A stretch of DNA of 39,374 nucleotides, taken from the IMG/VR virus record IMGVR_UViG_3300029009_000036, positions 1-39,374 of that record, one strand, 5' to 3'. Made by a program: the position numbers and the translations under genes. This DNA is from a virus (Duplodnaviria; Heunggongvirae; Uroviricota; Caudoviricetes). Positions within the stretch are counted from its first letter, which is position 1. Every line of letters starts with the position of its first letter. This document shows positions 1 to 39,374 of this stretch, piece after piece. The notes beneath the pieces were generated by a model. That model was not told where the DNA came from. It saw only the letters and a program-made list of their open reading frames with translations, and did no database searches.

Positions 1-167
1 TAATCACCTTTACCGTGAATAATCGCCCCTGTGGTCACCATTTCGGTATACAGCAACGTATTGCGGGAAAGCAGACGCAGGAAATAACGGCAATGTCTGT
101 CCGTCCAGTCGAGCATAGGAGCAATGCTAAACCGAGAATTCCAGTAAACACCAGTTTTTTCAGGCAT
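1..167 (-). CDS. dusA: tRNA-dihydrouridine synthase A, 5' part (gene runs off the left edge of the window)
   Basis: Minus-strand ATG at 167 translates to [55 protein letters not shown] with no stop before position 1; recognised as DusA N-terminus from memory. Absent from ORF track because incomplete. Confidence 0.8.
109..125. other. attL core candidate (within restored dusA 5' end)
   Basis: tcgagcataggagcaat here matches tcgagcatcggggcaat at 38411-38427 (15/17). Confidence 0.5.
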
Positions 168-245
168 CACGCTGGTTTGATTAATTTTTTGTGTTTCATG
201 ATTATCGTGCATTTTTGAACATTTCAGGCTATTTTTCTCGCGTTA

Positions 246-280
246 GGTTCCCGCACAGGTTCCCACGTTTTATGGGAACC
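246..280. promoter_or_regulatory. GGTTCCC(A) repeat cluster upstream of int (candidate integrase arm-type or regulator sites)
   Basis: ggttccc at 246-252 and 258-264, inverted copy tgggaacc at 273-280; the same octamer ggttccca recurs at 38349-38356 next to attR. Confidence 0.35.
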
Positions 281-300
281 CGAAATAACGAGGTCGTGTA

Positions 301-1398
301 ATGGCGTACTATAACATAGAGAAACGACTAAAATCCGATGGCACACCACGCTATCGCTGTAATGTGATTATCAAAGAAAAAGGTGTTATCACTTACAGGG
401 AAAGCAAAACATTCCCTAAACATGCTCATGCCAAAACATGGGGCACACAGAAAGTGATGGAATTAGATCTATATGGCATTCCATCATCAAATGCAGTTGA
501 CGGACTTACAGTCCGTGACTTACTACACAAATATTTAAATGACCCAAATGCCGGAGGTAAAGCAGGCCGTACTAAAAGATATGTGCTGGAACTGCTTATG
601 GATAGTGACATCTCCGCGATCAAACTATCTGAACTGACAGAAAATGACGTAATTGAACATTGCAGGCTAAGAAACAACGCTGGTGCAGGTCCTGCAACAG
701 TCAGCCACGATGTTAGTTATCTTGGCAGTGTTCTGGATGCGGCCAAACCTGTATACGGAATTAATTACACATCAAACCCGGCGAAAAGCGCTCGCCCATA
801 TCTACTTAAACTTGGTTTGATTGGTAAATCAAACCGTCGTAATCGTAGACCAGCATCTGATGAACTGGACATGCTCATTGCAGGCCTTCAACAACGATCT
901 ACTCATAAATGCTCAAAAATTCCGTTCGTTGATATCCTCAAATTTTCTGTATGGTCCTGTATGCGAATCGGAGAAGTATGCCGGTTACGATGGGAAGATC
1001 TCGACCAGGAACAAAAATCTATACTCGTAAGAGACAGGAAAGATCCACGCAAAAAGGAAGGTAACCACATGAAAGTAGCCTTGCTTGGGGAAGCCTGGGA
1101 TATCGTCCAACGACAGCCCCAAAAATCGGAATTCATTTTTCCATATAACAGCACTTCTGTTACTGCGGGATTTCAGAGAGTAAGAAGCAAATTAGGTATT
1201 AAGGATCTGCGATACCATGATTTGCGTAGAGAAGGGGCAAGTCGCTTATTTGAGGCTGGTTTTAGTATTGAGGAAGTCGCCCAAGTTACAGGGCATCGTT
1301 CATTAAACGTGCTATGGCAGGTATATACCGAACTGTATCCGAAATCTTTACATAATCGTTTTGAAGAGCTCCAAAGGAGCAGAAATAAGACCTCTTGA
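301..1398 (+). CDS. Tyrosine-type site-specific integrase (dusA-targeting family inferred from context)
   Basis: 365 aa, ATG at 301 with GAGG upstream; C-terminal catalytic region ...RYHDLRREGASRLFEAGFSIEEVAQVTGHRSLNVLWQVYTELYP typical of tyrosine recombinases; sits directly beside the dusA 5' end. Confidence 0.9.
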   Translation: MAYYNIEKRLKSDGTPRYRCNVIIKEKGVITYRESKTFPKHAHAKTWGTQKVMELDLYGIPSSNAVDGLTVRDLLHKYLNDPNAGGKAGRTKRYVLELLMDSDISAIKLSELTENDVIEHCRLRNNAGAGPATVSHDVSYLGSVLDAAKPVYGINYTSNPAKSARPYLLKLGLIGKSNRRNRRPASDELDMLIAGLQQRSTHKCSKIPFVDILKFSVWSCMRIGEVCRLRWEDLDQEQKSILVRDRKDPRKKEGNHMKVALLGEAWDIVQRQPQKSEFIFPYNSTSVTAGFQRVRSKLGIKDLRYHDLRREGASRLFEAGFSIEEVAQVTGHRSLNVLWQVYTELYPKSLHNRFEELQRSRNKTS

Positions 1399-1459
1399 CA
1401 CTGTTTATCCATACAGTTAAAAATAATGCTGTATACAAACACAGTATGGAGGGACTTTT

Positions 1460-1708
1460 ATGCGTATTGAAATCTGCATAGCCAAAGAAAAAATGACTAA
1501 AATGCCAACCGGTGCTGTGGATGCGTTAAAGGAAGAATTAACCCGACGCATCAGTAAGCGTTATGACGATGTTGAGGTGTTAGTAAAAGCCACCAGCAAT
1601 GATGGCCTTTCTGTTACACGCACCGCAGATAAGGATTCTGCAAAAACTTTTGTTCAGGAGACTCTGAAAGATACCTGGGAATCTGCTGACGAGTGGTTTG
1701 TTCACTAA
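1460..1708 (+). CDS. DinI-family protein (DNA damage-inducible protein I homolog)
   Basis: 82 aa; [11 protein letters not shown]...[16 protein letters not shown] matches the DinI N-terminus and C-terminal WESADxWF motif as I recall them; RBS GGAGGG upstream of ATG 1460. Confidence 0.85.
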
Positions 1709-2056
1709 TAAACACGTAAAATCTGTAACGGCTGGAAATCATTCAATACTCGCACTATCGAAAGTTCACCAGCCAACCGCAGCGCGTTCTTGCATACGAC
1801 GTGGCTGCAGTCTCAACTCCGTCCCCCACCAATCATGATTGGGCAGTACCAGTACAGCACTAGTAAAAACTGGAAATAAGCAGTCTCAGCAAAATACCGG
1901 CCAGACGGTGAGAAGACAAAAAAGATACGCAAAGTAGCCGCGGCCCTTAGTGACATGAAATCCCGCTATACGGGCTTTTTTGTATCTGCACACGATTGAT
2001 TATTAGGTCCGTATAGCTAATAGTGGTCTTAACCTACATATAGAATCAGAGACTTT

Positions 2057-2752
2057 ATGAAAAAGGAAATACTCAAGGCTCTTTGCCCTACATGCGGTGG
2101 GTTACGTAACTGCACTGTGCATGGGAAGCTAACCACTAGCTGGGAGGATTCCCAATATCCAGTTTATGGGTACCATTACCATCACCTACTCCAATGCAAT
2201 GGCTGTGATACTGTCTTCTATCACCACAACGAACACTTCAGTGAGCATACTACCCACGAATATCGTGATGGTGAATTTGTAGAAACGCCTATAGATATGA
2301 TCACTACCTATCCTGCCGCTGAAACATTTCAAGCTCCGATATGGTTATCCAAGCTTGAATCAGTTGATCGTCAGCTCTTTCAAATATTTAATGAAATGTA
2401 TTCTTCATATACTTCTGACCATTTCATTCTTTCGTCCATCGGTTTACGGACGATTTTTGATCGAACTGCTGAACTGTTACAAATTCACCCCGGTTTGCCG
2501 CTTGGTGAAAAAGTTGAAAAATTAAAACAAGATGGAGTCATAGGCGACACTGAGGCATGCGTTATATCTTCAGTAATTGATGCAGGAAACGCCGCCGCAC
2601 ATCGCAGTTGGAGCCCGAATAAAAGTGAGTTCGAACAAATGCTAGAAGCTATAGAAAGTTTTGTCCAAAGAACTATCTTGGGCAAAAAATCACTTGAACA
2701 TATAACCAAACAACTCCCACCTCGGGTTACAAGACCTAAAAATAGTGCATAA
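2057..2752 (+). CDS. Hypothetical cargo protein: N-terminal Cys4 zinc ribbon plus C-terminal helical domain with GNAAAH motif (DUF4145/HEPN-like, unverified)
   Basis: 231 aa; CPTCGG...CNGC pair of CxxC motifs; C-terminal ...VIDAGNAAAHRSW... resembles the R/N..AH signature I associate with DUF4145/HEPN-type domains; lower GC than flanking phage genes. Confidence 0.6.
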   Translation: MKKEILKALCPTCGGLRNCTVHGKLTTSWEDSQYPVYGYHYHHLLQCNGCDTVFYHHNEHFSEHTTHEYRDGEFVETPIDMITTYPAAETFQAPIWLSKLESVDRQLFQIFNEMYSSYTSDHFILSSIGLRTIFDRTAELLQIHPGLPLGEKVEKLKQDGVIGDTEACVISSVIDAGNAAAHRSWSPNKSEFEQMLEAIESFVQRTILGKKSLEHITKQLPPRVTRPKNSA

Positions 2753-2778
2753 TCCGCGATCATCAATGTGGCGTAAGG

Positions 2779-3335
2779 CTATGGTTTACTTGCTACAGGG
2801 AATTTTTTATACACCGTTGAAATATCCAGATCATAAATCAGTGCGACTTGCTGCTGATATATTCCCGATTCAATCAACCTGCCAGCCTGCCCCCATTGTT
2901 CTACTGTCAGCTTTGGCTTTCGCCCACCGTTCCTCCCTTCTTGTCGTGCTGCGGCAAAGCCGCCCTAGTACGTTCGACAATAAACTCTCGCTCCATTTCA
3001 GCCAGGGCACCCATCACATGAAAGAAAAAGCGCCCCATTGGTGTGCTGGTATCAATAGCATCCGTCAGGCTGCGAAAATTAACGCCACGTTCGCGCAACT
3101 CTTCCACCAGCACGACAAGATGCCGCATACTGCGCCCCAGTCGGTCCAGTTTCCAGACCACCAGCGTGTCACCTGCCGATAATGTCCTGAGCAGCTTTTT
3201 CAGTCCTGGTCTGTCGGACTTTGTACCGCTTATCTTGTCTTCAAAAATCAGCTCACATCCTGCACAGTTCAACGCATTACGTTGTAGATCGGTGTTCTGG
3301 TCATTTGTTGATACGCGAACATAGCCAATAAGCAT
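2779..3335 (-). pseudogene. pin: Pin/Gin/Hin-family serine DNA invertase, frameshifted between catalytic and HTH domains
   Basis: ATG at 3335 with AGGAGG RBS; MLIGYVRVSTNDQNTDLQRNAL...LVVWKLDRLGRSMRHL is a canonical invertase catalytic domain; frame breaks near 2962-2968 (...VERTRAALPQHDKKGG...stop at 2907) while a shifted frame continues GGFAAARQEGRNGGKRPKLTVEQWGQAGRLIESGIYQQQVALIYDLDISTVYKKFPVASKP (HTH domain) to 2779. Confidence 0.75.
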
Positions 3336-3390
3336 GATAGCTCCTCCTGACAAAAACAGGAACGATGCCATTTGCGCGCTATTTCTGCAT

Positions 3391-3416
3391 TTTCATAAAC
3401 GTTGGTTTGGGAGAAG
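3391..3416. repeat. Invertase crossover site, left (gix/pix-like)
   Basis: tttcataaacgttggtttgggagaag; its reverse complement cttctcccaaaccaacgtttatgaaa matches 5224-5249 over ~20 bp; AAACC-NN-GGTTT core typical of gix/hix sites. Confidence 0.6.
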
Positions 3417-3754
3417 CGGCAAAAAGGAATGTGGGGACAGGGGCGAATCAGATACCTGATATGGGTAGCTTCACGCTTTCTGTTTCAGGTACTGGATATC
3501 AAAAATTACCATCTGGTTTTATTCTTCAGTGGGGCTCAATCGGCGCTCCAGGCATTGCACAGGATGTGGTAACCCATTTCCCGATTGCATTTCCGAACAG
3601 ATGTCTGCGTGTTTTGGTCTCACAAGACTACACACCAGATAGCGGGGCTGTTGGTTATATTGCCTGTGCAGGTTTTAGTCCCGACCCGGTTAAATTTATA
3701 TCCAGAGCCAGTACTCCAGGTCTCGGCGCTTCATTTTTAGCGTTAGGCTGTTAA
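3402..3754 (+). other. Alternative tail-fibre C-terminal coding segment (silent orientation, no own start)
   Basis: Open frame encoding ...[23 protein letters not shown]..., a tail-fibre C-terminal-like sequence, beginning at the left crossover site and followed by its own tfa gene. Confidence 0.5.
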
Positions 3755-3775
3755 TTTAGCTATATGGAATGAGAA

Positions 3776-4216
3776 ATGAATTATATATATTCCGCGACTA
3801 CAAACTCTTTCTATCCGTTAGAGATGAAAGAGGATTACACTCAAGCTGACTCATGGCCAGATGATGCTGTTGAAGTTGACGAGCAGGTGTATATTGAGTT
3901 TTCCGGATTACCGCCGAAAGGAAAAATCCGTATCGCTGGAGAAAATGGTTTTCCTGCATGGTCTGAAATTCCACCACCAACACATGAGGAACAGATTGCT
4001 GCAGCCGAACTGGAAAAGCAGCAATTGATTAATCAGGCCAACGATTATATGAACAGTAAACAATGGCCTGGTAAAGCGGCTATTGGTCGTCTGAAAGGTG
4101 AGGAACTGGCGCAATATAATTTGTGGCTGGATTATCTGGACGCACTGGAACTGGTTGATTCCTCCAGTGCTCCAGATATTGAATGGCCTACGCCTCCGGC
4201 AGTTCAGGCCAGATGA
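3776..4216 (+). CDS. Tail fibre assembly protein (alternative copy, Tfa family)
   Basis: 146 aa; C-terminus ...LWLDYLDALELVDSSSAPDIEWPTPP shares the conserved Tfa C-terminal motif with the convergent 4188-4781 gene. Confidence 0.8.
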   Translation: MNYIYSATTNSFYPLEMKEDYTQADSWPDDAVEVDEQVYIEFSGLPPKGKIRIAGENGFPAWSEIPPPTHEEQIAAAELEKQQLINQANDYMNSKQWPGKAAIGRLKGEELAQYNLWLDYLDALELVDSSSAPDIEWPTPPAVQAR

Positions 4217-4781
4217 CGTCCGGCGCGGTGCTGGTATCTGTTGCCGTCACCGCGTCAATGTAATCCAGCACGGCGTTAAGTCGGGTTGTTTCTGCCTGAG
4301 TCAGTTTCCGTCCGGCCTGTAATTTCAGCTGAATCAGACTAATGGAAGCCATTGCTGCATCAATCAGTGACTGGCGCTGTGCTTCTGCCGCGTCTACTGC
4401 GGCACTGTGTTGTGCCTCAGTGTCTGTCACCCATTTCTCACCATCCCATTTATCGTATGGCGTTAACGGTGAAATCGTGACATAACCGTCTTTGATGGCA
4501 CCGATATAATCCACTGTAGCAGCAGCACCATTTTCGATTGAGTAAACGGTCTCATTGCGATGGTCTTCTTCATGGCTCCATCCCTTACCTGTAAATACTG
4601 CCACTCTTCCCGGAATGTTTTCGCCAAGGTCAATACCAGTGGAATAGGCGGGCATACTTACGCCAGTATTAATATATTCATCAGACCAGCCCGTATACTC
4701 AGATGTTTCAGCATCATAATAAAAACAACGCATATCGCCCGGCACTGTAGCCAGCCCATTTTCATCAAAAACAGGTTTCAT
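4188..4781 (-). CDS. Tail fibre assembly protein (Tfa family, expressed orientation)
   Basis: 197 aa; ATG at 4781 overlaps tail-fibre stop (TAATG); C-terminus ...AVLDYIDAVTATDTSTAPDVIWPELPEA. Confidence 0.85.
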   Translation of the reverse strand: MKPVFDENGLATVPGDMRCFYYDAETSEYTGWSDEYINTGVSMPAYSTGIDLGENIPGRVAVFTGKGWSHEEDHRNETVYSIENGAAATVDYIGAIKDGYVTISPLTPYDKWDGEKWVTDTEAQHSAAVDAAEAQRQSLIDAAMASISLIQLKLQAGRKLTQAETTRLNAVLDYIDAVTATDTSTAPDVIWPELPEA

Positions 4782-5527
4782 TATTTAGCCCTCACCAGAA
4801 AGTTAAATGCAATATTTCGCGGTCTGACTGCAACAAAATTCACACCATCACCCACAGAGTTACTGGTGAAATTAAATCGTGAAAATCCTGGCTGATTTCC
4901 GGCGATGCCATCATGAAAGTTAATTGCGTGTCCCGCACCTTCGCCTATATTCCCGGCAAACTGAGAAAAGTTTGTAGCGTTCTGCCAGCTTAATAATTCG
5001 CGACCACCGTCTACACCTCGCCCGTCATCCCAGACACGAATGAAATCACCGCGTGCGTCAGGTAATGCCAGCGCCGGAAACACTTTCGCCAGCACAGGGT
5101 AATCAGTGGCAGAAAATTTCGCCCCGTTGAACTTCAAAAACACCATACTGGACCAGCTGTCGATTACAGTATTTGGCATTGCAGCGGACGGCCAGAAGAA
5201 CGGAACGCCAATAGCTGGAGCACCTTCTCCCAAACCAAGGTTTTCGAGAGCTGTTTTCACCGTGCCGTCCGATTTGATATCGCCAAACGGATTCTTGCGG
5301 CTTAACAGCAGCGCACGAAGCGCGGTAAGCAGCTGGTCGTGCCGCGCCTTCTCCAGACTGGCACCGGATGCCTCAACAACGCTACAAAGTTCTTCCTGCA
5401 ACATGTCAAAGTAGTCATCATCCAGATCGGTGGCAGGCGTGCCAGTCTGGGGGTTACCACGGGTAAAACCGTTCTTACCCGCGCCGAACTTATCCTTCTG
5501 CGCGGTTTTCGTGTCTATACGATGCAT
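4781..5527 (-). CDS. Side tail fibre protein (constant N-terminus outside, variable C-terminus inside the invertible segment)
   Basis: 248 aa, ATG at 5527; right crossover site lies at codon ~97; resembles e14-type short tail fibres from memory. Confidence 0.8.
5224..5249. repeat. Invertase crossover site, right (gix/pix-like), inside tail-fibre gene
   Basis: cttctcccaaaccaaggttttcgaga; inverted relative to 3391-3416; the two sites bracket ~1.84 kb. Confidence 0.6.
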
Positions 5528-5530
5528 GGA

Positions 5531-6115
5531 TTACTCCGGATATTTAAAAATTACGTAGGTATGCGACGGGCAGAGTTTGTTAAGCACACACTCGACAACG
5601 GTGTCACCCCAGATACGCAGCGCGGAATCACAGGGATCGCCACATGTCATCCAGGTGGTGTTGGTGGCGGCTGGCATGTTGATCTGCCAGTAATACCGCC
5701 ATTCCGGCGCATTCACCGCGTCAGTACAGGCCGATGAGCAGGTGAACGTGCTTTTATCGTATCGCGTGATAGTGGCGTCTGGTCTGCCCAGGGCAGCAAG
5801 CTGTGCAAGGTAAAAATCCTCATTGATGCCGCCCGCCAGATTAACCTTCGCATCCAGCCGTTGCTGACGCTGGCGAAGGGTCTGTGTCCCTGCGGGAATA
5901 CATTCATCCGGCAGACCGCACAGACGCTCCCAGCGATTTATCAGTTCGGTGGTGGTGCGCGGATCCAGCTCCCGCATCAGGGCATCCGCACGCTGATGAA
6001 TGCGGGTTAATGACGGTGCCGCACCGGCAATCGCCGGATCGCTGGCTGACCACGCCGGACCGGGGGGCAACAGTGCCGACAACAGACGGATGTAATCATC
6101 GTTTGTCACGTCCAT
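5531..6115 (-). CDS. Phage tail protein, YmfQ / Mu gp48-like
   Basis: 194 aa, ATG at 6115; position between baseplate J and tail fibre; size and sequence recall E. coli e14 YmfQ. Confidence 0.75.
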
Positions 6116-7164
6116 GAAATCGTCCCCAGTACCGCCAGTTCATTTTTTGCAATGGAGATATTGTCTGCCGGTGCAAGCAACTGATGGCTGTATTCCCCGT
6201 TCGCACCGGAAATCGCCTCACTGATACGCGACACCTTCAGTTCTCCCTGCGGATAACCATCACGCAGCAGGAACGAACGCAACTCGGCGGTGATGGCAGC
6301 CCGTATTTCCGGTGTGTCCGGCGTCACGCGGATATGAAAATCCACTTTATGCGCCACCGGCCTGAATACATACAAATCAGAGCCTGCCACCGGGGCCAGT
6401 GGCTCAATGTGTTGTCTTGCCGCCGTTTCCGTTGATTCTTCCGGAATGGGATTAATCAGGTCACTGCTGGCAATCATCACACCGACAGTTCCCGTTCCCA
6501 TCCAGTGACGGTATGTCCATGCGCGGGTAATGCCGGGCACTTCTTTAGCCCAGACAACATAGTCCCCGTCAGCCCCGCCCTGAGGCGTCCAGTAATACCG
6601 CTCAATGACGCGGGCGCGCCACGTTTCCAGATCTTCAGTATCGAATCCGCCAGTCAGGGTATCTGCAACACCGGAAGACGGCAGACCATTCACCGGCGTG
6701 ACCAGGATTAATGCCGTACCGTCGTCAGCGTTACCGACCGCGCCTGCACTTGAGCAGGCGATCGGCACGCGCAGGACACCACCGGAGCTGGTTGCATCAG
6801 CAGTTGCCGTGTACTGCACCAGGTCATCGCGCTGAATCACGCTCCCGGCGGTCACCTTCAGGCCATCGCTGACACCTTCCCAGCGCATATACCCGCTGGC
6901 AGCCGTGGCCCCCTTGCGCGGACACCGTTTCATCGCAGCATGTCGCGCCAGCCAGGACTCATCGCACAGGTCAGGCAGCATGTTCATTGCCAGATAATCG
7001 ATGTAACCGTAAACCGTATGCAGCGCCGCCGCATACACCTTTGCCCGCACGTCTTCATCCATGCGCCGGAGCGTGTCGCTGACGTCCAGCCTGGCGAATA
7101 AATCGTTACGGAGCATACTGATATTTTCTGCCAGCGTCGGGCGCTGAAATTCACTGTCCGCCAT
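6106..7164 (-). CDS. Baseplate J-like protein (Mu gp47 / P2 gpJ family)
   Basis: 352 aa, ATG at 7164; conserved position in Mu-like baseplate module. Confidence 0.8.
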
Positions 7165-7579
7165 GCGTTATCGCACTCCACAGATCATCAAAAGAAATCA
7201 TTACCGGTCCGTCACGACGCCAGAGGGTGATACTGTTACCCAGCTCATTAATCCCGGTGCGGCGGATATCCAGATCAATACGGGACACCACGCCGTCATC
7301 AATCATCCATTGCAGGCATTCGCGGATATACCCCCTTACTGTCTGCACCAGCTGATTGGTCAGTTTGCTGCGCTGAAGCAGCCACAGTCGGGAGCCGTAA
7401 CGGTCATTCTGTACCGCAGGCCAGGTATCCCCCCACCATCCCATCGGGACGTCGGCGTTGTCATCAGGCTCCGCCCGCCGCCAGGTAAACAGGGAAATCA
7501 CCACGGCGCGGGTCAGCGGATCCAGCGGTGCGCTGGCGCAGGTGCGTTTACCGTTCACCGTCAGCCACAGTTCCATCAT
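7151..7579 (-). CDS. Baseplate protein, Mu gp46-like
   Basis: 142 aa, ATG at 7579, overlapping neighbours in operon fashion. Confidence 0.7.
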   Translation of the reverse strand: MMELWLTVNGKRTCASAPLDPLTRAVVISLFTWRRAEPDDNADVPMGWWGDTWPAVQNDRYGSRLWLLQRSKLTNQLVQTVRGYIRECLQWMIDDGVVSRIDLDIRRTGINELGNSITLWRRDGPVMISFDDLWSAITHGGQ

Positions 7580-8124
7580 GCCTCCATCGCTTTATCCGGT
7601 TTGTCGGTGTTACTGCCCTGACCGTTCTCTCTGTGACGATGCCCGTTATAGGCAAGCCGCATCGCTGACATGGTAGTGCCGCCGGAGTCGCACAGGTCTT
7701 TCACCTGTCCTGTCACTTCCAGGTCCATTTCAAAACGTGCTTTAGGTGAATTGCGAAACGTGATCGTTTTACCTGCACCGTCCACCACGATCCCCTCCCG
7801 GGTCAGCGTCACGGACTGCCCCTGATCGTCATAGACAGCCACCTCACCCGTCTGCAGCCCTTTCAGGCGGTAGCGCCGGTCCGACACCGTAACAACCACC
7901 GCATGAGAACGGTCGCCATCCGGAAACAACACCACCGCTTCCGCACCGCTGTTTGCCCTTGCGGTAAAACCGTAGGGTTCAAGATGTTCAACCCCGGCTT
8001 TGGGTTCACCGGCAATCAGGGACACATCCACGGTCTGACATTTCGTGGCGGCACTGATGCTTTTCACCACGGCCCGCCCAATCAGGCCGAGGAGTTGTCG
8101 CTGCATGGCTTCAATCGCCCTCAT
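7576..8124 (-). CDS. Baseplate assembly protein V / spike (Mu gp45-like)
   Basis: 182 aa, ATG at 8124. Confidence 0.75.
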   Translation of the reverse strand: MRAIEAMQRQLLGLIGRAVVKSISAATKCQTVDVSLIAGEPKAGVEHLEPYGFTARANSGAEAVVLFPDGDRSHAVVVTVSDRRYRLKGLQTGEVAVYDDQGQSVTLTREGIVVDGAGKTITFRNSPKARFEMDLEVTGQVKDLCDSGGTTMSAMRLAYNGHRHRENGQGSNTDKPDKAMEA

Positions 8125-9203
8125 CAGAACGGGTCCTCCTGTACTCTGGCTTTTTTCTTTTTCCGCGCGCCGGGATCTTCGGGTTCAGGCAGATAAGCAT
8201 CAGGCGGGCCGACACGGATTTCCGTCAGGGTGCCGTTCTGGTCCTGAGTAAACGTGACTTCCGAAACAAGCAGTTCGGTATTGTCGAAACCACAGACCGG
8301 ATCGAAGACAATCACCCGCTGGTTGGGCTGCCACAGCGTACCGTTACCCTGTCGCCAGCCCTGCACCACATAAGTGGTTTCATCCGTCCGCGCCGCCCGT
8401 TGTCGGGCTTCAAAGTCAGCACGCGCAATACAGCCTGCCCCCGTGGCCTGCCCTGTCTGCCTGATATACATCGGACGGTAACGGGCAATAAATGCGTCCT
8501 CTGTGCGGGCCCGCAGCGCGGTGGTGGTGGCCTCACCGAAATCATCGTCGTTTCCGGCACGCTGCCCCGCCACCTGGTAAACTGAAAACCGCTCCCGGAT
8601 ACTCTTCTCCGTATCGCAGGAAAGGATGTTTTCCCCAAGTACCAGCGCGGTATGTGCCCGCGTTGAGCCAATACCGCCAATCACCAGCCTGCCGTGCGGG
8701 TCGTCGTAAGCCAGCGCCTGCTGCTGACCGAGTATTTTGTTGATCACCTCAATCACCGTTTCGCCGTGATCAGGCTGGACGTCAGGAATAACCCCCGACG
8801 GCGCACCGTTGTTCACCACCTCAATGCCGAAAGGCGCAGCAAGCGCCTGCGCAATCTGTACCAGCGATCGCCCGTTAAACTGTGTCGGTTCGGCTGCACA
8901 GTCAATCAGGTCAGCGGTCAGACTGCGTCCGGCAATACCGGTGCTGACCGAACGGGCATCGTAACGAACGGGCTTCGCCTCCACCCAGCCGGTGATCACC
9001 AGCTCATCACCAATCAGCACCTCCACTTTTGAACCGTTTTTAATGCGCGGCTGAAGCGTGGTAATACCCTCATCTCCCGGCCACTGGCGGGTGATCTCCA
9101 CACTGAAATCCCGCGCCAGCCGTTCAATACCGGCACCGATGCGCACCGATGTCCAGCCATTCCACTCCCGGCCATTTACCCGTAGCGTGACATTGTCGTT
9201 CAT
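8124..9203 (-). CDS. Tail/baseplate hub protein (Mu gp44 / P2 gpD-like)
   Basis: 359 aa, ATG at 9203; position after DNA circulation protein. Confidence 0.7.
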   Translation of the reverse strand: MNDNVTLRVNGREWNGWTSVRIGAGIERLARDFSVEITRQWPGDEGITTLQPRIKNGSKVEVLIGDELVITGWVEAKPVRYDARSVSTGIAGRSLTADLIDCAAEPTQFNGRSLVQIAQALAAPFGIEVVNNGAPSGVIPDVQPDHGETVIEVINKILGQQQALAYDDPHGRLVIGGIGSTRAHTALVLGENILSCDTEKSIRERFSVYQVAGQRAGNDDDFGEATTTALRARTEDAFIARYRPMYIRQTGQATGAGCIARADFEARQRAARTDETTYVVQGWRQGNGTLWQPNQRVIVFDPVCGFDNTELLVSEVTFTQDQNGTLTEIRVGPPDAYLPEPEDPGARKKKKARVQEDPF

Positions 9204-10573
9204 TGCACTGGCACCTTCAGAGGGATCACCGGCACAAAGCCGGGATGCGTAATGGCATTACGCCGAATAATGTCCGCGTCACGCGCCGCGTTATCAAACC
9301 AGGTCGCCGCCAGCACCAGCGCGGGTAAAACCTCATCCGGTGTGCGCTGAATGATCCGTGCAGACTGTTCAAGGCGCGTGTTGATATCCGCATTCAGATC
9401 TGCTTTCACCCGGCGCAGCGCCAGAAACAGCGCATCACTGGTTGTACGGGACAACTCCTTATCAATTGCCGTATTCAGTGTGTCGCGAATGTCAGTCAGT
9501 TCTTCCCACGTCGGCAGGTCAACTGTGTTTTTCACCGCCGGTGCATTGTTCAGTGCCGGATGCGTGACGGAAGTCCAGCCAGTGCTCTGCGCAGGTGTTG
9601 TTGCCTGCCCCACTGCGGCATTCTGCATCACCGCGGAAGTTGTTGGCGCAGGCAATCGGGTGACGGCATACGCCGCTTCGCTGATTGCGGTCGTACGAAG
9701 GGTGCTGGCAACCACGTTACGCTGCTGCGTAGCCGTGGCGGTGGTTTTACTGTCCGTTTTCCAGACGCCGCGCGGTTGCAGATCGCTGCCGAGGCTGACA
9801 CCGGAAAGCGTTTTGATCATGGTGACCAGGTCGCTGGCGTTACCATAAAGGCGTTTCCCGGTACGCCACATTTTCTGCACCTGCTCAACGAAATTTTTGC
9901 CTGACGATGGCGGCGGCAGAAGTACCGAGATATCCCCCTGCAACAGCCTGGCGGCATCCGATACGGCAGAATCCACCACTTTCATCGCATCAGAAACATA
10001 CCCCAGCATTATGCTGGCATTACCGATAACGTCGTTCTGCACGAAATCCGCCACACCATCGATACTGAAACCGCTGAAGCTGTCACTGATGCAGTCATCC
10101 AGTGCAGAACAGGATGACATCAGCGTCTGCGCCGTCGCCGTACCTGATGTGGGGTAAGAGAGTTCTCCTGCTTCGACAAACTTCAGGTCAAAGCGGACAA
10201 TACGCCCTTCACTTTTCGATGTGCTGACCCGAACTTCCCCGTCAACACAGACTTTCAGCTCACCATATGTCGGGTGGACAAGCGTGCCGGGACCGGGTTT
10301 ATTCAGCGCTTCAATCAGGCGATCGCGCTGGTCAAAGCAGTCATCTCCCACCACATAAGCTGTGATGGACGGGCGGAAAGTGACTTTTCCCAGATCTTCG
10401 GTATAGGGCTTGTCGCGGTTCGGGTATTCATGTGTTTCCACACGACGACCGGTTCCCGCACTTTCTTCTTCAACCTTAAACGGCACACCTCGAAATGATG
10501 CTTCAAGTAGCTTTTCACGCCAGCCACTTCGAGAATCAGAGGATAGGTACGAAGAAATATGAGAAAAATCCAT
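9200..10573 (-). CDS. DNA circulation protein-like tail protein (Mu gp43-like)
   Basis: 457 aa, ATG at 10573; position downstream of tape measure. Confidence 0.7.
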   Translation of the reverse strand: MDFSHISSYLSSDSRSGWREKLLEASFRGVPFKVEEESAGTGRRVETHEYPNRDKPYTEDLGKVTFRPSITAYVVGDDCFDQRDRLIEALNKPGPGTLVHPTYGELKVCVDGEVRVSTSKSEGRIVRFDLKFVEAGELSYPTSGTATAQTLMSSCSALDDCISDSFSGFSIDGVADFVQNDVIGNASIMLGYVSDAMKVVDSAVSDAARLLQGDISVLLPPPSSGKNFVEQVQKMWRTGKRLYGNASDLVTMIKTLSGVSLGSDLQPRGVWKTDSKTTATATQQRNVVASTLRTTAISEAAYAVTRLPAPTTSAVMQNAAVGQATTPAQSTGWTSVTHPALNNAPAVKNTVDLPTWEELTDIRDTLNTAIDKELSRTTSDALFLALRRVKADLNADINTRLEQSARIIQRTPDEVLPALVLAATWFDNAARDADIIRRNAITHPGFVPVIPLKVPVQ

Positions 10574-10589
10574 GGCGTCACCTCAAATA

Positions 10590-10616
10590 AAAACCGCGTG
10601 TAAACGCGGTTTTTTA
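10590..10616. terminator. Bidirectional rho-independent terminator
   Basis: Perfect 10-bp stem aaaaccgcgt / acgcggtttt with gtaa loop, T-run on plus strand and A-run giving U-run on minus strand; 14 nt downstream of moron stop. Confidence 0.7.
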
Positions 10617-10629
10617 TTAGGTAATAAAA

Positions 10630-11118
10630 TTAACGATCATAATCAACATTATGAGTATCTATTCTACATGATGAATAAGTAATTCCGCTTTCACCACTAA
10701 TATTTACGCCAGCCTTTACCTTCCCTGTTTTCGTAACATCAACAAAGAATTGCCCTCTTGGCATTTTAAATGCAAAAGAGAAACCAATAATTTCCGAGTC
10801 AAAGTTATTTTCATCCTCACTAATTGGTACAATAAAAGTCAATGGCGCAGATTGTGAGTTATTTTCAAAATCAAAAGCACCAATGCTTTTATTAAACTCG
10901 TAGGATGCTTTTTTTATTAAAAGAGTTCCACTTGCCGACTTTGCTGGGCATATTACAGACAGTTTATTTATTCCCTCTACATCTAGATCTATATTCTTAT
11001 CCGCTGAAGTTTTAACGTTATCTATAAAGTATGTAGCAAGCTGCTTTTCCGTTACTGGCTTCGCAAAGGAGTTTAATGGCAGTCCTACAGCCAACAACAA
11101 TATAAACATTTTCTTCAT
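10630..11118 (-). CDS. Moron: secreted (signal-peptide) protein of unknown function
   Basis: ATG at 11118 with AGGAGAG RBS; MKKMFILLLAVGLPLNSFA-KPV... is a classical Sec signal peptide with AxA-like cleavage site, no lipobox; very AT-rich; own terminator. Confidence 0.7.
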   Translation of the reverse strand: MKKMFILLLAVGLPLNSFAKPVTEKQLATYFIDNVKTSADKNIDLDVEGINKLSVICPAKSASGTLLIKKASYEFNKSIGAFDFENNSQSAPLTFIVPISEDENNFDSEIIGFSFAFKMPRGQFFVDVTKTGKVKAGVNISGESGITYSSCRIDTHNVDYDR

Positions 11119-11182
11119 ATTCTCTCCTACATTCAGCACAAACTTTACCACTCAATAACCCTACTTGATTAAAGTAGTTATA

Positions 11183-13084
11183 TTATCGTCTGAATGGAGA
11201 ATACCCCACATCGTGCGTGATTTTCATCAGGGGATCGGCTTTGCCCGGTACATCAATTATCTTCATACCTGGCGGAGCATTCTCGAACGTGACTTTCAGC
11301 TCGCTGTGCTGTGTCATGGAAGAAGATGGATTCAACAGCGGAACATTGGGTTTGTACTGACTCAGGCTGGCCTGATACTGCTCGTACTCTTTACGATCAA
11401 AAAAAGGCGTCCAGTCTGAAGCCAGAAACAGCCCTTTATTATCCAGCCAGTTAACCGTATCTTCAGGAATAACACTTTCCAGAGTATCTTTAACCGGCTC
11501 ATACATCAGGGTTCCCAGAAAACCATATACCCCGGCCTTCCCGATAAAGCCGCGGCCTTTCCCCATCAATCCCGTTTCTGCCGATACCTTCCCCAGCGTA
11601 CGCATCTCTCTGGTCACTGCGGTAATGGATTTGGTAACGTCAGCAACCCATTTGGTTGCCATAAACAGGGCAATCGCTTTCAGAACAGTTTCCCATCCCC
11701 CCATCGCCTGCGCCGTTTCATCCACCACGTGCCAGACTTTTTTTATGACAGGACCTACGGTTTCCCAGTTATCAATAATGAGGTAAGCGCCACCAACCAG
11801 AAGAGCAATCAACCCCTTAGCAGGCGTCATATTCATCACACCGCCGAGAACTTTCATAATTCTGGACAAAGAGCCTGCAGCGGCTCCCACCGTCAGTAAG
11901 GCCAGACCGATTTTAGCAATGGTCTTAACGAGCTCCGGGTTTTCACGAACAAACGTTCTCACTTCCTCAAGGAGCGGTTTTACCGCTTCAAGACCATCAT
12001 TAACCTCAGGAAGAAACGTTTCCCCCAGCGTGGAAGAAATGGCATCAAGTTGATTTTGCAGAAGTAAAAGCTGGTTTTCCGTCGTCGCTGCCCTCGAAGC
12101 ATATTCCTTCTGCATCGAACTGCCATACTGCTGGGAATCCGCAACCCGCCTGAAGTTGGTACGCAACAAATCAAGGTTAGTCAGCAGAGGTGCTATCGCG
12201 CCCAGAGACTCTTTCCCGAACAGGGCATTCAGCACAGCTGCCTGTTTTTCTTTAGGCACTTTAGCCATCGCATCCAGTACAGACAGCATGGTGCCCCGGG
12301 CATCTTTCTGCATATCAGCAGCTAATTTCTTCGGATTGATCCGCAGAAAACGCAATGCCTGTTTCTGCGATTTTGTCGCAGAATTTCCCGCGGTCAGGGA
12401 AAGCATGAAGTTCTTGATCCCTGTGGCGGCAATTTCTGACTCCACGCCCATCCCGGCAATGGTTGCCCCCATTGCCGCGATTTCGCCGGAAGCCACACCT
12501 GCAACACCACCTAAAGGACCAATACGCGTAACAATATCGGAGATTTTCTTCGCGTTCGCCGGGCCGGTATTACCAAGGTAGTTGATTTTGTCAGCCAGCC
12601 CGGCCACTTCATCCTGCGTCATATTAAACGCAGTACGCCACTGGGCCATCATCTGCCCGGACTCTTCAGCCGTGGTATCAAAGGCCACGCCCATCTTCAC
12701 CGCATCAGTGGCAAACTGCATCAGTTCATCACGTGCAATCCCGGCCTGACCGCCAGCCGCCACAATTTCCGCGATCCCGTCTGCAGACATGGGAAGCTCA
12801 GTAGACAAAGCGCGTACCTGCTCCGTCATGGCCTTAAACGCATCCGGCGTATCCAGACCGTCCACCACTTTGCGGACATCAGCCATCTTCGATTCAAGGG
12901 TGATGGCTGATTTTACAGGGAGTGCCAGTGCCCCCATTATTGCAGTACCCGCCCCGGCAGCGCCCAGAGCAAGGCTGGAGACTTCTTTCTGAAATCCCTT
13001 AAGCTGACGCTGCATACCTTTAAGCGGGCCGGACAGCCTGTCAACAGCGGTGATGATGGCTTTCAGCTGAAAATTATCAGCCAT
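11183..13084 (-). CDS. Tail tape measure protein
   Basis: 633 aa, ATG at 13084; Ala/Gly-rich helical sequence with hydrophobic segments; position after tail tube/chaperone. Confidence 0.85.
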   Translation of the reverse strand: MADNFQLKAIITAVDRLSGPLKGMQRQLKGFQKEVSSLALGAAGAGTAIMGALALPVKSAITLESKMADVRKVVDGLDTPDAFKAMTEQVRALSTELPMSADGIAEIVAAGGQAGIARDELMQFATDAVKMGVAFDTTAEESGQMMAQWRTAFNMTQDEVAGLADKINYLGNTGPANAKKISDIVTRIGPLGGVAGVASGEIAAMGATIAGMGVESEIAATGIKNFMLSLTAGNSATKSQKQALRFLRINPKKLAADMQKDARGTMLSVLDAMAKVPKEKQAAVLNALFGKESLGAIAPLLTNLDLLRTNFRRVADSQQYGSSMQKEYASRAATTENQLLLLQNQLDAISSTLGETFLPEVNDGLEAVKPLLEEVRTFVRENPELVKTIAKIGLALLTVGAAAGSLSRIMKVLGGVMNMTPAKGLIALLVGGAYLIIDNWETVGPVIKKVWHVVDETAQAMGGWETVLKAIALFMATKWVADVTKSITAVTREMRTLGKVSAETGLMGKGRGFIGKAGVYGFLGTLMYEPVKDTLESVIPEDTVNWLDNKGLFLASDWTPFFDRKEYEQYQASLSQYKPNVPLLNPSSSMTQHSELKVTFENAPPGMKIIDVPGKADPLMKITHDVGYSPFRR

Positions 13085-13168
13085 GCTTCATCTCCTCATT
13101 TATACGGACAGCCTCTGCCTCCAGATCAGCAAAGTGGGAAATAGCCGTCCGGCGAAGTTCAAGGGGGT

Positions 13169-13492
13169 TTAATTTCCAGAACCACGCGACATTGTAGAAT
13201 CGCTTCCGGAGCTCTCTTCCGTCTCCAAGCCGGTAAAAAAACGCATTACAATCATGCCTGCCTTGAAAATATCCAGCTTCGTCATCTGCGCTGCAGACGA
13301 GCGCGGGATCCCGGCCAGAAGCGGGATATATTTCAGCGCCACCTGACTGTCCATTTTCATACCACCATCAGGCGAAACAGAGAAAGGGAACCCCAGCGCC
13401 TCAATCTCGTCATACGTAGGCTCACGTATTTCCAGCACATGCAGTGTTTCTTTGTGGGCGATGATCGGTTTTTTAAGTACAAGCTCAATCAC
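13169..13492 (-). CDS. Tail assembly chaperone (Mu gp41 / P2 gpE-like)
   Basis: 107 aa; start codon is GTG at 13492; small acidic protein between tube and tape measure. Confidence 0.6.
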   Translation of the reverse strand: MIELVLKKPIIAHKETLHVLEIREPTYDEIEALGFPFSVSPDGGMKMDSQVALKYIPLLAGIPRSSAAQMTKLDIFKAGMIVMRFFTGLETEESSGSDSTMSRGSGN

Positions 13493-13845
13493 TGGTAATC
13501 CCCTTCTTCACCGTGGAACTCAAGATCAACCGTGCCTTCTTCGGCATTATGGTTCGCTTCGCCGTGCAGCCAGGCAGACGACAATACATAGACCTGACCG
13601 TTCGCCAGCTCGGCAGTGATGGTCATCTCATCAGACGAGGTGATTTTGCTCACCGGAAAATTCTTCGGCACCTTGAAGGTCCCTTTGACATAAGGCGCAC
13701 GGTGAGTTTCCTTGCGGTCCACTGAACCGTCCAGGCCGATGATGTCATCATTGACCGTCCTGTTCATGGGCACCTCAATGCCGCCGGTCAGCGATAGCTG
13801 CTGACCGTCAATTTTGAAATAACAGGTTCCCCCGATACGGGCCAT
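13489..13845 (-). CDS. Tail tube protein
   Basis: 118 aa, ATG at 13845, immediately after sheath gene. Confidence 0.75.
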   Translation of the reverse strand: MARIGGTCYFKIDGQQLSLTGGIEVPMNRTVNDDIIGLDGSVDRKETHRAPYVKGTFKVPKNFPVSKITSSDEMTITAELANGQVYVLSSAWLHGEANHNAEEGTVDLEFHGEEGDYQ

Positions 13846-15341
13846 TATGCAGACTCCTCTGAATACTGAAGACGGAACTGGTTAACCACGGCAAAAACAC
13901 GCAACTGGTTAACATAGTCAGGCGGGAACAGCGTGTTCAGGCGGTTCGGATCGCTGGCATCACGCTCCACAACCAGGTACTGCTTAAACAGTTCGTAGTT
14001 TTCCACGATCCCCGCTCGCTCAAGCTGACGGTAGGTTGCCAGCAGTTCCCCTTTGATCACCGCCGGGGTGACAATCGCCTGACCGGGACCAAAGCGGGTA
14101 CCGTCACTGGCAAGCTTGTGACGCCCGTACTTACTGGTAATGACGGATTTCAGTTTGCGCAGTACATACGCGCTGGTATGCAGCGTCTCGCTGTCGAGGT
14201 AGCTGTTATCCGCAACCCCGTAAGCGTTTTTCCTGTACGTGGTGACATCACGCTGAATGCGCAGTACCCCGCTTTCGACATACGCCGTTGCCACGCCATG
14301 AGACAGCAGGGTCTGTTGTTCGGTCATCGTGAACCGTTTCCCCTTCGGCGCAGGCAGCATACCCACCAGCTCACCGGTCTGCGTGGGACGTGCCGGATCG
14401 TTGCGAATAAACACCGCTGCGCGGGCGGTACGGCTTGCCGCCAGCTCATCGGCAGGCGTCTGGGTGTCTTTTTCATACCCCGCCAGGGTAATGTGCTGCT
14501 GGTTAAACTGGTCACCTGCGGTCACCAGTTCTGACAGCGTGCCGATCTTTGCCGTATACACATGACCATACAGCTGACGCGCATAGCTCCAGCGACCGCT
14601 GGTATCGTTCATCTCGGTCACCAGCGTGTTAACGGAGGCCGTGTCGTTGAACGGCAGGCCGATATAATCAAACGGCTCATCCGCCATTGCAGCCACCGCG
14701 CCAGTGAGAACAGGAGAGCCCGTTCCGGCGGTCCCCGTCGCCACGGCAATCTGTACGCCCGCAGGCAGCACTTCGCCCCCACCAAAGCCGTAGTAATTGA
14801 GGCTGACAGGAATTTCATTCCCGCAAAGCCCCTTATGACGCGCGGTCAGTGTGACCACGCCTGCCGAAGATGAGGCCGTAAACGGCAGGGTCGGAACGGC
14901 ATTGATGGCATCCTGGATACTGCTGGCAATCGTCGTGACGTTATCGCCGTTGGTCACCGAAGCCTGCACACGGGTACGTCCCACATAGACATTCACCGTG
15001 CCGCTTTCGGTTGCCGCCCCGGTCACCGTCAGCGTAACCGTTGCCGCCGCGCCTGTGGCTTCCGGAACGGCAATCACATACAGCTCACCAAACGGGTCGG
15101 TCTGGCGATAAGCCTCGACCATACGCGCCAGCTGACTTCCCGCACCACAAATCTGGCGTGCATAGTCTGCCGACGGCATCAGCACCAGACTGTTGGCAAC
15201 AATCTCTGCACCGTTATTGGCATGACCAATCAGCAGCGATGCTCCGCTGTCCTGTGCAGTATTCGCAGCCTGGTTATCCATTTCCGCATAAAACAGCGGA
15301 ACCAGCGTATTCGACGGAATGGTGTTAAAGCTTATCGTCAT
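13845..15341 (-). CDS. Contractile tail sheath protein
   Basis: 498 aa, ATG at 15341; size and position typical of Mu-like sheath. Confidence 0.85.
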   Translation of the reverse strand: MTISFNTIPSNTLVPLFYAEMDNQAANTAQDSGASLLIGHANNGAEIVANSLVLMPSADYARQICGAGSQLARMVEAYRQTDPFGELYVIAVPEATGAAATVTLTVTGAATESGTVNVYVGRTRVQASVTNGDNVTTIASSIQDAINAVPTLPFTASSSAGVVTLTARHKGLCGNEIPVSLNYYGFGGGEVLPAGVQIAVATGTAGTGSPVLTGAVAAMADEPFDYIGLPFNDTASVNTLVTEMNDTSGRWSYARQLYGHVYTAKIGTLSELVTAGDQFNQQHITLAGYEKDTQTPADELAASRTARAAVFIRNDPARPTQTGELVGMLPAPKGKRFTMTEQQTLLSHGVATAYVESGVLRIQRDVTTYRKNAYGVADNSYLDSETLHTSAYVLRKLKSVITSKYGRHKLASDGTRFGPGQAIVTPAVIKGELLATYRQLERAGIVENYELFKQYLVVERDASDPNRLNTLFPPDYVNQLRVFAVVNQFRLQYSEESA

Positions 15342-15495
15342 CGGTGTTCACCTTTTTATTCACGCGCCGGATATCACCCGCTGCTTCACGGCGCAGCCAG
15401 TAGTTGTTCTCATCAACATTTCGCCCTTCGGCGGGCAAAAGGTCGCCGCGGGCAGGGTCAGGCACTGACCGCCCTTTAACAGGTTTCACAAACAT
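15325..15495 (-). CDS. Small hypothetical protein (56 aa) preceding sheath gene
   Basis: ATG at 15495 with GAGGA upstream; MFVKPVKGRSVPDPARGDLLPAEGRNVDENNYWLRREAAGDIRRVNKKVNTDDDKL; below ORF-track size cut-off. Confidence 0.3.
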   Translation of the reverse strand: MFVKPVKGRSVPDPARGDLLPAEGRNVDENNYWLRREAAGDIRRVNKKVNTDDDKL

Positions 15496-15503
15496 GATGA
15501 TCC

Positions 15504-16064
15504 TCAGGAAGGAAGGGGTATTTCGGTGTGATGTTCGATATCGCCGTCAGGCCCGTTACCGGGATCGAGATAATCAACATCAATCGCCAGCGTTCGCAGT
15601 TCATCCAGACTGTTCAGGTCATCCTGCTGGCGGGTATCGTCTTCGGTCAGCTCGCTGATGACCGAAAAATCGAACTGATAAATCAGCTCATGACGATTCA
15701 GATCCAGCAGCGTGCCGCCGTCATAGGTAATCGGGTTACCACACGCTTCCGGGTTCCAGCCCAGCAGAGCCTTAAAGAGCATCTGCCGGACATCGTCCAC
15801 CACATCATACGAGGCAAACTGACCGCGCTCATCACGCCCGTTACTCAGTATGACAACCACGGAGAAGCCCTCTTTCAACTCCTGCCAGTAGTCGGTCTGG
15901 CTTTTGTTTTCTCCCGGAGAGTCATCACCCGGTACCACATACGCCGCCGGGAGTCTCAGCTTTCCGACCTCCGGCAGATTTTTGAACTGTGCCGCGCCTG
16001 CCACCCGGTTTTCAAAATACGGGCAGCGGGCACGCAGCGCAGCAATAACAGGCGTCAGTTTCAT
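15504..16064 (-). CDS. Tail completion / neck protein (hypothetical)
   Basis: 186 aa, ATG at 16064; position between head-tail joining genes and sheath. Confidence 0.55.
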   Translation of the reverse strand: MKLTPVIAALRARCPYFENRVAGAAQFKNLPEVGKLRLPAAYVVPGDDSPGENKSQTDYWQELKEGFSVVVILSNGRDERGQFASYDVVDDVRQMLFKALLGWNPEACGNPITYDGGTLLDLNRHELIYQFDFSVISELTEDDTRQQDDLNSLDELRTLAIDVDYLDPGNGPDGDIEHHTEIPLPS

Positions 16065-16567
16065 CTGTGTCGTCGCTCCGGCTTCAGTGATTTACGCAAT
16101 TCCCGCGCCAGAAAATAGCGTGTCCAGCTGCGGTTCTTTTCAAGCGTTTCCACCATGAAGTTATTACGTGGAGCCAGTCGCCAGCCGCTGCCACCGGATG
16201 CACCACGATGATGACTACGACGACGTTTTGCTCCTCCCCGGACACCAAAAAACAGAAACGCCGGATAGAAGTCACCAGAGATCATCCGGTTCCCCTTCCC
16301 GTTGCGCTGGTTAGGGGCAATGCGTGTCATAAAACCGGCTCGCTTTTTACTGGCTCTCGGCACCATATAACCAATCGAACGAGCCAGGCGTCCGGTCTGA
16401 TAACCGGGGTTTTCACCCGGTGCCGACCGCGCACGGCGCATCACCAGCCGACGGGCATCACGCATATGACGCTGCCCAATCGTGACAAACGCCCGCCGGA
16501 CACGGGCGCGGTTAAAGCGCATCTCGGCGGGCTGCTGAACATCAACGTGAAAAAAGGGAGTCGCCAT
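16061..16567 (-). CDS. HK97 gp10-like virion morphogenesis protein
   Basis: 168 aa, ATG at 16567; basic protein in head-tail joining cluster. Confidence 0.6.
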   Translation of the reverse strand: MATPFFHVDVQQPAEMRFNRARVRRAFVTIGQRHMRDARRLVMRRARSAPGENPGYQTGRLARSIGYMVPRASKKRAGFMTRIAPNQRNGKGNRMISGDFYPAFLFFGVRGGAKRRRSHHRGASGGSGWRLAPRNNFMVETLEKNRSWTRYFLARELRKSLKPERRHR

Positions 16568-16952
16568 TGCTGCCTCCGTGACTCTGCCTACATTCGCCCA
16601 GCTCCGTACACTCCAGCAGCAGAAAGCGCCGCGCCCCGTTCAGATCACGCTGACGTTTCACCCGGTACACACTGTCACCGCAGACCACCTCATAATCAGC
16701 GGTGATCCCCCGGCGGTAACGAATGGTGATGTAATGGGTGATGGCGTCCCCGGTCTGCGCGGTTTCCTGCCAGGTGGTGGCACTGGTCTGGATAACCTTC
16801 GCCCATGTCCGGAACGTAACCGGGTATTGAGGCTCCACGCCAAAGTTATCCGCGGGCATATCCACCCGCAGGCGGATCAGGACGTGTTTATTCAGTTCAC
16901 CGGGGTCCGGCAGAATGTAGGTTGCGCTGGTCTGCGCCTGACGAATTTTCAT
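16542..16952 (-). CDS. Head closure / head-tail adaptor protein
   Basis: 136 aa, ATG at 16952. Confidence 0.6.
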   Translation of the reverse strand: MKIRQAQTSATYILPDPGELNKHVLIRLRVDMPADNFGVEPQYPVTFRTWAKVIQTSATTWQETAQTGDAITHYITIRYRRGITADYEVVCGDSVYRVKRQRDLNGARRFLLLECTELGECRQSHGGSNGDSLFSR

Positions 16953-17272
16953 TGCGGAAAGTACCTGTACGGGCCGACAAGCCAGCCAAAACTCTGCGGC
17001 ATGTCGAGTTTCTCCACTTCCGTAACCGACGAGCGGTTTTCGTAAAAATGGCTGATAAGCATCAGCATCCCCAGACGAATATCATCCGGCAGGTGCAGCC
17101 CGTCCGGATCGCTCTCCGGAATGGTTTCATCCGGTGCATAGAGCTTCCGGTTCAGATACGTTTCCGTCCGCTTTTGCGCCGCACAGGCCAGCAGTTGCAG
17201 ATGGCGGTCATCAGCATCGAAATCCTCATCCAGCCGGAGTTGGGCTTTAATCTCTTCCATTGTCAGAAGCAT
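16949..17272 (-). CDS. Head-tail connector protein (gp6-like)
   Basis: 107 aa, ATG at 17272; MLLTMEEIKAQLRLDEDFDADD... typical of gp6-like connector proteins. Confidence 0.7.
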   Translation of the reverse strand: MLLTMEEIKAQLRLDEDFDADDRHLQLLACAAQKRTETYLNRKLYAPDETIPESDPDGLHLPDDIRLGMLMLISHFYENRSSVTEVEKLDMPQSFGWLVGPYRYFPQ

Positions 17273-17274
17273 AC

Positions 17275-17475
17275 TCAGCCCTCTTTACTGGTCGTGGCTT
17301 TTTTCTCTTTTGTCGCTTTACTGCTTTTTGCACTGGTTCCGCGCTCTACTACCCCGGCCTGAAGTGCAATCTCCTGCACCCGGGCAGGAAGCGCCCCGTC
17401 GTCATACTCACCGGCCCGAATGACCTCAACACGCATACCGTCCGGTGACCATTTCAGATCTTGTTTCAGGATCAT
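17275..17475 (-). CDS. Small hypothetical protein after major capsid gene
   Basis: 66 aa, ATG at 17475; Lys/Ser/Thr-rich C-terminus. Confidence 0.4.
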   Translation of the reverse strand: MILKQDLKWSPDGMRVEVIRAGEYDDGALPARVQEIALQAGVVERGTSAKSSKATKEKKATTSKEG

Positions 17476-17523
17476 AATTCTTCACCCGTCAGAACAGGGG
17501 CGCGGTTCCGCGCCCCTGAGTGA

Positions 17524-18729
17524 TTACGCCACTGCAATCTTCAGCAGTTTGATGGCCTGCGAATCGACCAGCATGCCGCCGGTGCGTTTGGTGGTATAAA
17601 AACCGACAAACGGTTTATTGGTGTACGGGTCGCGCAGAATGCGGGTGCCGATACGGTCAACGATGGTGTAACCCCGTTTGAAGTTACCAAATGCAATGGC
17701 TTTCGCATCAGCGGCGATATCCGGCATCTGTTCGTTTTCAGCGATACCGTAACCCGCCAGAGAGGACGGCTGCCCCAGCTCCAGCCCCGGACGCCACAGA
17801 TAGTTACCCTCGCTGTCTTTCAGCAGACGGATGGCAAACAGGCTGTTGTTGTTCATCATGAACTTCGCGCCTGTGCGGTGTGCCTTACGCAGCGTGTAAA
17901 TCAGTTTGATAATGGCGTCTGCGGTCACCGCCGTCGCGTCGCCGGATACAATATGCTGAAGTTTGCCGAACGCCCGGACCTTATCGGTTTCATCCGTGGA
18001 TTCATACGCCAGGAACCCTTTCGGCTTCTTGGTACCATCGCCGGTGGTAAAGGCAATTTCTTCCTGTTCGGCAAATTCGGTTGCCAGCTCGCTGTTGATC
18101 CATGCTTCCACGTTGAAAAAGGCATCATCCAGCATTTTCTGGGTGGCCTGCGGGTTACCGTAGATTTCCCCCATGAAAGGTTCAATCAGGCCCAGTTTTG
18201 AGGTGGCAGTCTGGGAGCGCGCGTCAGTCTCGCCAACCCATCCGGAAGCCGTGCCGCCCAGATTCACCAGTTTTTTATAGTCGGAACCACCAACGGTGAT
18301 CACCGTGGCTTCCTGGCGCATCACCACTTCATCTTTCAGCAGGGTGAGAATGTTGCGATCCAGTGCTTCCGGCACGGCATAGCCGCCGTCTTCATCGGTG
18401 CCCACCTGTAATGCCTTGCGCTCCAGATCGCGCAGACCATCTTCACGGCCTTTACGCAGGAAGCCCACAAACGCTTCTTTATGCTCGGTGGCCAGTTTAT
18501 TTTGCGCACCACCTGCCGGACGTTTCAGCTCAAGCAGCTCTTTTTCAAGATCGCTTTTGAGGTTTTCCAGCTCGCTGAGTTTCCCGTTCAGGGTTTCCAC
18601 CTGCCCGGCAAGCTTGCCTTTTTCCTGCTCAATCGCATCCACGCGCTTGTCGTTCTTTGCTTTGAAGTCGTCAAACTTCTGCTGCAGCTCCTGCGCGACC
18701 TGTTCGACATCTTTAATATCAACCGCCAT
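17524..18729 (-). CDS. Major capsid protein (HK97 fold with N-terminal coiled-coil delta/scaffold domain)
   Basis: 401 aa, ATG at 18729; N-terminal ~120 aa strongly coiled-coil (EQVAQELQQKFDDFKAKND...), followed by capsid-like domain; follows protease gene. Confidence 0.9.
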   Translation of the reverse strand: MAVDIKDVEQVAQELQQKFDDFKAKNDKRVDAIEQEKGKLAGQVETLNGKLSELENLKSDLEKELLELKRPAGGAQNKLATEHKEAFVGFLRKGREDGLRDLERKALQVGTDEDGGYAVPEALDRNILTLLKDEVVMRQEATVITVGGSDYKKLVNLGGTASGWVGETDARSQTATSKLGLIEPFMGEIYGNPQATQKMLDDAFFNVEAWINSELATEFAEQEEIAFTTGDGTKKPKGFLAYESTDETDKVRAFGKLQHIVSGDATAVTADAIIKLIYTLRKAHRTGAKFMMNNNSLFAIRLLKDSEGNYLWRPGLELGQPSSLAGYGIAENEQMPDIAADAKAIAFGNFKRGYTIVDRIGTRILRDPYTNKPFVGFYTTKRTGGMLVDSQAIKLLKIAVA

Positions 18730-18743
18730 CGTATTTCTCCTGA

Positions 18744-19394
18744 TTAGAAGTTCAGATTTTTCAGTGCATTCAGTGCAGAGCCCACATCCTCAGCGTCGCG
18801 CAGGGACAGTGCGCCATAGCCCCCGGCCATGAATGCTTTGGCCTGGGTACGGGAGAGTCCGACATCACGCAGGACTCTTTCGATTTTTTTCTGTTCGGGG
18901 ATTTCCCCGCGGGCCAGTGCGTTCTTGACGTCGCTGATCCGCGCCTCGTCGTTAGACGGGAACGTCACCAGACTGACTTCCCAGAGGTCGATTTCTTTCA
19001 GCAGAAAGGCTTCTTTCGTCCGGTCGTATTCCCAGTCCTTCAGGACGTACCCAATAGAAAGGCCGGTTAACGAACCGGCCTTCATGTGTGCATGTGCGCG
19101 TTTTGCCAGGGGATCATCATCAATGAGCAACCGCCCCCTGACGTAAAGCCCGACATCGTCTTCCTTCATTTCGGTGTAAACACCGATGGGCTCATCCATG
19201 CGGTGCTGCCAGAGCAGCGCAGGTAACGCTTTTCTGTCACTCCACGCCCGCAGGGAAGCAGCAAATGCCCCGGACATCACCACATCATCGTGGCTGTCCT
19301 TTACACCAAAGACGGAGCCATACCCTTCAAACTCACCGGAGTCACTGACAGATTTCAGACTCAGCGGTACATCAAGACGTTGTTTCGTCTGCAT
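18744..19394 (-). CDS. Prohead maturation protease (HK97 family)
   Basis: ORF open to 19430, but ATG at 19394 (MQTKQRLDV...) has AAGGA RBS whereas 19430 has none; ...GYGSVFGVKDSHDDVVMSGAF... protease-like. Confidence 0.8.
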   Translation of the reverse strand: MQTKQRLDVPLSLKSVSDSGEFEGYGSVFGVKDSHDDVVMSGAFAASLRAWSDRKALPALLWQHRMDEPIGVYTEMKEDDVGLYVRGRLLIDDDPLAKRAHAHMKAGSLTGLSIGYVLKDWEYDRTKEAFLLKEIDLWEVSLVTFPSNDEARISDVKNALARGEIPEQKKIERVLRDVGLSRTQAKAFMAGGYGALSLRDAEDVGSALNALKNLNF

Positions 19395-20613
19395 TGGCGT
19401 TATCCTTCTGCTTACCGGCTTTACTGCCATCGGAGGGTTTCGTGGTCATGTTCATCGGTGTGAGATAGACATCACCACCGGGACGCGGATTCATATCTTC
19501 CAGGTCGCGGCAGTCATTGGGAGAGTAAATTCCCCAGTTGATCCCGGTGGCGTAGGCTTCAAAACGGGACTTCATATCCCCGCGCAGTAACGCCCCGGCG
19601 TTAAATTTGGCGTAATAAACGCTCTGCTTACTTTTTCGTACCAGTCCGGTGTTGATCCGCTGTTCGATGCGGGTCAGATACGGCACCAGTGAATAGTTGA
19701 TAAATCCCAGCCCCAGCTCTTCGATATTGTTGAAGGTGGCGCGATCGGTGTTCTGCACCATGTGCAACGGCACCCGGAACAGACGACAGATTTCTTCAAG
19801 CTGAAACTTGCGGGTTTCCAGGAACTGGCTGTCCTCGGCGTTCAGCGCCATCGACTTCCAGTCCAGCCCCATCTCAAGGATCATCGGGCGGTGAGCATTG
19901 CCAAGCCCGGTGTGACGCTCCTCAAAATCTTTCTTCAGGCGCTCATAAGCCTGATCCGACAGCGTCTGCTCTGTACGCAACACACCGGACGTCACCGCAC
20001 CATTGCTGAACAGTCTGGCCCCGTGCTCTTCGGTCGCCGCTGCCAGCGATATTGCCTCGCGGGCATAGGCGATGGGATTCAGCCCCACCAGACCGTCCAG
20101 CGTCAGCGTGCGCACATGCCAGATATCTTCCTGGCTCAGTACATCCGTGGAGCCGTCCGGGAATGTGACCTGATAGACCGGCTCCCAGCTACTGTTAAGC
20201 TTCGGTACCACACAGCCGGGATCGACGGGCAGCAGTTCAGCCACTTCGCCAAATGCTTTCACTTTGTAGGCGTAAAAGTTTCCCCGCAGGCACAGACAGG
20301 TGACCACCAGCTCCCAGAACTCCTGCGGCGTCATATAGCCATTGGGATGCGTGGAGATCAGCTTATGCAGACGCTCGCCGGTGGCTCTCTGTTTCAGGCT
20401 GCCGTTCAGGTGATACAGATTGCAGGGCAACATCCCGACCGACTCTGCCAGCACCCTGACGCAGGAAAAAACCGCCGTCAGTCGCATGGCCCGCTGGCTG
20501 CTGATCTGCTTTCCGGTATAGGTGTCGTAGGACAACCCGATAGCATCCGCCAGCTCTGCTGGCGTGGTCACCGGTGCGTCACTTTTTCGTTGAAATAATC
20601 CCGAAAAGAACAC
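19372..20613 (-). CDS. Portal protein (HK97 family)
   Basis: 413 aa; start is GTG at 20613 preceded by GGAGGT; position between terminase and protease. Confidence 0.85.
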   Translation of the reverse strand: MFFSGLFQRKSDAPVTTPAELADAIGLSYDTYTGKQISSQRAMRLTAVFSCVRVLAESVGMLPCNLYHLNGSLKQRATGERLHKLISTHPNGYMTPQEFWELVVTCLCLRGNFYAYKVKAFGEVAELLPVDPGCVVPKLNSSWEPVYQVTFPDGSTDVLSQEDIWHVRTLTLDGLVGLNPIAYAREAISLAAATEEHGARLFSNGAVTSGVLRTEQTLSDQAYERLKKDFEERHTGLGNAHRPMILEMGLDWKSMALNAEDSQFLETRKFQLEEICRLFRVPLHMVQNTDRATFNNIEELGLGFINYSLVPYLTRIEQRINTGLVRKSKQSVYYAKFNAGALLRGDMKSRFEAYATGINWGIYSPNDCRDLEDMNPRPGGDVYLTPMNMTTKPSDGSKAGKQKDNANADETTS

Positions 20614-20795
20614 TATTTACCTCCGCCGACAGACGACTGTGTACGGTCGAGATATCGCGCCACCAGCCACGACCAGAACAGGCACAACGCCCCGGCAACA
20701 ACAAACCCCGCCGGGGGATAAATCAGCCAGGCACCATACGCCAGCAAAAGCGCCCCCAGCACGCCCACCAGAGGCGCGAGAATCAGCATGATCAT
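20613..20795 (-). CDS. Small membrane protein (two predicted TM helices)
   Basis: 60 aa, ATG at 20795 with GAGGT RBS; [49 protein letters not shown]... Confidence 0.45.
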
Positions 20796-20806
20796 AATTA
20801 CCTCAC

Positions 20807-22540
20807 TTAAAGCGAGCGGATCCCATAGGACTCAATGTGGTCAGACAGCGTGTCTTCTTTCTCGTACAGCATGGCTCTGCCAACCGCCATAATCAGCGCA
20901 ACTGCACCATCGATTTTGTTTTCCGCCTGCTCTTTGACGGGCTTCACCACATCATCGTTACCCGGAATGGTTTTGCCGACCACGTTGCCGATACACCAGG
21001 TCATGATGGGATTGCCATCATGATGAAAGCGCCCCGATTCAATTGCCGCTTCCAGCTCTTTCATCGGATCGGACATGTTGGTGTAGTTCTGAATGATAGT
21101 GATGGGGTTCAGGTCTTCATCAGCAAGGTCATGTGACAACCCGGTCGCCCCAAAGGGGTCGATGGGTGACTCACTGACCGGGCTGATTTTGTTCGCCGCT
21201 TTGGCCTCCTCGAGGATGTAGCGATAATCCACCTCCGCACCATCGGTAACGGTCAGAACGCCCATTTCCACCCATTTCTGAAAGCGTTCGGCTGTCCGGC
21301 GATCTTCATTTTTCTCGACGCTGTACACCGTGTCATACGGTACCCAGAAACGCGGGGCCACACTGTAGTAATGCGTTTTACCGTCAATCTCGCGGGTATA
21401 AAGTCGCGCCATGCTGTTCATATCCAGCTTACGCGCCAGGTCAAAGGCCAGAATGCACGGCTGCCCCTCGAACTGCTCAAGGGTCAGTGATTTATCCTCG
21501 CAGCTCTGCCAGCTCACCAGGTTGAAATACGCCGAACGCGCCGACACCCAGATATTGAGGTGTTTTGTTTTAAAGACGTTTGCCAGACGGGCGTTATTTT
21601 TCGCACGCTGCTGCTGACTTAACAAAAATTCGCGATAAACCGACACGCCAATATTTGGATTGGCTTTTTCCAGCACCTGCGGGTCGGTCCAGTCGTCACC
21701 TTCATCAACGGTATAGATGATCCCGAACAGTTCATCGTTAGGCACCGAGCCGTTGAGCATCTCGATGACTTCCCGCCGTTTGTCGTAGCACGGCCCCTCA
21801 ATGTTGTACCCGGCGGTAGTGATAGCCCACATCAGTGGCTGACGTCGCGCCCCCATCCCGGTAAGCATCGTGGTGTAAAGCGCATCTGTGGCGTGCTCGT
21901 GATATTCATCCACCACCGCACAGTGGGGTGATGAACCATCACCGGGGTTACCGATCAGCGGTTCAAAACGCGCACCATCCTCCGGACGGTTCATGTTTGA
22001 GGCGTTAACCTCAATCCCGAACGCTTCCGTCAGCATGGGTGTGCGTTTACACATCAGTCTTGCCGGACGAAAGACTTCCCATGCCTGTTTCTCCGTCGTG
22101 GCACCGGAATACACTTCCGCGCCGAACTCGTTATCACAGGCAAAACAATACAGGGCGACACCGGCAGAGATTGCCGATTTGCCGTTCTTACGGGGGATTT
22201 CGGTATACACCTCACGGAAGCGGCGCAGCCGGGAGCCTTTATTGACCCAGCCAAACGCGCAGCAGATCACAAAGAGCTGCCACGGCTCCAGCGTGATGGG
22301 CATCCTCTTAAATGCCCACTCACCCTTGGTGTGCGGCAACAGCTGAATAAATTTGGCGGCCCGTTCAGCCAGGTCCTTGTCGAAGCGGTAACGAAACGAC
22401 TTACTTTTTTCCGCCATCAGGTCATCAAGATGGCGCTGGCAGGCCTGAATCACAAACTGGCAGGCCACAATCTTTCCGCGCACGACATCCCGGGCATACT
22501 GATTTGCAGCATTTACGTTGGGGTAAGATTTCCGGCTCAT
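20807..22540 (-). CDS. Terminase large subunit
   Basis: 577 aa, ATG at 22540; 4-nt overlap with small-subunit gene. Confidence 0.9.
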
Positions 22541-23031
22541 GATTCGATAATTTTCAGAAACGGGTTAGTGGCTTTCTTCTGCCCCGCCAGGCCAATCAGA
22601 CGCTGGCGGCTGCTGGGGTCGAGTCCGAGCATTGCCCCCGTGCTGCTCATCTCGGACTCCTGTTCTTTTTTGGCGGTCAGCTCCGGATTTTTGACCCTGC
22701 CGCCCATTGCACCGGTGATGGTGTTGCCCTGTATGGCAATATTTTTCACGGCACGTCGCCAGAACTCGTAGGCCACGCACCACCGCTCAAGTACCGCCAG
22801 GTCAGTCACGCACAGCAGGCCCTGACCGCAGAGTTCTTTGGTTGTCAGTTGCCACATGATCGTGGCGAGAGGGAGATCTTCTTCAGCGAACCACTCTGGT
22901 GGCTCAACACCTTTGATGGGCGTAAAAACAGGTTCATCTTTGTTCAGGGCTCGCTTGCCGGGGTTTCCGGCCAGCGCCTTGCGCGCCGTTGGCTTGGGGC
23001 GACGCCCGGAACGCCCCGCCGTTCCAGCCAT
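22537..23031 (-). CDS. Terminase small subunit (P27-like)
   Basis: ORF-track start 23040 is GTG with no spacer to an SD; ATG at 23031 ([14 protein letters not shown]...) has CAGGAG ~9 nt upstream. Confidence 0.75.
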
Positions 23032-23040
23032 ATGCGGCAC

Positions 23041-23156
23041 TCCTGGTTAAATTTCATTTTTCGCGGGTATAAAAAAACGATGGGGCGGGCAGTCCGGAAG
23101 ACGTCAGGTCACAGGGATTTGACCCGCCCCTCCCCTCTGGCAGTGGGAACTGGTTC
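23041..23156. other. Candidate cos / packaging-site region between HNH and terS
   Basis: Non-coding 116 bp containing inverted GGGGCGGG...CCCGCCCC; HNH-cos-TerS arrangement is the norm in HK97-like cos phages. Confidence 0.3.
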
Positions 23157-23507
23157 TTACTTCAGCCGTTCACGGGCCGTCTTCGCCTTATGACACGGCC
23201 AGCACAGGCTCTGCAGATTGCTGTCGGCATCAGTGCCGCCATGCGCTTTAGGGATGATGTGGTCAACGGTTTTCGCCTCGCGCACCACACCGGCACGCAA
23301 ACACAACTGACACAGGCCTTTGTCACGCTTTAGTACACGCCCCCGGATAACATCCCATTTCGAACCATAACCGCGCTGGTGTCGGGACTGGCCTGGCTTG
23401 TATTGCTTCCAGCCCTCGCTTTTGTGGCTTTCGCAATAACCTGACGGGTCAGTCGTGGTATGGCGGCAGCCGCGAACTCGGCAGGCTTTTGGGGTTCGTG
23501 GTGGCAT
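23157..23507 (-). CDS. HNH endonuclease (terminase-associated)
   Basis: 116 aa from ATG 23507 (GGAG 5 nt upstream): MPPRTPKACRVRGC...CQLCLRAGVVREAKTVDHIIPKAHGGTDADSNLQSLCWPCHKAK has CxxC...DHI.P...N...CxxCH HNH signature. The longer ORF to 23606 uses TTG inside the repeat. Confidence 0.8.
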   Translation of the reverse strand: MPPRTPKACRVRGCRHTTTDPSGYCESHKSEGWKQYKPGQSRHQRGYGSKWDVIRGRVLKRDKGLCQLCLRAGVVREAKTVDHIIPKAHGGTDADSNLQSLCWPCHKAKTARERLK

Positions 23508-24017
23508 ATGTACTCCAATGAAGAAGCTACCGACATAGCCTCCTCCATTCGTCGTGAAACTATTTTCATCTACCCAGTAATGAATTCTTTGAAGAGTCGA
23601 GATCAATACAACTCACTGATGGGAGAGGCTTGCCTCACGCGTGAGGCAAGCCTCCTGTTTGATTTACTGGACAGTATAGGGGGGCAGAATGCCTTCCTCA
23701 CTCGAATAACATCAATTACGGAGCTTCAACACGGGTCAGTCGTGGTATGGCGGCAGCCGCGAACTCGGCATGCTTTTGAGGTTCGAGGGAGCATATGTAC
23801 TCCAATGAAGAAGCCACCGACATAGTCTCCTCCATTCGTCGTGAAACTATTTTCATCTACCCAGTAATGAATTCTTTGAAGAGTCGAGATCAATACAACT
23901 CACTGATGGGAGAGGCTTGTCTCACGCGTGAGGCAAGTTTCCCGTGTGATTTACTTGACACTATAGAAGGACAGAATGCCTTCCTCACTCGAATAACATC
24001 AATTAAGGAGGTTCAAC
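23431..24017. repeat. Tandem direct duplication, ~287-bp unit, two copies plus junction fragment
   Basis: 23444-23730 and 23731-24017 align at ~90% identity; each unit carries the first ~21 codons of HNH and a long palindrome; junctions share tcg(c)aataac. Confidence 0.85.
23625..23654. repeat. 30-bp perfect palindrome (degenerate second copy at ~23911-23940)
   Basis: gaggcttgcctcacgcgtgaggcaagcctc is its own reverse complement; no adjacent U-run, so not a canonical intrinsic terminator. Confidence 0.8.
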
Positions 24018-24140
24018 ATGTTTCATTCCACAAGTCATCAGGCTGTAATTATGGTAGCATCAGTTTGTGCCACATACCTTTTCCGCTTCACTTTGAGTCT
24101 GATTCATTTCTACCTGACCGGCTCGCCTCTATCTTTCTAA
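24018..24140 (+). CDS. Hypothetical small hydrophobic peptide (40 aa), antisense to o-spanin 3' end
   Basis: Near-consensus SD taaggagg (24004-24011) 6 nt before ATG 24018; MFHSTSHQAVIMVASVCATYLFRFTLSLIHFYLTGSPLSF; no promoter identified. Confidence 0.25.
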   Translation: MFHSTSHQAVIMVASVCATYLFRFTLSLIHFYLTGSPLSF

Positions 24141-24363
24141 TCCCCGCTTTGTCAATATTGCATTGTCCCAACGCTGACAACAGACTCACATTCAACTCCA
24201 GACTGGCACCATACGTCAGCGGATTGGGTATAAACGGTACAGGAGTATCAGAAGTCAGGCTGGCTGGCAGTGGTGCCACCGGAGCGCTCACGTAAACCGT
24301 TCGCGAATTTCCGCAACCGGTCAGCAGCGACAGCAGGCACAGGACGTGAAGCACAATCATCAT
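24088..24363 (-). CDS. o-spanin (Rz1-like outer-membrane lipoprotein)
   Basis: ATG at 24363 in +1 frame inside Rz; MMIVLHVLCLLSLLTGC... has lipobox LLTGC; Pro-rich mature part; extends past Rz stop (overlapped architecture). Confidence 0.7.
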   Translation of the reverse strand: MMIVLHVLCLLSLLTGCGNSRTVYVSAPVAPLPASLTSDTPVPFIPNPLTYGASLELNVSLLSALGQCNIDKAGIRKIEASRSGRNESDSK

Positions 24364-24640
24364 CCGCAACAGCCACTTTGATATCTTCCTGGGTTCTCTG
24401 TGACTCCAGTGTGATCTGCTGTTTTGCATGCTGGTTAGCCTCCAGAACTGTATTGACGATTTGCAGTGATTGCAGGACGTTATTGGTAATGACAGTTGCC
24501 GATTTGGCATTTTGTACAGCCTCATCAGCACGTTTCTTTTCGTGCTGATATTTGCTGTAGTAGTGGTTGGCAGACCAGATGAAAGAACCAATGACAGTAA
24601 AGAAGAATGCAGCGATAACCAACTTATAGCTCAACTTCAT
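24248..24640 (-). CDS. i-spanin (Rz-like)
   Basis: 130 aa, ATG at 24640; N-terminal TM helix LVIAAFFFTVIGSFIW then coiled-coil periplasmic domain; follows endolysin. Confidence 0.75.
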   Translation of the reverse strand: MKLSYKLVIAAFFFTVIGSFIWSANHYYSKYQHEKKRADEAVQNAKSATVITNNVLQSLQIVNTVLEANQHAKQQITLESQRTQEDIKVAVADDDCASRPVPAVAADRLRKFANGLRERSGGTTASQPDF

Positions 24641-25100
24641 TTACCACCCCACCAGCCTCTTTAAACCGGGCAATCAGATCACCGATTTTATGTTCATACT
24701 GACCGTAACCAGCACCCGGCAATGAAGCCCAGATATTGCTGCAACGGTCGATTGCCTGACGGATATCACCGCGATCAATCATCGGCAAAGCGCCACGCTC
24801 TTTAATCTGTTGCAATGCCACAGCGTCCTGACTTTTGGGAGAGAAGTCTTTCAGGCCAAGCTGATTACGGTAGGCATCCCACCAACGGGAAAGAAGCTGG
24901 TAACGTCCGGCAGCTGTTGATTTGAGTTTGGGGTTTAGCGTGACAAGTTTGCGAGGGTGATCGGAGTAATCAGTAAACATTTCACCACCGACAATAACAT
25001 CATAACCGTGGTTACGTGTCGGTTGTCGCCCGTTATCCGTTCCTTCTGACCATGCAACCATATCCAGGAAAGCTTTACGCTGGGAATTTAGTACCTGCAT
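24624..25100 (-). CDS. Endolysin, lambda R-like lytic transglycosylase
   Basis: 158 aa; ...QRKAFLDMVAWSEGTDNGRQPTRNHGYDVIVGGEMFTDYSDHPRKLVTLNPKLKSTAAGRYQLLSRWWDAYR... near-identical in pattern to lambda R as recalled. Confidence 0.9.
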   Translation of the reverse strand: MQVLNSQRKAFLDMVAWSEGTDNGRQPTRNHGYDVIVGGEMFTDYSDHPRKLVTLNPKLKSTAAGRYQLLSRWWDAYRNQLGLKDFSPKSQDAVALQQIKERGALPMIDRGDIRQAIDRCSNIWASLPGAGYGQYEHKIGDLIARFKEAGGVVNEVEL

Positions 25101-25103
25101 AAA

Positions 25104-25445
25104 TTACTCCTTAGAGCCACCAAACTTGTTACCGATTACTCTCATTGCAGCCCCACGAATAGCATCGACACCGATCAACCCAACACCACCACCAATGGCA
25201 ACAGAAAGCGATTTAGGCCATCCGACATACTCAAGAGCGGATGCAAAAGTCAGCGTCAGAGCGCCGCAGAGCAAAATCTCGAGCGTTTTTCGCTTCCAGC
25301 CACCACCACCGCCAAAATAGGCAATGCGCAAGCCAGCCATAACGATCGACATAATTACTGCGCCCAGCGGTGTGTCTCCACGCCACCAGCTCTGTAACAA
25401 TTCAAGTAAGTCAGACCAGGAATGAGGATCGTTATGCATTTTCAT
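25104..25445 (-). CDS. Holin with dual-start motif
   Basis: ORF opens at GTG 25454, but ATG 25445 (GGAGGTG RBS) and ATG 25439 give the M-K-M dual start seen in lambda S; hydrophobic helices follow. Confidence 0.7.
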   Translation of the reverse strand: MKMHNDPHSWSDLLELLQSWWRGDTPLGAVIMSIVMAGLRIAYFGGGGGWKRKTLEILLCGALTLTFASALEYVGWPKSLSVAIGGGVGLIGVDAIRGAAMRVIGNKFGGSKE

Positions 25446-25537
25446 AATTCCCACCTCCGGTTATCGGAAGTGCAACGAGTGAAGGGAAAGAAGCTGGTTA
25501 TAGCGCTGAGTCGCAAAAGTTGCGTAGTGCACAAAAA

Positions 25538-25565
25538 AGGCCGCCCACAGGCAGCCTCTTTTTAT
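25538..25565. terminator. Hairpin with flanking A/T runs between Cys-rich gene and holin (bidirectional terminator-like)
   Basis: aggccgcc-caca-ggcagcct (one mismatch) flanked by aaaaaa and ctttttat. Confidence 0.45.
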
Positions 25566-25576
25566 AATTCATTGAG

Positions 25577-25819
25577 TTAACAACATTTAAATGCTGGTGG
25601 TATAGAAGGTTTTTCACCAGAACGACAAGCCGGACACCATGACTGAACGATATGCCTTCCGTCTCCCATATCCCTATAACCAAAGTCTATTGTTTTATAA
25701 AAAACGTGCACTCCGGCATCAGCAGAACATTTTGGGCAAGATTTATATTCAACGCCATCTTGTTCAACTTCTCGTGAATAACTTAATGACTGCTCACAAA
25801 CAGAACAACGCTCCACCAT
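25577..25819 (-). CDS. Small Cys-rich (putative zinc-binding) protein, first late gene after tR'
   Basis: 80 aa, ATG at 25819 with AGGAGAG RBS; CxxC at residues 5-8, 28-31, 62-65 plus C-terminal CC. Confidence 0.45.
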   Translation of the reverse strand: MVERCSVCEQSLSYSREVEQDGVEYKSCPKCSADAGVHVFYKTIDFGYRDMGDGRHIVQSWCPACRSGEKPSIPPAFKCC

Positions 25820-25969
25820 ATATGCTCTCCTGTTTTTGATAGAGATTTATGGGTAGCAATTCCATTCAAAAGAAACATTGAAGGGTGTCACTTTTTCAAA
25901 ATGAGCGTAGCTGGCTGCCAGTTTTTTGTACAACACACTTTAAGGAAGGAGAGCCTTAAAAACACAATT

Positions 25970-26000
25970 GACATCAATAAAAAACCGCTCGGTGGCGGTT
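25970..26000 (-). terminator. tR'-like intrinsic terminator of the short late-promoter transcript
   Basis: Stem aaaccgc/gcggttt with 6-nt loop followed on minus strand by UUUUAUU; ~45-70 nt downstream of the pR'-like promoter. Confidence 0.45.
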
Positions 26001-26047
26001 TCTTGAAGATTATCAACGGTAGACACACAAAGCCCATCGTTAGGAGA

Positions 26048-26076
26048 ATTCTAACCAAATTTTTTGAAAAATGCAA
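26048..26076 (-). promoter_or_regulatory. pR'-like late promoter (sigma70 type) immediately downstream of Q
   Basis: Minus strand TTGCAT (26076-26071), 17-bp spacer, TAGAAT (26053-26048). Confidence 0.5.
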
Positions 26077-26107
26077 GAATCATGTCGCCATCTTCGGCGA
26101 AAATCAT

Positions 26108-26860
26108 TTATCTCGTCACTTTTCTTAATTGCGCCTCAGCATATGCTTCTTCCTGCCAGCACTTTGTCACCAGTTTATCAATGACATCTGCATATCCTTT
26201 GTACCACTGATAATCCGTCAGGTCTGGTACCAGCTTCTGGACATGATGCCGCGCCAGTGTGGTTGGTAAACGGCTAAACCGATTTCCATTGCAACGCCCA
26301 CAAATCTTATAAACAGGCGTGCCATGAAGCCGGGTCCTTTTTTCATCCAGGACAATACCTTTACCCTTACACCCTCTGCACGCGGTGCTGACTTCTCCCT
26401 TACCATGACAATGCTGACATAGTTCCTTCACCCACTCTTCCTTGATAACAGATTCCCCGCTTCTGGAGTGTTTCACCACTTCGCGCAATACATTATGAGA
26501 TCCAGTACCAGCACAATGCTCACAGCGAGCCTTACTTGCCGCAGACCTGGAATAATCAGCAAAGGCAAAATTCACAAGGTAAGGGATGATCTGTAACCGG
26601 GTTTCTTCACTCAATTTGTTCAATGTCGGGTTATCCAGTGCCATCGCGTAATTGAGCAGACCTTCAATCGCAAATTGAGGATCCTGAACACCAACTTTTG
26701 CCAGGAATAAGGCAAACCCAAGCGGTGCTTTCGACTGCACCATCCCCTGCGCAGCCATCACATCCGTAATCGTTAAACCACCTGAGCCTGTCGCCGGTGC
26801 GTCATCGCTCAATTTTGGAGATTTTGGGGAGTAATATTTTGGTAAGGCTTCAAGGTTCAT
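26108..26860 (-). CDS. Late-gene antiterminator Q (QuuQ-like)
   Basis: ORF-track start 26902 is GTG; ATG at 26860 (MNLEALPKYY...) has GGAGA RBS and gives 250 aa; four CxxCxGxG zinc-finger repeats; lies between DUF968 gene and pR'/lysis cassette, as in E. coli Qin (ydfU-quuQ) from memory. Confidence 0.7.
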   Translation of the reverse strand: MNLEALPKYYSPKSPKLSDDAPATGSGGLTITDVMAAQGMVQSKAPLGFALFLAKVGVQDPQFAIEGLLNYAMALDNPTLNKLSEETRLQIIPYLVNFAFADYSRSAASKARCEHCAGTGSHNVLREVVKHSRSGESVIKEEWVKELCQHCHGKGEVSTACRGCKGKGIVLDEKRTRLHGTPVYKICGRCNGNRFSRLPTTLARHHVQKLVPDLTDYQWYKGYADVIDKLVTKCWQEEAYAEAQLRKVTR

Positions 26861-26873
26861 GCTCGTTCTCCAC

Positions 26874-27869
26874 TTACGCCAGTACGCCAATTGCCAGCGC
26901 ACGATCGATAAAACGAAATATCAGCTCCAGCTGGGAGCCATACTTCTCTTCAAATGCCACGGTATCCGCATGCAGCTCGTCGTGATGCTTTCTGCACAAA
27001 GGCAACACAAAAAGGTCATGCGCTTTTGTTCCCATTCCACCCTGACCGTGACCTATCAGGTGGTGGGGATCATCAGCGGGCTTTCCACAACATGCACACG
27101 GCTGTGTCTTAACCCAGCGCGTGTACTTTTCATTAACCCAGCGGCGACGTTTTGGGCGTAACATAAAAGACTCCGGCGACTCCGGATCCACTTTCAGCGC
27201 CAGCACCTTTTTCGCCTTATCCTGGATGATGCTGGTGGCAGGAACCGAAGGCACAAGGTCACTTTCCCGGGTAACAGACGGCACAACAGGCTTCGGTAAT
27301 CTCAGTGCCTTACGGGCTGCACTTTCCGGTAAGGCATCCGCCAGATCATTACGAATCAGCCACCAGCACAGTTCCGGCATTGTCACAACGTGACTGTCAT
27401 CAAAACCGAGATCCCGACGCACAACAGACAACACCCAGCGGGCACAGTTATCCGTTGCCATTGATTCCAGCCGTTCCGTGAACTGATCGCGCAGCTGGTT
27501 ATCGCAGTGCCAGCACAGACGGATTGCACCCGGAGCGTGTCGCATTGTGGTCATGTTCTCGCTGTGCCAGTCGGAATGAGGCCACTGGCAGCCTTTTTCA
27601 CGAAGTAACCAGCTTTCAAGACATTCCACGCCACCAGCACGACGGATCACTGCCTCATTGCGGAACACGGCCCGAACGGCAGGATCATCCGCCAGCGGTT
27701 GTGATGCCGCCGGAACGGCACCACTGGCGAAAGATGAATAACGCTCCGGCTCAGGCTCCAGCAGGACACGCCCCTGCATAAACAGGGGCATCAGCTCTGA
27801 ACCTGGCCTGAACAATACGATCCCCATACGCGGGGCAATTTCAGGGGTCAGTAGTGCTCTCACGGTCAC
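26874..27869 (-). CDS. DUF968-family protein (YdfU-like) with C-terminal HNH-like zinc motif
   Basis: 331 aa (GTG start at 27869, uncertain); C-terminal ...CACCGKPADDPHHLIGHGQGG...CRKHHDELH. Confidence 0.65.
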   Translation of the reverse strand: MTVRALLTPEIAPRMGIVLFRPGSELMPLFMQGRVLLEPEPERYSSFASGAVPAASQPLADDPAVRAVFRNEAVIRRAGGVECLESWLLREKGCQWPHSDWHSENMTTMRHAPGAIRLCWHCDNQLRDQFTERLESMATDNCARWVLSVVRRDLGFDDSHVVTMPELCWWLIRNDLADALPESAARKALRLPKPVVPSVTRESDLVPSVPATSIIQDKAKKVLALKVDPESPESFMLRPKRRRWVNEKYTRWVKTQPCACCGKPADDPHHLIGHGQGGMGTKAHDLFVLPLCRKHHDELHADTVAFEEKYGSQLELIFRFIDRALAIGVLA

Positions 27870-27870
27870 C

Positions 27871-28680
27871 TCAATGAACGGTATCGAGCAGCTTTAACAG
27901 CTCAGGGAATCGGGATTCGAAGAAATGCGGCTGCGTCTCGCGCGGATTTGCGGGACTGGTGATGTTCTTGCCGAACATGCAGCCTTTCGCTGTCAGCGAC
28001 CAGAATCTTTTGATGTTGTTAATCGCGGTACGGCTGTATCGTTCGCGCTGCTCGACGATCCCCAGTTTCACCATCTGGTGATATGCCTGATTAGCCGTCA
28101 GGCGTATACCATACTGTTTCAGCAGTGCACTCAGTGACAGTGTCGGGCGACTTGAGCCATCGTGTGCATCAGCAGGAGCATCAATGGCATAGCGCGGTGC
28201 CAGATTCGGTAAGCCAACAGCCTCCTGGAGTTTCTGACAGGCACCAAGCACTGAAGAGTTAGACAGGTTTAACTCCCGGCGCATAAAGTCCAGCAGGATC
28301 ACGCCAGCCTGCATCTTGTCAGCAGCCTGTCCGGATAATTTTTCCGGTGCGCTGGTTACCATATCGAAAGTACGGATCACCTTCAGATGGAATGACGGGC
28401 TGATCCACATTGCATAGGCATACACCAGTTCCTTGCAGACATACGTTCCCCGTTCATTTCCCCCATGAATCACACTCACCGGGTCAACACCCAAATTCTG
28501 GGTGTTGGTCAATTCATGAACAAGCTCAACAGTTTGTTGGCTGGAAAGAAACTTTCCCGGCTCCTTGGTTCTGGCATTTGCACCAGATGCTACTGCTGCG
28601 CGATGCAGATCGTTCAGGCTGTAACGCCCATAAGCATCACGACGAACTTCAATACCATCAATGACCATCAGATTATTCAT
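27871..28680 (-). CDS. KilA-N domain protein / putative antirepressor
   Basis: ORF-track start 28713 is GTG; ATG at 28680 (MNNLMVIDGIEVRRDAYGRYSLNDLHRA...) has GAGGAG RBS; N-terminal KilA-N-like sequence. Confidence 0.55.
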   Translation of the reverse strand: MNNLMVIDGIEVRRDAYGRYSLNDLHRAAVASGANARTKEPGKFLSSQQTVELVHELTNTQNLGVDPVSVIHGGNERGTYVCKELVYAYAMWISPSFHLKVIRTFDMVTSAPEKLSGQAADKMQAGVILLDFMRRELNLSNSSVLGACQKLQEAVGLPNLAPRYAIDAPADAHDGSSRPTLSLSALLKQYGIRLTANQAYHQMVKLGIVEQRERYSRTAINNIKRFWSLTAKGCMFGKNITSPANPRETQPHFFESRFPELLKLLDTVH

Positions 28681-28699
28681 ACTTCGTTTCTCCTCTTGA

Positions 28700-29089
28700 T
28701 CAGGCGGCTGCACCCGCCGTTTTCTCGTACTTACTGATAGTGATCTCGACCTTCCCTTTCGGGATAACCGGTCCCCACTCCACCAGCATTCTTTTCACCT
28801 GACTGTCGTCTTCCCACACACCCGCGTGGGTCAGGGCGTCAAACAGCGCCTTGTTATAGTTGTCCAGATCGCGGATCCGGTTATCCGGAGGAAACAACAC
28901 GATCTCCACTGAAGCAGGTGCCGACGTTGGTTTCGGCAGACGACGTAACTGCTCAACTATTGCTGCGCACGCCGCGCTCTGGAATTTTCGCCCCGCCGAG
29001 CTTATCAGGCTCTTACCAGCAAACGCCCCTTTGTTGGGGTGTCGCCAGTACGTGTTCACGCTGGGCGGAAAAGGCAGGATCAGCTTCAT
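28700..29089 (-). CDS. rusA: RusA-family Holliday junction resolvase
   Basis: 129 aa; MKLILPFPPSVNTYWRH...DNRIRDLDNYNKALFDALTHAGVWEDDSQV matches RusA signature (PPS.N.Y...DLDN...DAL...D) as recalled. Confidence 0.85.
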   Translation of the reverse strand: MKLILPFPPSVNTYWRHPNKGAFAGKSLISSAGRKFQSAACAAIVEQLRRLPKPTSAPASVEIVLFPPDNRIRDLDNYNKALFDALTHAGVWEDDSQVKRMLVEWGPVIPKGKVEITISKYEKTAGAAA

Positions 29090-29412
29090 ACTTTCAGGTC
29101 CCTTTCATGTAACCAGTGGGTTGCACGCAGCCTTGCGTTTTCCTCCCCGGCAAGCAGTGCGCGGATAATCCCGACCGCCTCGCTGTCGTCGTCCTTCACC
29201 GCGGTATGAAGCGTTATCCCCCGGGCCACGCCACGCTTTATCGTGATGACGCCTTTTTTCTCCAGTGCGCGAAGATGCTCCACCGCTGCATTCACTGAAC
29301 GGTATCCCAGCATGGTTGCCACCTCCTGATTGGTTGGCGGGAAGCCACGTTCTTTCTGATAAGAAATCAGCATATCCAGCACCTGCTGCTGGCATTGAGT
29401 TAACGTCGTCAT
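29086..29412 (-). CDS. LexA DNA-binding-domain-only protein (no S24 peptidase domain)
   Basis: 108 aa; MTTLTQCQQQVLDMLISYQKERGFPPTNQEVATMLGYRSVNAAVEHLRALEKKGVITIKRGVARGITL aligns by eye with LexA N-terminal winged helix (MKALTARQQEVFDLI...[44 protein letters not shown]); C-terminus is unrelated and lacks Ser/Lys dyad region. Confidence 0.7.
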   Translation of the reverse strand: MTTLTQCQQQVLDMLISYQKERGFPPTNQEVATMLGYRSVNAAVEHLRALEKKGVITIKRGVARGITLHTAVKDDDSEAVGIIRALLAGEENARLRATHWLHERDLKV

Positions 29413-30062
29413 GCCGCCATCTCCCTGACCAGTTTTTCCGCCTGCTGGCGAACCTGCGCCAGAAACGCCTCACCACATGCCTCAAGTTCATCGCGCCCGA
29501 TGTAGCTGATTGCCGGTCCCTTCCAGGTCTTATCGAAAACAGCAATAGCACCAGCGAAGAAAGCGCCTGTCGGCACCTGCTTCTCATCCTTCGGGATAAA
29601 CCAGGCAGGCAGTTCAAAACCAATACGCCCGCGAATAAAAGCAATATGGTCCGCATCTTCCGGCCACCACACTTCGCTGGTGGCAGCTTTGATCAGGAAA
29701 ACATAGCGCCCACCCTTATCACGCATGGCACTGGCATGTTTCATGATGTAACGCATGCCGGTGATGTATTGCCCCTCATGCTGACTGGCGCGACTGTATG
29801 GGGGATTACCAAAGGCAGCCCCTTTAAGCTCCGCAAGACGTTCTGACCAGTCATGCGCCAGCGCGTTGTCTTCCGCCGTGTAATACGCAGCACATTTGGC
29901 GTTATCACCGTCAGTGAACAGATCCAGAACAAACGGGCCAAACAGGGTGTTAATTCCCCAGAAAATGTTGTCCGGCGTGCGCCACTGATCACCTACTTCC
30001 TTCAGTTCATGGGCTGGTTTGTTCCGCAGTTCCACCAGCGCCTGGCAATATTTATTACTCAT
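29409..30062 (-). CDS. Orphan DNA N6-adenine methyltransferase (phage Dam-like)
   Basis: ATG at 30062 overlaps upstream stop (TAATG); NPPY motif in ...FGNPPYSRASQ... Confidence 0.8.
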   Translation of the reverse strand: MSNKYCQALVELRNKPAHELKEVGDQWRTPDNIFWGINTLFGPFVLDLFTDGDNAKCAAYYTAEDNALAHDWSERLAELKGAAFGNPPYSRASQHEGQYITGMRYIMKHASAMRDKGGRYVFLIKAATSEVWWPEDADHIAFIRGRIGFELPAWFIPKDEKQVPTGAFFAGAIAVFDKTWKGPAISYIGRDELEACGEAFLAQVRQQAEKLVREMAA

Positions 30063-30550
30063 TAAGCCCCCACGTAATTCCCTGACAGATACCACTCATC
30101 ACCCGATACAGCGCGCTTGCTGCTTTTCCGTAAACACTGCTCACGACGCGCCAGAAAATTGTTTCGTTCTGGCTGGGAGTGGCTTTCACGGAATGCCGCT
30201 ATCCACACCGTTGCAGCACGACGGTATAAGCCCCTGGACTCCAGTTCTTCCGCCTGGCGGGTCAGGCACAAAATCACCCGGGGATCGTTAGTGCCGACAT
30301 AGAAATTGCGCACAGGTCTGGTTTCACGAACTGGTTGTGGTTCCGGCTCCTGCGCTCTCTCAGTCAGGCGTGGGAAATGTCTGCGTGTATCTCCTTCACA
30401 ACGGTGAGCCACACGCCCACTCTGACGTAACTTGCTTGCTGACTGCAGAACGCGCTGCCGTGAGTAACCTGCAAAAGCATCCGCAATGTCTCCGGAAGTA
30501 CACCCCGGATGGGCTTCAATGAATTTCTGAACGTCATTCAAAAGACTCAT
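30062..30550 (-). CDS. Hypothetical early protein (YfdN-like; PerC/ANR-like motif, unverified)
   Basis: 162 aa from ATG 30550 (GTG 30556 alternative); ...AEELESRGLYRRAATVWIAAF... resembles the PerC-type motif; same size and neighbourhood as K-12 CPS-53 yfdN from memory. Confidence 0.5.
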   Translation of the reverse strand: MSLLNDVQKFIEAHPGCTSGDIADAFAGYSRQRVLQSASKLRQSGRVAHRCEGDTRRHFPRLTERAQEPEPQPVRETRPVRNFYVGTNDPRVILCLTRQAEELESRGLYRRAATVWIAAFRESHSQPERNNFLARREQCLRKSSKRAVSGDEWYLSGNYVGA

Positions 30551-30552
30551 GA

Positions 30553-31371
30553 TCACCCCCTGAATCCTGCCGGGATCTGGCTGTAGTCCACATTGTCGTA
30601 ACTGGCTTTGAAGTACGGGTCTTCACGTCTGGCTGCAGATACCGCAGGAACTTCCCAGGATTCTTCGAAATGACGATCCGGACCAAAGAACGTGACAGCC
30701 TGTTTCACAAATTGTGTGCCGCTGTTACCCATCGCAGATACCCAGCCCGCGTAGCGTTTCACACCTTCCAGCATGGTTTCGGGGTTTACCCCCTCATTCA
30801 AACGGGCTTTCCAGGCTTTGAAGGCTGCAGATTTTGAATTGCCACCAGCACGTTTGGGATATGCCAGCCATGCCTGCTCAAACTCCGGAGAGTATTCCGG
30901 TCGGTTTGAACGAACTCGCACGGACTCATCAACTGATGCACCAACAGCTATTGGTTCATTGACTGGTTCTTTGACTGGTTCAAAAGAGTGACTGGTTCTG
31001 GGTGAATCTCCTGCACTACCCCCTGGTGCAACTCCTGCACTACCTAGTGAATTTGCTGCACCAGATAGTGAATTATTTGCACTACCCCCTAGTGAATCTC
31101 CTGCACCATCCAGATGAAGGAGATAGATATTACTTGAGTTACCTTTTTCACCTTTCCGGGTGACTTTTTTCACCAGCCCGGACTCACAAAGGGCCGCAAT
31201 ATGATTCATCACAGAACGTTTGCTAATCTCGCACTGGTCAGCAATATGCTGGTAGCTGGGCCAGCACTCACCCTGATCGCTGGCATTATCAGCCAGCTTG
31301 ATCAGAACCAGTTTTCGCAATGGATTACCCACTCGAATTTTCATCGCTTTAACCATCAGCTCCATACTCAT
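30553..31371 (-). CDS. Replication initiation protein (N-terminal HTH, lambda O-like organisation)
   Basis: 272 aa, ATG at 31371; N-terminal winged-helix-like region; central low-complexity linker GDSLGGSANNSLSGAANSLGSAGVAPGGSAGDSP encoded by iteron repeats. Confidence 0.75.
   Translation of the reverse strand: MSMELMVKAMKIRVGNPLRKLVLIKLADNASDQGECWPSYQHIADQCEISKRSVMNHIAALCESGLVKKVTRKGEKGNSSNIYLLHLDGAGDSLGGSANNSLSGAANSLGSAGVAPGGSAGDSPRTSHSFEPVKEPVNEPIAVGASVDESVRVRSNRPEYSPEFEQAWLAYPKRAGGNSKSAAFKAWKARLNEGVNPETMLEGVKRYAGWVSAMGNSGTQFVKQAVTFFGPDRHFEESWEVPAVSAARREDPYFKASYDNVDYSQIPAGFRG
30959..31110. repeat. Iteron cluster (putative origin of replication) inside replication gene
   Basis: Three copies of tgactggttc (30960-30969, 30972-30981, 30989-30998) followed by five ~21-24-bp repeats of agtgaat..ctgcac(t/c)a between 31002 and 31110. 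Confidence 0.6.
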
Positions 31372-31604
31372 GCTGCACCTCCGAGATGCTTCATGTTTTT
31401 TCCGGAGCGAAAGGCTATAAGCGGCATACTGACGCGGTAATTACGGCCCAGCGGTTCACAAATCACCTTCTGGCATTCACGGTCAACCAGGCTAACACGT
31501 AGAACATGCCCTGCAGGCGTGGTGTACCACTGCCCAACTGTAGGAATTGATGTTTTTTTACGCTGAAGCAAACGGCAAATATTGAGGATCAACGGATTAA
31601 GCAT
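31368..31604 (-). CDS. Small hypothetical early protein
   Basis: 78 aa, ATG at 31604, 4-nt overlaps with both neighbours. Confidence 0.4.
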   Translation of the reverse strand: MLNPLILNICRLLQRKKTSIPTVGQWYTTPAGHVLRVSLVDRECQKVICEPLGRNYRVSMPLIAFRSGKNMKHLGGAA

Positions 31605-32433
31605 GACGATGCCCTCCGCTGATATTCAGGAGACGGTGAATATGAAAATTAGCCTTATCCGCCAAACGAATACGTTCAGCCTGCAATTTAAGAAGTGTTT
31701 CTACCAGAACCTGATGCGCCTGCGGATCCGAAAGAGTTACCTTGCGCAGAGCACGTAGTGCAGTTGTTACATAACTGAGTTTATGTAAGTCTTCATCATT
31801 CAGACGAGCGAGGGTTGGGAGAGTAGTCATGGTGACAGCCCCTATGTTGAATTCAAAGAACTCACCACATGGGACGCCAATCACAGAGGTGGTGAGACGT
31901 ACAGGGTTGGCGTAACCGGTCAACATAGAACCCGGCGCATCTTGCGATGCCCCTGCACGCCCCACCATAATTTGGACGTAGCAATGCTCATGATACGAAA
32001 AAACCGCATGAGCGCGGTTATGCTCTATATTGAATTCCAGGACGCCAATCCCGACACCCGCTTTATAAGGTGCCTGAACAGTGTAACGTCCCGGAATGGC
32101 AGAATCAATGTGCTGGTGGTCCTTCACACTCAACAAAATCACGCCTGAATTTCCACAAAGGACTAAAGCACTCATGCGGGTAGTCTTTGCGAAGATAGAT
32201 AACGCGCTGTGTTTCTGGCTCCCAACGAATAACATGAACATAAAGTCCTCTTCCGTCACGAAACCAGCGGTTAAGTTCCTGCACAACTCGCCCCCCACAG
32301 TCAGGTAAAGTTCTCTGTGGTTACTTACAGCCAGGTGATTTGGTAATCTGCATTCATGCCGTAACAACAGGTGTTCAGCGACGCTGACCACCAGCTGTTG
32401 CGACAAACGGTTATTTGCCGTTAAACTGTTCAT
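31597..32433 (-). CDS. Hypothetical early protein
   Basis: 278 aa, ATG at 32433; no domain recognised by eye. Confidence 0.5.
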   Translation of the reverse strand: MNSLTANNRLSQQLVVSVAEHLLLRHECRLPNHLAVSNHRELYLTVGGELCRNLTAGFVTEEDFMFMLFVGSQKHSALSIFAKTTRMSALVLCGNSGVILLSVKDHQHIDSAIPGRYTVQAPYKAGVGIGVLEFNIEHNRAHAVFSYHEHCYVQIMVGRAGASQDAPGSMLTGYANPVRLTTSVIGVPCGEFFEFNIGAVTMTTLPTLARLNDEDLHKLSYVTTALRALRKVTLSDPQAHQVLVETLLKLQAERIRLADKANFHIHRLLNISGGHRHA

Positions 32434-32993
32434 GCGTTAGTTTCTCCACAGACACAAAACGCCACGACGCCCGGAGCTGCACACTCGCGGGCGTCACTCT
32501 TTTCTGGAGCGCAAAAGATTTTGTAGACCAGTGCTGCATGCTCCTGGAGCTTCGAAATTGACAGATACAACTCATCATTAATTGCTGTCTGCTCGTGTGG
32601 CTCCACTACCCCATCTTCGATTGCCGAACGAATCTGCTTTGAGTAACTCCCGATCTGTTCGATGACTTCCAGCAGGCGCTGGTTTATATCGGCGTTCTCT
32701 ACTTCCTCAATTTCAGGAAGCGATACAAACACCCCACCAGCAGACTGTGCGACAGCATCCGCAATGTAGTGAGTGCCAGCCGCGCGCTGTAAAATCATTG
32801 CCCATCCCAGCGGGAAAATCTGATCGCCATCTGCACGAAGGCGGTTGAATAAAGCGTTCTCTGTTACATCCAGCCACTCAGCAGCTTCAGCGTAACCCCC
32901 CGGCAACGCCGCGATAGTTTTTCTGACAGCTTTCACGTACCACTCAGGCTGTTTTTCTACTTTCCAGTGATGCTTACCCACGGTTAGCCTCAT
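32430..32993 (-). CDS. Hypothetical early regulatory protein (CII-like position)
   Basis: 187 aa, ATG at 32993; first gene after cro. Confidence 0.5.
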   Translation of the reverse strand: MRLTVGKHHWKVEKQPEWYVKAVRKTIAALPGGYAEAAEWLDVTENALFNRLRADGDQIFPLGWAMILQRAAGTHYIADAVAQSAGGVFVSLPEIEEVENADINQRLLEVIEQIGSYSKQIRSAIEDGVVEPHEQTAINDELYLSISKLQEHAALVYKIFCAPEKSDARECAAPGVVAFCVCGETNA

Positions 32994-33024
32994 CGTTCTG
33001 TGGTTAAAAATTGAAGGTGTTCTG

Positions 33025-33225
33025 TTAATCTTTCGGATAGATATCCGGTCTTAAGTCAGATTTCGTAATTGCACCTGACGTGCATTGCTCAAGTTTTTTA
33101 GCCAGCACAAAACTGGCTTTTTTATAACCATTGAAAACTAGCCGTAAGTAGCCTGGTGTTGAGCCAACTTTTCCGGCCAACTCGCCCTGCTGTTCTTTGG
33201 TTAAAGAGTCCCAATACGCTTTCAT
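33025..33225 (-). CDS. Cro-like HTH repressor
   Basis: ATG at 33225 (MKAYWDSLTKEQQGELAGKVGSTPGYLRLVFNGYKKASFVLAKKLEQCTS...) with GGAGGT RBS 9 nt upstream; 66 aa. Confidence 0.7.
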   Translation of the reverse strand: MKAYWDSLTKEQQGELAGKVGSTPGYLRLVFNGYKKASFVLAKKLEQCTSGAITKSDLRPDIYPKD

Positions 33226-33231
33226 ACAATA

Positions 33232-33248
33232 TGTACCTCCGATATACA
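33232..33248. promoter_or_regulatory. Operator-like site 1 (overlaps cro RBS)
   Basis: tgtacctccgatataca, consensus TGTACC-N5-NNTACA shared with two other sites. Confidence 0.45.
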
Positions 33249-33281
33249 TATTACATGATTGAGATGAACCTTCAAGATACT

Positions 33282-33298
33282 TGTACCCTATCGGTACA
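33282..33298. promoter_or_regulatory. Operator-like site 2 (cI-cro intergenic, perfect inverted repeat)
   Basis: tgtaccctatcggtaca: TGTACC / GGTACA arms with 5-bp spacer. Confidence 0.5.
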
Positions 33299-33315
33299 AA
33301 GGTTTTAATTTCGTT

Positions 33316-33990
33316 ATGAAAACAGTCCATGACATCCGGCGGTCTAACGCCAGAAAACTGAGAGATGGTGTTGGCGGGAATTCTTCCTTTGCCACCATGA
33401 TTGATCGCGAGCCAACCCAGACCAGCAGGTTTATGGGAGATGGTGCTACTAAAAATATCGGTGACAGCATGGCACGGCACATCGAAAAATGTTTCGACCT
33501 GCCTGTCGGATGGCTTGATCAAGAACACCAGACAACAAACATCACAAAAAAACCTGATGTTTCAATTACTAACAAACAAATAACGTTAGTCCCTGTCATA
33601 TCATGGGTACAGGCCGGAGCATGGAAAGAAGTTGGCTATTCTGAGGTTGATTTGAGCACAGCAGAAACTTATCCCTGCCCTGTACCCTGTGGCGAAATGA
33701 CTTATATCTTGCGGGTGATTGGTGATTCAATGATTGATGAGTACCGCCCGGGAGACATGATTTTTGTTGATCCCGAAGTCCCTGCCTGCCACGGTGACGA
33801 CGTTATTGCATTGATGCACGATACAGGCGAAACCACCTTCAAGCGATTGATAGAAGATGGAACACAGCGTTATCTCAAAGCATTAAACCCAAACTGGCCT
33901 GAGCCTTACATTAAGATTAACGGTAATTGCTCTATAATTGGTACAGTAATTTTCTCAGGAAAACCAAGAAGATACCAAATAAAGGCCTAA
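33316..33990 (+). CDS. CI-like repressor (HTH plus S24 LexA-type autopeptidase domain)
   Basis: 224 aa, ATG at 33316; C-terminal ...LRVIGDSMIDEYRPGDMIFVDPE... has GDSM Ser nucleophile context typical of S24 peptidases. Confidence 0.85.
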   Translation: MKTVHDIRRSNARKLRDGVGGNSSFATMIDREPTQTSRFMGDGATKNIGDSMARHIEKCFDLPVGWLDQEHQTTNITKKPDVSITNKQITLVPVISWVQAGAWKEVGYSEVDLSTAETYPCPVPCGEMTYILRVIGDSMIDEYRPGDMIFVDPEVPACHGDDVIALMHDTGETTFKRLIEDGTQRYLKALNPNWPEPYIKINGNCSIIGTVIFSGKPRRYQIKA

Positions 33991-34001
33991 TCAATATTTA
34001 T

Positions 34002-34026
34002 AACCTGCTTCGGCAGGTTTTTTTAT
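34002..34026 (+). terminator. Intrinsic terminator after cI
   Basis: aacctgc-ttcg-gcaggtt followed by ttttttt. Confidence 0.7.
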
Positions 34027-34028
34027 AC

Positions 34029-34056
34029 TTGACAATGTACCCTTGAGATACATAAT
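34029..34056 (+). promoter_or_regulatory. pL-like early-left promoter with embedded operator site 3 (34036-34052)
   Basis: TTGACA (34029-34034), 16-bp spacer, CATAAT (34051-34056); tgtacccttgagataca fills the spacer. Confidence 0.55.
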
Positions 34057-34474
34057 GTATCTAAAAGAAACATGCCACAGGCAAGATTAAACAAAATTTG
34101 GTTGTAACACGGCGTATGGCACATGCGTCGTTAGCGGTCTGGGGACGTTAAAGGGGACAATCCACTCCTTGCTCGGGCAAACAAACCAGGTAGCCGGAAT
34201 GTGCAAGTCAATGAGGATGCTGATAAGACGCCTAACCAGCGTGGCGATTCGGTTTGACGCCTGGGAAGAGACCAGGGTGCAACGATGAGGGCATTTATGG
34301 AACCGCGACAAAGTGTGGTGCCGTAACTGGCTAAGTGCTCTCAGCGTTGTGGTAATCCGCGAAATGGCGCGGCGGTAAGTATGGCGGGGTTACTCTTTCC
34401 CCGTTGAGGACACCGGATTGTCAGGTTGACCATACACCTGAGTGACAACCCCACCACAACAGCCACTGCTTTGG

Positions 34475-34520
34475 CGGTACCAGTTTGTACACTTGCTTCC
34501 GGCTGGTACCGCTCTTTTTA
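34475..34520 (+). terminator. Terminator-like hairpin inside the early-left leader
   Basis: Perfect 10-bp stem gcggtaccag / ctggtaccgc (34475-34484 / 34503-34512), 18-nt loop, followed by tcttttta. Confidence 0.5.
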
Positions 34521-34654
34521 CAAAACAGAGAAGAGCATCACCGGACGACGGGCTCATAACCCAATCCATCCGGGCGGCTGCACCGCAGGTGTTCTTCTCT
34601 GTTTTGTGGAGAAACCAACCGACCTTGCAGGGTCGATATGATGAGGAGCAGCAA

Positions 34655-35017
34655 ATGGCTAGCGAACGCAGTACTGATGTGCAGGCATTTATCGGGGAGC
34701 TGGACGGCGGCGTATTTGAAACCAAAATCGGCGCAGTTCTCAGTGAAGTCGCTTCCGGTGTGATGAACACGAAAACCAAAGGTAAGGTCTCGCTCAACCT
34801 GGAAATCGAACCGTTTGATGAGAACCGTGTGAAAATCAAACACAAACTCTCATATGTTCGCCCGACTAACCGCGGGGAAATTTCCGAAGAAGACACCACC
34901 GAAACGCCGATGTATGTCAATCGCGGTGGTCGCCTGACTATTCTGCAGGAAGACCAGGGACAATTACTGACTCTTGCCGGTGAGCCTGACGGAAAACTCC
35001 GCGCAGCAGGTCATTAA
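34655..35017 (+). CDS. Hypothetical early-left protein (YfdP-like)
   Basis: 120 aa, ATG at 34655 with GAGGAG RBS; ORF-track N-terminal extension lacks a start signal. Confidence 0.65.
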   Translation: MASERSTDVQAFIGELDGGVFETKIGAVLSEVASGVMNTKTKGKVSLNLEIEPFDENRVKIKHKLSYVRPTNRGEISEEDTTETPMYVNRGGRLTILQEDQGQLLTLAGEPDGKLRAAGH

Positions 35018-35082
35018 TATCGTTCTTAATTAACTGATTATTTATCTCATCACTGAATATCTTAATATAGTGAGGACTTATT

Positions 35083-35907
35083 ATGTCTCAGAACTTAGAC
35101 GCAACCGCAATTAATCAAATCCATGCCCTTATTTCTGCTCAGGGTGTTAATGAAATTATCAGTAAGATTGGTGCCGATGCTGTGGCATTGCCTGAGAATT
35201 TCCGCATTCATGATCTGGAAAAATTTAATTTAAATCGCTTCCGTTTCCGTGGTGCGCTTTCCACTGCCAGCATCGATGACTTTACCCGTTATTCTAAAGA
35301 TCTTGCAGATGAAGGCACCCGCTGCTTTATCGATGCCGATAATATGCGAGCAGTCAGTGTGCTTAACCTGGGTACTATTGATGAACCAGGTCACGCAGAT
35401 AACACCGCCACTCTCAAACTGAAAAAGACAGCACCGTTCTCTGCCCTGTTGTCTGTTAACGGCGAGCGTAACTCCCAGAAGTCACTGGCAGAATGGATTG
35501 AAGACTGGGCCGACTACCTTGTGGGCTTTGATGCTAATGGTGACGCTATTCAGGCAACAAAAGCGGCTGCGGCGGTCCGTAAAATCACAATTGAAGCGAA
35601 CCAGACTGCTGATTTTGAAGACAATGACTTCAGCGGCAAACGCTCCCTGATGGAGTCTGTCGAAGCGAAGACCAAAGACATTATGCCAGTGGCATTTGAA
35701 TTTAAATGCGTTCCGTTTGAAGGCCTGAAAGAACGTCCATTTAAATTACGACTCAGCATTATCACTGGTGATCGCCCTGTACTGGTTCTGCGCATTATTC
35801 AGCTGGAAGCAGTGCAGGAAGAAATGGCTAACGAATTTCGTGATCTGCTTGTTGAAAAATTCAAAGACAGCAAAGTAGAAACCTTTATTGGTACTTTCAC
35901 CGCCTGA
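35083..35907 (+). CDS. DUF2303-family protein (YfdQ-like)
   Basis: 274 aa, ATG at 35083 with GTGAGGA RBS; size and sequence recall CPS-53 YfdQ. Confidence 0.75.
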
Positions 35908-36083
35908 TTTCATTACTGCAAATGCCCCTGCGGGGGCGTTTACGGAAGCGATAATTTTAACTATTGCCGCCCCTATAAAGAACCATTAAACGATAACGTG
36001 ACGTAGCTATTGATAGTAAATGAAGCACTTGCAAAATAATTGCATTGCGTATATATACGCACATGTGTTGTATTACAGCGATA

Positions 36084-36878
36084 ATGGTAAAGCAAATGAT
36101 TAACTCTGAAGCAATTGAGCAACTAATGTGGTTATGGTCCTTATTTGACATTAAATTCTTATCTATTTTTGCCGCAGGCTTCACTATATATTTTGGCGTA
36201 CAAAAAATATCAAAAAAGGTGACAGTATCGTATTCAGCAAATGTAAGTAAAATATATGACATGCATATATCAACCATAATCCTGACTAATAAAAGAGATA
36301 ATGCAATTGCTATATCTTCAATCAATATGGAGGTTGAAGGGAAAGGGATACTACAAGTTATTAAATTTGACTCCCCTCTTCTTCTAAAGAACTATGATTC
36401 TTTAAAAGTTGAACTACCAAAATTTAGCAGCCTTTATAATAATGATGGCATAGTTAAGTTAGATATTTCTGATAAGTTTCATTTTTATATAATCACGACA
36501 TCTGGAGATGAAATCAAATGTATTTCTGAAAATAAACACGTGGCACCAAATATGAAAAACAAAATAATTCCAGACATAATAAAATTTAATGGCATTGTCT
36601 TAACAAACAGAATGTCTTATATTTTTTTCTATGCAAATGACAACGGAGAGAAATACTGCATAATAGATGCTTCATTGTCCATAAATGGCGACAACCCATT
36701 TCATTTTCATGTTCTTAAAGAAGATAAATTAAGAGATTTTTCTAGCATCCTTATTGGTTACGGATATCACCAACGGTTTAAAAGTTATGCATTATTTAAA
36801 ATAGACAACCATCTTGCTCCTTCTTTGGTTTTAAATAAATCAATGATAGAAAATAATATTATTGAAATGAATAAGTAA
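36084..36878 (+). CDS. AT-rich cargo gene: membrane-anchored protein of unknown function
   Basis: Start uncertain (ATG 36063, 36084 or 36096; track start 36045 is TTG); N-terminal TM helix LMWLWSLFDIKFLSIFAAGFTIYFGV then ~230-aa Asn/Lys/Ile-rich soluble domain; candidate promoter TTGCAA-N17-TATATA just upstream (hexamer positions approximate). Confidence 0.6.
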   Translation: MVKQMINSEAIEQLMWLWSLFDIKFLSIFAAGFTIYFGVQKISKKVTVSYSANVSKIYDMHISTIILTNKRDNAIAISSINMEVEGKGILQVIKFDSPLLLKNYDSLKVELPKFSSLYNNDGIVKLDISDKFHFYIITTSGDEIKCISENKHVAPNMKNKIIPDIIKFNGIVLTNRMSYIFFYANDNGEKYCIIDASLSINGDNPFHFHVLKEDKLRDFSSILIGYGYHQRFKSYALFKIDNHLAPSLVLNKSMIENNIIEMNK

Positions 36879-36914
36879 CTCACCGGGTGCAGCCGGTTAT
36901 GATGGAGAAATGAT

Positions 36915-37187
36915 ATGAATACCTTGTTTTTACTGATGGCTGAATTCAATACCCTAAACATTGAACTCTCAGCAGTTAGTCAAAAATACTTTGGTATGAG
37001 TCCAGCCACGGCAGAAGCAAAAGCAAACGCTTGTAAGTTGCCCGTTCCAACATATCGCATCGGCACATCACAAAAAGCAAAACGTTGCATCAATATTCAG
37101 GATCTTGCGGAATACATAGACAAAAGGCGAGAAGAAGGGCGTGCTGAGTGGGAAAGGGTCAGAACCCATAAACAAAGGCTCATTTAA
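36915..37187 (+). CDS. Excisionase-like winged-helix DNA-binding protein (PrtN/AlpA-like, unverified)
   Basis: 90 aa, ATG at 36915 with GGAGAAA RBS; MNTLFLLMAEF... recalls PrtN-family proteins; attR-proximal position opposite int mirrors torI in KplE1. Confidence 0.55.
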   Translation: MNTLFLLMAEFNTLNIELSAVSQKYFGMSPATAEAKANACKLPVPTYRIGTSQKAKRCINIQDLAEYIDKRREEGRAEWERVRTHKQRLI

Positions 37188-37194
37188 ATAGAAT

Positions 37195-37228
37195 ATGAAT
37201 AAACCCATCCAAAGGTGGGTTTATTCAT
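37195..37228. terminator. Perfect 13-bp hairpin between convergent genes
   Basis: atgaataaaccca / tgggtttattcat with 8-nt loop tccaaagg; U-rich tract on minus strand; overlaps stop of the 37221-37682 gene. Confidence 0.65.
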
Positions 37229-37682
37229 AATGTTGAAGAGCAGCGAGTATCAGTTTTTTATGCCGTTTAACCATGATTTTAGATATCTCAACTGCACATC
37301 GAACTTGTCTCATACAATGATCTGTAATGCGACCTTTTAGCACGTCGCCATATTGGATGGCTATTTTCTCTTTAATAATTTCAAGATCGAAAGCAGCATG
37401 AGCCTCAATGCAATTAACAAATGAGTCCCATTTAAGAAAATCATGGTCCTCTCTATTAATTTCGACCTGACAAGCCATAAGATCATTGTTTCTCTTAATA
37501 AATTCATTTATATCTGAATTTATTAGAAGAACTAAAAGAGGTTCACAGCAAACAACCACCATATATTTTACTTTAGGTGGGGTCGTAAAATCACAATGAA
37601 GATACAATACATCACCGGGTGATATACCTCTTTCACGACTAAAATTAGCCTTAAAATCAGGAGGGAAACAATCACCCAGCAT
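37221..37682 (-). CDS. Uncharacterised partner protein of Panacea-domain gene (candidate toxin/effector)
   Basis: 153 aa from ATG 37682 (TTG 37691 alternative); starts 6 nt after Panacea-gene stop; AT-rich; no domain recognised. Confidence 0.6.
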   Translation of the reverse strand: MLGDCFPPDFKANFSRERGISPGDVLYLHCDFTTPPKVKYMVVVCCEPLLVLLINSDINEFIKRNNDLMACQVEINREDHDFLKWDSFVNCIEAHAAFDLEIIKEKIAIQYGDVLKGRITDHCMRQVRCAVEISKIMVKRHKKLILAALQHYE

Positions 37683-37687
37683 AAGTA

Positions 37688-38269
37688 TCAATATCCGTTC
37701 TTCAGATAATCCAGTATTAATTTGCTATTTTTTAGCTGTGCAACTATCGATTCCAAAGACATCTCACCATTGTGATCTGCCTGTTCCCATGCCGCGTCAT
37801 GGCTCATGGTTCTGATAGCTTCAAAGGACATGTTTCCAAGCATCGCGATAGACTTATCAATACACTCTAAATCTGAGTCACTAAAAAAGTCTTCATCAGC
37901 TTCACGGCTCGGCACAATCATCATACCTGATACAGAAAATGCTTTTCGCACAGAATCGACATCACAACCATTAGGAATGTAACGTCCATCTCCACGAGCA
38001 ATTTTTATAATATCGTATGTGTTGCTTGCTACAGGCCCATCCTTCATAGCGTTATAGTGATCGCCCGTTATGAGGCGTCCAAAACTTTCAAGGTGAAACC
38101 TGTCAGCATAATAAAGAATTTTTCCGACATGATAGATATCTGGGATCGGTGCTTTAGAGGCGACGTACAGAATGGCCTCTAAAGCCTTTTCTGAATCAAA
38201 CCTTACATTTAGCATCAATACACCCTTCATCCAAACAACATCGTCAAGCTCTGGCAAATGCAACCGCAT
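37688..38269 (-). CDS. Panacea-domain (DUF4065, SocA-like) protein, candidate antitoxin
   Basis: 193 aa, ATG at 38269 with AGGAGG RBS; core ...KILYYADRFHLESFGRLITGDHYNAMKDGPVASNTYDIIK... fits the K.LYYA....G.P......A...GPV...Y pattern I associate with DUF4065. Confidence 0.65.
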   Translation of the reverse strand: MRLHLPELDDVVWMKGVLMLNVRFDSEKALEAILYVASKAPIPDIYHVGKILYYADRFHLESFGRLITGDHYNAMKDGPVASNTYDIIKIARGDGRYIPNGCDVDSVRKAFSVSGMMIVPSREADEDFFSDSDLECIDKSIAMLGNMSFEAIRTMSHDAAWEQADHNGEMSLESIVAQLKNSKLILDYLKNGY

Positions 38270-38390
38270 CCGCCTCCTGCAATCTTAAAGTCTTCACCTA
38301 CGCTAGGTCAATTGAAGTGATGAGCAAATGATGCTTTCTAAGAATAACAGGTTCCCAATAGGCTCCCACAAAGTGTATAACTACTTGTTT

Positions 38391-38472
38391 TTCAAAAACG
38401 GTACATCCTATCGAGCATCGGGGCAATCGAGAAACGGTAAGCGGGATAAACAGTGTGTGATTCTGCTGGCAT
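38391..38472 (-). pseudogene. dusA: Displaced original 5' end of dusA (remnant at attR)
   Basis: Minus-strand ATG 38472: [21 protein letters not shown] then diverges to a stop; ...RFSIAPMLD matches the restored dusA copy at the left end. Confidence 0.6.
38411..38427. other. attR core candidate
   Basis: tcgagcatcggggcaat, direct repeat of 109-125. Confidence 0.5.
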
Positions 38473-38627
38473 GGCGACTTTTTAAGCATCTGGTAAATTG
38501 GGGGCGCTACTATAGCATAACGAATATGCGATCAGGCAATGTGACAGCCATGACACCCTGTTCTCGGCGTTTAAGTGAGAACTATGATAAAGTAAGGACA
38601 TTCTTAACCCCACTGTCGAGGTGCCCA

Positions 38628-39143
38628 ATGGAAAAGACCACAACGCAGGAGTTATTAGCGCAGGCTGAAAAAATCTGCGCACAGCGTAATGTGCGCCTGA
38701 CCCCACAGCGCCTCGAAGTGTTGCGCCTGATGAGTCTGCAGGATGGCGCTATCAGCGCTTATGATCTGCTTGATTTGCTGCGCGAAGCTGAACCGCAAGC
38801 CAAGCCGCCAACGGTTTATCGCGCGCTGGAGTTTCTGCTTGAACAAGGTTTTGTGCATAAGGTGGAATCCACCAACAGTTATGTGCTCTGTCATCTGTTC
38901 GATCAGCCCACCCATACTTCAGCCATGTTTATTTGCGATCGCTGCGGCGCGGTGAAAGAAGAATGTGCTGAAGGCGTGGAAGACATCATGCATACGCTGG
39001 CGGCAAAAATGGGTTTTGCCCTGCGGCATAATGTTATTGAAGCACATGGATTATGTTCAGCATGTGTAGAAGTAGAAGCGTGTCGTCATCCTGAACAGTG
39101 CCATCATGACCACTCTATTCAGGTGAAAAAGAAACCTCGCTAA
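38628..39143 (+). CDS. zur: Zinc uptake regulator Zur (Fur family)
   Basis: 171 aa from ATG 38628: MEKTTTQELLAQAEKICAQRNVRLTPQRLEVLRLMSLQDGAISAYDLLDLLREAEPQAKPPTVYRALEFL...; ORF-track extension upstream has no support. Confidence 0.9.
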   Translation: MEKTTTQELLAQAEKICAQRNVRLTPQRLEVLRLMSLQDGAISAYDLLDLLREAEPQAKPPTVYRALEFLLEQGFVHKVESTNSYVLCHLFDQPTHTSAMFICDRCGAVKEECAEGVEDIMHTLAAKMGFALRHNVIEAHGLCSACVEVEACRHPEQCHHDHSIQVKKKPR

Positions 39144-39184
39144 AAGGGTGTACATCCTTGTACATGTCGGGCAGGAGGGATTAA

Positions 39185-39374
39185 TTACCAGCGGTAATCA
39201 TGGCGTTTTTCCCAACTATCAACCTCTTTTTCTGCCTGATCTTTCTGATAACCGTAGCGTTCCTGGATTTTACCCACTAACTGATCACGTTTTCCTTCAA
39301 TGATCGTCATATCATCATCGGTCAGTTTGCCCCATTGCTCTTTCACTTTACCTTTAAACTGTTTCCAGTTACCG
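39185..39374 (-). CDS. yjbJ: YjbJ (CsbD-like stress protein), 3' part; start lies beyond window
   Basis: Minus-strand translation ...GNWKQFKGKVKEQWGKLTDDDMTIIEGKRDQLVGKIQERYGYQKDQAEKEVDSWEKRHDYRW-stop. Confidence 0.8.
   Translation of the reverse strand, partial: GNWKQFKGKVKEQWGKLTDDDMTIIEGKRDQLVGKIQERYGYQKDQAEKEVDSWEKRHDYRW

What the first reader, a model, noticed from the sequence alone, without database searches (positions are those of the whole stretch)
25577..26076. pR'/tR'-like late switch followed by an extra Cys-rich gene ahead of the holin
A strong promoter (TTGCAT-N17-TAGAAT) sits just after Q and an intrinsic terminator follows ~45-70 nt later, the classic Q-antitermination layout. 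Unusually, the first downstream gene is an 80-aa protein with CxxC at residues 5-8, 28-31, 62-65 and a C-terminal CC, then a second hairpin before the holin.
Basis: partly seen in the sequence, partly recalled or inferred. Interest (0 to 1): 0.35.

Follow-up and report, generated by a model that had tools for sequence, protein, structure and literature searches.

The report
Lambda-type late switch plus small zinc-protein cassette
This is an ordinary lambda-style "Q" late-gene switch in an E. coli prophage, joined to a conserved but uncharacterised 80-residue zinc-binding protein gene that carries its own terminator and sits just ahead of the lysis genes.

Summary
A lambda-family Q gene (26860-26108) is followed by a promoter (TTGCAT-17-TAGAAT). 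Six bases later comes AACGATGGG, identical in sequence and spacing to the sigma-dependent pause element of lambda pR'. A hairpin plus U-run ends about 62 nt from the predicted start.

Next comes an 80-aa ORF (25819-25577), then a second strong terminator (25562-25533), then a lambda-type holin.

The ORF is a real gene. It matches phrog_7682 over its full length, has homologues down to about 55% identity, and has a median dN/dS of 0.12. Conserved residues are C5, C8, C28, C31, H38, C62, C65 and C79. The final "CC" is not conserved.

The gene always travels with its own terminator. It is found behind two unrelated Q families and ahead of several unrelated holin families, so it is an autonomous, low-GC, moron-like cassette.

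In most relatives it lies between a 933W-type pR' and the first terminator, so it should be made without Q. In this window a tR' precedes it, so it should be Q-dependent. Both readings are inferred.

Function is unknown. The same domain forms the N-terminus of McrA-like HNH nucleases, which points to DNA targeting and a role in phage-host conflict. The switch is textbook; the protein family is uncharacterised.

The parts
26108..26860 (-). Q antiterminator gene of the Q-lambda family (250 aa from MNLEAL...). It carries a 48-residue CxxCxGxG-rich insertion in the zinc-ribbon arm.
   Evidence: Pfam PF03589, E = 2.2e-53, and phrog_127. It is 35% identical to lambda Q, E = 3e-42, and the insertion appears as a gap in lambda. 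RefSeq annotates it as 'antitermination protein'.
26048..26076 (-). pR'-like late promoter: -35 TTGCAT (26076-26071), 17-nt spacer, -10 TAGAAT (26053-26048).
   Evidence: Read from the sequence. It aligns with lambda pR' (TTGACT-17-TAAATT), and the spacer is partly shared. It was not called by the consensus scan because the -35 matches only 3 of 6.
26033..26041 (-). Sigma-dependent pause element AACGATGGG. The predicted transcription start is the first A (26041), by analogy with lambda.
   Evidence: It is identical to lambda and sits at the same 6-nt distance from the -10. It is also conserved in a prophage with the same Q but different downstream cargo. The role of this element is taken from PMC9388147.
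25979..26004 (-). tR'-like intrinsic terminator: 10-bp stem, 6-nt loop, U6 run. The predicted Q-independent transcript is about 62 nt.
   Evidence: RNA fold of 26041-25972: -21.2 kcal/mol, z = -2.7. My own terminator scan found it at -183 from the ORF start. The block shared with other prophages carrying this Q ends just after it.
25935..25972 (-). Mosaic junction between the Q-pR'-tR' module and the ORF80 cassette.
   Evidence: A three-way alignment shows L002 shares the window's sequence up to about 25972, and L001 shares it from about 25935 onward. The megablast coverage breakpoints agree.
25827..25831 (-). Shine-Dalgarno AGGAG, 7 nt before the ORF80 ATG.
   Evidence: Read from the sequence. 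AGGAG/GGAG is kept in all relatives listed.
25577..25819 (-). ORF80: an 80-aa protein with two predicted zinc sites (phrog_7682; WP_001306866.1, 'hypothetical protein').
   Evidence: phrog_7682 match E = 7e-60 over the full length. There are 20 or more protein clusters and 59 IMG/VR loci. C5, C8, C28, C31 and H38 are invariant in the close family; C62, C65 and C79 are nearly invariant; across the wider 34-sequence alignment only C28, C31, C62 and C65 of these are invariant and the rest nearly so. Median dN/dS is 0.12. The AF2 model has pLDDT 84.
25533..25562 (-). Intrinsic terminator belonging to the ORF80 cassette: 13-bp stem, GUGG loop, U-run.
   Evidence: The 61-nt stretch containing this hairpin folds at -21.2 kcal/mol, z = -3.6. 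An equivalent terminator lies 7-23 nt after the stop codon in 34 of 36 distinct loci, with compensatory stem changes.
25104..25445 (-). Lambda-family class I holin S, with the MKM dual start.
   Evidence: Pfam PF05106, E = 5e-28, and phrog_126. It is 93-95% identical in DNA to the S genes of SfV/SfII.
24624..25100 (-). Endolysin (GH24 lysozyme), the next late gene.
   Evidence: RefSeq annotation of the near-identical prophage, and annotated as lysin in SfV/SfII.

Best explanation
The locus is a lambda-type Q-dependent late-gene switch joined by mosaic recombination to a self-contained 'small gene plus terminator' cassette.

How the switch works (inferred from lambda):
- RNA polymerase starts at pR', about position 26041, and pauses at the -10-like AACGAT.
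- Without Q it stops at the tR' hairpin, giving a transcript of roughly 62 nt.
- Once the lambda-family Q protein has loaded at the pause, polymerase reads through tR'. It transcribes ORF80, reads through the cassette's own terminator, and continues into holin, endolysin, spanin and the structural genes.
- So in this phage ORF80 is the first protein of the late transcript, and its expression should depend on Q.

What the cassette is:
- ORF80 is not part of the antitermination or lysis machinery. It is an autonomous, low-GC, moron-like accessory gene.
- It encodes a small protein with two predicted zinc sites: C5/C8/C28/C31, and C62/C65/C79 probably with H38.

The more common arrangement in relatives:
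- In most relatives the same cassette follows a 933W/21-type pR' with no terminator in between.
- There its terminator is the first one after pR'. The gene would then be made from the Q-independent leader transcript, and its terminator would double as tR'.

Likely function (weakest step):
- The same domain is the N-terminal module of McrA-like HNH nucleases. It is also fused to DndB-like and NOV_C domains.
- The most likely biochemical role is therefore nucleic-acid or target recognition.
- The most likely biological role is in phage-host or phage-phage conflict, for example anti-restriction or superinfection defence.
For: Switch:
- Q belongs to the Q-lambda family (family definitions).
- pR', the spacer and AACGATGGG align with lambda.
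- tR' folds well and marks the end of the block shared with other prophages that have this Q.

Real gene:
- Full-length PHROG match.
- Homologues down to about 55% identity with conserved Cys/His residues.
- Median dN/dS of 0.12 over 189 pairs.
- Strong RBS.
- The exact sequence is found on at least 1000 contigs of E. coli, Salmonella and other hosts.

Autonomous cassette:
- A terminator follows the gene in 34 of 36 distinct loci, with covarying stems.
- It occurs behind both PF03589 and PF06530 Q genes.
- It occurs ahead of lambda-S, P21-S, Phage_holin_8 and 3TM holins.
- It is absent from phages that share the same flanks.
- GC drops to 38-40% against 47-51% in the flanks.

Leader placement in relatives:
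- A conserved ~45-nt element upstream of the gene is homologous to the annotated pR'/qut of 933W. The same element precedes a terminator and stx or holin genes in Stx2a_1447, Stx1 phages and SfII.
- Of 21 loci with this element, 20 have no terminator in the 97-120 nt leader.
- The Q stop codon abuts or overlaps reverse-strand cargo, leaving no room for pR' there.

Domain link:
- The profile search finds 277 representative proteins.
- Fusions carry HNH (seven proteins), DndB or NOV_C domains.
- P0119's HNH half matches McrA structure 6ghc.
Against: - No transcript data were available. The promoter, start site, pausing, termination and Q-dependence are all inferred from sequence homology.
- The -35 is weak (3 of 6).
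- A weak promoter inside the cassette (TTGTAC-18-TACGCT, 25928-25899) cannot be excluded. If active, it would make ORF80 partly Q-independent here.
- The function is not established. There is no significant Pfam, NCBIfam, PADLOC, PDB or BFVD match.
- Zinc binding is predicted, not shown.
- The inference from the domain fusions (DNA targeting, conflict role) is indirect.
- ORF80 has no tblastn match in 50,697 deposited phage genomes. Evidence for it in active, plaque-forming phages is therefore missing.
Confidence: 0.7

Rival explanations
1. ORF80 is a lysogen-expressed defence or exclusion factor (classical lysogenic conversion). It would be made continuously from the constitutive pR' leader in relatives, and from terminator leak-through or a weak internal promoter here. 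It would protect the host against other phages, rather than help this phage during lytic growth.
For: - In most relatives the gene lies before the first terminator after pR'.
- The slot next to it holds reverse-strand candidate defence genes: PADLOC PDC-S20 at 9e-150, PDC-S42, PDC-S33, and RelA_SpoT + NA37.
- Distant stand-alone homologues sit in non-prophage islands beside BstA/AbiE, a NERD protein, or a resolvase/RadC.
Against: - In this window a good terminator precedes the gene.
- There is no PADLOC hit for ORF80 itself.
- An 80-aa zinc module with no effector domain is an unlikely defence system on its own.
- ORF80 occurs with and without the adjacent cargo.
Confidence: 0.2
2. ORF80 is a late-gene or lysis regulator. 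For example, it could be a Com-like zinc-finger translational activator or a holin-timing factor acting on the downstream lysis cassette or on a neighbouring DNA methyltransferase.
For: - It is the gene immediately upstream of the holin here and in many relatives.
- One distant homologue is labelled 'phage FluMu protein Com' by its source.
- In 8 loci a DNA methyltransferase (N6_N4_Mtase or MT-A70) is next to it, or nearly so (two small ORFs intervene in L064/L065). This is reminiscent of com-mom.
Against: - The gene is paired with at least four unrelated holin families.
- It is often separated from the holin by other genes.
- A terminator separates it from whatever follows.
- No Pfam match to Com, Ogr/Delta or Lar families at E <= 1.
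- Homologues exist outside prophages.
Confidence: 0.08
3. The ORF is incidental. On this view the functional elements are only the two terminators, a double stop that tightens the late switch, and the 80-codon frame is not expressed.
For: - Lambda also has a second hairpin plus T-run between tR' and S.
- Some RefSeq annotations of near-identical loci omit the gene (H30, H34, H35, H38).
Against: - dN/dS is 0.12.
- The frame stays open and the Cys/His pattern is invariant across loci whose DNA has diverged to saturation at synonymous sites.
- The RBS is conserved.
- The domain recurs inside larger proteins.
Confidence: 0.02

Closest known systems
Bacteriophage lambda Q / pR' / 6S RNA / tR' late regulatory cassette
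   Same: - Q belongs to the same family (PF03589, 35% identity).
- pR' lies directly after Q, with the same 17-nt spacer.
- The AACGATGGG pause element is identical, 6 nt after the -10.
- An intrinsic terminator follows, then a class I holin with a dual start.
   Different: - The leader is about 62 nt, against 194 nt in lambda.
- The -35 is weaker.
- Q carries a 48-residue CxxCxGxG insertion in its zinc-ribbon arm.
- An 80-aa gene with its own terminator lies between tR' and S. Lambda has only non-coding sequence and the doubtful orf-64 there.
933W / phage 21-type pR' cassettes of Stx and SfII-like phages, with cargo between Q and lysis genes
   Same: - Most ORF80 relatives use this promoter type.
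- The cargo-rich slot between Q and the holin is the same one that holds stx, tRNAs and a DNA methylase in Stx phages.
   Different: - The window uses the lambda-type Q and pR' instead.
- In Stx/SfII phages a terminator follows pR' within about 25 nt. In ORF80 loci that terminator is missing and the first one comes after ORF80.
Morons (Juhala/Hendrix sense): autonomous accessory genes inserted between conserved phage genes
   Same: - Presence/absence polymorphism between otherwise similar phages.
- Own terminator.
- Lower GC than the neighbouring genes.
   Different: No convincing promoter of its own was found. It appears to borrow pR'.
McrA-like type IV HNH restriction nucleases carrying an N-terminal ORF80-like zinc domain
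   Same: The same ~75-residue domain signature appears: CxxC...KSCPxCS...H...FG...QSxCxxCR...C.
   Different: ORF80 is the domain alone, with no nuclease. The fused proteins are uncharacterised themselves; only their HNH half resembles McrA.

Membership tests
Q-lambda-type antitermination cassette | [quoted passage not shown] | tested here: met
   PF03589 E = 2.2e-53. 35% identity to lambda Q, E = 3e-42. Family definition taken.
Q-lambda-type antitermination cassette | Promoter pR' immediately downstream of the Q gene | tested here: met
   TTGCAT-17-TAGAAT begins 32 nt after the Q stop codon and aligns with lambda pR'. Activity was not measured.
Q-lambda-type antitermination cassette | Sigma-dependent pause element (-10-like) in the initially transcribed region | tested here: met
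   AACGATGGG is identical to lambda and at the same offset. It is conserved in L002.
Q-lambda-type antitermination cassette | Q-binding element between the -35 and -10 | tested here: inconclusive
   The spacer is partly similar to lambda's (AAAATTTGGT against AAAATTGGGT). However, the Q proteins are only 35% identical and no binding data exist.
Q-lambda-type antitermination cassette | Intrinsic terminator between pR' and the late genes | tested here: met
   Hairpin plus U6 at 26004-25979. A second terminator lies at 25562-25533.
Q-lambda-type antitermination cassette | Q-dependent readthrough of the terminator | not testable with these tools
   Needs in vivo or in vitro transcription.
phrog_7682 (unknown function) | Full-length match to the family profile | tested here: met
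   E = 7.2e-60, residues 1-80 against profile positions 1-80 of 80.
Moron | Inserted between genes that are adjacent in related phages | tested here: met
   SfII has pR'-tR' followed directly by the holin. L002 has the same Q and pR'-tR' but a different small ORF.
Moron | Own terminator | tested here: met
   Present in 34 of 36 distinct loci.
Moron | Own promoter | tested here: inconclusive
   The scan found no consensus-like promoter on this strand. Only a weak TTGTAC-18-TACGCT was seen by eye.
Zinc-ribbon / treble-clef small proteins | Two pairs of metal ligands conserved, with the second pair at a helix N-terminus | tested here: met
   C28 and C31 are invariant and C5 and C8 invariant in the close family, nearly invariant in the wider alignment. 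The model places a helix at 29-35, and another at 63-66 after C62. Metal content was not measured.
Known small phage zinc-finger regulators (Ogr/Delta, Mu Com, Lar) | Sequence match to the family profile | tested here: not met
   None of these Pfam families appears at E <= 1. Lar-like phrog_6422 scores only E = 0.7.
Known anti-phage defence proteins (PADLOC) | Match to a defence-system profile | tested here: not met
   No hits at E <= 1.

The most novel reading that the evidence does not exclude
ORF80 may be a free-standing copy of the DNA- or target-recognition zinc domain that McrA-like type IV restriction nucleases carry at their N-terminus. Temperate phages would use it as a decoy or competitor (anti-restriction), or as a lysogen immunity factor. 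In the commoner 933W/21-type arrangement the gene has been built into the Q-independent pR' leader. The normally 'wasted' short leader transcript would then be a constitutive mRNA, and the gene's terminator would double as tR'.
Probability: 0.2. Interest if true: 0.6.

Novelty: new member of a known kind. Interest (0 to 1): 0.35.

Why it matters
The switch itself adds nothing new. It is a clean further example of the lambda Q/pR'/pause/tR' design, with a short leader.

The value lies in the passenger. It is a very widespread small zinc protein: the exact sequence occurs on at least 1000 contigs of E. coli and Salmonella. It is under strong purifying selection, has no assigned function, no Pfam family and no structural relative.

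Its position is always the start of the late operon, whatever the Q or holin type. In most relatives it is placed where it should be expressed without Q.

If its domain really is the targeting module of a class of HNH restriction nucleases, it offers a simple experimental handle on two things: that nuclease class, and a possible phage counter-measure. It would also show that a pR' leader can be a coding, constitutively expressed mRNA.

Tried and rejected
Searches for ORF80 that gave nothing useful:
- Pfam, NCBIfam and PADLOC gave only sub-threshold generic zinc-ribbon hits.
- PDB sequence searches, with the single protein and with a 34-sequence profile, found nothing significant.
- Foldseek of a good AF2 model (pLDDT 84) against PDB and BFVD found nothing at E <= 0.001. 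The best hit was a giant-virus protein at E = 0.07.
- tblastn against 50,697 GenBank phage genomes found no match.
- Rfam found nothing in 25,000-26,200.
- A literature search by accession, UniProt id and PHROG id found nothing.

Ideas considered and rejected:
- That ORF80 depends on the neighbouring reverse-strand defence cargo. Rejected because ORF80 occurs without the cargo (this window) and the cargo occurs without ORF80 (SfII, Stx phages).
- That ORF80 is tied to one Q or one holin family. Rejected.
- That the + strand ORF 25901-26128 (75 aa, overlapping pR') is a gene. It is seen only in near-identical sequences and is not annotated, so I treat it as spurious.

Technical notes:
- A link to DNA methyltransferases (24 of 55 loci have one within 4 kb) is too weak to use, because lambdoid phages often carry one.
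- The MAFFT/RNAalifold alignment of the terminators misaligned one clade, so I relied on per-sequence folds.
- The positive-control lines of my terminator script failed with a KeyError. The 933W, Stx2a and SfII terminators were instead read directly from sequence.

Full report
**1. What is in the sequence**

All features read on the minus strand.

- The 250-codon gene at 26860-26108 ends in TAA.
- A -35-like TTGCAT (26076-26071) begins 32 nt later. A 17-nt spacer, TAGAAT (26053-26048) and six more bases follow, and then AACGATGGG (26041-26033).
- A hairpin with a 10-bp stem followed by U6 occupies 26004-25979. The 70-nt stretch from 26041 folds at -21.2 kcal/mol, z = -2.7 against shuffles.
- About 160 nt further on, an AGGAG lies 7 nt before the ATG of an 80-codon ORF (25819-25577).
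- The ORF stop is followed 14 nt later by a 13-bp GC-rich hairpin and a U-run (25562-25533). The 61-nt stretch around it folds at -21.2 kcal/mol, z = -3.6.
- The lambda-family holin starts at 25445 with the MKM dual start (Pfam PF05106). The endolysin follows.

The generic promoter/terminator scan called neither this promoter nor these two terminators. Its threshold needs 4 of 6 in each hexamer, and TTGCAT scores 3 of 6, so 'strong promoter' is an overstatement. The motifs are also not significant on their own: AACGATGGG occurs twice in the window against 0.49 expected.

**2. Why it is nevertheless a real Q switch**

- The upstream gene is a Q-lambda-family antiterminator (PF03589, E = 2e-53; phrog_127).
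- It is 35% identical to lambda Q over its whole length. The exception is a 48-residue CxxCxGxG-rich insertion in the zinc-ribbon arm.
- Pfam PF03589 is the Q-lambda family and PF06530 is the Q21/933W family, according to Yin et al..
- The same papers define the cassette as the Q gene followed by pR', a sigma-dependent pause element, a terminator, and then the late genes.

Aligned with lambda, the window shows:

| Feature | Lambda | Window |
|---|---|---|
| -35 | TTGACT | TTGCAT |
| Spacer length | 17 nt | 17 nt |
| Spacer core | AAAATTGGGT | AAAATTTGGT |
| -10 | TAAATT | TAGAAT |
| Bases between the -10 and the pause element | 6 | 6 |
| Pause element | AACGATGGG | AACGATGGG |

In lambda the first A of that motif is the start of the 6S leader RNA, and AACGAT is the -10-like pause element (my knowledge, consistent).

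By analogy the start is at 26041, and the Q-independent transcript would end near 25980, about 62 nt long against 194 nt in lambda.

In E. coli genomes the Q-pR'-tR' block travels as a unit that ends just after the terminator. Many genomes match only bases 1-143 of a query that begins at the Q stop. One of them, L002, keeps the -10 and AACGATGGG but continues with a different small ORF and a different holin.

**3. The 80-aa ORF is a real gene**

- It matches phrog_7682 (unknown function) end to end, E = 7e-60.
- RefSeq annotates it as hypothetical protein WP_001306866.1.
- The exact sequence is present on at least 1000 contigs from E. coli, Salmonella and Morganella.
- A word-indexed search gave 20 clusters down to 57% identity.
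- IMG/VR gave 59 loci down to about 55% identity.
- In the close family C5, C8, C28, C31 and H38 are invariant, and C62, C65 and C79 nearly so. Residue 80 is usually K, so the 'C-terminal CC' is not a family feature.
- Pairwise Nei-Gojobori dN/dS has a median of 0.12 (range 0-0.33) over 189 pairs with dS between 0.1 and 2.5.
- AlphaFold2 with the family alignment gives a confident compact model: mean pLDDT 84, pTM 0.69. Short helices begin at C28-x2-C31 and at C62-x2-C65, the treble-clef arrangement.

I infer two zinc sites: C5/C8/C28/C31, and C62/C65/C79 with H38.

**4. It is an autonomous gene-plus-terminator cassette**

I compared 55 non-identical loci (36 distinct in their flanks).

- A GC-rich hairpin plus T-run lies 7-23 nt after the stop codon in 34 of 36 by a strict scan. 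The other two have imperfect versions.
- The stems differ by compensatory changes, for example GGCTGCC/GGCGGCC, GGCTCGC/GCGGGCC, GGCTCAC/GTGGGCC, GCCCTGGC/GCTGGGGC and GGCCACC/GGTGGTT.
- The cassette is found behind Q-lambda-family and Q21/933W-family Q genes.
- It is found in front of lambda-S, P21-S (PF04971), Phage_holin_8 and 3TM holins.
- It is sometimes separated from the holin by a DNA methyltransferase or other ORFs.
- Phages with the same flanks lack it (SfII; L002).
- GC falls to 38-40% across 25560-26160, against 47-51% on either side.
- In the window the left joint of the cassette lies at about 25935-25972. L001 has two unrelated genes upstream and shares the sequence from about 25935 onward.

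This is the behaviour of a moron, except that no promoter of its own is evident.

**5. The commoner arrangement in relatives**

In most diverse loci the gene order is:

DUF968, then Q (PF06530), then one to three reverse-strand cargo genes, then a conserved ~45-nt element (GCTAACGCGTACGCAAAAACTATCGTAACCTGTTAAGAGTGGTC), then a leader of roughly 100-120 nt, then ORF80, then the terminator, then the lysis genes.

- The Q stop codon abuts or overlaps the end of the reverse cargo, so pR' cannot lie there.
- The element is homologous to the region that GenBank annotates in 933W as 'pR' putative late promoter' and 'qut', followed there by a terminator.
- The same element occurs in Stx2a_1447, Stx1a phages and SfII. 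There it sits after reverse cargo, and in Stx2a_1447 and SfII a terminator follows about 25 nt later, ahead of stx or the holin.
- In the ORF80 loci that early terminator is absent. Of 21 loci with a strict match to the element, 20 have no terminator-like site in the leader, and the one exception is weak.
- I infer that in those phages ORF80 lies on the Q-independent pR' leader transcript and that its terminator acts as tR'.

The window is the minority design: a lambda-type Q/pR'/tR' has replaced the 933W-type promoter, so a terminator now precedes ORF80.

The reverse cargo is a variable slot that includes candidate defence genes. These are PADLOC PDC-S20 at 9e-150, PDC-S42 at 6e-37, PDC-S33, and a RelA_SpoT + NA37 pair. 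ORF80 and this cargo occur independently of each other.

**6. What the protein might do**

Direct searches found no named relative:

- Pfam, NCBIfam and PADLOC.
- PDB by sequence.
- PDB and BFVD by fold.
- tblastn against 50,697 deposited phage genomes.

An exhaustive profile search found 277 cluster representatives at E <= 1e-3.

- Most are stand-alone proteins of 70-100 aa.
- The domain is also the N-terminus of 200-370-aa proteins whose C-terminus is an HNH nuclease: P0073, P0083, P0086, P0089, P0119, P0122 and P0128.
- P0119's HNH half matches E. coli McrA, structure 6ghc, E = 1.7e-4.
- It is also the C-terminus of a DndB-like protein (P0080) and the N-terminus of a NOV_C protein (P0141).
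- In the two shortest fusions (P0083, P0122) it is the only domain besides HNH.

This suggests that the domain supplies target (probably DNA) recognition.

Distant stand-alone homologues lie outside prophages, in islands beside BstA and AbiE (Pectobacterium), a NERD protein and a transposase (Sporolactobacillus), or a resolvase and RadC (Aeromonas).

From this I infer a nucleic-acid or target-binding accessory protein acting in phage-host conflict. I cannot say whether it acts for the phage (anti-restriction decoy) or for the lysogen (defence).

A lysis-regulator or Com-like role is less likely. The reasons are the promiscuity of holin partners, the terminator separating it from downstream genes, and the absence of any profile match to Com, Ogr/Delta or Lar.

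**7. Verdict**

- The 'extra' gene is genuine, conserved and uncharacterised.
- Cargo in this slot is a familiar feature of lambdoid phages.
- The switch is already known biology. The cassette is a new, uncharacterised member of the moron class.
- The two points of modest interest are the coding-leader arrangement in relatives and the domain shared with McrA-like nucleases.
- Nothing here was tested experimentally. Promoter activity, pausing, termination, Q-dependence, translation, zinc binding and function are all inferred.

Noticed in passing
window 31885-31972 (-) and 31997-32073 (-): Rfam hits above gathering score to C4 antisense RNA (80 bits) and the isrK Hfq-binding RNA (60 bits), lying side by side in the early/immunity region. 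RefSeq annotates a protein gene 'ymfL' (31839-32390) across both of them. Either the CDS call or the RNA calls therefore deserve a look. This looks like a P1/P7- or Gifsy-1-style antisense-RNA immunity module.
   Followed up: no
window 26108-26860 (-), about residues 127-174 of Q: This Q-lambda-family protein has a 48-residue insertion, rich in CxxCxGxG (DnaJ-like) motifs, inside the zinc-ribbon 'arm'. In lambda Q that arm contacts DNA and the repositioned sigma region 4, according to PMC9388147. It is a YdfT-type Q.
   Followed up: partly
loci L004, L031-L065 (region -2400 to -170 from the ORF80 start); also L067, L068, L069: In 933W/21-type lambdoid prophages the Q gene and its pR' are separated by one to three reverse-strand cargo genes. 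These differ from phage to phage, and their 3' end abuts the Q stop codon. Several match PADLOC candidate defence families (PDC-S20, PDC-S42, PDC-S33) or are a RelA_SpoT + NA37 pair. This looks like a defence hotspot inserted between an antiterminator gene and its target promoter.
   Followed up: partly
window 25909-25923 (+ strand): A terminator-like hairpin plus T-run (AGCTGGCTGCCAGTT TTTTGTACAA) lies on the strand antisense to the late leader, just upstream of ORF80. The 933W-type leaders of relatives also carry a reverse-strand AT-rich hairpin plus T-run at a similar place. It may stop antisense transcription, or it may be chance.
   Followed up: no
window 25899-25928 (-): A weak promoter-like TTGTAC-18-TACGCT lies inside the part of the cassette shared with L001. 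There the -35 reads TTGAAC. It could give ORF80 some Q-independent expression. It falls below the scan threshold.
   Followed up: partly
window 1728-3617 (+): A 629-aa DUF262-domain protein lies next to a recombinase remnant at the tail-fibre end of the prophage, on the opposite strand to the structural genes. DUF262 is the GmrS-type domain of type IV restriction systems (my knowledge). This is probably a defence moron.
   Followed up: no
loci L043, L050-L052, L055, L056, L064, L065: A DNA methyltransferase gene (N6_N4_Mtase, or MT-A70 in L052) lies next to ORF80 in the late leader, directly in six of these loci and two small ORFs away in L064/L065. This matches the position of the 'DNA methylase' in Stx2a phages. 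The window's own N6-adenine methyltransferase is at 29409-30062.
   Followed up: partly
window 25901-26128 (+): A 75-codon ORF on the opposite strand overlaps pR' and the Q stop codon. It is seen only in near-identical sequences and is not annotated, so it is probably spurious.
   Followed up: partly

What the first reader, a model, noticed from the sequence alone, without database searches (positions are those of the whole stretch)
30959..31110. Two families of iterons embedded in the replication initiator gene
Three tgactggttc repeats and five ~21-24-bp agtgaat/ctgcac repeats lie inside the replication gene, encoding its Gly/Ser/Ala-rich linker, as with lambda ori inside O. This is the probable origin.
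Basis: partly seen in the sequence, partly recalled or inferred. Interest (0 to 1): 0.4.

Follow-up and report, generated by a model that had tools for sequence, protein, structure and literature searches.

The report
Prophage replication origin inside initiator gene
The repeats are real and are very probably the replication origin of an SfV-type lambdoid prophage, built like phage lambda's origin inside gene O but in an unrelated initiator family, next to a DNA block that stays almost unchanged in related phages across the Gammaproteobacteria.

Summary
Window 30950-31108 lies in the linker-coding part of a 272-aa phage initiator (30553-31371, minus strand; 99.6% identical to SfV orf39). It holds five 15-bp dyads (GTGMA-N5-TGCAC, 21/24-bp spacing) and three exact TGACTGGTTC decamers. 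Neither motif occurs elsewhere in the 39 kb.

Comparative evidence supports an origin:
- Homologues all carry 3-7 dyads at the same gene position.
- The half-site sequence changes with the winged-helix recognition helix.
- Third-codon variation collapses in the repeats (0.17 and 0.12, against 0.52-0.58 in the flanks).
- Natural chimeras join this module to a lambda-O C-terminal domain followed by a lambda-P homologue.

The decamers are not a second lineage-specific iteron set. They belong to a ~45-nt block that stays near-invariant, with the same codons used, in phages of Enterobacterales, Vibrio, Pseudomonas, Shewanella and Haemophilus. The block sits where lambda has its AT-rich unwinding region, and its role is inferred, not shown.

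There is no strong AT-rich tract, no DnaA boxes, and no helicase or loader gene. I classify it as a new member of a known kind. Replication function remains untested.

The parts
30553..31371 (-). Replication initiator gene (272 aa), matching SfV orf39 'replication protein'. It is the only replication gene in the early-right operon.
   Evidence: ORF. Pfam HTH_36 at 44.1 bits (cut-off 25) and PHROG 270 'replication initiation protein' at 3e-88. 99.6% identical to SfV orf39 and 100% covered in phage Ayreon. The neighbouring genes are PerC-like, Dam, LexA-like and RusA, with no helicase or loader.
31108..31371 (-). Coding region for the N-terminal winged-helix DNA-binding domain (aa 1-88). The putative recognition helix ISKRSVMNHIAAL (aa 49-61) is encoded at 31189-31227.
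   Evidence: HTH_36 match at aa 17-67. In alignment A1, aa 1-47 are nearly invariant while the helix is variable. The low-confidence AF2 model gives helices at 40-46 and 51-63 and a beta-hairpin at 67-87.
31002..31106 (.). Array of five 15-bp dyads GTG(A/C)A-N5-TGCAC at 31002-31016, 31026-31040, 31047-31061, 31068-31082 and 31092-31106, spaced 24, 21, 21 and 24 bp. These are the putative initiator-binding iterons.
   Evidence: locate them. The half-site co-varies with the recognition helix across three collections. Third-position polymorphism is 0.17 here against 0.52-0.58 in the flanks. Copy number ranges from 4 to 7 among close relatives.
30950..31001 (.). Family-wide conserved junction block. 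On the coding strand it reads CCC-AGAACCAGTCAC-TCTTTT-GAACCAGTCA-AA-GAACCAGTCA-AT-GAACCAAT. It contains the three TGACTGGTTC decamers (30960, 30972, 30989) and a partial fourth (30950-30957).
   Evidence: Identical-codon fraction is 0.96 here against 0.38 in the N-terminal codons, using motif-blind representatives. Copy number ranges from 1 to 5. In the L017/L122 chimeras it occupies the slot of lambda's AT-rich region.
31120..31149 (.). Least stable 30-mer of the gene (GAGATAGATATTACTTGAGTTACCTTTTTC). It adjoins the dyad array on the N-terminal side and is an alternative candidate unwinding site.
   Evidence: Nearest-neighbour profile gives dG -32.5 kcal/mol, the 99th percentile of the window. 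The stretch 31107-31147 is 66% AT.
30556..30939 (-). Coding region for the C-terminal domain (aa 145-272). It is presumed to be the host-replisome or helicase-recruiting domain.
   Evidence: It matches the C-terminal parts of PHROGs 26426, 3729, 1701 ('DnaD-like helicase loader') and 9327 ('primosomal protein'). It has no Pfam or NCBIfam match. It is one of at least 8 unrelated C-terminal classes fused after the same junction, and the class tracks the type of the next gene.

Best explanation
This is the vegetative replication origin of an SfV-type lambdoid prophage. It lies inside the linker-coding part of the phage's single replication gene.

**Shown by sequence and comparison:**
- The initiator has an N-terminal HTH_36 winged-helix domain, a repetitive linker, and a C-terminal domain.
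- The linker DNA carries five 15-bp dyads followed by a conserved block of GAACCAGTCA direct repeats.
- Both elements are under DNA-level selection.
- Dyad sequence tracks the recognition helix.
- The module is interchangeable with lambda's N-terminal O domain plus ori-lambda.

**Inferred:**
- Initiator dimers bind the five dyads, one dimer per dyad. The half-sites sit 10-14 bp apart along one face of the DNA, forming an O-some-like complex.
- This complex destabilises an adjacent segment. The best candidate is the conserved junction block, which sits where lambda and P22 have their conserved AT-rich block. The weakly stable 31120-31149 stretch is the alternative.
- The C-terminal domain then brings in the host helicase. 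This phage encodes no helicase or loader, so that is presumably DnaB, with or without DnaC.
- Rightward early transcription runs through the site, as in lambda.
For: 1. The repeats are real and unique to this spot.
2. The host gene is a phage replication initiator.
3. All 11 HTH_36-type homologues examined from the phage collection have 3-5 repeats at 21/24-bp spacing at the same gene position. All are dyads, with lineage-specific sequence.
4. Helix and half-site co-vary. For example: ISKRSVMNHI with GTGCA, I(G/S)RSTVKxHI with GGGCA, IDRSTVR(K/R)HI with TAGGC, CSKSAVRNHI with TGCCA, CSKSAVRDHI with GCATA. Gene pairs share the same half-site 79% of the time when the helix is the same and 10% when it differs. 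The figure is 76% when the helix is the same but the backbone is under 90% identical, and 36% when the helix differs on a backbone at least 90% identical.
5. Dyads persist where their reading frame shifts (mEp013, L256, L236).
6. Among 62 unique SfV-type genes, third-position polymorphism is 0.52 (N-terminal) and 0.58 (C-terminal), but 0.17 in the iterons and 0.12 in the junction. Iteron and decamer copy numbers vary.
7. The junction keeps the same codons (AGA ACC AGT CAC TCT TTT GAA CCA GTC). The identical-codon fraction is 0.96 against 0.38 in the equally conserved N-terminal domain, using motif-blind representatives. It is found in more than 120 viral contigs and 94 species genomes, including Pseudomonas.
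8. In chimeras L017 and L122, this N-terminal domain, dyads and junction are followed 3 residues later by a lambda-O C-terminal domain (51% identity, E 1e-34), then a lambda-P homologue (49%, E 4e-58).
9. Control: lambda's annotated iterons have the same layout (39-48% into the gene, 20-24-bp spacing). In both lambda and P22, lineage-specific iterons are followed by a shared conserved block.
Against: - No experiment exists. No record annotates an origin here, and I found no paper describing one.
- The window has no lambda-like high-AT tract. The 40 nt after the junction are 57% AT, against 78% in lambda, and the lowest GC in any 60-nt window is about 0.42.
- There are no DnaA boxes above chance and none nearby.
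- No helicase or loader gene is present, so helicase recruitment is entirely inferred.
- The role of the junction block is unknown. Its position at the boundary between exchangeable modules would also fit a recombination hotspot.
- The 15-bp dyad register is one of two possible ways to pair the alternating half-sites.
Confidence: 0.8

Rival explanations
1. The repeats are only a by-product of a repetitive, flexible peptide linker made by slippage or duplication, and the DNA itself has no function.
For: All five dyad units in the window are in frame, with 21/24-bp spacing, and they encode a Gly/Ser/Ala-rich low-complexity stretch. The AF2 model predicts no structure for aa 88-161, at low confidence.
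Against: - Third-codon positions are the least variable in the repeats, not the most (0.17 and 0.12 against 0.52-0.58). First-position, amino-acid-changing differences are tolerated between dyads.
- The units are palindromic, which a peptide repeat does not require.
- The half-site tracks the recognition helix.
- Dyads and decamers occur in different frames.
- Junction codons stay identical even in Pseudomonas.
Confidence: 0.03
2. The dyads are real initiator-binding sites, but they serve autoregulation, copy-number control or a transcription roadblock. DNA synthesis starts elsewhere.
For: In plasmids, iterons are involved in both replication and partitioning (PMC2647930), and inverted repeats typically act as operators (my general knowledge). 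The window has no strong AT-rich tract beside the array.
Against: - No other repeat cluster of this kind exists in the window.
- The array sits exactly where lambda and P22 carry their mapped or annotated origins.
- The chimeras swap it for ori-lambda together with the O N-terminal domain.
- No promoter-like site lies near the array.
Confidence: 0.1
3. The invariant GAACCAGTCA block is conserved mainly because it is a homologous-recombination linker at which N-terminal (origin-specific) and C-terminal (helicase-specific) modules are exchanged. It has no role in initiation. This rival concerns the junction only.
For: At least 8 unrelated C-terminal classes follow the same block, and a single helix class occurs with several of them. 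Sequence information falls from above 1.5 bits to about 0.1 bit immediately after the block.
Against: - Recombination alone does not explain purifying selection on a decamer repeated in two reading frames, with a fixed 17/12-bp spacing and a conserved spacer, across orders from Pasteurellales to Pseudomonadales.
- Lambda and P22 likewise keep a conserved block after their iterons, and strand separation and DnaB loading occur within that AT-rich region (PMC3349717).
- The two roles are not mutually exclusive.
Confidence: 0.15
4. Selection acts on the mRNA or on single-stranded DNA, for example through hairpins or a translational pause at the rare AGA codon, rather than on duplex DNA recognition.
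For: The dyads could form 5-bp hairpins. The junction begins with the rare AGA codon, which is conserved everywhere.
Against: - Folding the 176-nt region as RNA (coding strand) or as DNA (plus strand) gives z = -0.63 in both cases, no better than shuffles.
- All dyads within a gene share one specific half-site, which tracks the protein helix. Hairpins would need only complementarity.
- The decamers are direct repeats and cannot pair with each other.
Confidence: 0.03

Closest known systems
Phage lambda ori-lambda inside gene O (four 18-bp iterons plus a 38-bp AT-rich region; O and P proteins)
   Same: - The origin lies inside the initiator ORF, between an N-terminal DNA-binding domain and a C-terminal recruiting domain.
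- It has 4-5 dyad-symmetric repeats at roughly 20-24-bp spacing, about 35-48% into the gene, followed by a block conserved between phages (PMC3349717).
- Natural chimeras join this module to a lambda-O C-terminal domain followed by a lambda-P homologue.
   Different: - The initiator belongs to another Pfam family: HTH_36 (PF13730), not Phage_rep_O (PF04492). There is no significant sequence similarity.
- The block after the iterons is a moderately AT-rich direct-repeat element (57% AT in the next 40 nt), not a 78% AT tract.
- There is no P gene or any helicase or loader gene.
Phage P22 gene 18 origin and phage L gene 18 repeats
   Same: P22 has an annotated rep_origin inside the initiator gene, with lineage-specific repeats followed by an AT-rich block. 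For phage L, the in-gene repeats are proposed as the origin on the same reasoning used here (PMC8022706).
   Different: P22 gp18 is a Phage_rep_O protein paired with a DnaB-type helicase, gp12. It has no similarity to the window protein. Its repeats are short direct repeats, not 15-bp dyads.
Iteron-type plasmid origins (Rep protein, direct-repeat iterons, AT-rich repeats, DnaA boxes)
   Same: Both have clustered initiator-binding repeats next to a short-repeat region, a winged-helix initiator, and variable repeat copy number (general description in PMC2647930).
   Different: The repeats here are dyads inside the initiator's coding sequence. There are no DnaA boxes, no Rep_3-type domain, and no high-AT repeats.
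'Eru6' replication-region type of Shiga-toxin phages (representative Stx2a_WGPS2, AP012537)
   Same: It is the same DNA: 98.6% identity over 87% of the 1.3-kb query. The Eru typing comes from PMC8951638.
   Different: That work typed the genes next to cI. A term search of both Eru papers found no mention of iterons and no description of an origin.

Membership tests
Lambda-type in-gene phage origin (functional class) | Clustered initiator-binding repeats inside the initiator ORF, between its DNA-binding and recruiting domains | tested here: met
   Five dyads at 31002-31106, at 32-45% of the gene. Lambda's iterons lie at 39-48%.
Lambda-type in-gene phage origin (functional class) | Repeat sequence is specific to, and co-varies with, the initiator's DNA-binding domain | tested here: met
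   Helix and half-site concordance is 0.79 against 0.10, and it holds after controlling for backbone identity.
Lambda-type in-gene phage origin (functional class) | Adjacent high-AT unwinding region | tested here: not met
   The 40 nt after the junction are 57% AT, against 78% in lambda. No 60-nt window falls below 0.42 GC. The weakest 30-mer (31120-31149) lies on the other side of the array. Several relatives do reach 65-75% AT there.
Lambda-type in-gene phage origin (functional class) | The fragment supports replication when the initiator is supplied in trans | not testable with these tools
   Requires an experiment.
Phage_rep_O protein family (PF04492: lambda O, P22 gp18) | Match to the Phage_rep_O profile, or sequence similarity to lambda O or P22 gp18 | tested here: not met
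   The window protein has no PF04492 hit. Lambda O scores 123 bits and P22 gp18 scores 129 bits. BLASTP comparisons with both are not significant.
HTH_36 (PF13730) / PHROG 270 phage replication initiators | Profile match above the curated threshold | tested here: met
   PF13730 at 44.1 bits (cut-off 25), aa 17-67. phrog_270 at E 3e-88 over aa 3-271.
Iteron plasmid origins (Rep_3-type) | DnaA boxes and a Rep_3-type initiator domain | tested here: not met
   There are 31 DnaA-box-like matches against 32.7 expected, with none near the array. No Rep_3 hit.
Initiator-only replication module (no phage helicase or loader; category recalled from the phage replication-module literature, not checked in a paper here) | No helicase, loader or primase gene next to the initiator | tested here: met
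   The downstream genes are PerC-like, Dam, LexA-like and RusA. The most common gene found after this C-terminal class is PerC-like, while other C-terminal classes are followed by P-like, DnaB-, DnaC- or primase-type genes.

The most novel reading that the evidence does not exclude
The ~45-nt GAACCAGTCA block could be a sequence-defined, non-AT-rich origin element: an opening site, a helicase-entry site or a second recognition site. It would be read by something common to all these phages, either the invariant part of the initiator (aa 1-47 or the encoded RTSHSFEPV peptide region) or a conserved host factor. That would explain why it is kept base-for-base from Haemophilus to Pseudomonas while the neighbouring iterons diverge freely. 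If so, origin opening here would work differently from the AT-rich unwinding elements of lambda and plasmids.
Probability: 0.3. Interest if true: 0.65.

Novelty: new member of a known kind. Interest (0 to 1): 0.45.

Why it matters
- **Reach.** This gives a concrete, testable origin for a replication module found in 922 of 5,426 complete E. coli genomes. It is also found in the serotype-converting Shigella phage SfV and in Stx2-converting phages. RefSeq labels the gene only 'helix-turn-helix domain-containing protein', and no origin is annotated in the SfV or Ayreon records.
- **Specificity pairs.** The family provides more than ten natural pairs of recognition helix and 5-bp half-site. These form a ready-made data set for winged-helix DNA specificity and for predicting replication incompatibility between co-resident prophages.
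- **Search handle.** The invariant 45-nt block is a simple way to find prophage origins across the Gammaproteobacteria.
- **Open question.** The block is also a candidate for asking how an origin opens without a strongly AT-rich element or a phage-encoded helicase loader.

Tried and rejected
- **DnaA boxes.** TTATNCACA with up to 1 mismatch gave 31 matches against 32.7 expected, with none near the array.
- **Promoters and terminators.** No sigma-70-like promoters were found in 30300-31900. One terminator-like hairpin was found, against 1.6 expected.
- **Single-strand structure.** Folding gave z = -0.63 for both RNA and DNA.
- **Solved structures.** A sequence search against solved structures found nothing significant.
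- **C-terminal domain.** NCBIfam and Pfam found no match.
- **Structure prediction.** Single-sequence AlphaFold2 gave pLDDT 40, too poor for a fold search.
- **First motif-blind retrieval.** The first locus retrieval returned only near-identical SfV-type loci. I re-ranked against another lineage instead.
- **Literature.** Searches for the decamer, SfV with origin and iterons, the Eru types, and replication modules found no description of this origin. The original SfV genome paper was not in the library under the id I tried.
- **Outlying sites.** The apparent enrichment of lineage-matched half-sites upstream of the array came mostly from imperfect array units, so it does not show flanking sites.
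- **Frameshift idea.** A -1 frameshift at UCU UUU GA was rejected, because Vibrio and Serratia relatives have TTA or CTT at that position.

Full report
**Observation**

The region reads exactly as described. Three exact TGACTGGTTC decamers lie at 30960, 30972 and 30989. Their spacings are 12 and 17 bp, so the third copy is in a different codon phase, and a partial fourth copy sits at 30950-30957. Five units of 21/24 bp span 30998-31108.

Each unit contains a 15-bp dyad, GTG(A/C)A-N5-TGCAC. The pattern occurs five times in the 39,374-bp window, all at 31002-31106. The decamer occurs three times, all at 30960-30998. By my arithmetic the expected exact counts are about 0.3 and 0.08.

All of this lies inside ORF 30553-31371 (minus strand, 272 aa). 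It encodes the stretch GAGDSLGGSANNSLSGAANSLGSAGVAPGGSAGDSPRTSHSFEPVKEPVNEP.

**Context**

The window is an SfV/Ayreon-type lambdoid prophage. A 1.3-kb query around the gene matches phage Ayreon (99.2%), Stx2c-converting phages (99.1%) and Shigella phage SfV (98.0%). The protein is 99.6% identical to SfV orf39, annotated 'replication protein'.

It matches Pfam HTH_36 (aa 17-67, 44.1 bits against a cut-off of 25) and PHROG 270 'replication initiation protein' (3e-88). The operon runs: cI, then cro, a CII-like gene, an Ash/Rha-like gene, a 78-aa ORF, the initiator, a PerC-like gene, Dam, a LexA-like gene and RusA. No helicase, loader or primase gene is present. Neither the SfV nor the Ayreon record annotates an origin.

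The region corresponds to the 'Eru6' replication type of Shiga-toxin phages. Term searches of the two Eru papers found no mention of iterons and no description of an origin.

**Comparative anatomy**

I examined twelve phage-collection relatives retrieved by protein similarity, at 30-96% identity. The eleven with an HTH_36-type N-terminal domain all have 3-5 repeats at 21/24-bp spacing at the same gene position, immediately after the winged-helix domain. All are dyads, but the sequence is lineage-specific:
- GTGAC-N5-GTCAC in Vibrio D67
- GGGCA-N5-TGCCC in phiXuzhou21
- GCACA-N5-TGTGC in Salmonella S107
- GCATA-N5-TATGC in Stenotrophomonas BUCT709

The twelfth relative, Stx1_EH1992, shares only the C-terminal domain. 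Its N-terminus is unrelated and it carries different 12-bp repeats.

Across 169 unique genes from three collections, the commonest half-site follows the 11-residue recognition-helix string. Gene pairs share a half-site 79% of the time when the helix is the same, and 10% when it differs. Controlling for the backbone, the figure is 76% for the same helix on a backbone under 90% identical, and 36% for a different helix on a backbone at least 90% identical. Dyads persist in lineages where their spacing is not a multiple of three. This is the behaviour expected of initiator-binding iterons.

**DNA-level selection**

Among 62 unique SfV-type genes of equal length, the fraction of polymorphic third-codon positions differs sharply by region:

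| Region | Polymorphic third positions |
|---|---|
| N-terminal domain | 0.52 |
| C-terminal domain | 0.58 |
| Iterons | 0.17 |
| Junction | 0.12 |

First-position, amino-acid-changing differences are common between dyads. The usual coding pattern is therefore reversed: the DNA is constrained and the peptide is tolerant. Copy number varies among close relatives, with 4-7 dyads and 1-5 decamers. Folding the region as RNA or as DNA gives z = -0.63, so single-strand structure does not explain the dyads.

**The decamers are a different kind of element**

GAACCAGTCA-N7-GAACCAGTCA (coding strand) is identical in phages of E. coli, Salmonella, Vibrio, Stenotrophomonas and Serratia, although their dyads differ.

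In two motif-blind sets, retrieved using N-terminal peptide patterns only, the exact double motif is present in 76 of 80 and 50 of 60 parsed genes. In 15 motif-blind representatives under 90% identical to each other, pairs with the same amino acid use the same codon 96% of the time in the nine junction codons (AGA ACC AGT CAC TCT TTT GAA CCA GTC). The figure is 38% in the equally conserved N-terminal codons 1-47.

The exact pattern occurs in more than 120 viral contigs and in 94 species-representative genomes, where about one hit is expected by chance. About 70 of the 80 genomic loci fetched have the same gene architecture. They include many Pseudomonas, Xenorhabdus, Photorhabdus, Shewanella, Marinomonas and Haemophilus. 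About 6 are unrelated tandem repeats in non-gammaproteobacterial MAGs.

Positions the search did not fix are also conserved: position -1, the 7-nt spacer at 1.5 bits, and a third GAACC. Information then drops to about 0.1 bit. The block is therefore about 45 nt long: CCC-AGAACCAGTCAC-TCTTTT-GAACCAGTCA-AT-GAACC-TAAA.

**Module logic**

At least 8 unrelated C-terminal domains follow the block. The next gene tracks the C-terminal class: a P-like loader, a DnaB-type helicase, a DnaC-like protein, a primase-helicase, or, for the SfV class, no replication gene.

In two loci (L017, L122), the HTH_36 domain, four GTGAA-N5-TTCAC dyads and the junction are followed 3 residues later by a lambda-O C-terminal domain (51% identity, E 1e-34). 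A lambda-P homologue comes next (49% identity, E 4e-58). The module thus replaces lambda's N-terminal O domain together with ori-lambda. This is the strongest indirect argument that the module contains an origin.

**Controls**

Lambda's annotated iterons lie at 39-48% of gene O, with 20/24/23-bp spacing and in mixed frames. They are followed by a 78% AT stretch, and strand separation and DnaB loading occur within that AT-rich region (PMC3349717).

P22 has an annotated origin inside gene 18. Lambda and P22 have different iterons but share the block ACACAAAAGACA.TAT.ACAAAAGA immediately after them. A variable array followed by a conserved block is therefore common to both families.

The window protein is not a Phage_rep_O member and shows no significant similarity to lambda O or P22 gp18.

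**What does not fit a lambda copy**

The window has no high-AT tract. The 40 nt after the junction are 57% AT, and no 60-nt window falls below 0.42 GC. The least stable 30-mer of the gene (31120-31149, 99th percentile of the window) lies on the other side of the array. Several relatives do have 65-75% AT immediately after the junction. DnaA boxes are at chance level, and no promoter-like site is nearby.

**Mechanism**

- **Shown:** an initiator gene with an internal dyad array and a conserved block, both under DNA-level selection. Dyad specificity tracks the recognition helix.
- **Inferred:** initiator dimers bind the dyads and form an O-some-like complex. An adjacent segment opens, most likely the junction block by positional analogy, or else 31120-31149. 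The C-terminal domain recruits the host helicase directly. Early rightward transcription passes through the site.
- **Confidence:** I put the origin reading at about 0.8 and the 'junction is the opening or loading site' reading at about 0.3-0.4. The main alternative for the junction is a recombination linker between exchangeable modules. The two roles could coexist.

**Novelty and verdict**

In-gene iteron origins are textbook for lambda and P22, and have been proposed on sequence grounds for phage L (PMC8022706). This case has the same kind of layout in a different initiator family. I found no description of the origin, the helix-to-dyad pairing or the invariant block.

The element is common, present in 922 of 5,426 complete E. 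coli genomes, where the gene is labelled only 'helix-turn-helix domain-containing protein'. I classify it as a new member of a known kind.

Noticed in passing
window 30312-30402 (inside the PerC-like gene 30062-30556, minus strand): Weak echoes of the origin block lie in the next gene's inter-domain linker (EPEPQPVRETRPV). Repeat families D3, D4, D5 and D10 pair this stretch with 30944-31019 at 72-83% identity. A 1-mismatch dyad, GTGTATCTCCTTCAC, lies at 30385-30399. This could be chance or a vestigial or secondary initiator site.
   Followed up: no
window 31148-31174: TCACC-N6-GGTGA-N6-TCACC forms three alternating half-sites that resemble the iteron half-site. They lie in the wing-coding part of the initiator gene, on the far side of the least stable 30-mer (31120-31149) from the array. 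A family-wide test for lineage-matched outlying half-sites was not convincing.
   Followed up: partly
L390 (phage P22) 1405-1425; L295 (lambda) 820-860: P22's last origin repeat reads GAATCAGTCAAAC. Its 12-nt core GAATCAGTCAAA differs at one position from GAACCAGTCAAA in the window, which is probably coincidence. Lambda and P22 share a near-identical AT-rich block after their different iterons.
   Followed up: partly
window 23444-24018: A 287-bp tandem duplication is present, with 2.0 copies at 93% identity. It is unrelated to the finding and was not examined.
   Followed up: no
window 31368-31604 (minus strand): A 78-aa ORF (PHROG 1153, function unknown) overlaps the initiator start codon by 4 nt, which suggests translational coupling. 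A small ORF precedes the initiator in most relatives, but it is not always homologous.
   Followed up: no
plasmid collection hits H72, H73, H75, H76, H78, H79: Several 33-45-kb records filed as 'plasmids' (E. coli, Salmonella, Klebsiella, Microbulbifer, Shewanella) carry this initiator and origin block. They may be circular phage genomes or phage-plasmids.
   Followed up: no

What the first reader, a model, noticed from the sequence alone, without database searches (positions are those of the whole stretch)
33232..34052. Three copies of a 17-bp operator motif TGTACC-N5-NNTACA at cro, cI-cro intergenic and pL-like promoter
Sites at 33232-33248 (over the cro RBS), 33282-33298 (perfect inverted repeat) and 34036-34052 (inside the pL-like spacer) share TGTACC...TACA arms. 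This mirrors the OR/OL layout of lambdoid immunity regions and defines the likely CI/Cro specificity.
Basis: seen in the sequence. Interest (0 to 1): 0.4.

Follow-up and report, generated by a model that had tools for sequence, protein, structure and literature searches.

The report
CI/Cro operators of e14/SfV-type prophage
The three repeats are real and are almost certainly binding sites for the prophage's CI repressor and Cro, part of a five-site lambda-like switch, but this immunity region is the well-known e14/SfV one, so the finding is correct and ordinary.

Summary
Observation confirmed. TGTACC-N7-TACA occurs exactly at 33232-33248, 33282-33298 (a perfect palindrome) and 34036-34052, and nowhere else in 39 kb (0.06 expected by chance).

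Interpretation supported and extended. There are five sites, not three:
- OR1: 33232-33248
- OR2: 33265-33281
- OR3: 33282-33298
- OL1: 34036-34052
- OL2: 34056-34072

Across 18 diverged relatives from many Enterobacterales genera (CI 73-99% identical), the 6-bp arms are nearly invariant. The 5-bp centres and the surrounding intergenic DNA vary freely, and site spacing is fixed.

A Pseudomonas phage whose repressor shares only the N-terminal domain (58% identity) has the same three-site OR. A relative with identical flanks but a swapped cI/cro cassette has none of these sites.

The sites overlie pR, a probably leaderless pRM, and pL.

The repressor is 222/224 identical to E. coli K-12 YmfK (CohE, e14 prophage). 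Cro is 65/66 identical to YmfT (CroE). This immunity region occurs in 1,324 of 5,426 complete E. coli genomes. The SfV GenBank record already marks window 33231-33299 as a 'putative operator region'.

Protein binding itself has not been tested. Novelty and interest are low.

One side observation: the leader downstream of pL carries a conserved structured-RNA-like element with no Rfam family.

The parts
33232..33248 (.). OR1: TGTACC-TCCGA-TATACA. It covers the predicted pR start point and the cro Shine-Dalgarno sequence, and abuts the pR -10 element.
   Evidence: Exact motif match. PWM score 19.4 bits. Consensus aTGTACCTCC....TACAt in 18 diverse relatives.
33265..33281 (.). OR2 (new here): TGAACC-TTCAA-GATACT, a weak site. 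It straddles the pR -35 element, and its pRM-proximal edge touches the pRM -35 element (centre about -43 from the cI ATG).
   Evidence: A 3-mismatch hit directly abutting OR3. PWM score 8.8 bits, fifth best in the window. The left arm TGAACC is invariant in all 18 diverse relatives even though it lies in the pR spacer. The spacing is fixed in 104 loci.
33282..33298 (.). OR3: TGTACC-CTATC-GGTACA, a perfect palindrome. It overlaps the pRM -35 element and spacer.
   Evidence: 22.5 bits. The arms are invariant and the 5-bp centre differs in nearly every relative.
34036..34052 (.). OL1: TGTACC-CTTGA-GATACA, lying in the spacer of pL.
   Evidence: 22.3 bits. Consensus TTGACAaTGTACC.....G.TACATAAT is conserved in 18 relatives.
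34056..34072 (.). OL2 (new here): TGTATC-TAAAA-GAAACA, covering the predicted pL start point, 20 bp centre-to-centre from OL1.
   Evidence: A 20-nt direct repeat of OL1 at 70% identity. PWM score 12.3 bits, fourth best in the window. The left arm TGTACC is conserved in relatives. Homology with SfV ends exactly at 34072.
33248..33275 (-). Predicted pR: -35 TTGAAG (33275-33270), 16-bp spacer, -10 TAATAT (33253-33248).
   Evidence: Read from the sequence. The conservation pattern across relatives is TTG...TAnnnT. Not called by the strict consensus scan (8/12 match). Inferred.
33281..33309 (+). Predicted pRM: -35 TTGTAC (33281-33286), 17-bp spacer, -10 TTTAAT (33304-33309). The cI ATG lies 6 nt after the -10 element, implying a leaderless cI mRNA.
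   Evidence: CTTG and T.TAAT are conserved. The distance from TAAT to the ATG is fixed (6 nt in 16 of 18 sequences) and there is no conserved Shine-Dalgarno sequence. Inferred.
34029..34056 (+). pL-like promoter: TTGACA-N16-CATAAT.
   Evidence: 11/12 consensus match. Both hexamers are invariant in 18 relatives.
33316..33990 (+). cI repressor gene (224 aa), equivalent to YmfK/CohE of prophage e14.
   Evidence: Peptidase_S24. Lambda CI C-terminal-domain matches. N-terminal-domain profile match to 5D50_A. 222/224 identical to K-12 YmfK.
33025..33225 (-). cro gene (66 aa), equivalent to YmfT/CroE of e14.
   Evidence: Weak YdaS/HTH_3 matches. 65/66 identical to K-12 YmfT. Annotated as cro in SfV and cdtI.
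34002..34026 (+). Intrinsic terminator of the cI transcript, immediately upstream of pL.
   Evidence: Terminator scan. Fold -10.3 kcal/mol, z=-4.1. Annotated as a terminator in SfV and Ayreon.
33010..34089 (.). Approximate extent of the exchangeable immunity cassette (cro, OR, cI, terminator, pL/OL).
   Evidence: Phage PhiR40_1 matches the window up to 33009 and again from 34090, and carries an unrelated cI/cro in between.

Best explanation
The three repeats belong to a set of five 17-bp operators with consensus TGTACC-N5-GGTACA. They are most likely bound by dimers of the prophage CI repressor (YmfK/CohE type) and by Cro (YmfT/CroE type), forming a lambda-like bistable switch.

In the lysogen (inferred): CI occupies OL1 and OL2, blocking pL. 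It also occupies OR1 and OR2, blocking pR. OR1 sits on the pR start point and the cro ribosome-binding site. OR2 straddles the pR -35 element. The OR1 and OR2 centres are 33 bp apart (about three helical turns) and the OL1 and OL2 centres are 20 bp apart (about two turns). Both spacings place dimers on the same face of the DNA, which fits pairwise cooperativity.

OR2 ends at the first base of the pRM -35 element, centred about -43 from the cI ATG. This is the geometry from which lambda CI at OR2 activates pRM. OR3 lies inside pRM, so binding of excess CI, or of Cro, there would shut off cI.

cI appears to be translated from a leaderless mRNA.

DNA damage would induce the prophage by RecA-stimulated self-cleavage of CI at Ala100-Gly101.

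What is shown: the sites, their uniqueness in the window, their conservation pattern, their co-inheritance with this CI/Cro pair, and the domain make-up of CI. What is inferred: the promoter assignments, which protein binds which site and in what order, cooperativity, activation, and the leaderless mRNA.
For: Uniqueness in the window:
- The motif occurs only at these places (0.06 expected).
- A weight matrix built from relatives alone ranks the five sites as the top five of 39 kb, with a gap to 3.2 bits for the next hit.

Conservation typical of protein-binding sites:
- In 18 diverged sequences from many Enterobacterales genera, 44/60 arm columns are invariant, against 5/25 centre columns and 17/70 other intergenic columns (Fisher p=8e-6 and 3e-8).
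- The 5 invariant centre columns are the cro Shine-Dalgarno sequence and the pR -35 element.
- Site spacing is identical in 104 (OR) and 101 (OL) fetched loci.

Link to this CI/Cro pair:
- The CI recognition-helix region (dREPTQtSR) is conserved wherever the arms are conserved.
- Pseudomonas phage CF79a shares only the repressor N-terminal domain (58% identity, with IDREPTQVSR) plus a 33%-identical Cro. It has TGTACCTCCTGGGTACA, TGTACCGTCAAGGTTCT and TGTACATTTCTGGTACA in the same order at its divergent promoter region.
- Heteroimmune phage PhiR40_1 has 94-99% identical flanks but a different cI/cro, and no site within 3 mismatches.
- Repressor loci at 28-37% identity carry other palindromes.

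Repressor identity:
- CI has an S24 domain, the cleavage motif and the Ser/Lys dyad, and a repressor-type N-terminal domain.
- It is 99% identical to e14 CohE. The literature calls CohE an SOS-sensitive CI-like repressor (PMC8249747; bioRxiv 10.1101/2020.11.19.390815) and lists cohE among the Keio-essential genes, together with other prophage repressors (PMC5992433).

Prior annotation and boundaries:
- The SfV record annotates window 33231-33299 as a putative operator region.
- The boundaries of the exchangeable cassette enclose OL2.
Against: No binding, footprint or transcription-start data were available, and no held paper gives operator sequences for this repressor.

OR2 (8.8 bits) scores below what shuffled sequence reaches by chance: the best score per shuffle averaged 10.0 bits and peaked at 16.2. 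OL2 (12.3 bits) is above that mean but below the 16.2-bit peak. Both weak sites therefore rest on position and conservation, and part of OR2's conservation is the pR -35 element.

OR2 and OR3 abut with no spacer (centres 17 bp apart), unlike lambda, so simultaneous occupancy is uncertain.

The site predicted to be strongest (OR3, a perfect palindrome) sits on pRM rather than pR. This does not fit a simple lambda-like affinity order.

pR matches the consensus at only 8/12 positions, and the predicted pRM -10 element has a variable second base.

CI and Cro cannot be told apart as the binding protein by comparative data, because they always co-occur.
Confidence: 0.85

Rival explanations
1. Only the three strong sites (OR1, OR3, OL1) are operators. 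The two weak sites (OR2, OL2) are conserved for other reasons, such as promoter elements or transcript 5' ends, so the switch would be a two-site OR plus a one-site OL.
For: OR2 scores 8.8 bits, below the mean best score of shuffled sequence (10.0 bits). OL2 scores 12.3 bits, below the highest shuffle score of 16.2 bits. The OR2 centre holds the pR -35 TTG. The OR2 right arm and the OL2 right arm vary among relatives.
Against: The OR2 left arm TGAACC is invariant in all 18 diverse relatives although it lies in the pR spacer, where RNA polymerase imposes no sequence requirement. The OL2 left arm TGTACC is conserved and in register with OL1 at a 20-bp repeat. Both are the 4th and 5th best matrix hits in 39 kb and lie next to strong sites. 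The Pseudomonas phage has a middle site at the same place.
Confidence: 0.12
2. The sites are bound by a different regulator, for example host LexA or the CII-like YmfL protein encoded next to cro, rather than by CI/Cro.
For: CI carries a LexA-like C-terminal domain, and a CP76/CII-family gene lies at 32430-32993. No binding data exist.
Against: The LexA box is CTGT-N8-ACAG, whereas these sites have TGT-N11-ACA. PhiR40_1 keeps YmfL (its annotated YmfL gene overlaps the 94% identical left flank) but has a different cI/cro and none of the sites. The motif follows the CI N-terminal domain into a Pseudomonas phage.
Confidence: 0.02
3. The palindromes act as RNA or DNA hairpins (terminator or attenuator) rather than as protein-binding sites.
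For: The terminator scan lists 33281-33299 as a hairpin followed by a T-rich tail. The arms are conserved while the loop varies.
Against: The arms never show compensatory changes: they are invariant, as expected for base-specific protein contacts. OR1, OR2, OL1 and OL2 are imperfect palindromes that would form only 3-5 pairs. The OR3 hairpin folds at -7.9 kcal/mol with z=-1.9, and 8 of 200 shuffles fold as well. The same arms recur at three promoters.
Confidence: 0.01

Closest known systems
Immunity region of E. coli K-12 cryptic prophage e14 (ymfK/cohE - ymfT/croE) and of Shigella phage SfV (also cdtI, SfIV, Ayreon, 2H10 and Stx2c-converting phages)
   Same: It is the same cassette. CI is 222/224 identical and Cro 65/66 identical to the K-12 proteins. 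K-12 e14 carries the same five sites. DNA identity is 95-99.7%. The SfV record marks window 33231-33299 as a 'putative operator region'.
   Different: There are small allelic differences. The OR1 right arm is TATACA here and TGTACA in e14. The OL2 left arm is TGTATC here and TGTACC in e14. The OR3 centre also differs. The DNA downstream of OL2 differs between the window, e14 and SfV. The public records I could read do not list individual operators or the OL sites.
Bacteriophage lambda OR/OL with CI and Cro
   Same: Shared features: divergent cI and cro; three 17-bp partially symmetric operators overlapping pR and pRM; further operators on pL on the far side of cI; a repressor with an S24 self-cleavage domain; OR2-like geometry next to the pRM -35 element; and a probable leaderless cI mRNA (plus established knowledge of lambda).
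   Different: The operator sequence and the repressor N-terminal domain are unrelated. There are two OL sites here rather than three. OR spacing is 33 and 17 bp between centres, against 24 and 23 bp in lambda, with OR2 and OR3 abutting. The perfect palindrome lies on pRM. OL is only about 0.8 kb from OR. There are no rex genes. According to PMC3851460, SfV-type phages have no N, cII or cIII homologues, although a CP76-family CII-like gene is present here.
Rep repressor of Salmonella phage SPC32H (PDB 5D50) and other solved 'phage repressor protein CI' N-terminal domains (7NKV, 8C3K, 8C3L)
   Same: These are the closest solved relatives of the CI N-terminal DNA-binding domain (profile E=2.8e-6 over residues 1-74; E=0.002-0.004 for 7NKV and 8C3L).
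   Different: The Rep sequence gives no match to the S24 self-cleavage domain; only its residues 2-75 align with this CI. The PDB entry is a repressor-antirepressor complex, which I state from memory.
Repressor region of Pseudomonas phage vB_Pae_CF79a
   Same: It has the same N-terminal domain (58% identity), a Cro homologue (33% identity), and three TGTAC-type sites in the same order, including the one over the cro-side Shine-Dalgarno sequence.
   Different: The C-terminal part of its repressor aligns only over residues 1-71 with this CI. No OL-type sites were found downstream of its repressor gene.

Membership tests
Lambdoid CI/Cro immunity switch (OR/OL type) | Divergently transcribed repressor and cro genes separated by a short regulatory region | tested here: met
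   cro is at 33025-33225 (minus strand) and cI at 33316-33990 (plus strand), 90 bp apart. They are annotated as cro and cI in SfV and cdtI.
Lambdoid CI/Cro immunity switch (OR/OL type) | Repressor with a C-terminal S24 self-cleavage domain, an Ala-Gly site and a Ser/Lys dyad | tested here: met
   Peptidase_S24 E=1.5e-26. Lambda CI C-terminal domain E=1.9e-9. VQAG|AW at residues 99-103, GDSM with Ser138, and TFKRL with Lys176, all conserved in relatives.
Lambdoid CI/Cro immunity switch (OR/OL type) | Repressor N-terminal DNA-binding domain of the phage-repressor type | tested here: met
   Pfam finds no helix-turn-helix domain. However, a 15-sequence profile of residues 1-77 matches the solved repressor N-terminal domains 5D50_A (E=2.8e-6) and 7NKV_A (E=0.0018).
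Lambdoid CI/Cro immunity switch (OR/OL type) | Several partially symmetric operators of one consensus overlapping the divergent promoters (OR) | tested here: met
   Three 17-bp sites at 33232-33298, with conserved arms and variable centres. Their overlap with pR and pRM is inferred from conserved hexamers.
Lambdoid CI/Cro immunity switch (OR/OL type) | A second operator cluster on an early-left promoter beyond cI (OL/pL) | tested here: met
   OL1 lies in the spacer and OL2 at the start point of TTGACA-N16-CATAAT.
Lambdoid CI/Cro immunity switch (OR/OL type) | Operators are inherited with the cI/cro alleles as an exchangeable immunity cassette | tested here: met
   PhiR40_1 has the same flanks, a different cI/cro and no such site. 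The SfV homology boundary is at the end of OL2.
Lambdoid CI/Cro immunity switch (OR/OL type) | Sequence-specific binding of CI and Cro to the operators, with ordered and cooperative occupancy | not testable with these tools
   No binding data were found in the held literature.
e14/SfV immunity type (YmfK/CohE - YmfT/CroE) | Near-identity of repressor, Cro and operator region to the e14 and SfV alleles | tested here: met
   99% and 98% protein identity to K-12. 95-97% DNA identity to e14 and SfV. The same five sites are present in K-12 e14.
LexA (SOS) box | CTGT-N8-ACAG, a 16-bp palindrome | tested here: not met
   The sites have TGT and ACA separated by 11 bp and lack the flanking C/G.
Intrinsic terminator or regulatory hairpin | Stable stem maintained by compensatory changes, followed by a U tract | tested here: not met
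   Flagged by the scan at 33281-33299, but z is only -1.9 and the arms are invariant rather than covarying.

The most novel reading that the evidence does not exclude
The five-site layout is an old, rigid cassette shared from Enterobacterales to Pseudomonas phages. In it, OR2 and OR3 abut with no spacer (centres 16-17 bp apart), and the perfectly symmetric site sits on pRM.

This leaves open a switch that works differently from lambda. Occupancy of OR2 and OR3 could be mutually exclusive. CI held at OR2 by cooperation with OR1 would then both activate pRM and keep OR3 free, while Cro (or excess CI) at OR3 would displace it. The decision would be made by competition for overlapping space rather than by graded affinities.
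Probability: 0.2. Interest if true: 0.45.

Novelty: already known. Interest (0 to 1): 0.2.

Why it matters
The practical value is annotation. The analysis gives a concrete, testable binding motif and five site coordinates for two E. coli K-12 transcription factors, CohE/YmfK and CroE/YmfT. I found no published operator sequences for either. The same cassette controls induction of prophages that carry Stx2c, Cdt-I and Shigella O-antigen-modifying genes, and it occurs in about a quarter of complete E. coli genomes. It does not change how lambdoid switches are understood.

Tried and rejected
Literature:
- I tried to read the SfV genome paper, the e14 analysis paper and the cdtI paper by PMC id or DOI. 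None is held.
- Full-text searches for the motif, SfV, e14, ymfK, CohE and CroE found no description of these operators.
- Two hits that contained 'TGTACC' were only primer sequences or unrelated motifs.
- The Gifsy antirepressor paper gave no operator sequences.

Alternative readings rejected:
- A LexA box is rejected on spacing.
- An RNA hairpin is rejected on fold energy and lack of covariation.
- A third OL site was sought upstream of pL -35 and downstream of OL2 and was not found consistently.
- Distant repressor homologues at 28-37% identity do not carry the motif. They are uninformative about layout but agree with co-variation of protein and site.

Other negative results:
- The strict promoter scan did not call pR or pRM, so these rest on conservation only.
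- For the leader RNA, tRNA search and Rfam at both thresholds gave nothing.

Not run: structure prediction and the large protein searches. They would not bear on DNA binding.
Full report
**1. The observation**

TGTACC-N7-TACA matches nowhere else on either strand of the 39,374-bp window. Dinucleotide-preserving shuffles give 0.06 matches on average, and none of 100 reached the observed count. Against the idealised palindrome TGTACC-N5-GGTACA, only these three sites lie within 2 mismatches.

**2. The surroundings**

- A 66-codon cro-like gene runs leftward from 33225, and a 224-codon repressor gene runs rightward from 33316.
- The repressor has a Peptidase_S24 domain (E=1.5e-26) and matches the lambda CI C-terminal domain.
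- It carries the lambda-like cleavage motif VQAG|AW (Ala100-Gly101), the catalytic GDSM (Ser138) and TFKRL (Lys176).
- Pfam finds no helix-turn-helix domain in its first 75 residues. A profile of that domain from 15 relatives does match solved phage repressor DNA-binding domains (5D50_A, E=2.8e-6; 7NKV_A, E=0.0018).
- cI is followed by an intrinsic terminator (34002-34026).
- Immediately after the terminator comes a strong co-oriented promoter, TTGACA-N16-CATAAT (34029-34056; 11/12 match).
- Next to cro lie a CP76/CII-family gene and an Ash-family ORF.
- This is the gene order of a lambdoid immunity region.

**3. Two more sites**

- The 3-mismatch scan lists 33265-33281 (TGAACCTTCAAGATACT), which directly abuts the palindrome, and 34056-34072 (TGTATCTAAAAGAAACA), which lies 3 bp after the pL site.
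- The repeat finder reports the two pL sites as a 20-bp direct repeat.
- I built a weight matrix only from the strong sites of relatives, leaving the window out. The five best hits in the whole window are exactly these five sites (22.5, 22.3, 19.4, 12.3 and 8.8 bits), and the sixth best is 3.2 bits.
- The two weak sites are not significant by score alone. The best score per mononucleotide shuffle averaged 10.0 bits and peaked at 16.2. Their standing rests on position and conservation.

**4. Comparative evidence**

A scan of one genome per species returned repressor homologues at 73-87% identity. They come from Pseudocitrobacter, Klebsiella, Leclercia, Atlantibacter, Phytobacter, Enterobacter, Pantoea, Trabulsiella, Kluyvera, Limnobaculum, Rahnella, Edwardsiella and Entomohabitans, plus one contig labelled Martelella.

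Aligned with the window, the regulatory regions read:
- OR: aTGTACCTCC....TACAt..TaCa..a...a.aTGAACC..cAAG..aCTTGTACC.....GgTACa.....t.taAt......ATG
- OL: cTTGACAaTGTACC.....G.TACATAATGTAcc....ag

Invariant columns make up 44/60 in the operator arms, 5/25 in the 5-bp centres and 17/70 in the remaining intergenic DNA (Fisher p=8e-6 and 3e-8). The five invariant centre columns are the cro Shine-Dalgarno sequence inside OR1 and the pR -35 TTG inside OR2.

The centres of OR3 and OL1 differ in almost every genus while their arms do not. That is the signature of base-specific contacts at two half-sites. It is not the signature of a hairpin, which would show compensatory changes.

Spacing is rigid: OR1, 16 bp, OR2, 0 bp, OR3; and OL1, TAA, OL2. 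This holds in 104 and 101 fetched loci respectively. The predicted recognition-helix segment of CI (dREPTQtSR) is conserved across the same set.

**5. The motif follows the CI/Cro pair, not the neighbourhood**

- Pseudomonas phage vB_Pae_CF79a has a regulator that shares only residues 1-71 with this CI (58% identity, IDREPTQVSR retained) and a 33%-identical Cro. Its divergent region contains TGTACCTCCTGGGTACA (over the cro-side Shine-Dalgarno sequence), TGTACCGTCAAGGTTCT and TGTACATTTCTGGTACA in the same order, and the last two are again contiguous.
- Phage PhiR40_1 matches the window at 94% up to 33009 and at 99% from 34090 onward. In between it carries an unrelated XRE-type cI/cro, and it has no site within 3 mismatches of the motif. 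Its regulatory DNA instead repeats a GCGCAA-type motif.
- Repressor homologues at 28-37% identity have other palindromes.
- Homology with SfV stops at 34072, the last base of OL2. The exchangeable cassette is therefore about 33010-34089 and includes all five sites.

**6. Promoters and mechanism (inferred)**

pR:
- On the minus strand, the conserved pattern TTG (33275-33273), then 16 bp, then TAnnnT (33253-48) defines pR. The invariant positions are those that matter most in sigma-70 -10 elements.
- OR1 begins at the last base of that -10 element. It covers the predicted start point (about 33240) and the Shine-Dalgarno sequence.
- OR2 straddles the -35 element.

pRM:
- On the plus strand, the invariant CTTG (the -35 element TTGTAC, 33281-33286), a 17-bp spacer and T.TAAT (33304-33309) define pRM.
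- TAAT lies a fixed 6 nt from the cI ATG in 16 of 18 sequences, and no Shine-Dalgarno sequence is conserved. cI is therefore probably leaderless, as in lambda.
- OR3 lies inside pRM.
- OR2 ends at the first base of the pRM -35 element, centred about -43. This is the lambda OR2 geometry for positive control.

pL:
- OL1 fills the pL spacer and OL2 covers the pL start.

Centre distances of 33 bp (OR1-OR2) and 20 bp (OL1-OL2) are close to whole numbers of helical turns.

The resulting model is the one given under best explanation. None of these steps has been shown experimentally here.

**7. What it is in known terms**

- The region is 99.7% identical to phage cdtI, about 98-99% identical to Stx2c-converting phages, Ayreon and 2H10, and 97% identical to SfV up to OL2.
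- It is 95% identical to the ymfK-ymfT region of prophage e14 in E. coli K-12.
- CI is 222/224 identical to YmfK (CohE), and Cro is 65/66 identical to YmfT (CroE).
- K-12 e14 has the same five sites.
- The cassette is present in 1,324 of 5,426 complete E. coli genomes, and IMG/VR holds more than 500 matches.
- The SfV GenBank record (U82619.2) annotates a 'putative operator region' that maps to window 33231-33299, that is, from OR1 to OR3.
- The held literature calls CohE an SOS-sensitive CI-like repressor and lists cohE among Keio-essential genes alongside other prophage repressors. I found no paper that gives operator sequences or binding data, and the SfV and e14 genome papers are not held.

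**8. Rivals**

- LexA does not fit: its box is CTGT-N8-ACAG, whereas here TGT and ACA are 11 bp apart.
- A hairpin role does not fit: the OR3 fold has z=-1.9, the arms are invariant rather than covarying, and the other four sites are poor palindromes.
- Another regulator is unlikely, because the motif is lost when only cI/cro are exchanged.
- The main open point is whether the two weak sites are functional, and how OR2 and OR3, which abut, are occupied.

**9. Verdict**

The site set is extended from three to five, with promoter assignments. This is the known e14/SfV immunity type, and its OR is already flagged in a public record. Novelty is therefore 'already known' and interest is low (0.2).

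**10. Noticed in passing**

The roughly 600-nt ORF-free leader between pL and the yfdP-like gene folds unusually well (z=-4.4). It contains at 34096-34280 a conserved element with these properties:
- It also lies after tRNA-Ile upstream of ban in P1/P7 and before tRNA-Arg in TL-2011b-type phages, always in the sense orientation.
- A 12-sequence alignment gives 39 predicted pairs. Six show compensatory changes, all in two terminal hairpins, and the rest are invariant.
- No Rfam family and no tRNA matches it.
- It is followed by a terminator-like hairpin with a U tract (34476-34520) and by a very stable long hairpin (34520-34607, z=-6.8). The 5' arm of the long hairpin starts right after that U tract, and a shorter alternative hairpin uses the tract itself, so the structures may compete.

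Other items are listed in the notes.

Noticed in passing
window 34096-34280 (+), within the ORF-free leader 34060-34655: A conserved structured-RNA-like element lies downstream of pL. The same element (about 78-83% identical, with a 24-nt block AACCAGGTAGCCGGAATGTGCAAG identical in all copies retrieved) follows tRNA-Ile upstream of ban in P1/P7 and precedes tRNA-Arg in TL-2011b-type phages. It is always in the sense orientation. RNAalifold predicts 39 pairs, of which 6 show compensatory changes (hairpins ACGC/GCGU<->GGGA/UCCC and CCUGG/CCAGG<->CCUCG/CGAGG<->GCCGG/CCGGC). The leader as a whole folds with z=-4.4. There is no Rfam or tRNA match. Function is unknown; it could be a stable RNA or a cis-acting leader.
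   Followed up: partly
window 34476-34607 (+): A terminator-like hairpin (10-bp stem, then UCUUUUU) is followed by a very stable long hairpin of about 88 nt closed by a 20-bp helix (-54.6 kcal/mol for the 121-nt fold, z=-6.8). The long hairpin's 5' arm begins directly after the U tract, and a shorter alternative hairpin uses the tract itself. The arrangement looks like an attenuator placed ahead of the yfdP-like gene.
   Followed up: partly
window 31885-31972 (-) and 31997-32073 (-): Rfam matches to C4 antisense RNA (80 bits) and isrK (60 bits) lie inside the Ash-family ORF 31597-32433. SfV annotates this ORF as 'immunity region' (orf37). It would be a second, RNA-based immunity module downstream of cro and the CII-like gene.
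   Followed up: no
window 35950-37700: A low-GC island (GC 0.29-0.36, against about 0.48 in the flanks). It holds a 277-codon ORF (36045-36878, +) with no Pfam match, and a Panacea/SocA-like antitoxin gene (37688-38269, -) followed by a 155-codon partner ORF (37221-37691, -). The last two are probably a toxin-antitoxin pair.
   Followed up: no
window 38328-39143 (+): A 271-codon ORF with a FUR-family domain (E=1.9e-14) lies in the early-left arm of the prophage.
   Followed up: no
loci L004-L013, L017, L021 and L111, just after OL2: e14-type relatives from many genera share a different, strongly conserved pL leader (ACAGGCAGGACGCCCACGAAGTAGCC). In the window this is replaced after ...ACAGGCAAGA (about 34084).
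   Followed up: no
whole window outside 33200-34100: With the operator weight matrix, the best score outside the immunity region is 3.2 bits, whereas mononucleotide shuffles of the window reach 10 bits on average. This could reflect avoidance of stray operator-like sequences, or simply depletion of GTAC and TA.
   Followed up: no

What the first reader, a model, noticed from the sequence alone, without database searches (positions are those of the whole stretch)
34029..34655. ~590-nt ORF-free, GC-rich leader behind the pL-like promoter, with an internal terminator
A TTGACA-N16-CATAAT promoter overlapping an operator copy reads into ~590 nt with no ORF longer than 29 codons before the first early-left gene (ATG 34655). 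A 10-bp-stem hairpin plus U-tract lies at 34475-34520. This is the position of nutL/N in lambda or put RNA in HK022, but no N-like protein is encoded. It could be a cis-acting antitermination RNA, a riboregulator or a discrete ~450-nt ncRNA.
Basis: partly seen in the sequence, partly recalled or inferred. Interest (0 to 1): 0.55.

Follow-up and report, generated by a model that had tools for sequence, protein, structure and literature searches.

The report
Noncoding RNA cassette behind phage pL
The gene-free stretch behind this prophage's early-left promoter is a chain of folded RNA modules: an undescribed structured RNA shared by lambdoid, P1-like and epsilon15-like phages, then a relative of the E. 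coli DicF small-RNA precursor whose hairpin is the 'internal terminator'.

Summary
A repressor-controlled TTGACA-16-CATAAT promoter (34029-34056) reads into about 590 nt with no conserved ORF, and a strong hairpin plus T-run lies at 34473-34519.

The leader is modular, not one element.

1. "X-core" (34109-34282) is a pseudoknotted RNA with strong compensatory covariation and an invariant 19-mer. Rfam 15 has no match. It occurs in 1376 of 5426 complete E. coli genomes, in phage P1 between trnI and ban, and in epsilon15-like phages directly upstream of tRNA-Arg.
2. A covarying long helix, P7/P6 (34280-34349), corresponds to the helix in K-12 Qin at the inferred RNase III site that makes the 5' end of the 190-nt "long DicF".
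3. "Module C" (34346-34460) is 90% identical to the Qin sequence just upstream of dicF.
4. The "terminator" is a DicF-like hairpin. It scores below the Rfam threshold and lacks anti-ftsZ complementarity.
5. A 25-bp stem (34515-34612) precedes the yfdP-like gene.

Best reading: an early non-coding RNA operon of the dicF type, cut into several RNAs, with leaky termination feeding the downstream genes. What X-core does is unknown. Nothing supports a put- or nut-like antiterminator, but a novel cis-acting one is not excluded.

The parts
34002..34026 (+). Intrinsic terminator of the cI-like repressor gene (AACCTGCTTCGGCAGGTT plus T-run), just upstream of the promoter
   Evidence: terminator scan; sequence
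34029..34056 (+). pL-like sigma-70 promoter, TTGACA-16-CATAAT. The transcription start is inferred near 34063.
   Evidence: 11 of 12 matches. The start site is inferred, not measured.
34035..34054 (.). Operator copy ATGTACCCTTGAGATACATA inside the promoter spacer
   Evidence: family D1/D2 with copies at 33231, 33264 and 33282
34090..34108 (+). Conserved 5' flank (AACAAAATTTGGTTGTAACA region). Homology to phages of other immunity types, and to P1, begins here.
   Evidence: hits H18-H24 start at query position 62 = 34090
34109..34282 (+). X-core, a pseudoknotted structured RNA. P1 34110-34118/34122-34130. P2 34138-34142/34186-34190, with a variable insert. Invariant 19-mer GGTAGCCGGAATGTGCAAG 34189-34207. 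P4 34228-34231/34239-34242. Pseudoknot 34234-34237 (AACC) with 34251-34254 (GGTT). P5 34260-34264/34272-34276 with loop GAAGAGA.
   Evidence: (96.7% of cells paired, 11 pairs with compensatory change, 0/500 shuffles)
34280..34349 (+). Long helix P7 (CAAC 34280-34283 / GTTG 34346-34349) plus P6 (34284-34293 / 34336-34345) around a variable insert. It is the positional and sequence counterpart of the helix in K-12 Qin at the inferred RNase III site for the 5' end of 190-nt DicF.
   Evidence: (91.9% paired, 5 pairs with double changes); PMC10448788. Cleavage in this phage is inferred.
34346..34460 (+). Module C, a structured element 90.4% identical to the K-12 Qin sequence directly 5' of dicF. 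Closing stem 34346-34353/34453-34460. Hairpin 34357-34361/34368-34372. Pseudoknot GTATGG 34379-34384 with CCATAC 34430-34435. Hairpin 34385-34389/34399-34403. Hairpin 34418-34425/34437-34448.
34470..34519 (+). TTTGGCGGTACCAGTTT... matches DicF TTTGGCGGTATCAGTTT...
   Evidence: (RF00039 at 11.8 bits, E = 1.9, model positions 12-52)
34515..34612 (+). Branched hairpin closed by a perfect 25-bp stem (34515-34539 with 34588-34612). Its 5' arm starts in the terminator T-run. It is a candidate RNase III site on read-through transcripts.
   Evidence: -50 kcal/mol, z = -6.5; conserved, with compensatory changes in L094/L122. RNase III cleavage is inferred from stem length only.
34620..34657 (+). Small hairpin 34620-34635, Shine-Dalgarno GAGGAG 34643-34648 and ATG 34655 of the first early-left gene (YfdP-like, 34655-35017)

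Best explanation
The leader is an early, repressor-controlled non-coding RNA operon built from mobile RNA modules. It is not a simple 5' UTR.

Transcription from pL (start near 34063) first makes X-core. This is a roughly 175-nt pseudoknotted RNA that temperate enterobacterial phages of three unrelated types carry in early or tRNA-containing transcription units. Next comes a long helix (P7/P6), then module C and a DicF-like hairpin with a T-run. These last three parts are homologous to the precursor of the 190-nt 'long DicF' RNA of the K-12 Qin dicBF operon.

By analogy with Qin, most transcripts end at the DicF-like terminator, giving a primary RNA of about 455 nt. RNase III then cuts in P7/P6. 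This separates X-core from a roughly 175-nt module C plus DicF-like RNA, which may be trimmed further.

A fraction of polymerases read through the terminator. On those transcripts the 25-bp stem at 34515-34612 is a second likely RNase III site, which would detach the RNA cassette from the yfdP/yfdQ mRNA.

Shown here: promoter and operator, lack of coding, covariation-supported folds, homology to the dicF locus, and distribution. Inferred: the processing sites in this phage, leaky termination, and all functions.

The DicF-like hairpin has a different loop from DicF, so it probably does not target ftsZ. For X-core I favour a discrete RNA that binds a conserved host or phage factor through its invariant unpaired segments, but this is the weakest step.
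For: Non-coding:
- ORFs are no longer than chance.
- The invariant 19-mer is read in all three frames across homologues, and indels are not multiples of three.
- There are no Pfam hits.

X-core structure:
- 27 pairs were tested in 26 sequences that are less than 95% identical. 96.7% of cells pair, against 30-51% when partners are slid. 11 pairs and 61 cells carry double changes, with 0/500 shuffles reaching this.
- The pseudoknot AACC/GGTT versus CACC/GGTG co-varies in at least two independent lineages.
- Invariant U-G and G-U pairs identify the + strand as the folded one.

P7/P6: 91.9% of cells pair, and 5 pairs carry double changes.

Mobility and distribution:
- The same element lies in P1 between trnI and ban.
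- In epsilon15-like phages it abuts tRNA-Arg(UCU).
- It sits behind pL-type promoters of several immunity types.
- It is in 1376 of 5426 complete E. coli genomes and is never annotated.
- Enterobacterales species representatives also carry it.

dicF homology:
- Alignment to the K-12 ydfC-dicF-dicB region.
- 90.4% identity over module C.
- DicF is the only plausible Rfam match to 34470-34514.
- The same module C lies between ydfC and dicB in other phages and at the start of the P1 ban operon.

Processing precedent (PMC10448788):
- The 190-nt DicF 5' end needs RNase III, and the 53-nt form needs RNase E.
- Both terminated (1146-nt) and read-through (1608-nt) transcripts exist in Qin.
- Counting 190 nt back from the Qin terminator lands at GGTTGTGGC, inside the Qin P7/P6-type helix.

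Hairpins: the terminator and the 25-bp stem are far more stable than shuffled controls.
Against: No expression or processing data exist for this phage, and the transcription start is predicted only.

The DicF-like hairpin fails the Rfam threshold (11.8 versus 48 bits). It also lacks the DicF 5' seed and the anti-ftsZ loop, so it may be only a terminator.

Module C has few independent compensatory events.

X-core usually sits within about 100 nt of an early promoter. That position would also fit a cis-acting role on transcription or on RNA stability.

X-core's single-sequence MFE is not unusual (z = -1.2 to -1.9).

CRISPRi on P1 trnI and ban gave no plaque defect (PMC10695390). Any function is therefore dispensable in laboratory conditions.
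Confidence: 0.6

Rival explanations
1. X-core is a cis-acting processive antiterminator, functionally like HK022 put. The nascent RNA would bind the transcribing polymerase and carry it through the DicF-like terminator, so that the early-left genes are expressed in a phage that has no N protein.
For: X-core is the first element after pL-type promoters in many immunity types. A strong terminator lies between it and every early-left gene. No N-like gene follows pL. The epsilon15-like cassettes also have terminators downstream of X.
Against: There is no similarity to the HK022 early regions. Only one copy is present in the window, with none on the pR side. mEp460_4F5 has the same terminator, hairpin and yfdP/yfdQ genes but no X. 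Qin expresses dicB through the homologous terminator without X (PMC10448788). In P1, X-core is mid-operon, directly before ban, with no terminator between them. X-core is about 2.5 times the size of put (put size from my own knowledge).
Confidence: 0.15
2. X-core is a cis-acting processing or stability platform. A compact 5' structure would protect the transcript from 5'-end-dependent decay and help the downstream tRNA, module C or DicF-like RNAs fold and be processed correctly. It would have no function of its own in trans.
For: It is always co-transcribed with other structured RNAs or tRNAs. P7 abuts the first nucleotide of tRNA-Arg or of acceptor-like framed modules.
Against: Invariant unpaired segments are not needed for a mere protective fold. 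These include a 19-mer that is exact in 13 of 14 copies found independently of it. X-core also occurs directly before protein genes with no RNA partner (L066 and P1 ban).
Confidence: 0.13
3. X-core is a ligand- or temperature-sensing switch. The P1 hairpin would compete with a long-range pairing GCACAU (34119-34124) / AUGUGC (34199-34204), and the switch would control downstream termination or processing.
For: RNAalifold proposes this alternative helix. Both strands are invariant. P1 pair 8-16 is broken in P1-like copies while U16 stays fixed. Pseudoknot-rich cores with invariant joining regions are typical of aptamers (own knowledge).
Against: No covariation can be scored, because both strands never vary. 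The single natural variant in the 19-mer (L139, G to T) is not compensated. The downstream content differs between contexts, so no common expression platform exists.
Confidence: 0.07
4. The region acts at the DNA level, as a recombination linker between phage modules or as a single-strand origin, or it encodes small proteins.
For: Module borders (GCGTTGTGG, CCACCACAAC) recur at recombination joints between different cassettes. Some records annotate short 'hypothetical proteins' here.
Against: Compensatory changes with strand-specific G-U pairs point to a folded + strand transcript. A promoter and a terminator bracket the region. The annotated ORFs are broken or frame-shifted in relatives and have no family match.
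Confidence: 0.04

Closest known systems
dicBF operon of the E. coli K-12 Qin prophage: 190-nt 'long DicF' and 53-nt DicF (Rfam RF00039)
   Same: Both lie in the repressor-controlled early-left operon of a lambdoid element. Module C is 90.4% identical. Both share the same order: P7/P6-type helix, module C, hairpin TTTGGCGGTAYCAGTTT...CCGCYCTTTTT, then a long stem before the next gene. [quoted passage not shown]
   Different: There are no ydfABC genes, so the cassette follows pL directly and is preceded by X-core. The hairpin loop and the 5' seed of DicF are replaced. It scores 11.8 bits against the 48-bit threshold and has no anti-ftsZ complementarity. The gene downstream is yfdP-like rather than dicB.
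HK022 put RNAs (cis-acting antiterminator RNAs)
   Same: Both are non-coding RNA just downstream of pL in a lambdoid phage without N, located ahead of terminators.
   Different: There is no sequence similarity and no pR-side copy. X-core is much larger, with a pseudoknotted architecture. It also occurs in P1 and in epsilon15-like phages next to tRNAs, and it is absent from a sister phage with the same terminator.
Lambda nutL / N leader with its RNase III site
   Same: Both are a pL-proximal untranslated region containing a long RNase III-type stem before the first gene.
   Different: There is no boxA and no N-like gene. The P5 loop GAAGAGA resembles the nutL boxB loop GAAGA, but it is 7 nt long and is conserved in non-lambdoid phages (boxB sequence from my own knowledge).
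GOLLD and ROOL, large structured phage-associated RNAs of unknown function
   Same: All are covariation-supported structured RNAs with no known function, carried by (pro)phages and often next to tRNA genes (tRNA adjacency from my own knowledge; cryo-EM paper listed).
   Different: X-core is much smaller (about 175-245 nt) and restricted to Enterobacterales phages so far. It does not match those Rfam models. There is no evidence of multimerisation.
C4 antisense RNA of P1/P7 (Rfam RF01695)
   Same: C4 is another small structured RNA in the immunity regions of the same phages, and one copy is present in this window at 31885-31972. It is released from a precursor by a tRNA-processing enzyme, RNase P (own knowledge). 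The framed modules after X have acceptor-like stems ending in ACCA.
   Different: C4 has a different sequence and fold, lies on the pR side and has a known target (ant).

Membership tests
DicF sRNA (Rfam RF00039) | Covariance-model score at or above the gathering threshold (48 bits) | tested here: not met
   Window 34470-34514 scores 11.8 bits, E = 1.9, and matches model positions 12-52 only. There is no hit in the wider searches. The K-12 control scores 76.7 bits.
DicF sRNA (Rfam RF00039) | Terminal GC-rich hairpin with 5' arm UUUGGCGGUAUCAG, followed by a U-tract | tested here: met
   TTTGGCGGTACCAGTTT...CTGGTACCGCTCTTTTT aligns with K-12 dicF. It folds at -21.2 kcal/mol, z = -5.4.
DicF sRNA (Rfam RF00039) | Complementarity of the loop to the ftsZ ribosome-binding site | tested here: not met
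   K-12 DicF loop: -20.9 kcal/mol, p = 0.02 against shuffles. Window loop: -11.6 kcal/mol, p = 0.79.
DicF sRNA (Rfam RF00039) | Single-stranded 5' seed (UUCUGGUGAC, model positions 1-11) | tested here: not met
   The window has CCACTGC in place of this segment, and the alignment starts at model position 12.
Long DicF precursor locus (Qin dicBF operon) | Conserved about 115-nt element directly 5' of the DicF hairpin (module C) | tested here: met
   90.4% identity over 115 nt to K-12. The same element lies between ydfC and dicB in PPompW, 640R1 and an Actinobacillus phage.
Long DicF precursor locus (Qin dicBF operon) | Long helix upstream of module C that RNase III cuts to give the 5' end of the 190-nt RNA | tested here: inconclusive
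   The helix is present and covaries (P7/P6), and K-12 has the corresponding helix. Cleavage is documented only for Qin (PMC10448788). The site was mapped here by counting 190 nt back from the terminator, and it cannot be tested for this phage.
Long DicF precursor locus (Qin dicBF operon) | Located in the early-left operon under the immunity repressor | tested here: met
   The promoter carries an operator copy and lies just after the cI-like gene.
put antiterminator RNA (HK022 type) | Sequence or structure relationship to putL/putR | tested here: not met
   blastn and the X profile against HK022 18-34 kb gave chance-level hits only.
put antiterminator RNA (HK022 type) | Copies downstream of both early promoters | tested here: not met
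   The profile search finds a single copy in the 39-kb window, at 34109-34282.
put antiterminator RNA (HK022 type) | Acts in cis on RNA polymerase to suppress termination | not testable with these tools
   This needs reporter fusions or in vitro transcription.
Lambda nut site / N system | boxA and boxB followed by an N gene | tested here: not met
   No boxA-like match lies in the leader at up to 3 mismatches, and window-wide counts are at chance. The first gene is YfdP-like.
Any Rfam 15 family (for X-core and module C) | Covariance-model match | tested here: not met
   cmscan of 33900-34800 at E <= 10 gives no credible hit over X-core or module C. The K-12 module C region has no hit at E <= 1.
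tRNA / tmRNA | Cloverleaf recognised by ARAGORN or the Rfam tRNA model | tested here: not met
   No tRNA or tmRNA is found in the window. Module C has only an acceptor-like closing stem (TGTGGTA...CACCACA-A-CAG). True tRNAs occupy the same slot in other phages.
Structured functional RNA (generic) | Base pairs maintained by compensatory substitutions beyond controls | tested here: met
   X-core, P7/P6. Support for module C is weaker.
Intrinsic terminator | Stable GC-rich hairpin immediately followed by a U-tract | tested here: met
   with the sequence at 34473-34519. Termination efficiency is not testable.

The most novel reading that the evidence does not exclude
X-core (34109-34282) is a new class of functional RNA from temperate enterobacterial phages. 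It would act either as a polymerase-modifying antiterminator unrelated to put, or as a sponge or aptamer that binds a conserved host factor or small molecule during early lytic development, for example to counter a defence system. It is carried by a quarter of complete E. coli genomes and by phage P1, and has gone unnoticed.
Probability: 0.3. Interest if true: 0.85.

Novelty: new variant of a known kind. Interest (0 to 1): 0.66.

Why it matters
X-core is a large, strongly conserved, pseudoknotted RNA that no annotation pipeline marks. It sits in about 25% of complete E. coli genomes. Carriers include cdt- and Stx2c-converting phages, the O104:H4 outbreak strain C227-11, the laboratory phage P1, and epsilon15-like phages of Salmonella, Klebsiella and Enterobacter.

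The analysis also shows that the region upstream of dicF in K-12 consists of conserved RNA modules: the P7/P6 helix and module C. Phages shuffle these together with tRNAs. This gives the 190-nt 'long DicF' a structural rationale.

It also gives a concrete picture of the early-left operon in this N-less lambdoid phage. The operon starts with an RNA cassette ending in a leaky terminator. Each step is directly testable with standard lysogens.

Tried and rejected
- Rfam at gathering and at permissive thresholds. Only C4 and isrK were found, both on the pR side. Nothing matched the leader except a sub-threshold DicF hit.
- ARAGORN found no tRNA or tmRNA.
- Coding reading: Pfam on the leader ORFs and frame conservation across 26 homologues. 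Rejected.
- put: HK022 comparison. No relation.
- nut: boxA search. Chance level.
- DicF function: ftsZ pairing. A long-target duplex was uninformative. The short-target test shows the window copy lacks the complementarity.
- Conserved protein partner: the genes downstream differ between contexts, Phage_gp49_66 versus YfdP-like.
- Genome-contig scan with a 17-nt degenerate anchor. It was too loose. Most of the 120 hits were random, and only 14 Enterobacterales loci were real.
- Literature: searching sequence strings found nothing. General searches for a described RNA at this position found none, and a 2025 review table of phage sRNAs lists none. One 2026 preprint on ncRNA mining could not be opened.
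- Single-sequence MFE z-scores were weak and were not used as evidence.
- An RNase P 'tRNA-like processing signal' reading of module C was considered and downgraded. In Qin the corresponding 5' end is made by RNase III.
- A specifier-codon idea was rejected. It proposed that the P5 loop GAAGAGA pairs with the neighbouring tRNA-Arg anticodon. Only 3-4 nt can pair, and the loop is the same where the neighbour is tRNA-Ile or where there is no tRNA.
Full report
**Setting.** The window is a lambdoid prophage.
- Gene 33316-33990 (+) encodes an S24-peptidase cI-type repressor.
- Cro-like, CII-like and replication genes run leftwards on the minus strand.
- The + strand downstream of the repressor carries a YfdP-like gene (34655-35017), a DUF2303/YfdQ-like gene (35083-35907) and an excisionase.
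- The finding lies between the repressor terminator (34002-34019) and the YfdP-like gene.

**Checking the observation.**
- Promoter: TTGACA-16-CATAAT at 34029-34056, 11 of 12 matches.
- Operator: its spacer holds ATGTACCCTTGAGATACATA (34035-34054). This is one of four copies of a repeat otherwise found in the cI/cro intergenic region. This is therefore a repressor-controlled pL.
- ORFs: the longest ATG ORF on the + strand is 29 codons, as stated. With GTG/TTG starts there are ORFs of 71 (+) and 74 (-) codons. Shuffled sequence gives 82 +/- 24.
- Hairpin: the stem is 13 bp (34473-34485 with 34501-34513), at -21.2 kcal/mol and z = -5.4, followed by TTTTT.
- GC content: 52.9% for the leader, against 45-46% for the neighbouring genes.

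**The leader is conserved but mosaic.**
- It is 97-99% identical in phages cdtI, Ayreon, 2H10 and twelve Stx2c-converting phages.
- In phages with other immunity regions, homology starts at 34090, just past the promoter.
- Sub-blocks occur independently: 34096-34352 in phage P1 and in epsilon15-like phages; 34346-34468 in PPompW, Tritos and even an Actinobacillus phage; 34452-34655 in phages that lack the rest.

**X-core (34109-34282).**

Location in other phages:
- In P1 the match lies between tRNA-Ile2 (trnI) and ban, in the C1-controlled ban operon.
- In phiV10-like, SPN1S, Tyrion and a Klebsiella phage, its 3' end abuts tRNA-Arg(UCU).
- A 19-mer scan of IMG/VR returned 120 loci. Of 127 copies, 28 have tRNA-Arg directly 3', 17 have the CAU tRNA directly 5', and 82 have no tRNA.

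Structure, tested on 26 sequences less than 95% identical (A2). Five helices were tested:
- P1: 34110-34118 with 34122-34130.
- P2: 34138-34142 with 34186-34190.
- P4: 34228-34231 with 34239-34242.
- Pseudoknot between the P4 loop and downstream sequence: 34234-34237 AACC with 34251-34254 GGTT. Other copies have CACC with GGTG.
- P5: 34260-34264 with 34272-34276.

Result: 96.7% of cells pair, against 30-51% with slid partners. Eleven pairs and 61 cells carry changes on both sides, and no shuffle of 500 reaches this.
- A Kosakonia copy provides a second independent AACC/GGTT pseudoknot variant.
- Invariant U-G and G-U pairs mean the + strand is the folded one.
- Between the helices lie invariant segments, above all GGTAGCCGGAATGTGCAAG (34189-34207). 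This 19-mer is exact in 13 of 14 copies that were found through a different anchor.

Not coding: across homologues this 19-mer is read in all three frames, and the length differences are not multiples of three.

Not in Rfam 15, even at E <= 10.

Distribution: megablast finds X in 1376 of 5426 complete E. coli genomes. 256 of the places are on plasmids of P1 size, and none is annotated.

**P7/P6 helix (34280-34349).** CAAC/GTTG plus GATGAGGGCA/TGCTCTCAGC closes a variable insert.
- On 22 distinct flank pairs, 91.9% of cells pair and five pairs show double changes.
- Further sequence versions of the same helix appear in copies my first regex missed.

**The slot after the helix.** The slot starts inside GTTGTGG. 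It holds one of three things:
- a true tRNA-Arg;
- a tRNA with a large insertion (L094, recognised by the Rfam tRNA model);
- 'framed' modules with a 7-bp acceptor-like stem ending in ACCA (TGTGGTG...CACCACA-A-CCA).

In the window the slot holds module C.

**Module C and the terminator are a dicF locus.**
- In PPompW, vB_EcoS-640R1 and the Actinobacillus phage, the module C homologue lies between ydfC and dicB. That is the position of dicF in the K-12 Qin prophage.
- Fetching K-12 and aligning it shows window 34346-34460 is 90.4% identical to the Qin sequence directly upstream of dicF.
- The window 'terminator' aligns with dicF itself: TTTGGCGGTACCAGTTT...CCGCTCTTTTT against TTTGGCGGTATCAGTTT...CCGCCCTTTTT.
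- A narrow Rfam search gives DicF as the only plausible match to 34470-34514. It scores only 11.8 bits (threshold 48) and covers only the hairpin part of the model. K-12 dicF scores 76.7 bits.
- The window loop lacks the complementarity to the ftsZ ribosome-binding site that K-12 DicF has: -11.6 against -20.9 kcal/mol, p = 0.79 against 0.02.
- Module C has a consistent fold including a pseudoknot (GTATGG 34379-34384 with CCATAC 34430-34435). It has few independent compensatory events.
- P1's annotated 'dicF-like region', just after the ban promoter, is in fact a module C homologue.

**Published processing in Qin.** Ragunathan et al. (J Bacteriol 2023, PMC10448788) report:
- DicF exists as a 190-nt and a 53-nt species.
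- The 190-nt 5' end is made by RNase III, and the 53-nt form needs RNase E.
- Both a terminated ydfABC-dicF transcript and a read-through transcript are seen.

Counting 190 nt back from the Qin terminator lands on GGTTGTGGC. This lies in the 3' strand of a helix, CCAUAAC..GAAAGCGCAUGG with ACCGUGCGCUUC..GGUUGUGG, that is the Qin version of P7/P6. The 'long DicF' is therefore module C plus DicF, and P7/P6 is at its inferred RNase III site. By homology I infer the same cut near 34345 in the window.

**After the terminator.** Positions 34515-34612 form a branched hairpin closed by a perfect 25-bp stem (-50 kcal/mol, z = -6.5).
- The stem is conserved, with compensatory differences in divergent copies.
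- It travels with the cassette rather than with yfdP.
- Its length makes it a likely RNase III substrate on read-through transcripts. This is an inference.
- Qin has a 13-bp stem in the same place.

**Mechanism.** The best-supported reading is an early non-coding RNA operon of the dicF type.
- pL drives X-core, P7/P6, module C and the DicF-like hairpin.
- Most transcripts stop at the hairpin, and some read through, as documented in Qin.
- RNase III separates the parts.

What X-core does is not known. Its invariant unpaired segments, its independence from any neighbouring protein family and its presence in three unrelated phage types suggest a discrete RNA that binds a conserved partner. CRISPRi on P1 trnI and ban gave no plating defect (PMC10695390), so any role is accessory in the laboratory.

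**The antiterminator idea.**
- For it: X-core is promoter-proximal in many immunity types, and a terminator lies ahead of all early-left genes.
- Against it: there is no relation to HK022, a single copy in the window and no boxA. A sister phage, mEp460_4F5, has the same module frame, terminator, stem and yfdP/yfdQ genes but carries a 123-aa ORF in place of X. Qin expresses dicB past the homologous terminator without X.
- I give it 0.15.

**Novelty.**
- The 3' half is a new, divergent member of a known locus type (dicF).
- X-core has no described relative in Rfam 15.
- It is absent from a 2025 review table of phage sRNAs and from text searches.
- The combination is a new variant of a known kind, with a possibly new RNA class inside it.

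Noticed in passing
window 31885-32073 (- strand): Rfam finds a C4 antisense RNA (31885-31972, 80 bits) and an isrK RNA (31997-32073, 60 bits) on the pR side. Both lie inside a 278-aa ORF (31597-32433) that matches 'transcriptional regulator' PHROGs. This looks like a P1/Gifsy-type antirepressor control module in a lambdoid prophage.
   Followed up: partly
L253 1647-1787 (K-12 NC_000913.3 about 1649446-1649586, between dicF and dicB): A second 'framed' module (GTGGTGAATGCGGCTGAGCGCA...GGAGGCACCAGGCAC) sits inside a 13-bp stem, GAATTTTGTGATG/CATCACAAAATTC. It gives a sub-threshold match to Rfam STnc100 (34 bits, threshold 47, E = 1e-5). The same module type replaces module C in mEp460_4F5 (L249 about 1690-1800).
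   Followed up: partly
L006 (SPN1S) about 1620-1720; L009; L100; L139: The variable insert inside helix P6 of some X copies contains hairpins with canonical T-loop sequences (GGTTCAATTCC, GGTTCGATTCC). This looks as if fragments of tRNA genes had been captured there.
   Followed up: no
L094 1077-1203: The slot after X holds a tRNA-Thr(CGU)-like gene with an insertion of roughly 50 nt in the variable region. It is still recognised by the Rfam tRNA model (43.9 bits).
   Followed up: no
L003 2820-2841 and many IMG/VR loci: A conserved hairpin, AATCACGCCTNAGGACCGTGAT, follows the tRNA or framed module and precedes the DicF-like terminator in epsilon15-like cassettes. It is absent from the window.
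   Followed up: no
L002 560-680 (P1, between the module C homologue and tRNA-Asn): P1 carries a P7/P6-type helix (CAACAGGTAAGGGCGCT...AGCGTCCTTTCCTGTTG) far from its X-core copy. The X modules are therefore split up within the ban operon.
   Followed up: no
L249 1234-1602 (mEp460_4F5): In a sister phage, a 123-aa ORF occupies the place of X-core between pL and the RNA cassette. By eye its C-terminus looks like an excisionase/AlpA-type helix-turn-helix; no domain search was run.
   Followed up: no
window 36045-36878 (+): An AT-rich 277-aa ORF (phrog_14996, unknown function) lies between the YfdQ-like gene and the excisionase, and looks like a moron insertion.
   Followed up: no

What the first reader, a model, noticed from the sequence alone, without database searches (positions are those of the whole stretch)
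36001..36878. AT-rich membrane-protein cargo gene in a variable slot between yfdQ-like and excisionase-like genes
The 35.9-38.3 kb region is visibly more AT-rich than the rest of the prophage. This gene has its own candidate promoter (TTGCAA-N17-TATATA), follows a terminator-like hairpin after the yfdQ-like gene, and encodes one N-terminal TM helix plus a ~230-aa Asn/Lys/Ile-rich domain unfamiliar to me. Such single-gene membrane cargo in prophage ends is often superinfection exclusion or abortive infection.
Basis: partly seen in the sequence, partly recalled or inferred. Interest (0 to 1): 0.55.

Follow-up and report, generated by a model that had tools for sequence, protein, structure and literature searches.

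The report
Orphan membrane-protein cargo gene in prophage
A single AT-rich gene in a dusA-integrated E. coli prophage encodes a membrane-anchored protein from a small, unnamed family that travels alone between prophages, satellites, islands and plasmids; it is probably an untested anti-phage gene, but no function has been shown.

Summary
Window 36096-36878 (+) is an intact 260-aa gene. It has the lowest GC in the window (0.29 against 0.51). It sits in a 925-bp cassette (35957-36882) between yfdQ and a PrtN-type excisionase in a dusA-integrated, SfV-like prophage. The cassette is in 99 of 5,426 complete E. coli genomes, always one copy with the same junctions. Of 741 genomes with this excisionase, 612 carry a 3'-5' exonuclease there instead, at the end of a ~3.3-kb multigene block.

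The protein matches no Pfam, NCBIfam or PADLOC model, no solved structure and no sequenced phage. Its only hit is phrog_14996, of unknown function. A profile search finds 226 relatives, all about 250 aa. The AF2 model (pLDDT 83) shows an N-terminal helix, an Ig-like beta-sandwich and a second beta-rich domain. Flanking charges predict N-out/C-in, so the large domain would be cytoplasmic. The membrane-helix core is the most conserved segment, and dN/dS is 0.34-0.45 against 0.02-0.06 for yfdQ.

Relatives are always stand-alone and AT-rich. All but one of the inspected contexts show a mobile-element, island or adjacent defence-gene marker, including a site 158 nt from a type II-A retron. The best reading is a new single-gene anti-phage determinant acting at the inner membrane (about 0.5). 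The mechanism is inferred.

The parts
35920..35941 (+). GC-rich hairpin (9-bp stem, 4-nt loop) just after the yfdQ stop. It is part of the conserved yfdQ module, not of the cassette. It is a weak terminator candidate because it has no U-tract.
   Evidence: Fold: -19.1 kcal/mol for 35905-35960, z -2.9. 2,599 E. coli genomes share the sequence up to about 35957.
35957..36882 (+). The mobile cassette: 138-139 nt of upstream region, the gene, and 4 nt after the stop codon. It replaces the yfdR-to-exonuclease block of related dusA prophages.
   Evidence: Homology to L010-L013 ends at 35956/7 and resumes at 36883. The cassette alone hits exactly 99 of 5,426 genomes, one copy each, 95.7-99.9% identity, 100% coverage.
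36029..36057 (+). Its function is unproven.
   Evidence: Exact pattern found once. Not called by the consensus scan, which shows no excess of sites over shuffles. Identical in three alleles.
36046..36061 (.). Perfect 16-bp palindrome TGCGTATATATACGCA overlapping the candidate -10. It could be an operator or just an AT-rich palindrome. The APEC O78 allele has a 2-nt deletion here.
   Evidence: Its RNA fold is no better than shuffled sequence (z +0.31).
36096..36878 (+). CDS of 260 aa (29.8 kDa, pI 8.3), an orphan family member (phrog_14996; RefSeq 'hypothetical protein').
   Evidence: dN/dS among E. coli alleles is 0.34-0.45.
36123..36203 (+). Codes for the predicted single transmembrane helix (residues ~10-36; core 21-38 with the motif F-T-I-Y-F-G-x-Q-K). 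This is the most conserved segment of the family.
   Evidence: Hydropathy. AF2 helix 4-38. Conservation is 2.18 bits for the core against 1.78 and 1.45 for the two domains, across 153 sequences.
36219..36530 (+). Codes for domain 1 (residues ~42-145), an Ig-like beta-sandwich. It carries the near-invariant residues N65, D68, P94, K98, S111 and C142.
36561..36872 (+). Codes for domain 2 (residues ~156-259), beta-rich with short helices. It follows a low-confidence, fast-evolving linker (146-155). No structural match was found for it.
   Evidence: Allele differences cluster at 148-162 and 192-227.
36915..37187 (+). PrtN-family excisionase gene, the right-hand neighbour. It is the start of the conserved xis module.
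   Evidence: PF11112 at 1.5e-22 and phrog_1300 'excisionase' at 6.4e-39. Present in 741 E. coli genomes.
35083..35907 (+). YfdQ/DUF2303 gene, the left-hand neighbour.
   Evidence: PF10065 at 2e-92. Present in 2,763 genomes.

Best explanation
SHOWN. The gene is real and intact. It is a stand-alone cargo cassette that moves horizontally between unrelated mobile elements, and it stays AT-rich in every host inspected.

PREDICTED. It encodes a single-pass inner-membrane protein with a short periplasmic N-terminus. About 220 residues (an Ig-like beta-sandwich plus a second beta-rich domain) face the cytoplasm.

INFERRED. It is an anti-phage determinant that works alone at the cytoplasmic face of the inner membrane. 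I put an anti-phage role of any kind at about 0.5.

The mechanism I favour is a sensor-effector protein, at about 0.3. The fast-evolving cytoplasmic domains would recognise a phage component. That would drive self-association through the unusually conserved transmembrane helix (F-T-I-Y-F-G-x-Q-K, with small residues about a heptad apart). The membrane would then be compromised and the infection aborted. A direct block of genome entry is the close rival.
For: - Real and under selection: intact in all 99 carriers and in every homologue. dN/dS is 0.34-0.45, below 1 but about tenfold higher than the neighbouring yfdQ (0.02-0.06) at the same dS of ~0.09.
- Mobile cargo with no partner: about 14 distinct contexts in 27 homologue loci were inspected.
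  - E. coli dusA prophage, early-left end (window).
  - Citrobacter islands of three kinds sharing a 477aa-260aa-xis-int end.
  - Klebsiella and another lambdoid prophage, nin region.
  - A lone opposite-strand gene among a lambdoid prophage's otherwise minus-strand genes, near the lysis genes.
  - Small Pseudomonas-type integrase/resolvase islands.
  - Small Acinetobacter plasmids.
  - No neighbour is conserved across these.
- Defence neighbourhood:
  - In Pantoea it lies 158 nt from a convergent type II-A retron (RT_II-A 5.6e-107, NDT_II-A 2.1e-59) beside a D5-type primase.
  - PDC-S60 lies 1.4 kb away, with an HsdR_N gene in the same locus. HEC-08 lies 6 kb away.
  - For context, six of eight randomly chosen unknown-function loci in P4 defence hotspots proved protective (PMC13586616). 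That base rate applies only loosely, because these islands are not shown to be P4 satellites.
- AT-rich relative to every host inspected: 0.30-0.33 against 0.43-0.52 in enterobacteria, and 0.46-0.49 against 0.55-0.58 in the Pseudomonas-type loci.
- Topology: K+R averages 2.6 in the C-terminal flank and 0.54 in the N-terminal flank. 136 of 152 members have more on the C side. One relative (P0035) has a signal-peptide-like segment and a ~90-aa coiled coil before the family helix, which fits N-out.
- The helix core is the most conserved part of the protein. A plain anchor would not be expected to show this, and in SNIPE the N-terminal anchor region is poorly conserved (PMC13190303).
- No catalytic motif or enzyme fold was detected.
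Against: - There is no functional evidence of any kind.
- No PADLOC, Pfam or NCBIfam hit for the protein or for 50 relatives. Three E. coli RefSeq accessions of the protein are absent from the DefensePredictor supplements.
- The defence-neighbour evidence is anecdotal. It rests on a few loci, with no background rate computed.
- Expression from the repressed prophage is unproven. The promoter is only a candidate.
- The gene is co-oriented with the early-left operon, and no terminator separates it from xis. It may therefore be a lytic-cycle gene.
- A single 16-18-residue hydrophobic core is a weak pore former. The window protein's hydropathy is borderline (1.51).
- Topology rests on the positive-inside rule only.
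Confidence: 0.3

Rival explanations
1. Direct block of genome entry, that is superinfection exclusion in the strict sense. The protein sits at the inner membrane. Its cytoplasm-facing domains and conserved helix would interfere with the channel that incoming tape-measure or ejection proteins build, or with a host inner-membrane factor they use. Infected cells would survive. In function this resembles HK97 gp15, P22 SieA, or SNIPE without its nuclease.
For: - The prophage location and single-pass membrane architecture fit.
- SNIPE has the same N-out/C-in single-pass topology, shown experimentally, and acts on injection from the cytoplasmic face (PMC13190303).
- The conserved SieA motif is also predicted to be cytoplasmic (PMC10883804).
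- A conserved helix could reflect binding to a universal host membrane protein.
- No enzymatic motif was found, which suits a steric blocker.
Against: - No sequence or profile similarity to gp15/YebO, SieA, SieB, Imm, Sp, Cor or Llp families in Pfam or PHROGs.
- Exclusion proteins, from my own knowledge, are usually confined to phages and narrow in range. This family also sits on non-mobilizable plasmids and small chromosomal islands from Enterobacteria to Pseudomonas and Acinetobacter.
- No DNA-binding or nuclease module is present.
Confidence: 0.2
2. A phage-benefit early gene rather than a host-protective one. It would be expressed from the early-left operon during lytic growth or induction. 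Its role would be, for example, host takeover at the membrane, control of excision or lysis timing, or counter-defence. It would give no protection to the lysogen.
For: - It has the same orientation as cI-yfdP-yfdQ-xis, and it occupies the place of the yfdR-to-exonuclease early block.
- No terminator lies between it and xis.
- In Klebsiella and another lambdoid prophage it is co-oriented with the early-right nin region.
- The promoter evidence is no better than chance.
Against: - It also occurs where there is no lytic programme: small plasmids, integrase/resolvase islets and a Pseudomonas chromosomal islet.
- In one lambdoid prophage it is the only opposite-strand gene among the surrounding minus-strand genes. 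That arrangement implies its own promoter.
- Every copy has an 83-300-nt private upstream region.
- The upstream region is better conserved than the CDS among alleles.
Confidence: 0.2
3. Lysogenic conversion unrelated to phages. This would be a membrane protein that changes host envelope physiology, stress tolerance, colonisation or competition, for example immunity to a toxin or bacteriocin.
For: - It is carried by host-associated strains from many animals and from humans.
- In two loci a T6SS-immunity-like Rap1a gene is nearby, and in Pantoea L026 two genes with CdiA-CT RNase A toxin domains (PF18431) are nearby.
- From my own knowledge, Ig-like domains often mediate protein binding.
Against: - The predicted cytoplasmic location of the domain argues against a surface or adhesion role.
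- No cognate toxin gene is consistently adjacent.
- Its distribution follows mobile elements rather than any niche.
Confidence: 0.12
4. Functionless hitch-hiking DNA or a decaying ORF, kept only because it sits between two useful modules.
For: The cassette is rare (1.8% of E. coli genomes), the gene is an AT-rich orphan, and its dN/dS is fairly high.
Against: - It is intact and full-length in all 99 carriers. dN/dS is well below 1.
- There are 226 profile relatives of the same length and architecture, with near-invariant residues, across several gammaproteobacterial genera.
- The AF2 model is confident.
Confidence: 0.03

Closest known systems
SNIPE / PD-lambda-1 (E. coli; PMC13190303)
   Same: A single-gene, membrane-anchored determinant. 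It has a short periplasmic N-terminus, one transmembrane helix and the bulk of the protein in the cytoplasm. That topology is shown for SNIPE and predicted here.
   Different: SNIPE is defined by DUF4041 plus a GIY-YIG nuclease, and neither is present here. SNIPE's N-terminal anchor is its least conserved part, whereas here the helix core is the most conserved. This protein is about half the size, and its domains are beta-sandwiches.
HK97 gp15 moron (YebO-like superinfection exclusion protein; PMC3594210)
   Same: A prophage-borne single gene whose GC differs from its neighbours. It encodes an inner-membrane protein and has no partner gene. It is present in some related phages and absent from others.
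   Different: There is no sequence relationship. gp15 is described as a small protein, whereas this one has a ~220-aa two-domain extension. gp15 lies in the tail operon with its own promoter and terminator, while this gene lies in the early-left arm and has no terminator.
P22 SieA (PMC10883804)
   Same: A prophage inner-membrane protein that acts alone. Its conserved motif is predicted to lie on the cytoplasmic side.
   Different: SieA has three predicted transmembrane helices, is 162-164 aa long and carries the FxRYPxEAxxFNK motif. This protein has one helix, and the motif is absent. There is no homology.
Defence proteins whose effector is a transmembrane segment joined to a sensor or signal-binding domain (for example CBASS, Pycsar and retron TM effectors, or RexB). 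This comparison rests on my own knowledge and was not tested here.
   Same: A conserved membrane segment joined to a more variable cytoplasmic domain. They are carried on mobile elements and in defence islands.
   Different: From my own knowledge, those effectors usually have two or more helices. They also depend on a partner enzyme or sensor gene. This gene stands alone with one short helix and matches none of their PADLOC models.
Archaeal type IV pilins and archaellins (best Foldseek PDB hits: 9eq7, 6w8u, 8fk7)
   Same: A long N-terminal hydrophobic helix followed by an Ig-like beta-sandwich.
   Different: The match is weak (TM-score 0.24-0.26, E about 5e-4 to 4e-3). There is no class III signal peptide, an extra C-terminal domain is present, and the flanking charges point to the opposite orientation. 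This is architectural convergence at most.

Membership tests
Moron as defined for HK97/HK022 (Juhala et al. 2000, cited in PMC3594210) | Base composition differs from the flanking phage genes | tested here: met
   Gene GC is 0.29 against 0.46 for yfdQ, 0.42 for xis and 0.51 for the window. The same holds in every homologue locus inspected.
Moron as defined for HK97/HK022 | An extra element present in some closely related phages and absent from others | tested here: met
   99 of 741 genomes with the same xis carry it. However, it replaces a ~3.3-kb block rather than simply adding DNA.
Moron as defined for HK97/HK022 | Its own promoter | tested here: inconclusive
   The TTGCAA-N17-TATATA motif is present. 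The scan shows no excess over shuffles. The private upstream region is conserved.
Moron as defined for HK97/HK022 | Its own terminator | tested here: not met
   Downstream there is only a 5-bp stem (-8.5 kcal/mol, z -0.7, no U-tract). It lies in sequence shared with prophages that lack the cassette.
Moron as defined for HK97/HK022 | Expressed from the repressed prophage | not testable with these tools
   Needs RNA-seq or 5'-RACE of a lysogen.
SNIPE / PD-lambda-1 | DUF4041 domain and C-terminal GIY-YIG nuclease | tested here: not met
   No Pfam hit above threshold. No PADLOC hit for the protein or 50 relatives.
SNIPE / PD-lambda-1 | N-out single-pass helix with the remainder in the cytoplasm | tested here: inconclusive
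   Predicted from the positive-inside rule (136 of 152 members) and from the architecture of P0035. Not measured.
HK97 gp15 / YebO family | Sequence homology to YebO or gp15 | tested here: not met
   The only PHROG hit is phrog_14996 (unknown function). The only Pfam hit is a sub-threshold Ig_TMEM131L_3 match.
P22 SieA | Three transmembrane helices and the FxRYPxEAxxFNK motif | tested here: not met
   One hydrophobic segment only. The motif is absent.
Lactococcal Sie2009-type, Ltp, Cor and Llp exclusion proteins | Functional domain exposed outside the cytoplasmic membrane (N-terminal anchor or lipobox) | tested here: not met
   There is no lipobox and no positively charged n-region. The charge bias predicts a cytoplasmic domain. 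This is a prediction, not a measurement.
Any defence system in PADLOC-DB v2.0.0 (including PDC and HEC candidates) | Match to a system HMM | tested here: not met
   No hit for the window protein. Among 51 family members there were only two isolated sub-significant hits.
Phage lysis proteins (holin, i-spanin) | Homology to a lysis family, or a place in the lysis cassette | tested here: not met
   No PHROG or Pfam lysis hit. The gene lies between yfdQ and xis, not among lysis genes.
Type II toxin-antitoxin pair | A conserved adjacent partner gene | tested here: not met
   Neighbours differ in every context. The two large upstream proteins (427 and 477 aa) are unrelated (E = 1.0).
Type IV pilin / archaellin | Class III signal peptide and pilin fold at significant similarity | tested here: not met

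The most novel reading that the evidence does not exclude
The gene would found an unrecognised, widespread family (at least 226 clusters at 50% identity in gammaproteobacterial prophages, primase-bearing islands, other genomic islands and plasmids) of one-protein immune determinants. A sequence-conserved single transmembrane helix would be the effector or docking element. A rapidly diversifying cytoplasmic tandem beta-sandwich would be the phage sensor. This would be a minimal membrane-anchored defence with no enzymatic domain and no similarity to any described system.
Probability: 0.3. Interest if true: 0.65.

Novelty: new variant of a known kind. Interest (0 to 1): 0.5.

Why it matters
If the protein protects against phages, it would add a new single-gene family with no enzymatic domain to the defence catalogue. 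It would also give a small, tractable model (260 aa, one helix, two beta domains) for how a membrane-anchored protein senses or blocks infection from the cytoplasmic side. That question was recently opened by SNIPE.

The locus also shows that the right arm of dusA-integrated E. coli prophages holds two adjacent exchange points: upstream of xis, and between xis and attR. These could be mined for further cargo.

If the protein does not protect, it remains an ordinary orphan prophage gene.

Tried and rejected
- Family libraries. Pfam, NCBIfam, PADLOC and PHROGs were run on the protein, and Pfam and PADLOC also on 50 relatives. Only phrog_14996 (unknown function) hit.
- Solved structures by sequence. 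The profile against PDB sequences gave only a chance hit (E 2.2).
- Sequenced phages. tblastn against 50,697 phage records found nothing, so no sequenced phage isolate carries it.
- Conserved partner gene. I rejected this idea. The 477-aa (Citrobacter) and 427-aa (Acinetobacter) upstream proteins are unrelated. HNH nucleases lie upstream in two loci but not in others.
- Known RNA element in the region. None found.
- Long att direct repeat. None of 18 nt or more. The duplicated dusA 5' segments are diverged.
- Literature. No paper in the library mentions the three accessions tried or the PHROG. Three E. coli RefSeq accessions of the protein are absent from the DefensePredictor supplements. None of the new P4-hotspot systems (Bandua, Aernus, Toga, Reve, Crouga, Hailong) fits this architecture. 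Brenes & Laub 2025 is not held, so I could not check whether that screen already covered this gene.
- Genome-wide locus scan. The close-family scan found only 3 species.
Full report
1. WHAT IS THERE

The window is a dusA-integrated, SfV-like myovirus prophage of E. coli.
- The minus strand of 1-170 encodes a phage-supplied dusA N-terminus.
- A tyrosine integrase follows at 301-1398.
- The displaced dusA 5' fragment lies at about 38400-38470, just before zur.

On the right arm the gene order, all on the plus strand, is:
- LexA/S24-type repressor, 33316-33990
- yfdP
- yfdQ/DUF2303, 35083-35907
- the target gene
- PrtN-family excisionase, 36915-37187

A strong bidirectional terminator follows at 37194-37229. 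After it comes a minus-strand pair: a Panacea-domain gene at 37688-38269 and a 156-aa orphan at 37221-37691.

The mechanical ORF is 36045-36878. Three lines of evidence put the start at ATG 36096, giving 260 aa:
- the full-length match to phrog_14996 (E 1.4e-175);
- the RefSeq annotation of a 99.9%-identical locus;
- invariance of M1 and N3 across homologues.

Some annotators call a 250-aa form that starts at M11.

2. THE OBSERVATION

- AT-richness. The two 500-nt windows covering the gene have the lowest GC in the window: 0.306 and 0.308, against a next-lowest of 0.348 and a mean of 0.506. Gene GC is 0.29 and GC3 is 0.26.
- Hairpin. The hairpin after yfdQ is a 9-bp GC-rich stem at 35920-35941. 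The 56-nt stretch folds at -19.1 kcal/mol, z -2.9. It has no U-tract, and it belongs to the yfdQ module that about 2,600 E. coli genomes share up to about 35957.
- Promoter. TTGCAA-N17-TATATA is at 36029-36057. Its -10 lacks the final T. The consensus scan neither calls it nor finds more promoter-like sites than in shuffled sequence (12 against 11.9). So the promoter is a candidate only.
- Upstream region. The 138-nt upstream region travels with the gene. It differs from two other alleles by 1 and 2 substitutions (the second also has a 2-nt indel), while the CDS differs by 34-35. That fits a regulatory role but rests on small numbers.
- Protein. One hydrophobic segment (best 19-mer 1.51; family mean 1.73) precedes a ~220-aa part rich in Ile, Lys, Ser and Asn.

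3. THE SLOT

Homology to other dusA prophages ends at 35956/7 and resumes at 36883, four bases after the stop codon. The 925-bp cassette occurs in exactly 99 of 5,426 complete E. coli genomes. Each carries one copy at full length, 95.7-99.9% identical, always between yfdQ and the PrtN excisionase.

The same excisionase is in 741 genomes. In 612 of them a 3'-5' exonuclease gene lies immediately upstream. In the four such loci I inspected, that gene closes a ~3.3-kb early block (yfdR, small ORFs, ead/Ea22, DUF551, exonuclease) that starts after yfdQ.

So the cassette is a minority allele that replaces a multigene block. It is not one entry in a hypervariable one-gene slot.

The neighbouring interval between xis and attR does swap cassettes freely. 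Three different Panacea-plus-orphan pairs, a YafO-plus-orphan pair and an unrelated pair of orphan genes occur there in the relatives I inspected, including other carriers of the target gene.

4. THE PROTEIN

No model in Pfam, NCBIfam or PADLOC matches it, and no PDB sequence does. No sequenced phage isolate encodes it.

The close family is tiny: 15 clusters at 90% identity among 5.8 billion. It occurs in E. coli, Shigella, Salmonella, Citrobacter and Klebsiella, plus Pantoea and Buttiauxella. A profile search of 1.84 billion representatives finds 226 relatives at E of 1e-3 or better. Nearly all are 235-275 aa with the same layout, and they extend to Pseudomonas and Acinetobacter.

AlphaFold2 with the 15-sequence alignment gives pLDDT 83 and pTM 0.66. 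The model has:
- helix 4-38;
- a beta-sandwich at 42-145;
- a disordered linker at 146-155;
- a second beta-rich domain with short helices at 156-259.

5. TOPOLOGY AND CONSERVATION

Across 152 family members, the 15 residues after the hydrophobic segment carry 2.6 Lys+Arg on average. The 15 residues before it carry 0.54 Lys+Arg and 1.5 Asp+Glu. The C-side is richer in 136 members, equal in 10 and poorer in 6.

By the positive-inside rule this predicts a short periplasmic N-terminus and a cytoplasmic body. One relative (P0035) supports this. It has a signal-peptide-like segment and a ~90-aa coiled coil in front of the family helix.

The helix core (residues 21-38, motif F-T-I-Y-F-G-x-Q-K, K37 in 93% of members) is the most conserved stretch of the protein:

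| Segment | Conservation (bits) |
|---|---|
| Helix core, 21-38 | 2.18 |
| Domain 1, 42-145 | 1.78 |
| Domain 2, 156-247 | 1.45 |
| Linker, 146-155 | 0.78 |

Near-invariant polar residues are N65, D68, K98, S111 and C142 in domain 1 and Y179 in domain 2.

Among E. coli alleles dN/dS is 0.34-0.45. For yfdQ next door it is 0.02-0.06 at the same dS. Replacements concentrate in the linker and domain 2. The protein is therefore under selection but evolves fast, and the membrane helix is the constrained part.

6. CONTEXT ELSEWHERE

I inspected 27 homologue loci, which fall into about 14 distinct contexts. In all of them the gene stands alone, has a private 83-300-nt upstream region and is AT-richer than its surroundings. 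The contexts are:
- Three kinds of Citrobacter islands (one with a D5-type primase, two CP4-like with CbtA/CbeA) that share a 477aa-gene-xis-int end.
- The nin region of a Klebsiella P22-like prophage and of another lambdoid prophage.
- A lone opposite-strand gene among a lambdoid prophage's otherwise minus-strand genes, near the lysis genes.
- Small integrase/resolvase islands, where a serine resolvase gene lies directly upstream.
- A Pseudomonas chromosomal islet.
- Non-mobilizable Acinetobacter plasmids, one carrying MazEF.
- Two island-like regions with defence candidates nearby: HEC-08 6 kb away, and PDC-S60 1.4 kb away with an HsdR_N gene in the same locus.
- Pantoea, 158 nt from a convergent type II-A retron (RT 5.6e-107, NDT 2.1e-59) beside a D5-type primase.
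- Buttiauxella, downstream of an AT-rich HNH nuclease gene.

No neighbour is conserved. The two large upstream proteins are unrelated.

This is the classic footprint of accessory cargo, and in several cases of a defence neighbourhood. It remains anecdotal, because I could not compute a background rate.

7. HOW IT MOST LIKELY WORKS

Status of each step:
- Shown: a real, selected, mobile, stand-alone gene.
- Predicted: a single-pass N-out/C-in inner-membrane protein with two cytoplasmic beta-rich domains and no enzymatic signature.
- Inferred: an anti-phage function, at about 0.5 overall.

I favour a sensor-effector mode, at about 0.3. The variable cytoplasmic domains would recognise a phage product and drive helix-helix association of the conserved transmembrane segment. 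That would damage the membrane and abort the infection. Two features fit this: the conserved module is the helix and the variable module is cytoplasmic, and the family sits on plasmids and islands as well as in phages.

The close rival, at about 0.2, is a direct block of genome entry from the cytoplasmic face. Precedents are SNIPE (same topology, shown experimentally, but with DUF4041 and a nuclease; PMC13190303), P22 SieA (PMC10883804) and HK97 gp15 (PMC3594210).

Non-defence readings remain open:
- A lytic-cycle early gene, at about 0.2. The gene is co-oriented with the early-left operon and has no terminator before xis.
- Conversion of some other host trait, at about 0.12.
- Junk, which is disfavoured at about 0.03.

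8. COMPARISON WITH WHAT IS KNOWN, AND NOVELTY

In kind, this is a familiar object: a prophage accessory gene for a membrane protein, moron-like in composition and in its patchy presence. It fails the terminator criterion for a moron, and its promoter is unproven.

It is not a member of any described exclusion or defence family. The defining features of SNIPE, SieA, gp15/YebO, the outward-facing exclusion proteins, the PADLOC systems, lysis proteins, TA pairs and pilins were each tested and not met. The one exception is the SNIPE-like topology, which is only predicted.

I rate it a new variant of a known kind. The family is unnamed and uncharacterised, and its combination of a highly conserved single helix with a cytoplasmic tandem beta-sandwich has no described counterpart.

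One caveat applies. The E. coli prophage defence screen of Brenes & Laub (2025) is not in the library, so I cannot exclude that this gene has already been tested there.

9. VERDICT

- Interest is 0.5. It is a good, cheap candidate for a phage-challenge experiment, but it is not surprising in kind.

Noticed in passing
window 37221-38269 (minus strand): A Panacea/SocA-like antitoxin-domain gene (37688-38269; PF13274, 6.8e-20) overlaps by 4 nt a downstream 156-aa orphan (37221-37691) that has no family hit. The layout looks like a PanA-PanT toxin-antitoxin pair. This interval between xis and attR swaps cassettes among related dusA prophages: three different Panacea+orphan pairs, a YafO+orphan pair and an unrelated orphan pair were seen.
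   Followed up: partly
window 37194-37229: A 14-bp-stem hairpin with T-runs lies between the convergent xis gene and the 156-aa gene. It is a likely bidirectional terminator.
   Followed up: no
window 2057-3182: AT-rich cargo next to the integrase: a 231-aa DUF4145 protein (8.8e-10) and an overlapping 145-aa orphan. The DUF4145 protein has no PADLOC hit. This may be another accessory or defence slot at the left prophage end.
   Followed up: partly
window 3365-4781: A tail-fibre C-terminal domain (Gp53-like_C) and a tail-fibre assembly gene on the plus strand face a second assembly gene on the minus strand. The arrangement looks like an invertible host-range segment. No invertase or inverted repeats were checked.
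   Followed up: no
window 23444-24017: A tandem duplication of a 287-nt unit, with the copies 93% identical.
   Followed up: no
window 38426-38584, compared with L001 8527-10242: Compared with strain GF66.2, the window lacks about 1.7 kb between attR and zur. The missing stretch holds the rest of the displaced dusA fragment and a DUF2713 gene. Strain 2015C-4136CT1 (L012) likewise has neither a dusA fragment nor a DUF2713 gene annotated there.
   Followed up: partly
L016 7237-8753, L024 9125-10753, L032 7164-8810 (also L029, L030): In small Pseudomonas-type integrase islands, a ~200-aa serine resolvase gene sits directly upstream of the family member. The two may form a small mobile unit of resolvase plus cargo.
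   Followed up: no
L025 10971-13026 and L026 10969-12985: A complete type II-A retron (RT plus NDT effector, GC 0.31-0.37) lies beside a D5-type primase in a Pantoea island, convergent with the family member. The msr/msd RNA was not searched for.
   Followed up: partly
L021 4153-5436 and L027 8563-9504: Unrelated HNH-nuclease genes (HNH_5 and HNH_2) lie just upstream of the family member in an Acinetobacter plasmid and in Buttiauxella. They are absent elsewhere. This is probably separate cargo rather than a partner.
   Followed up: partly
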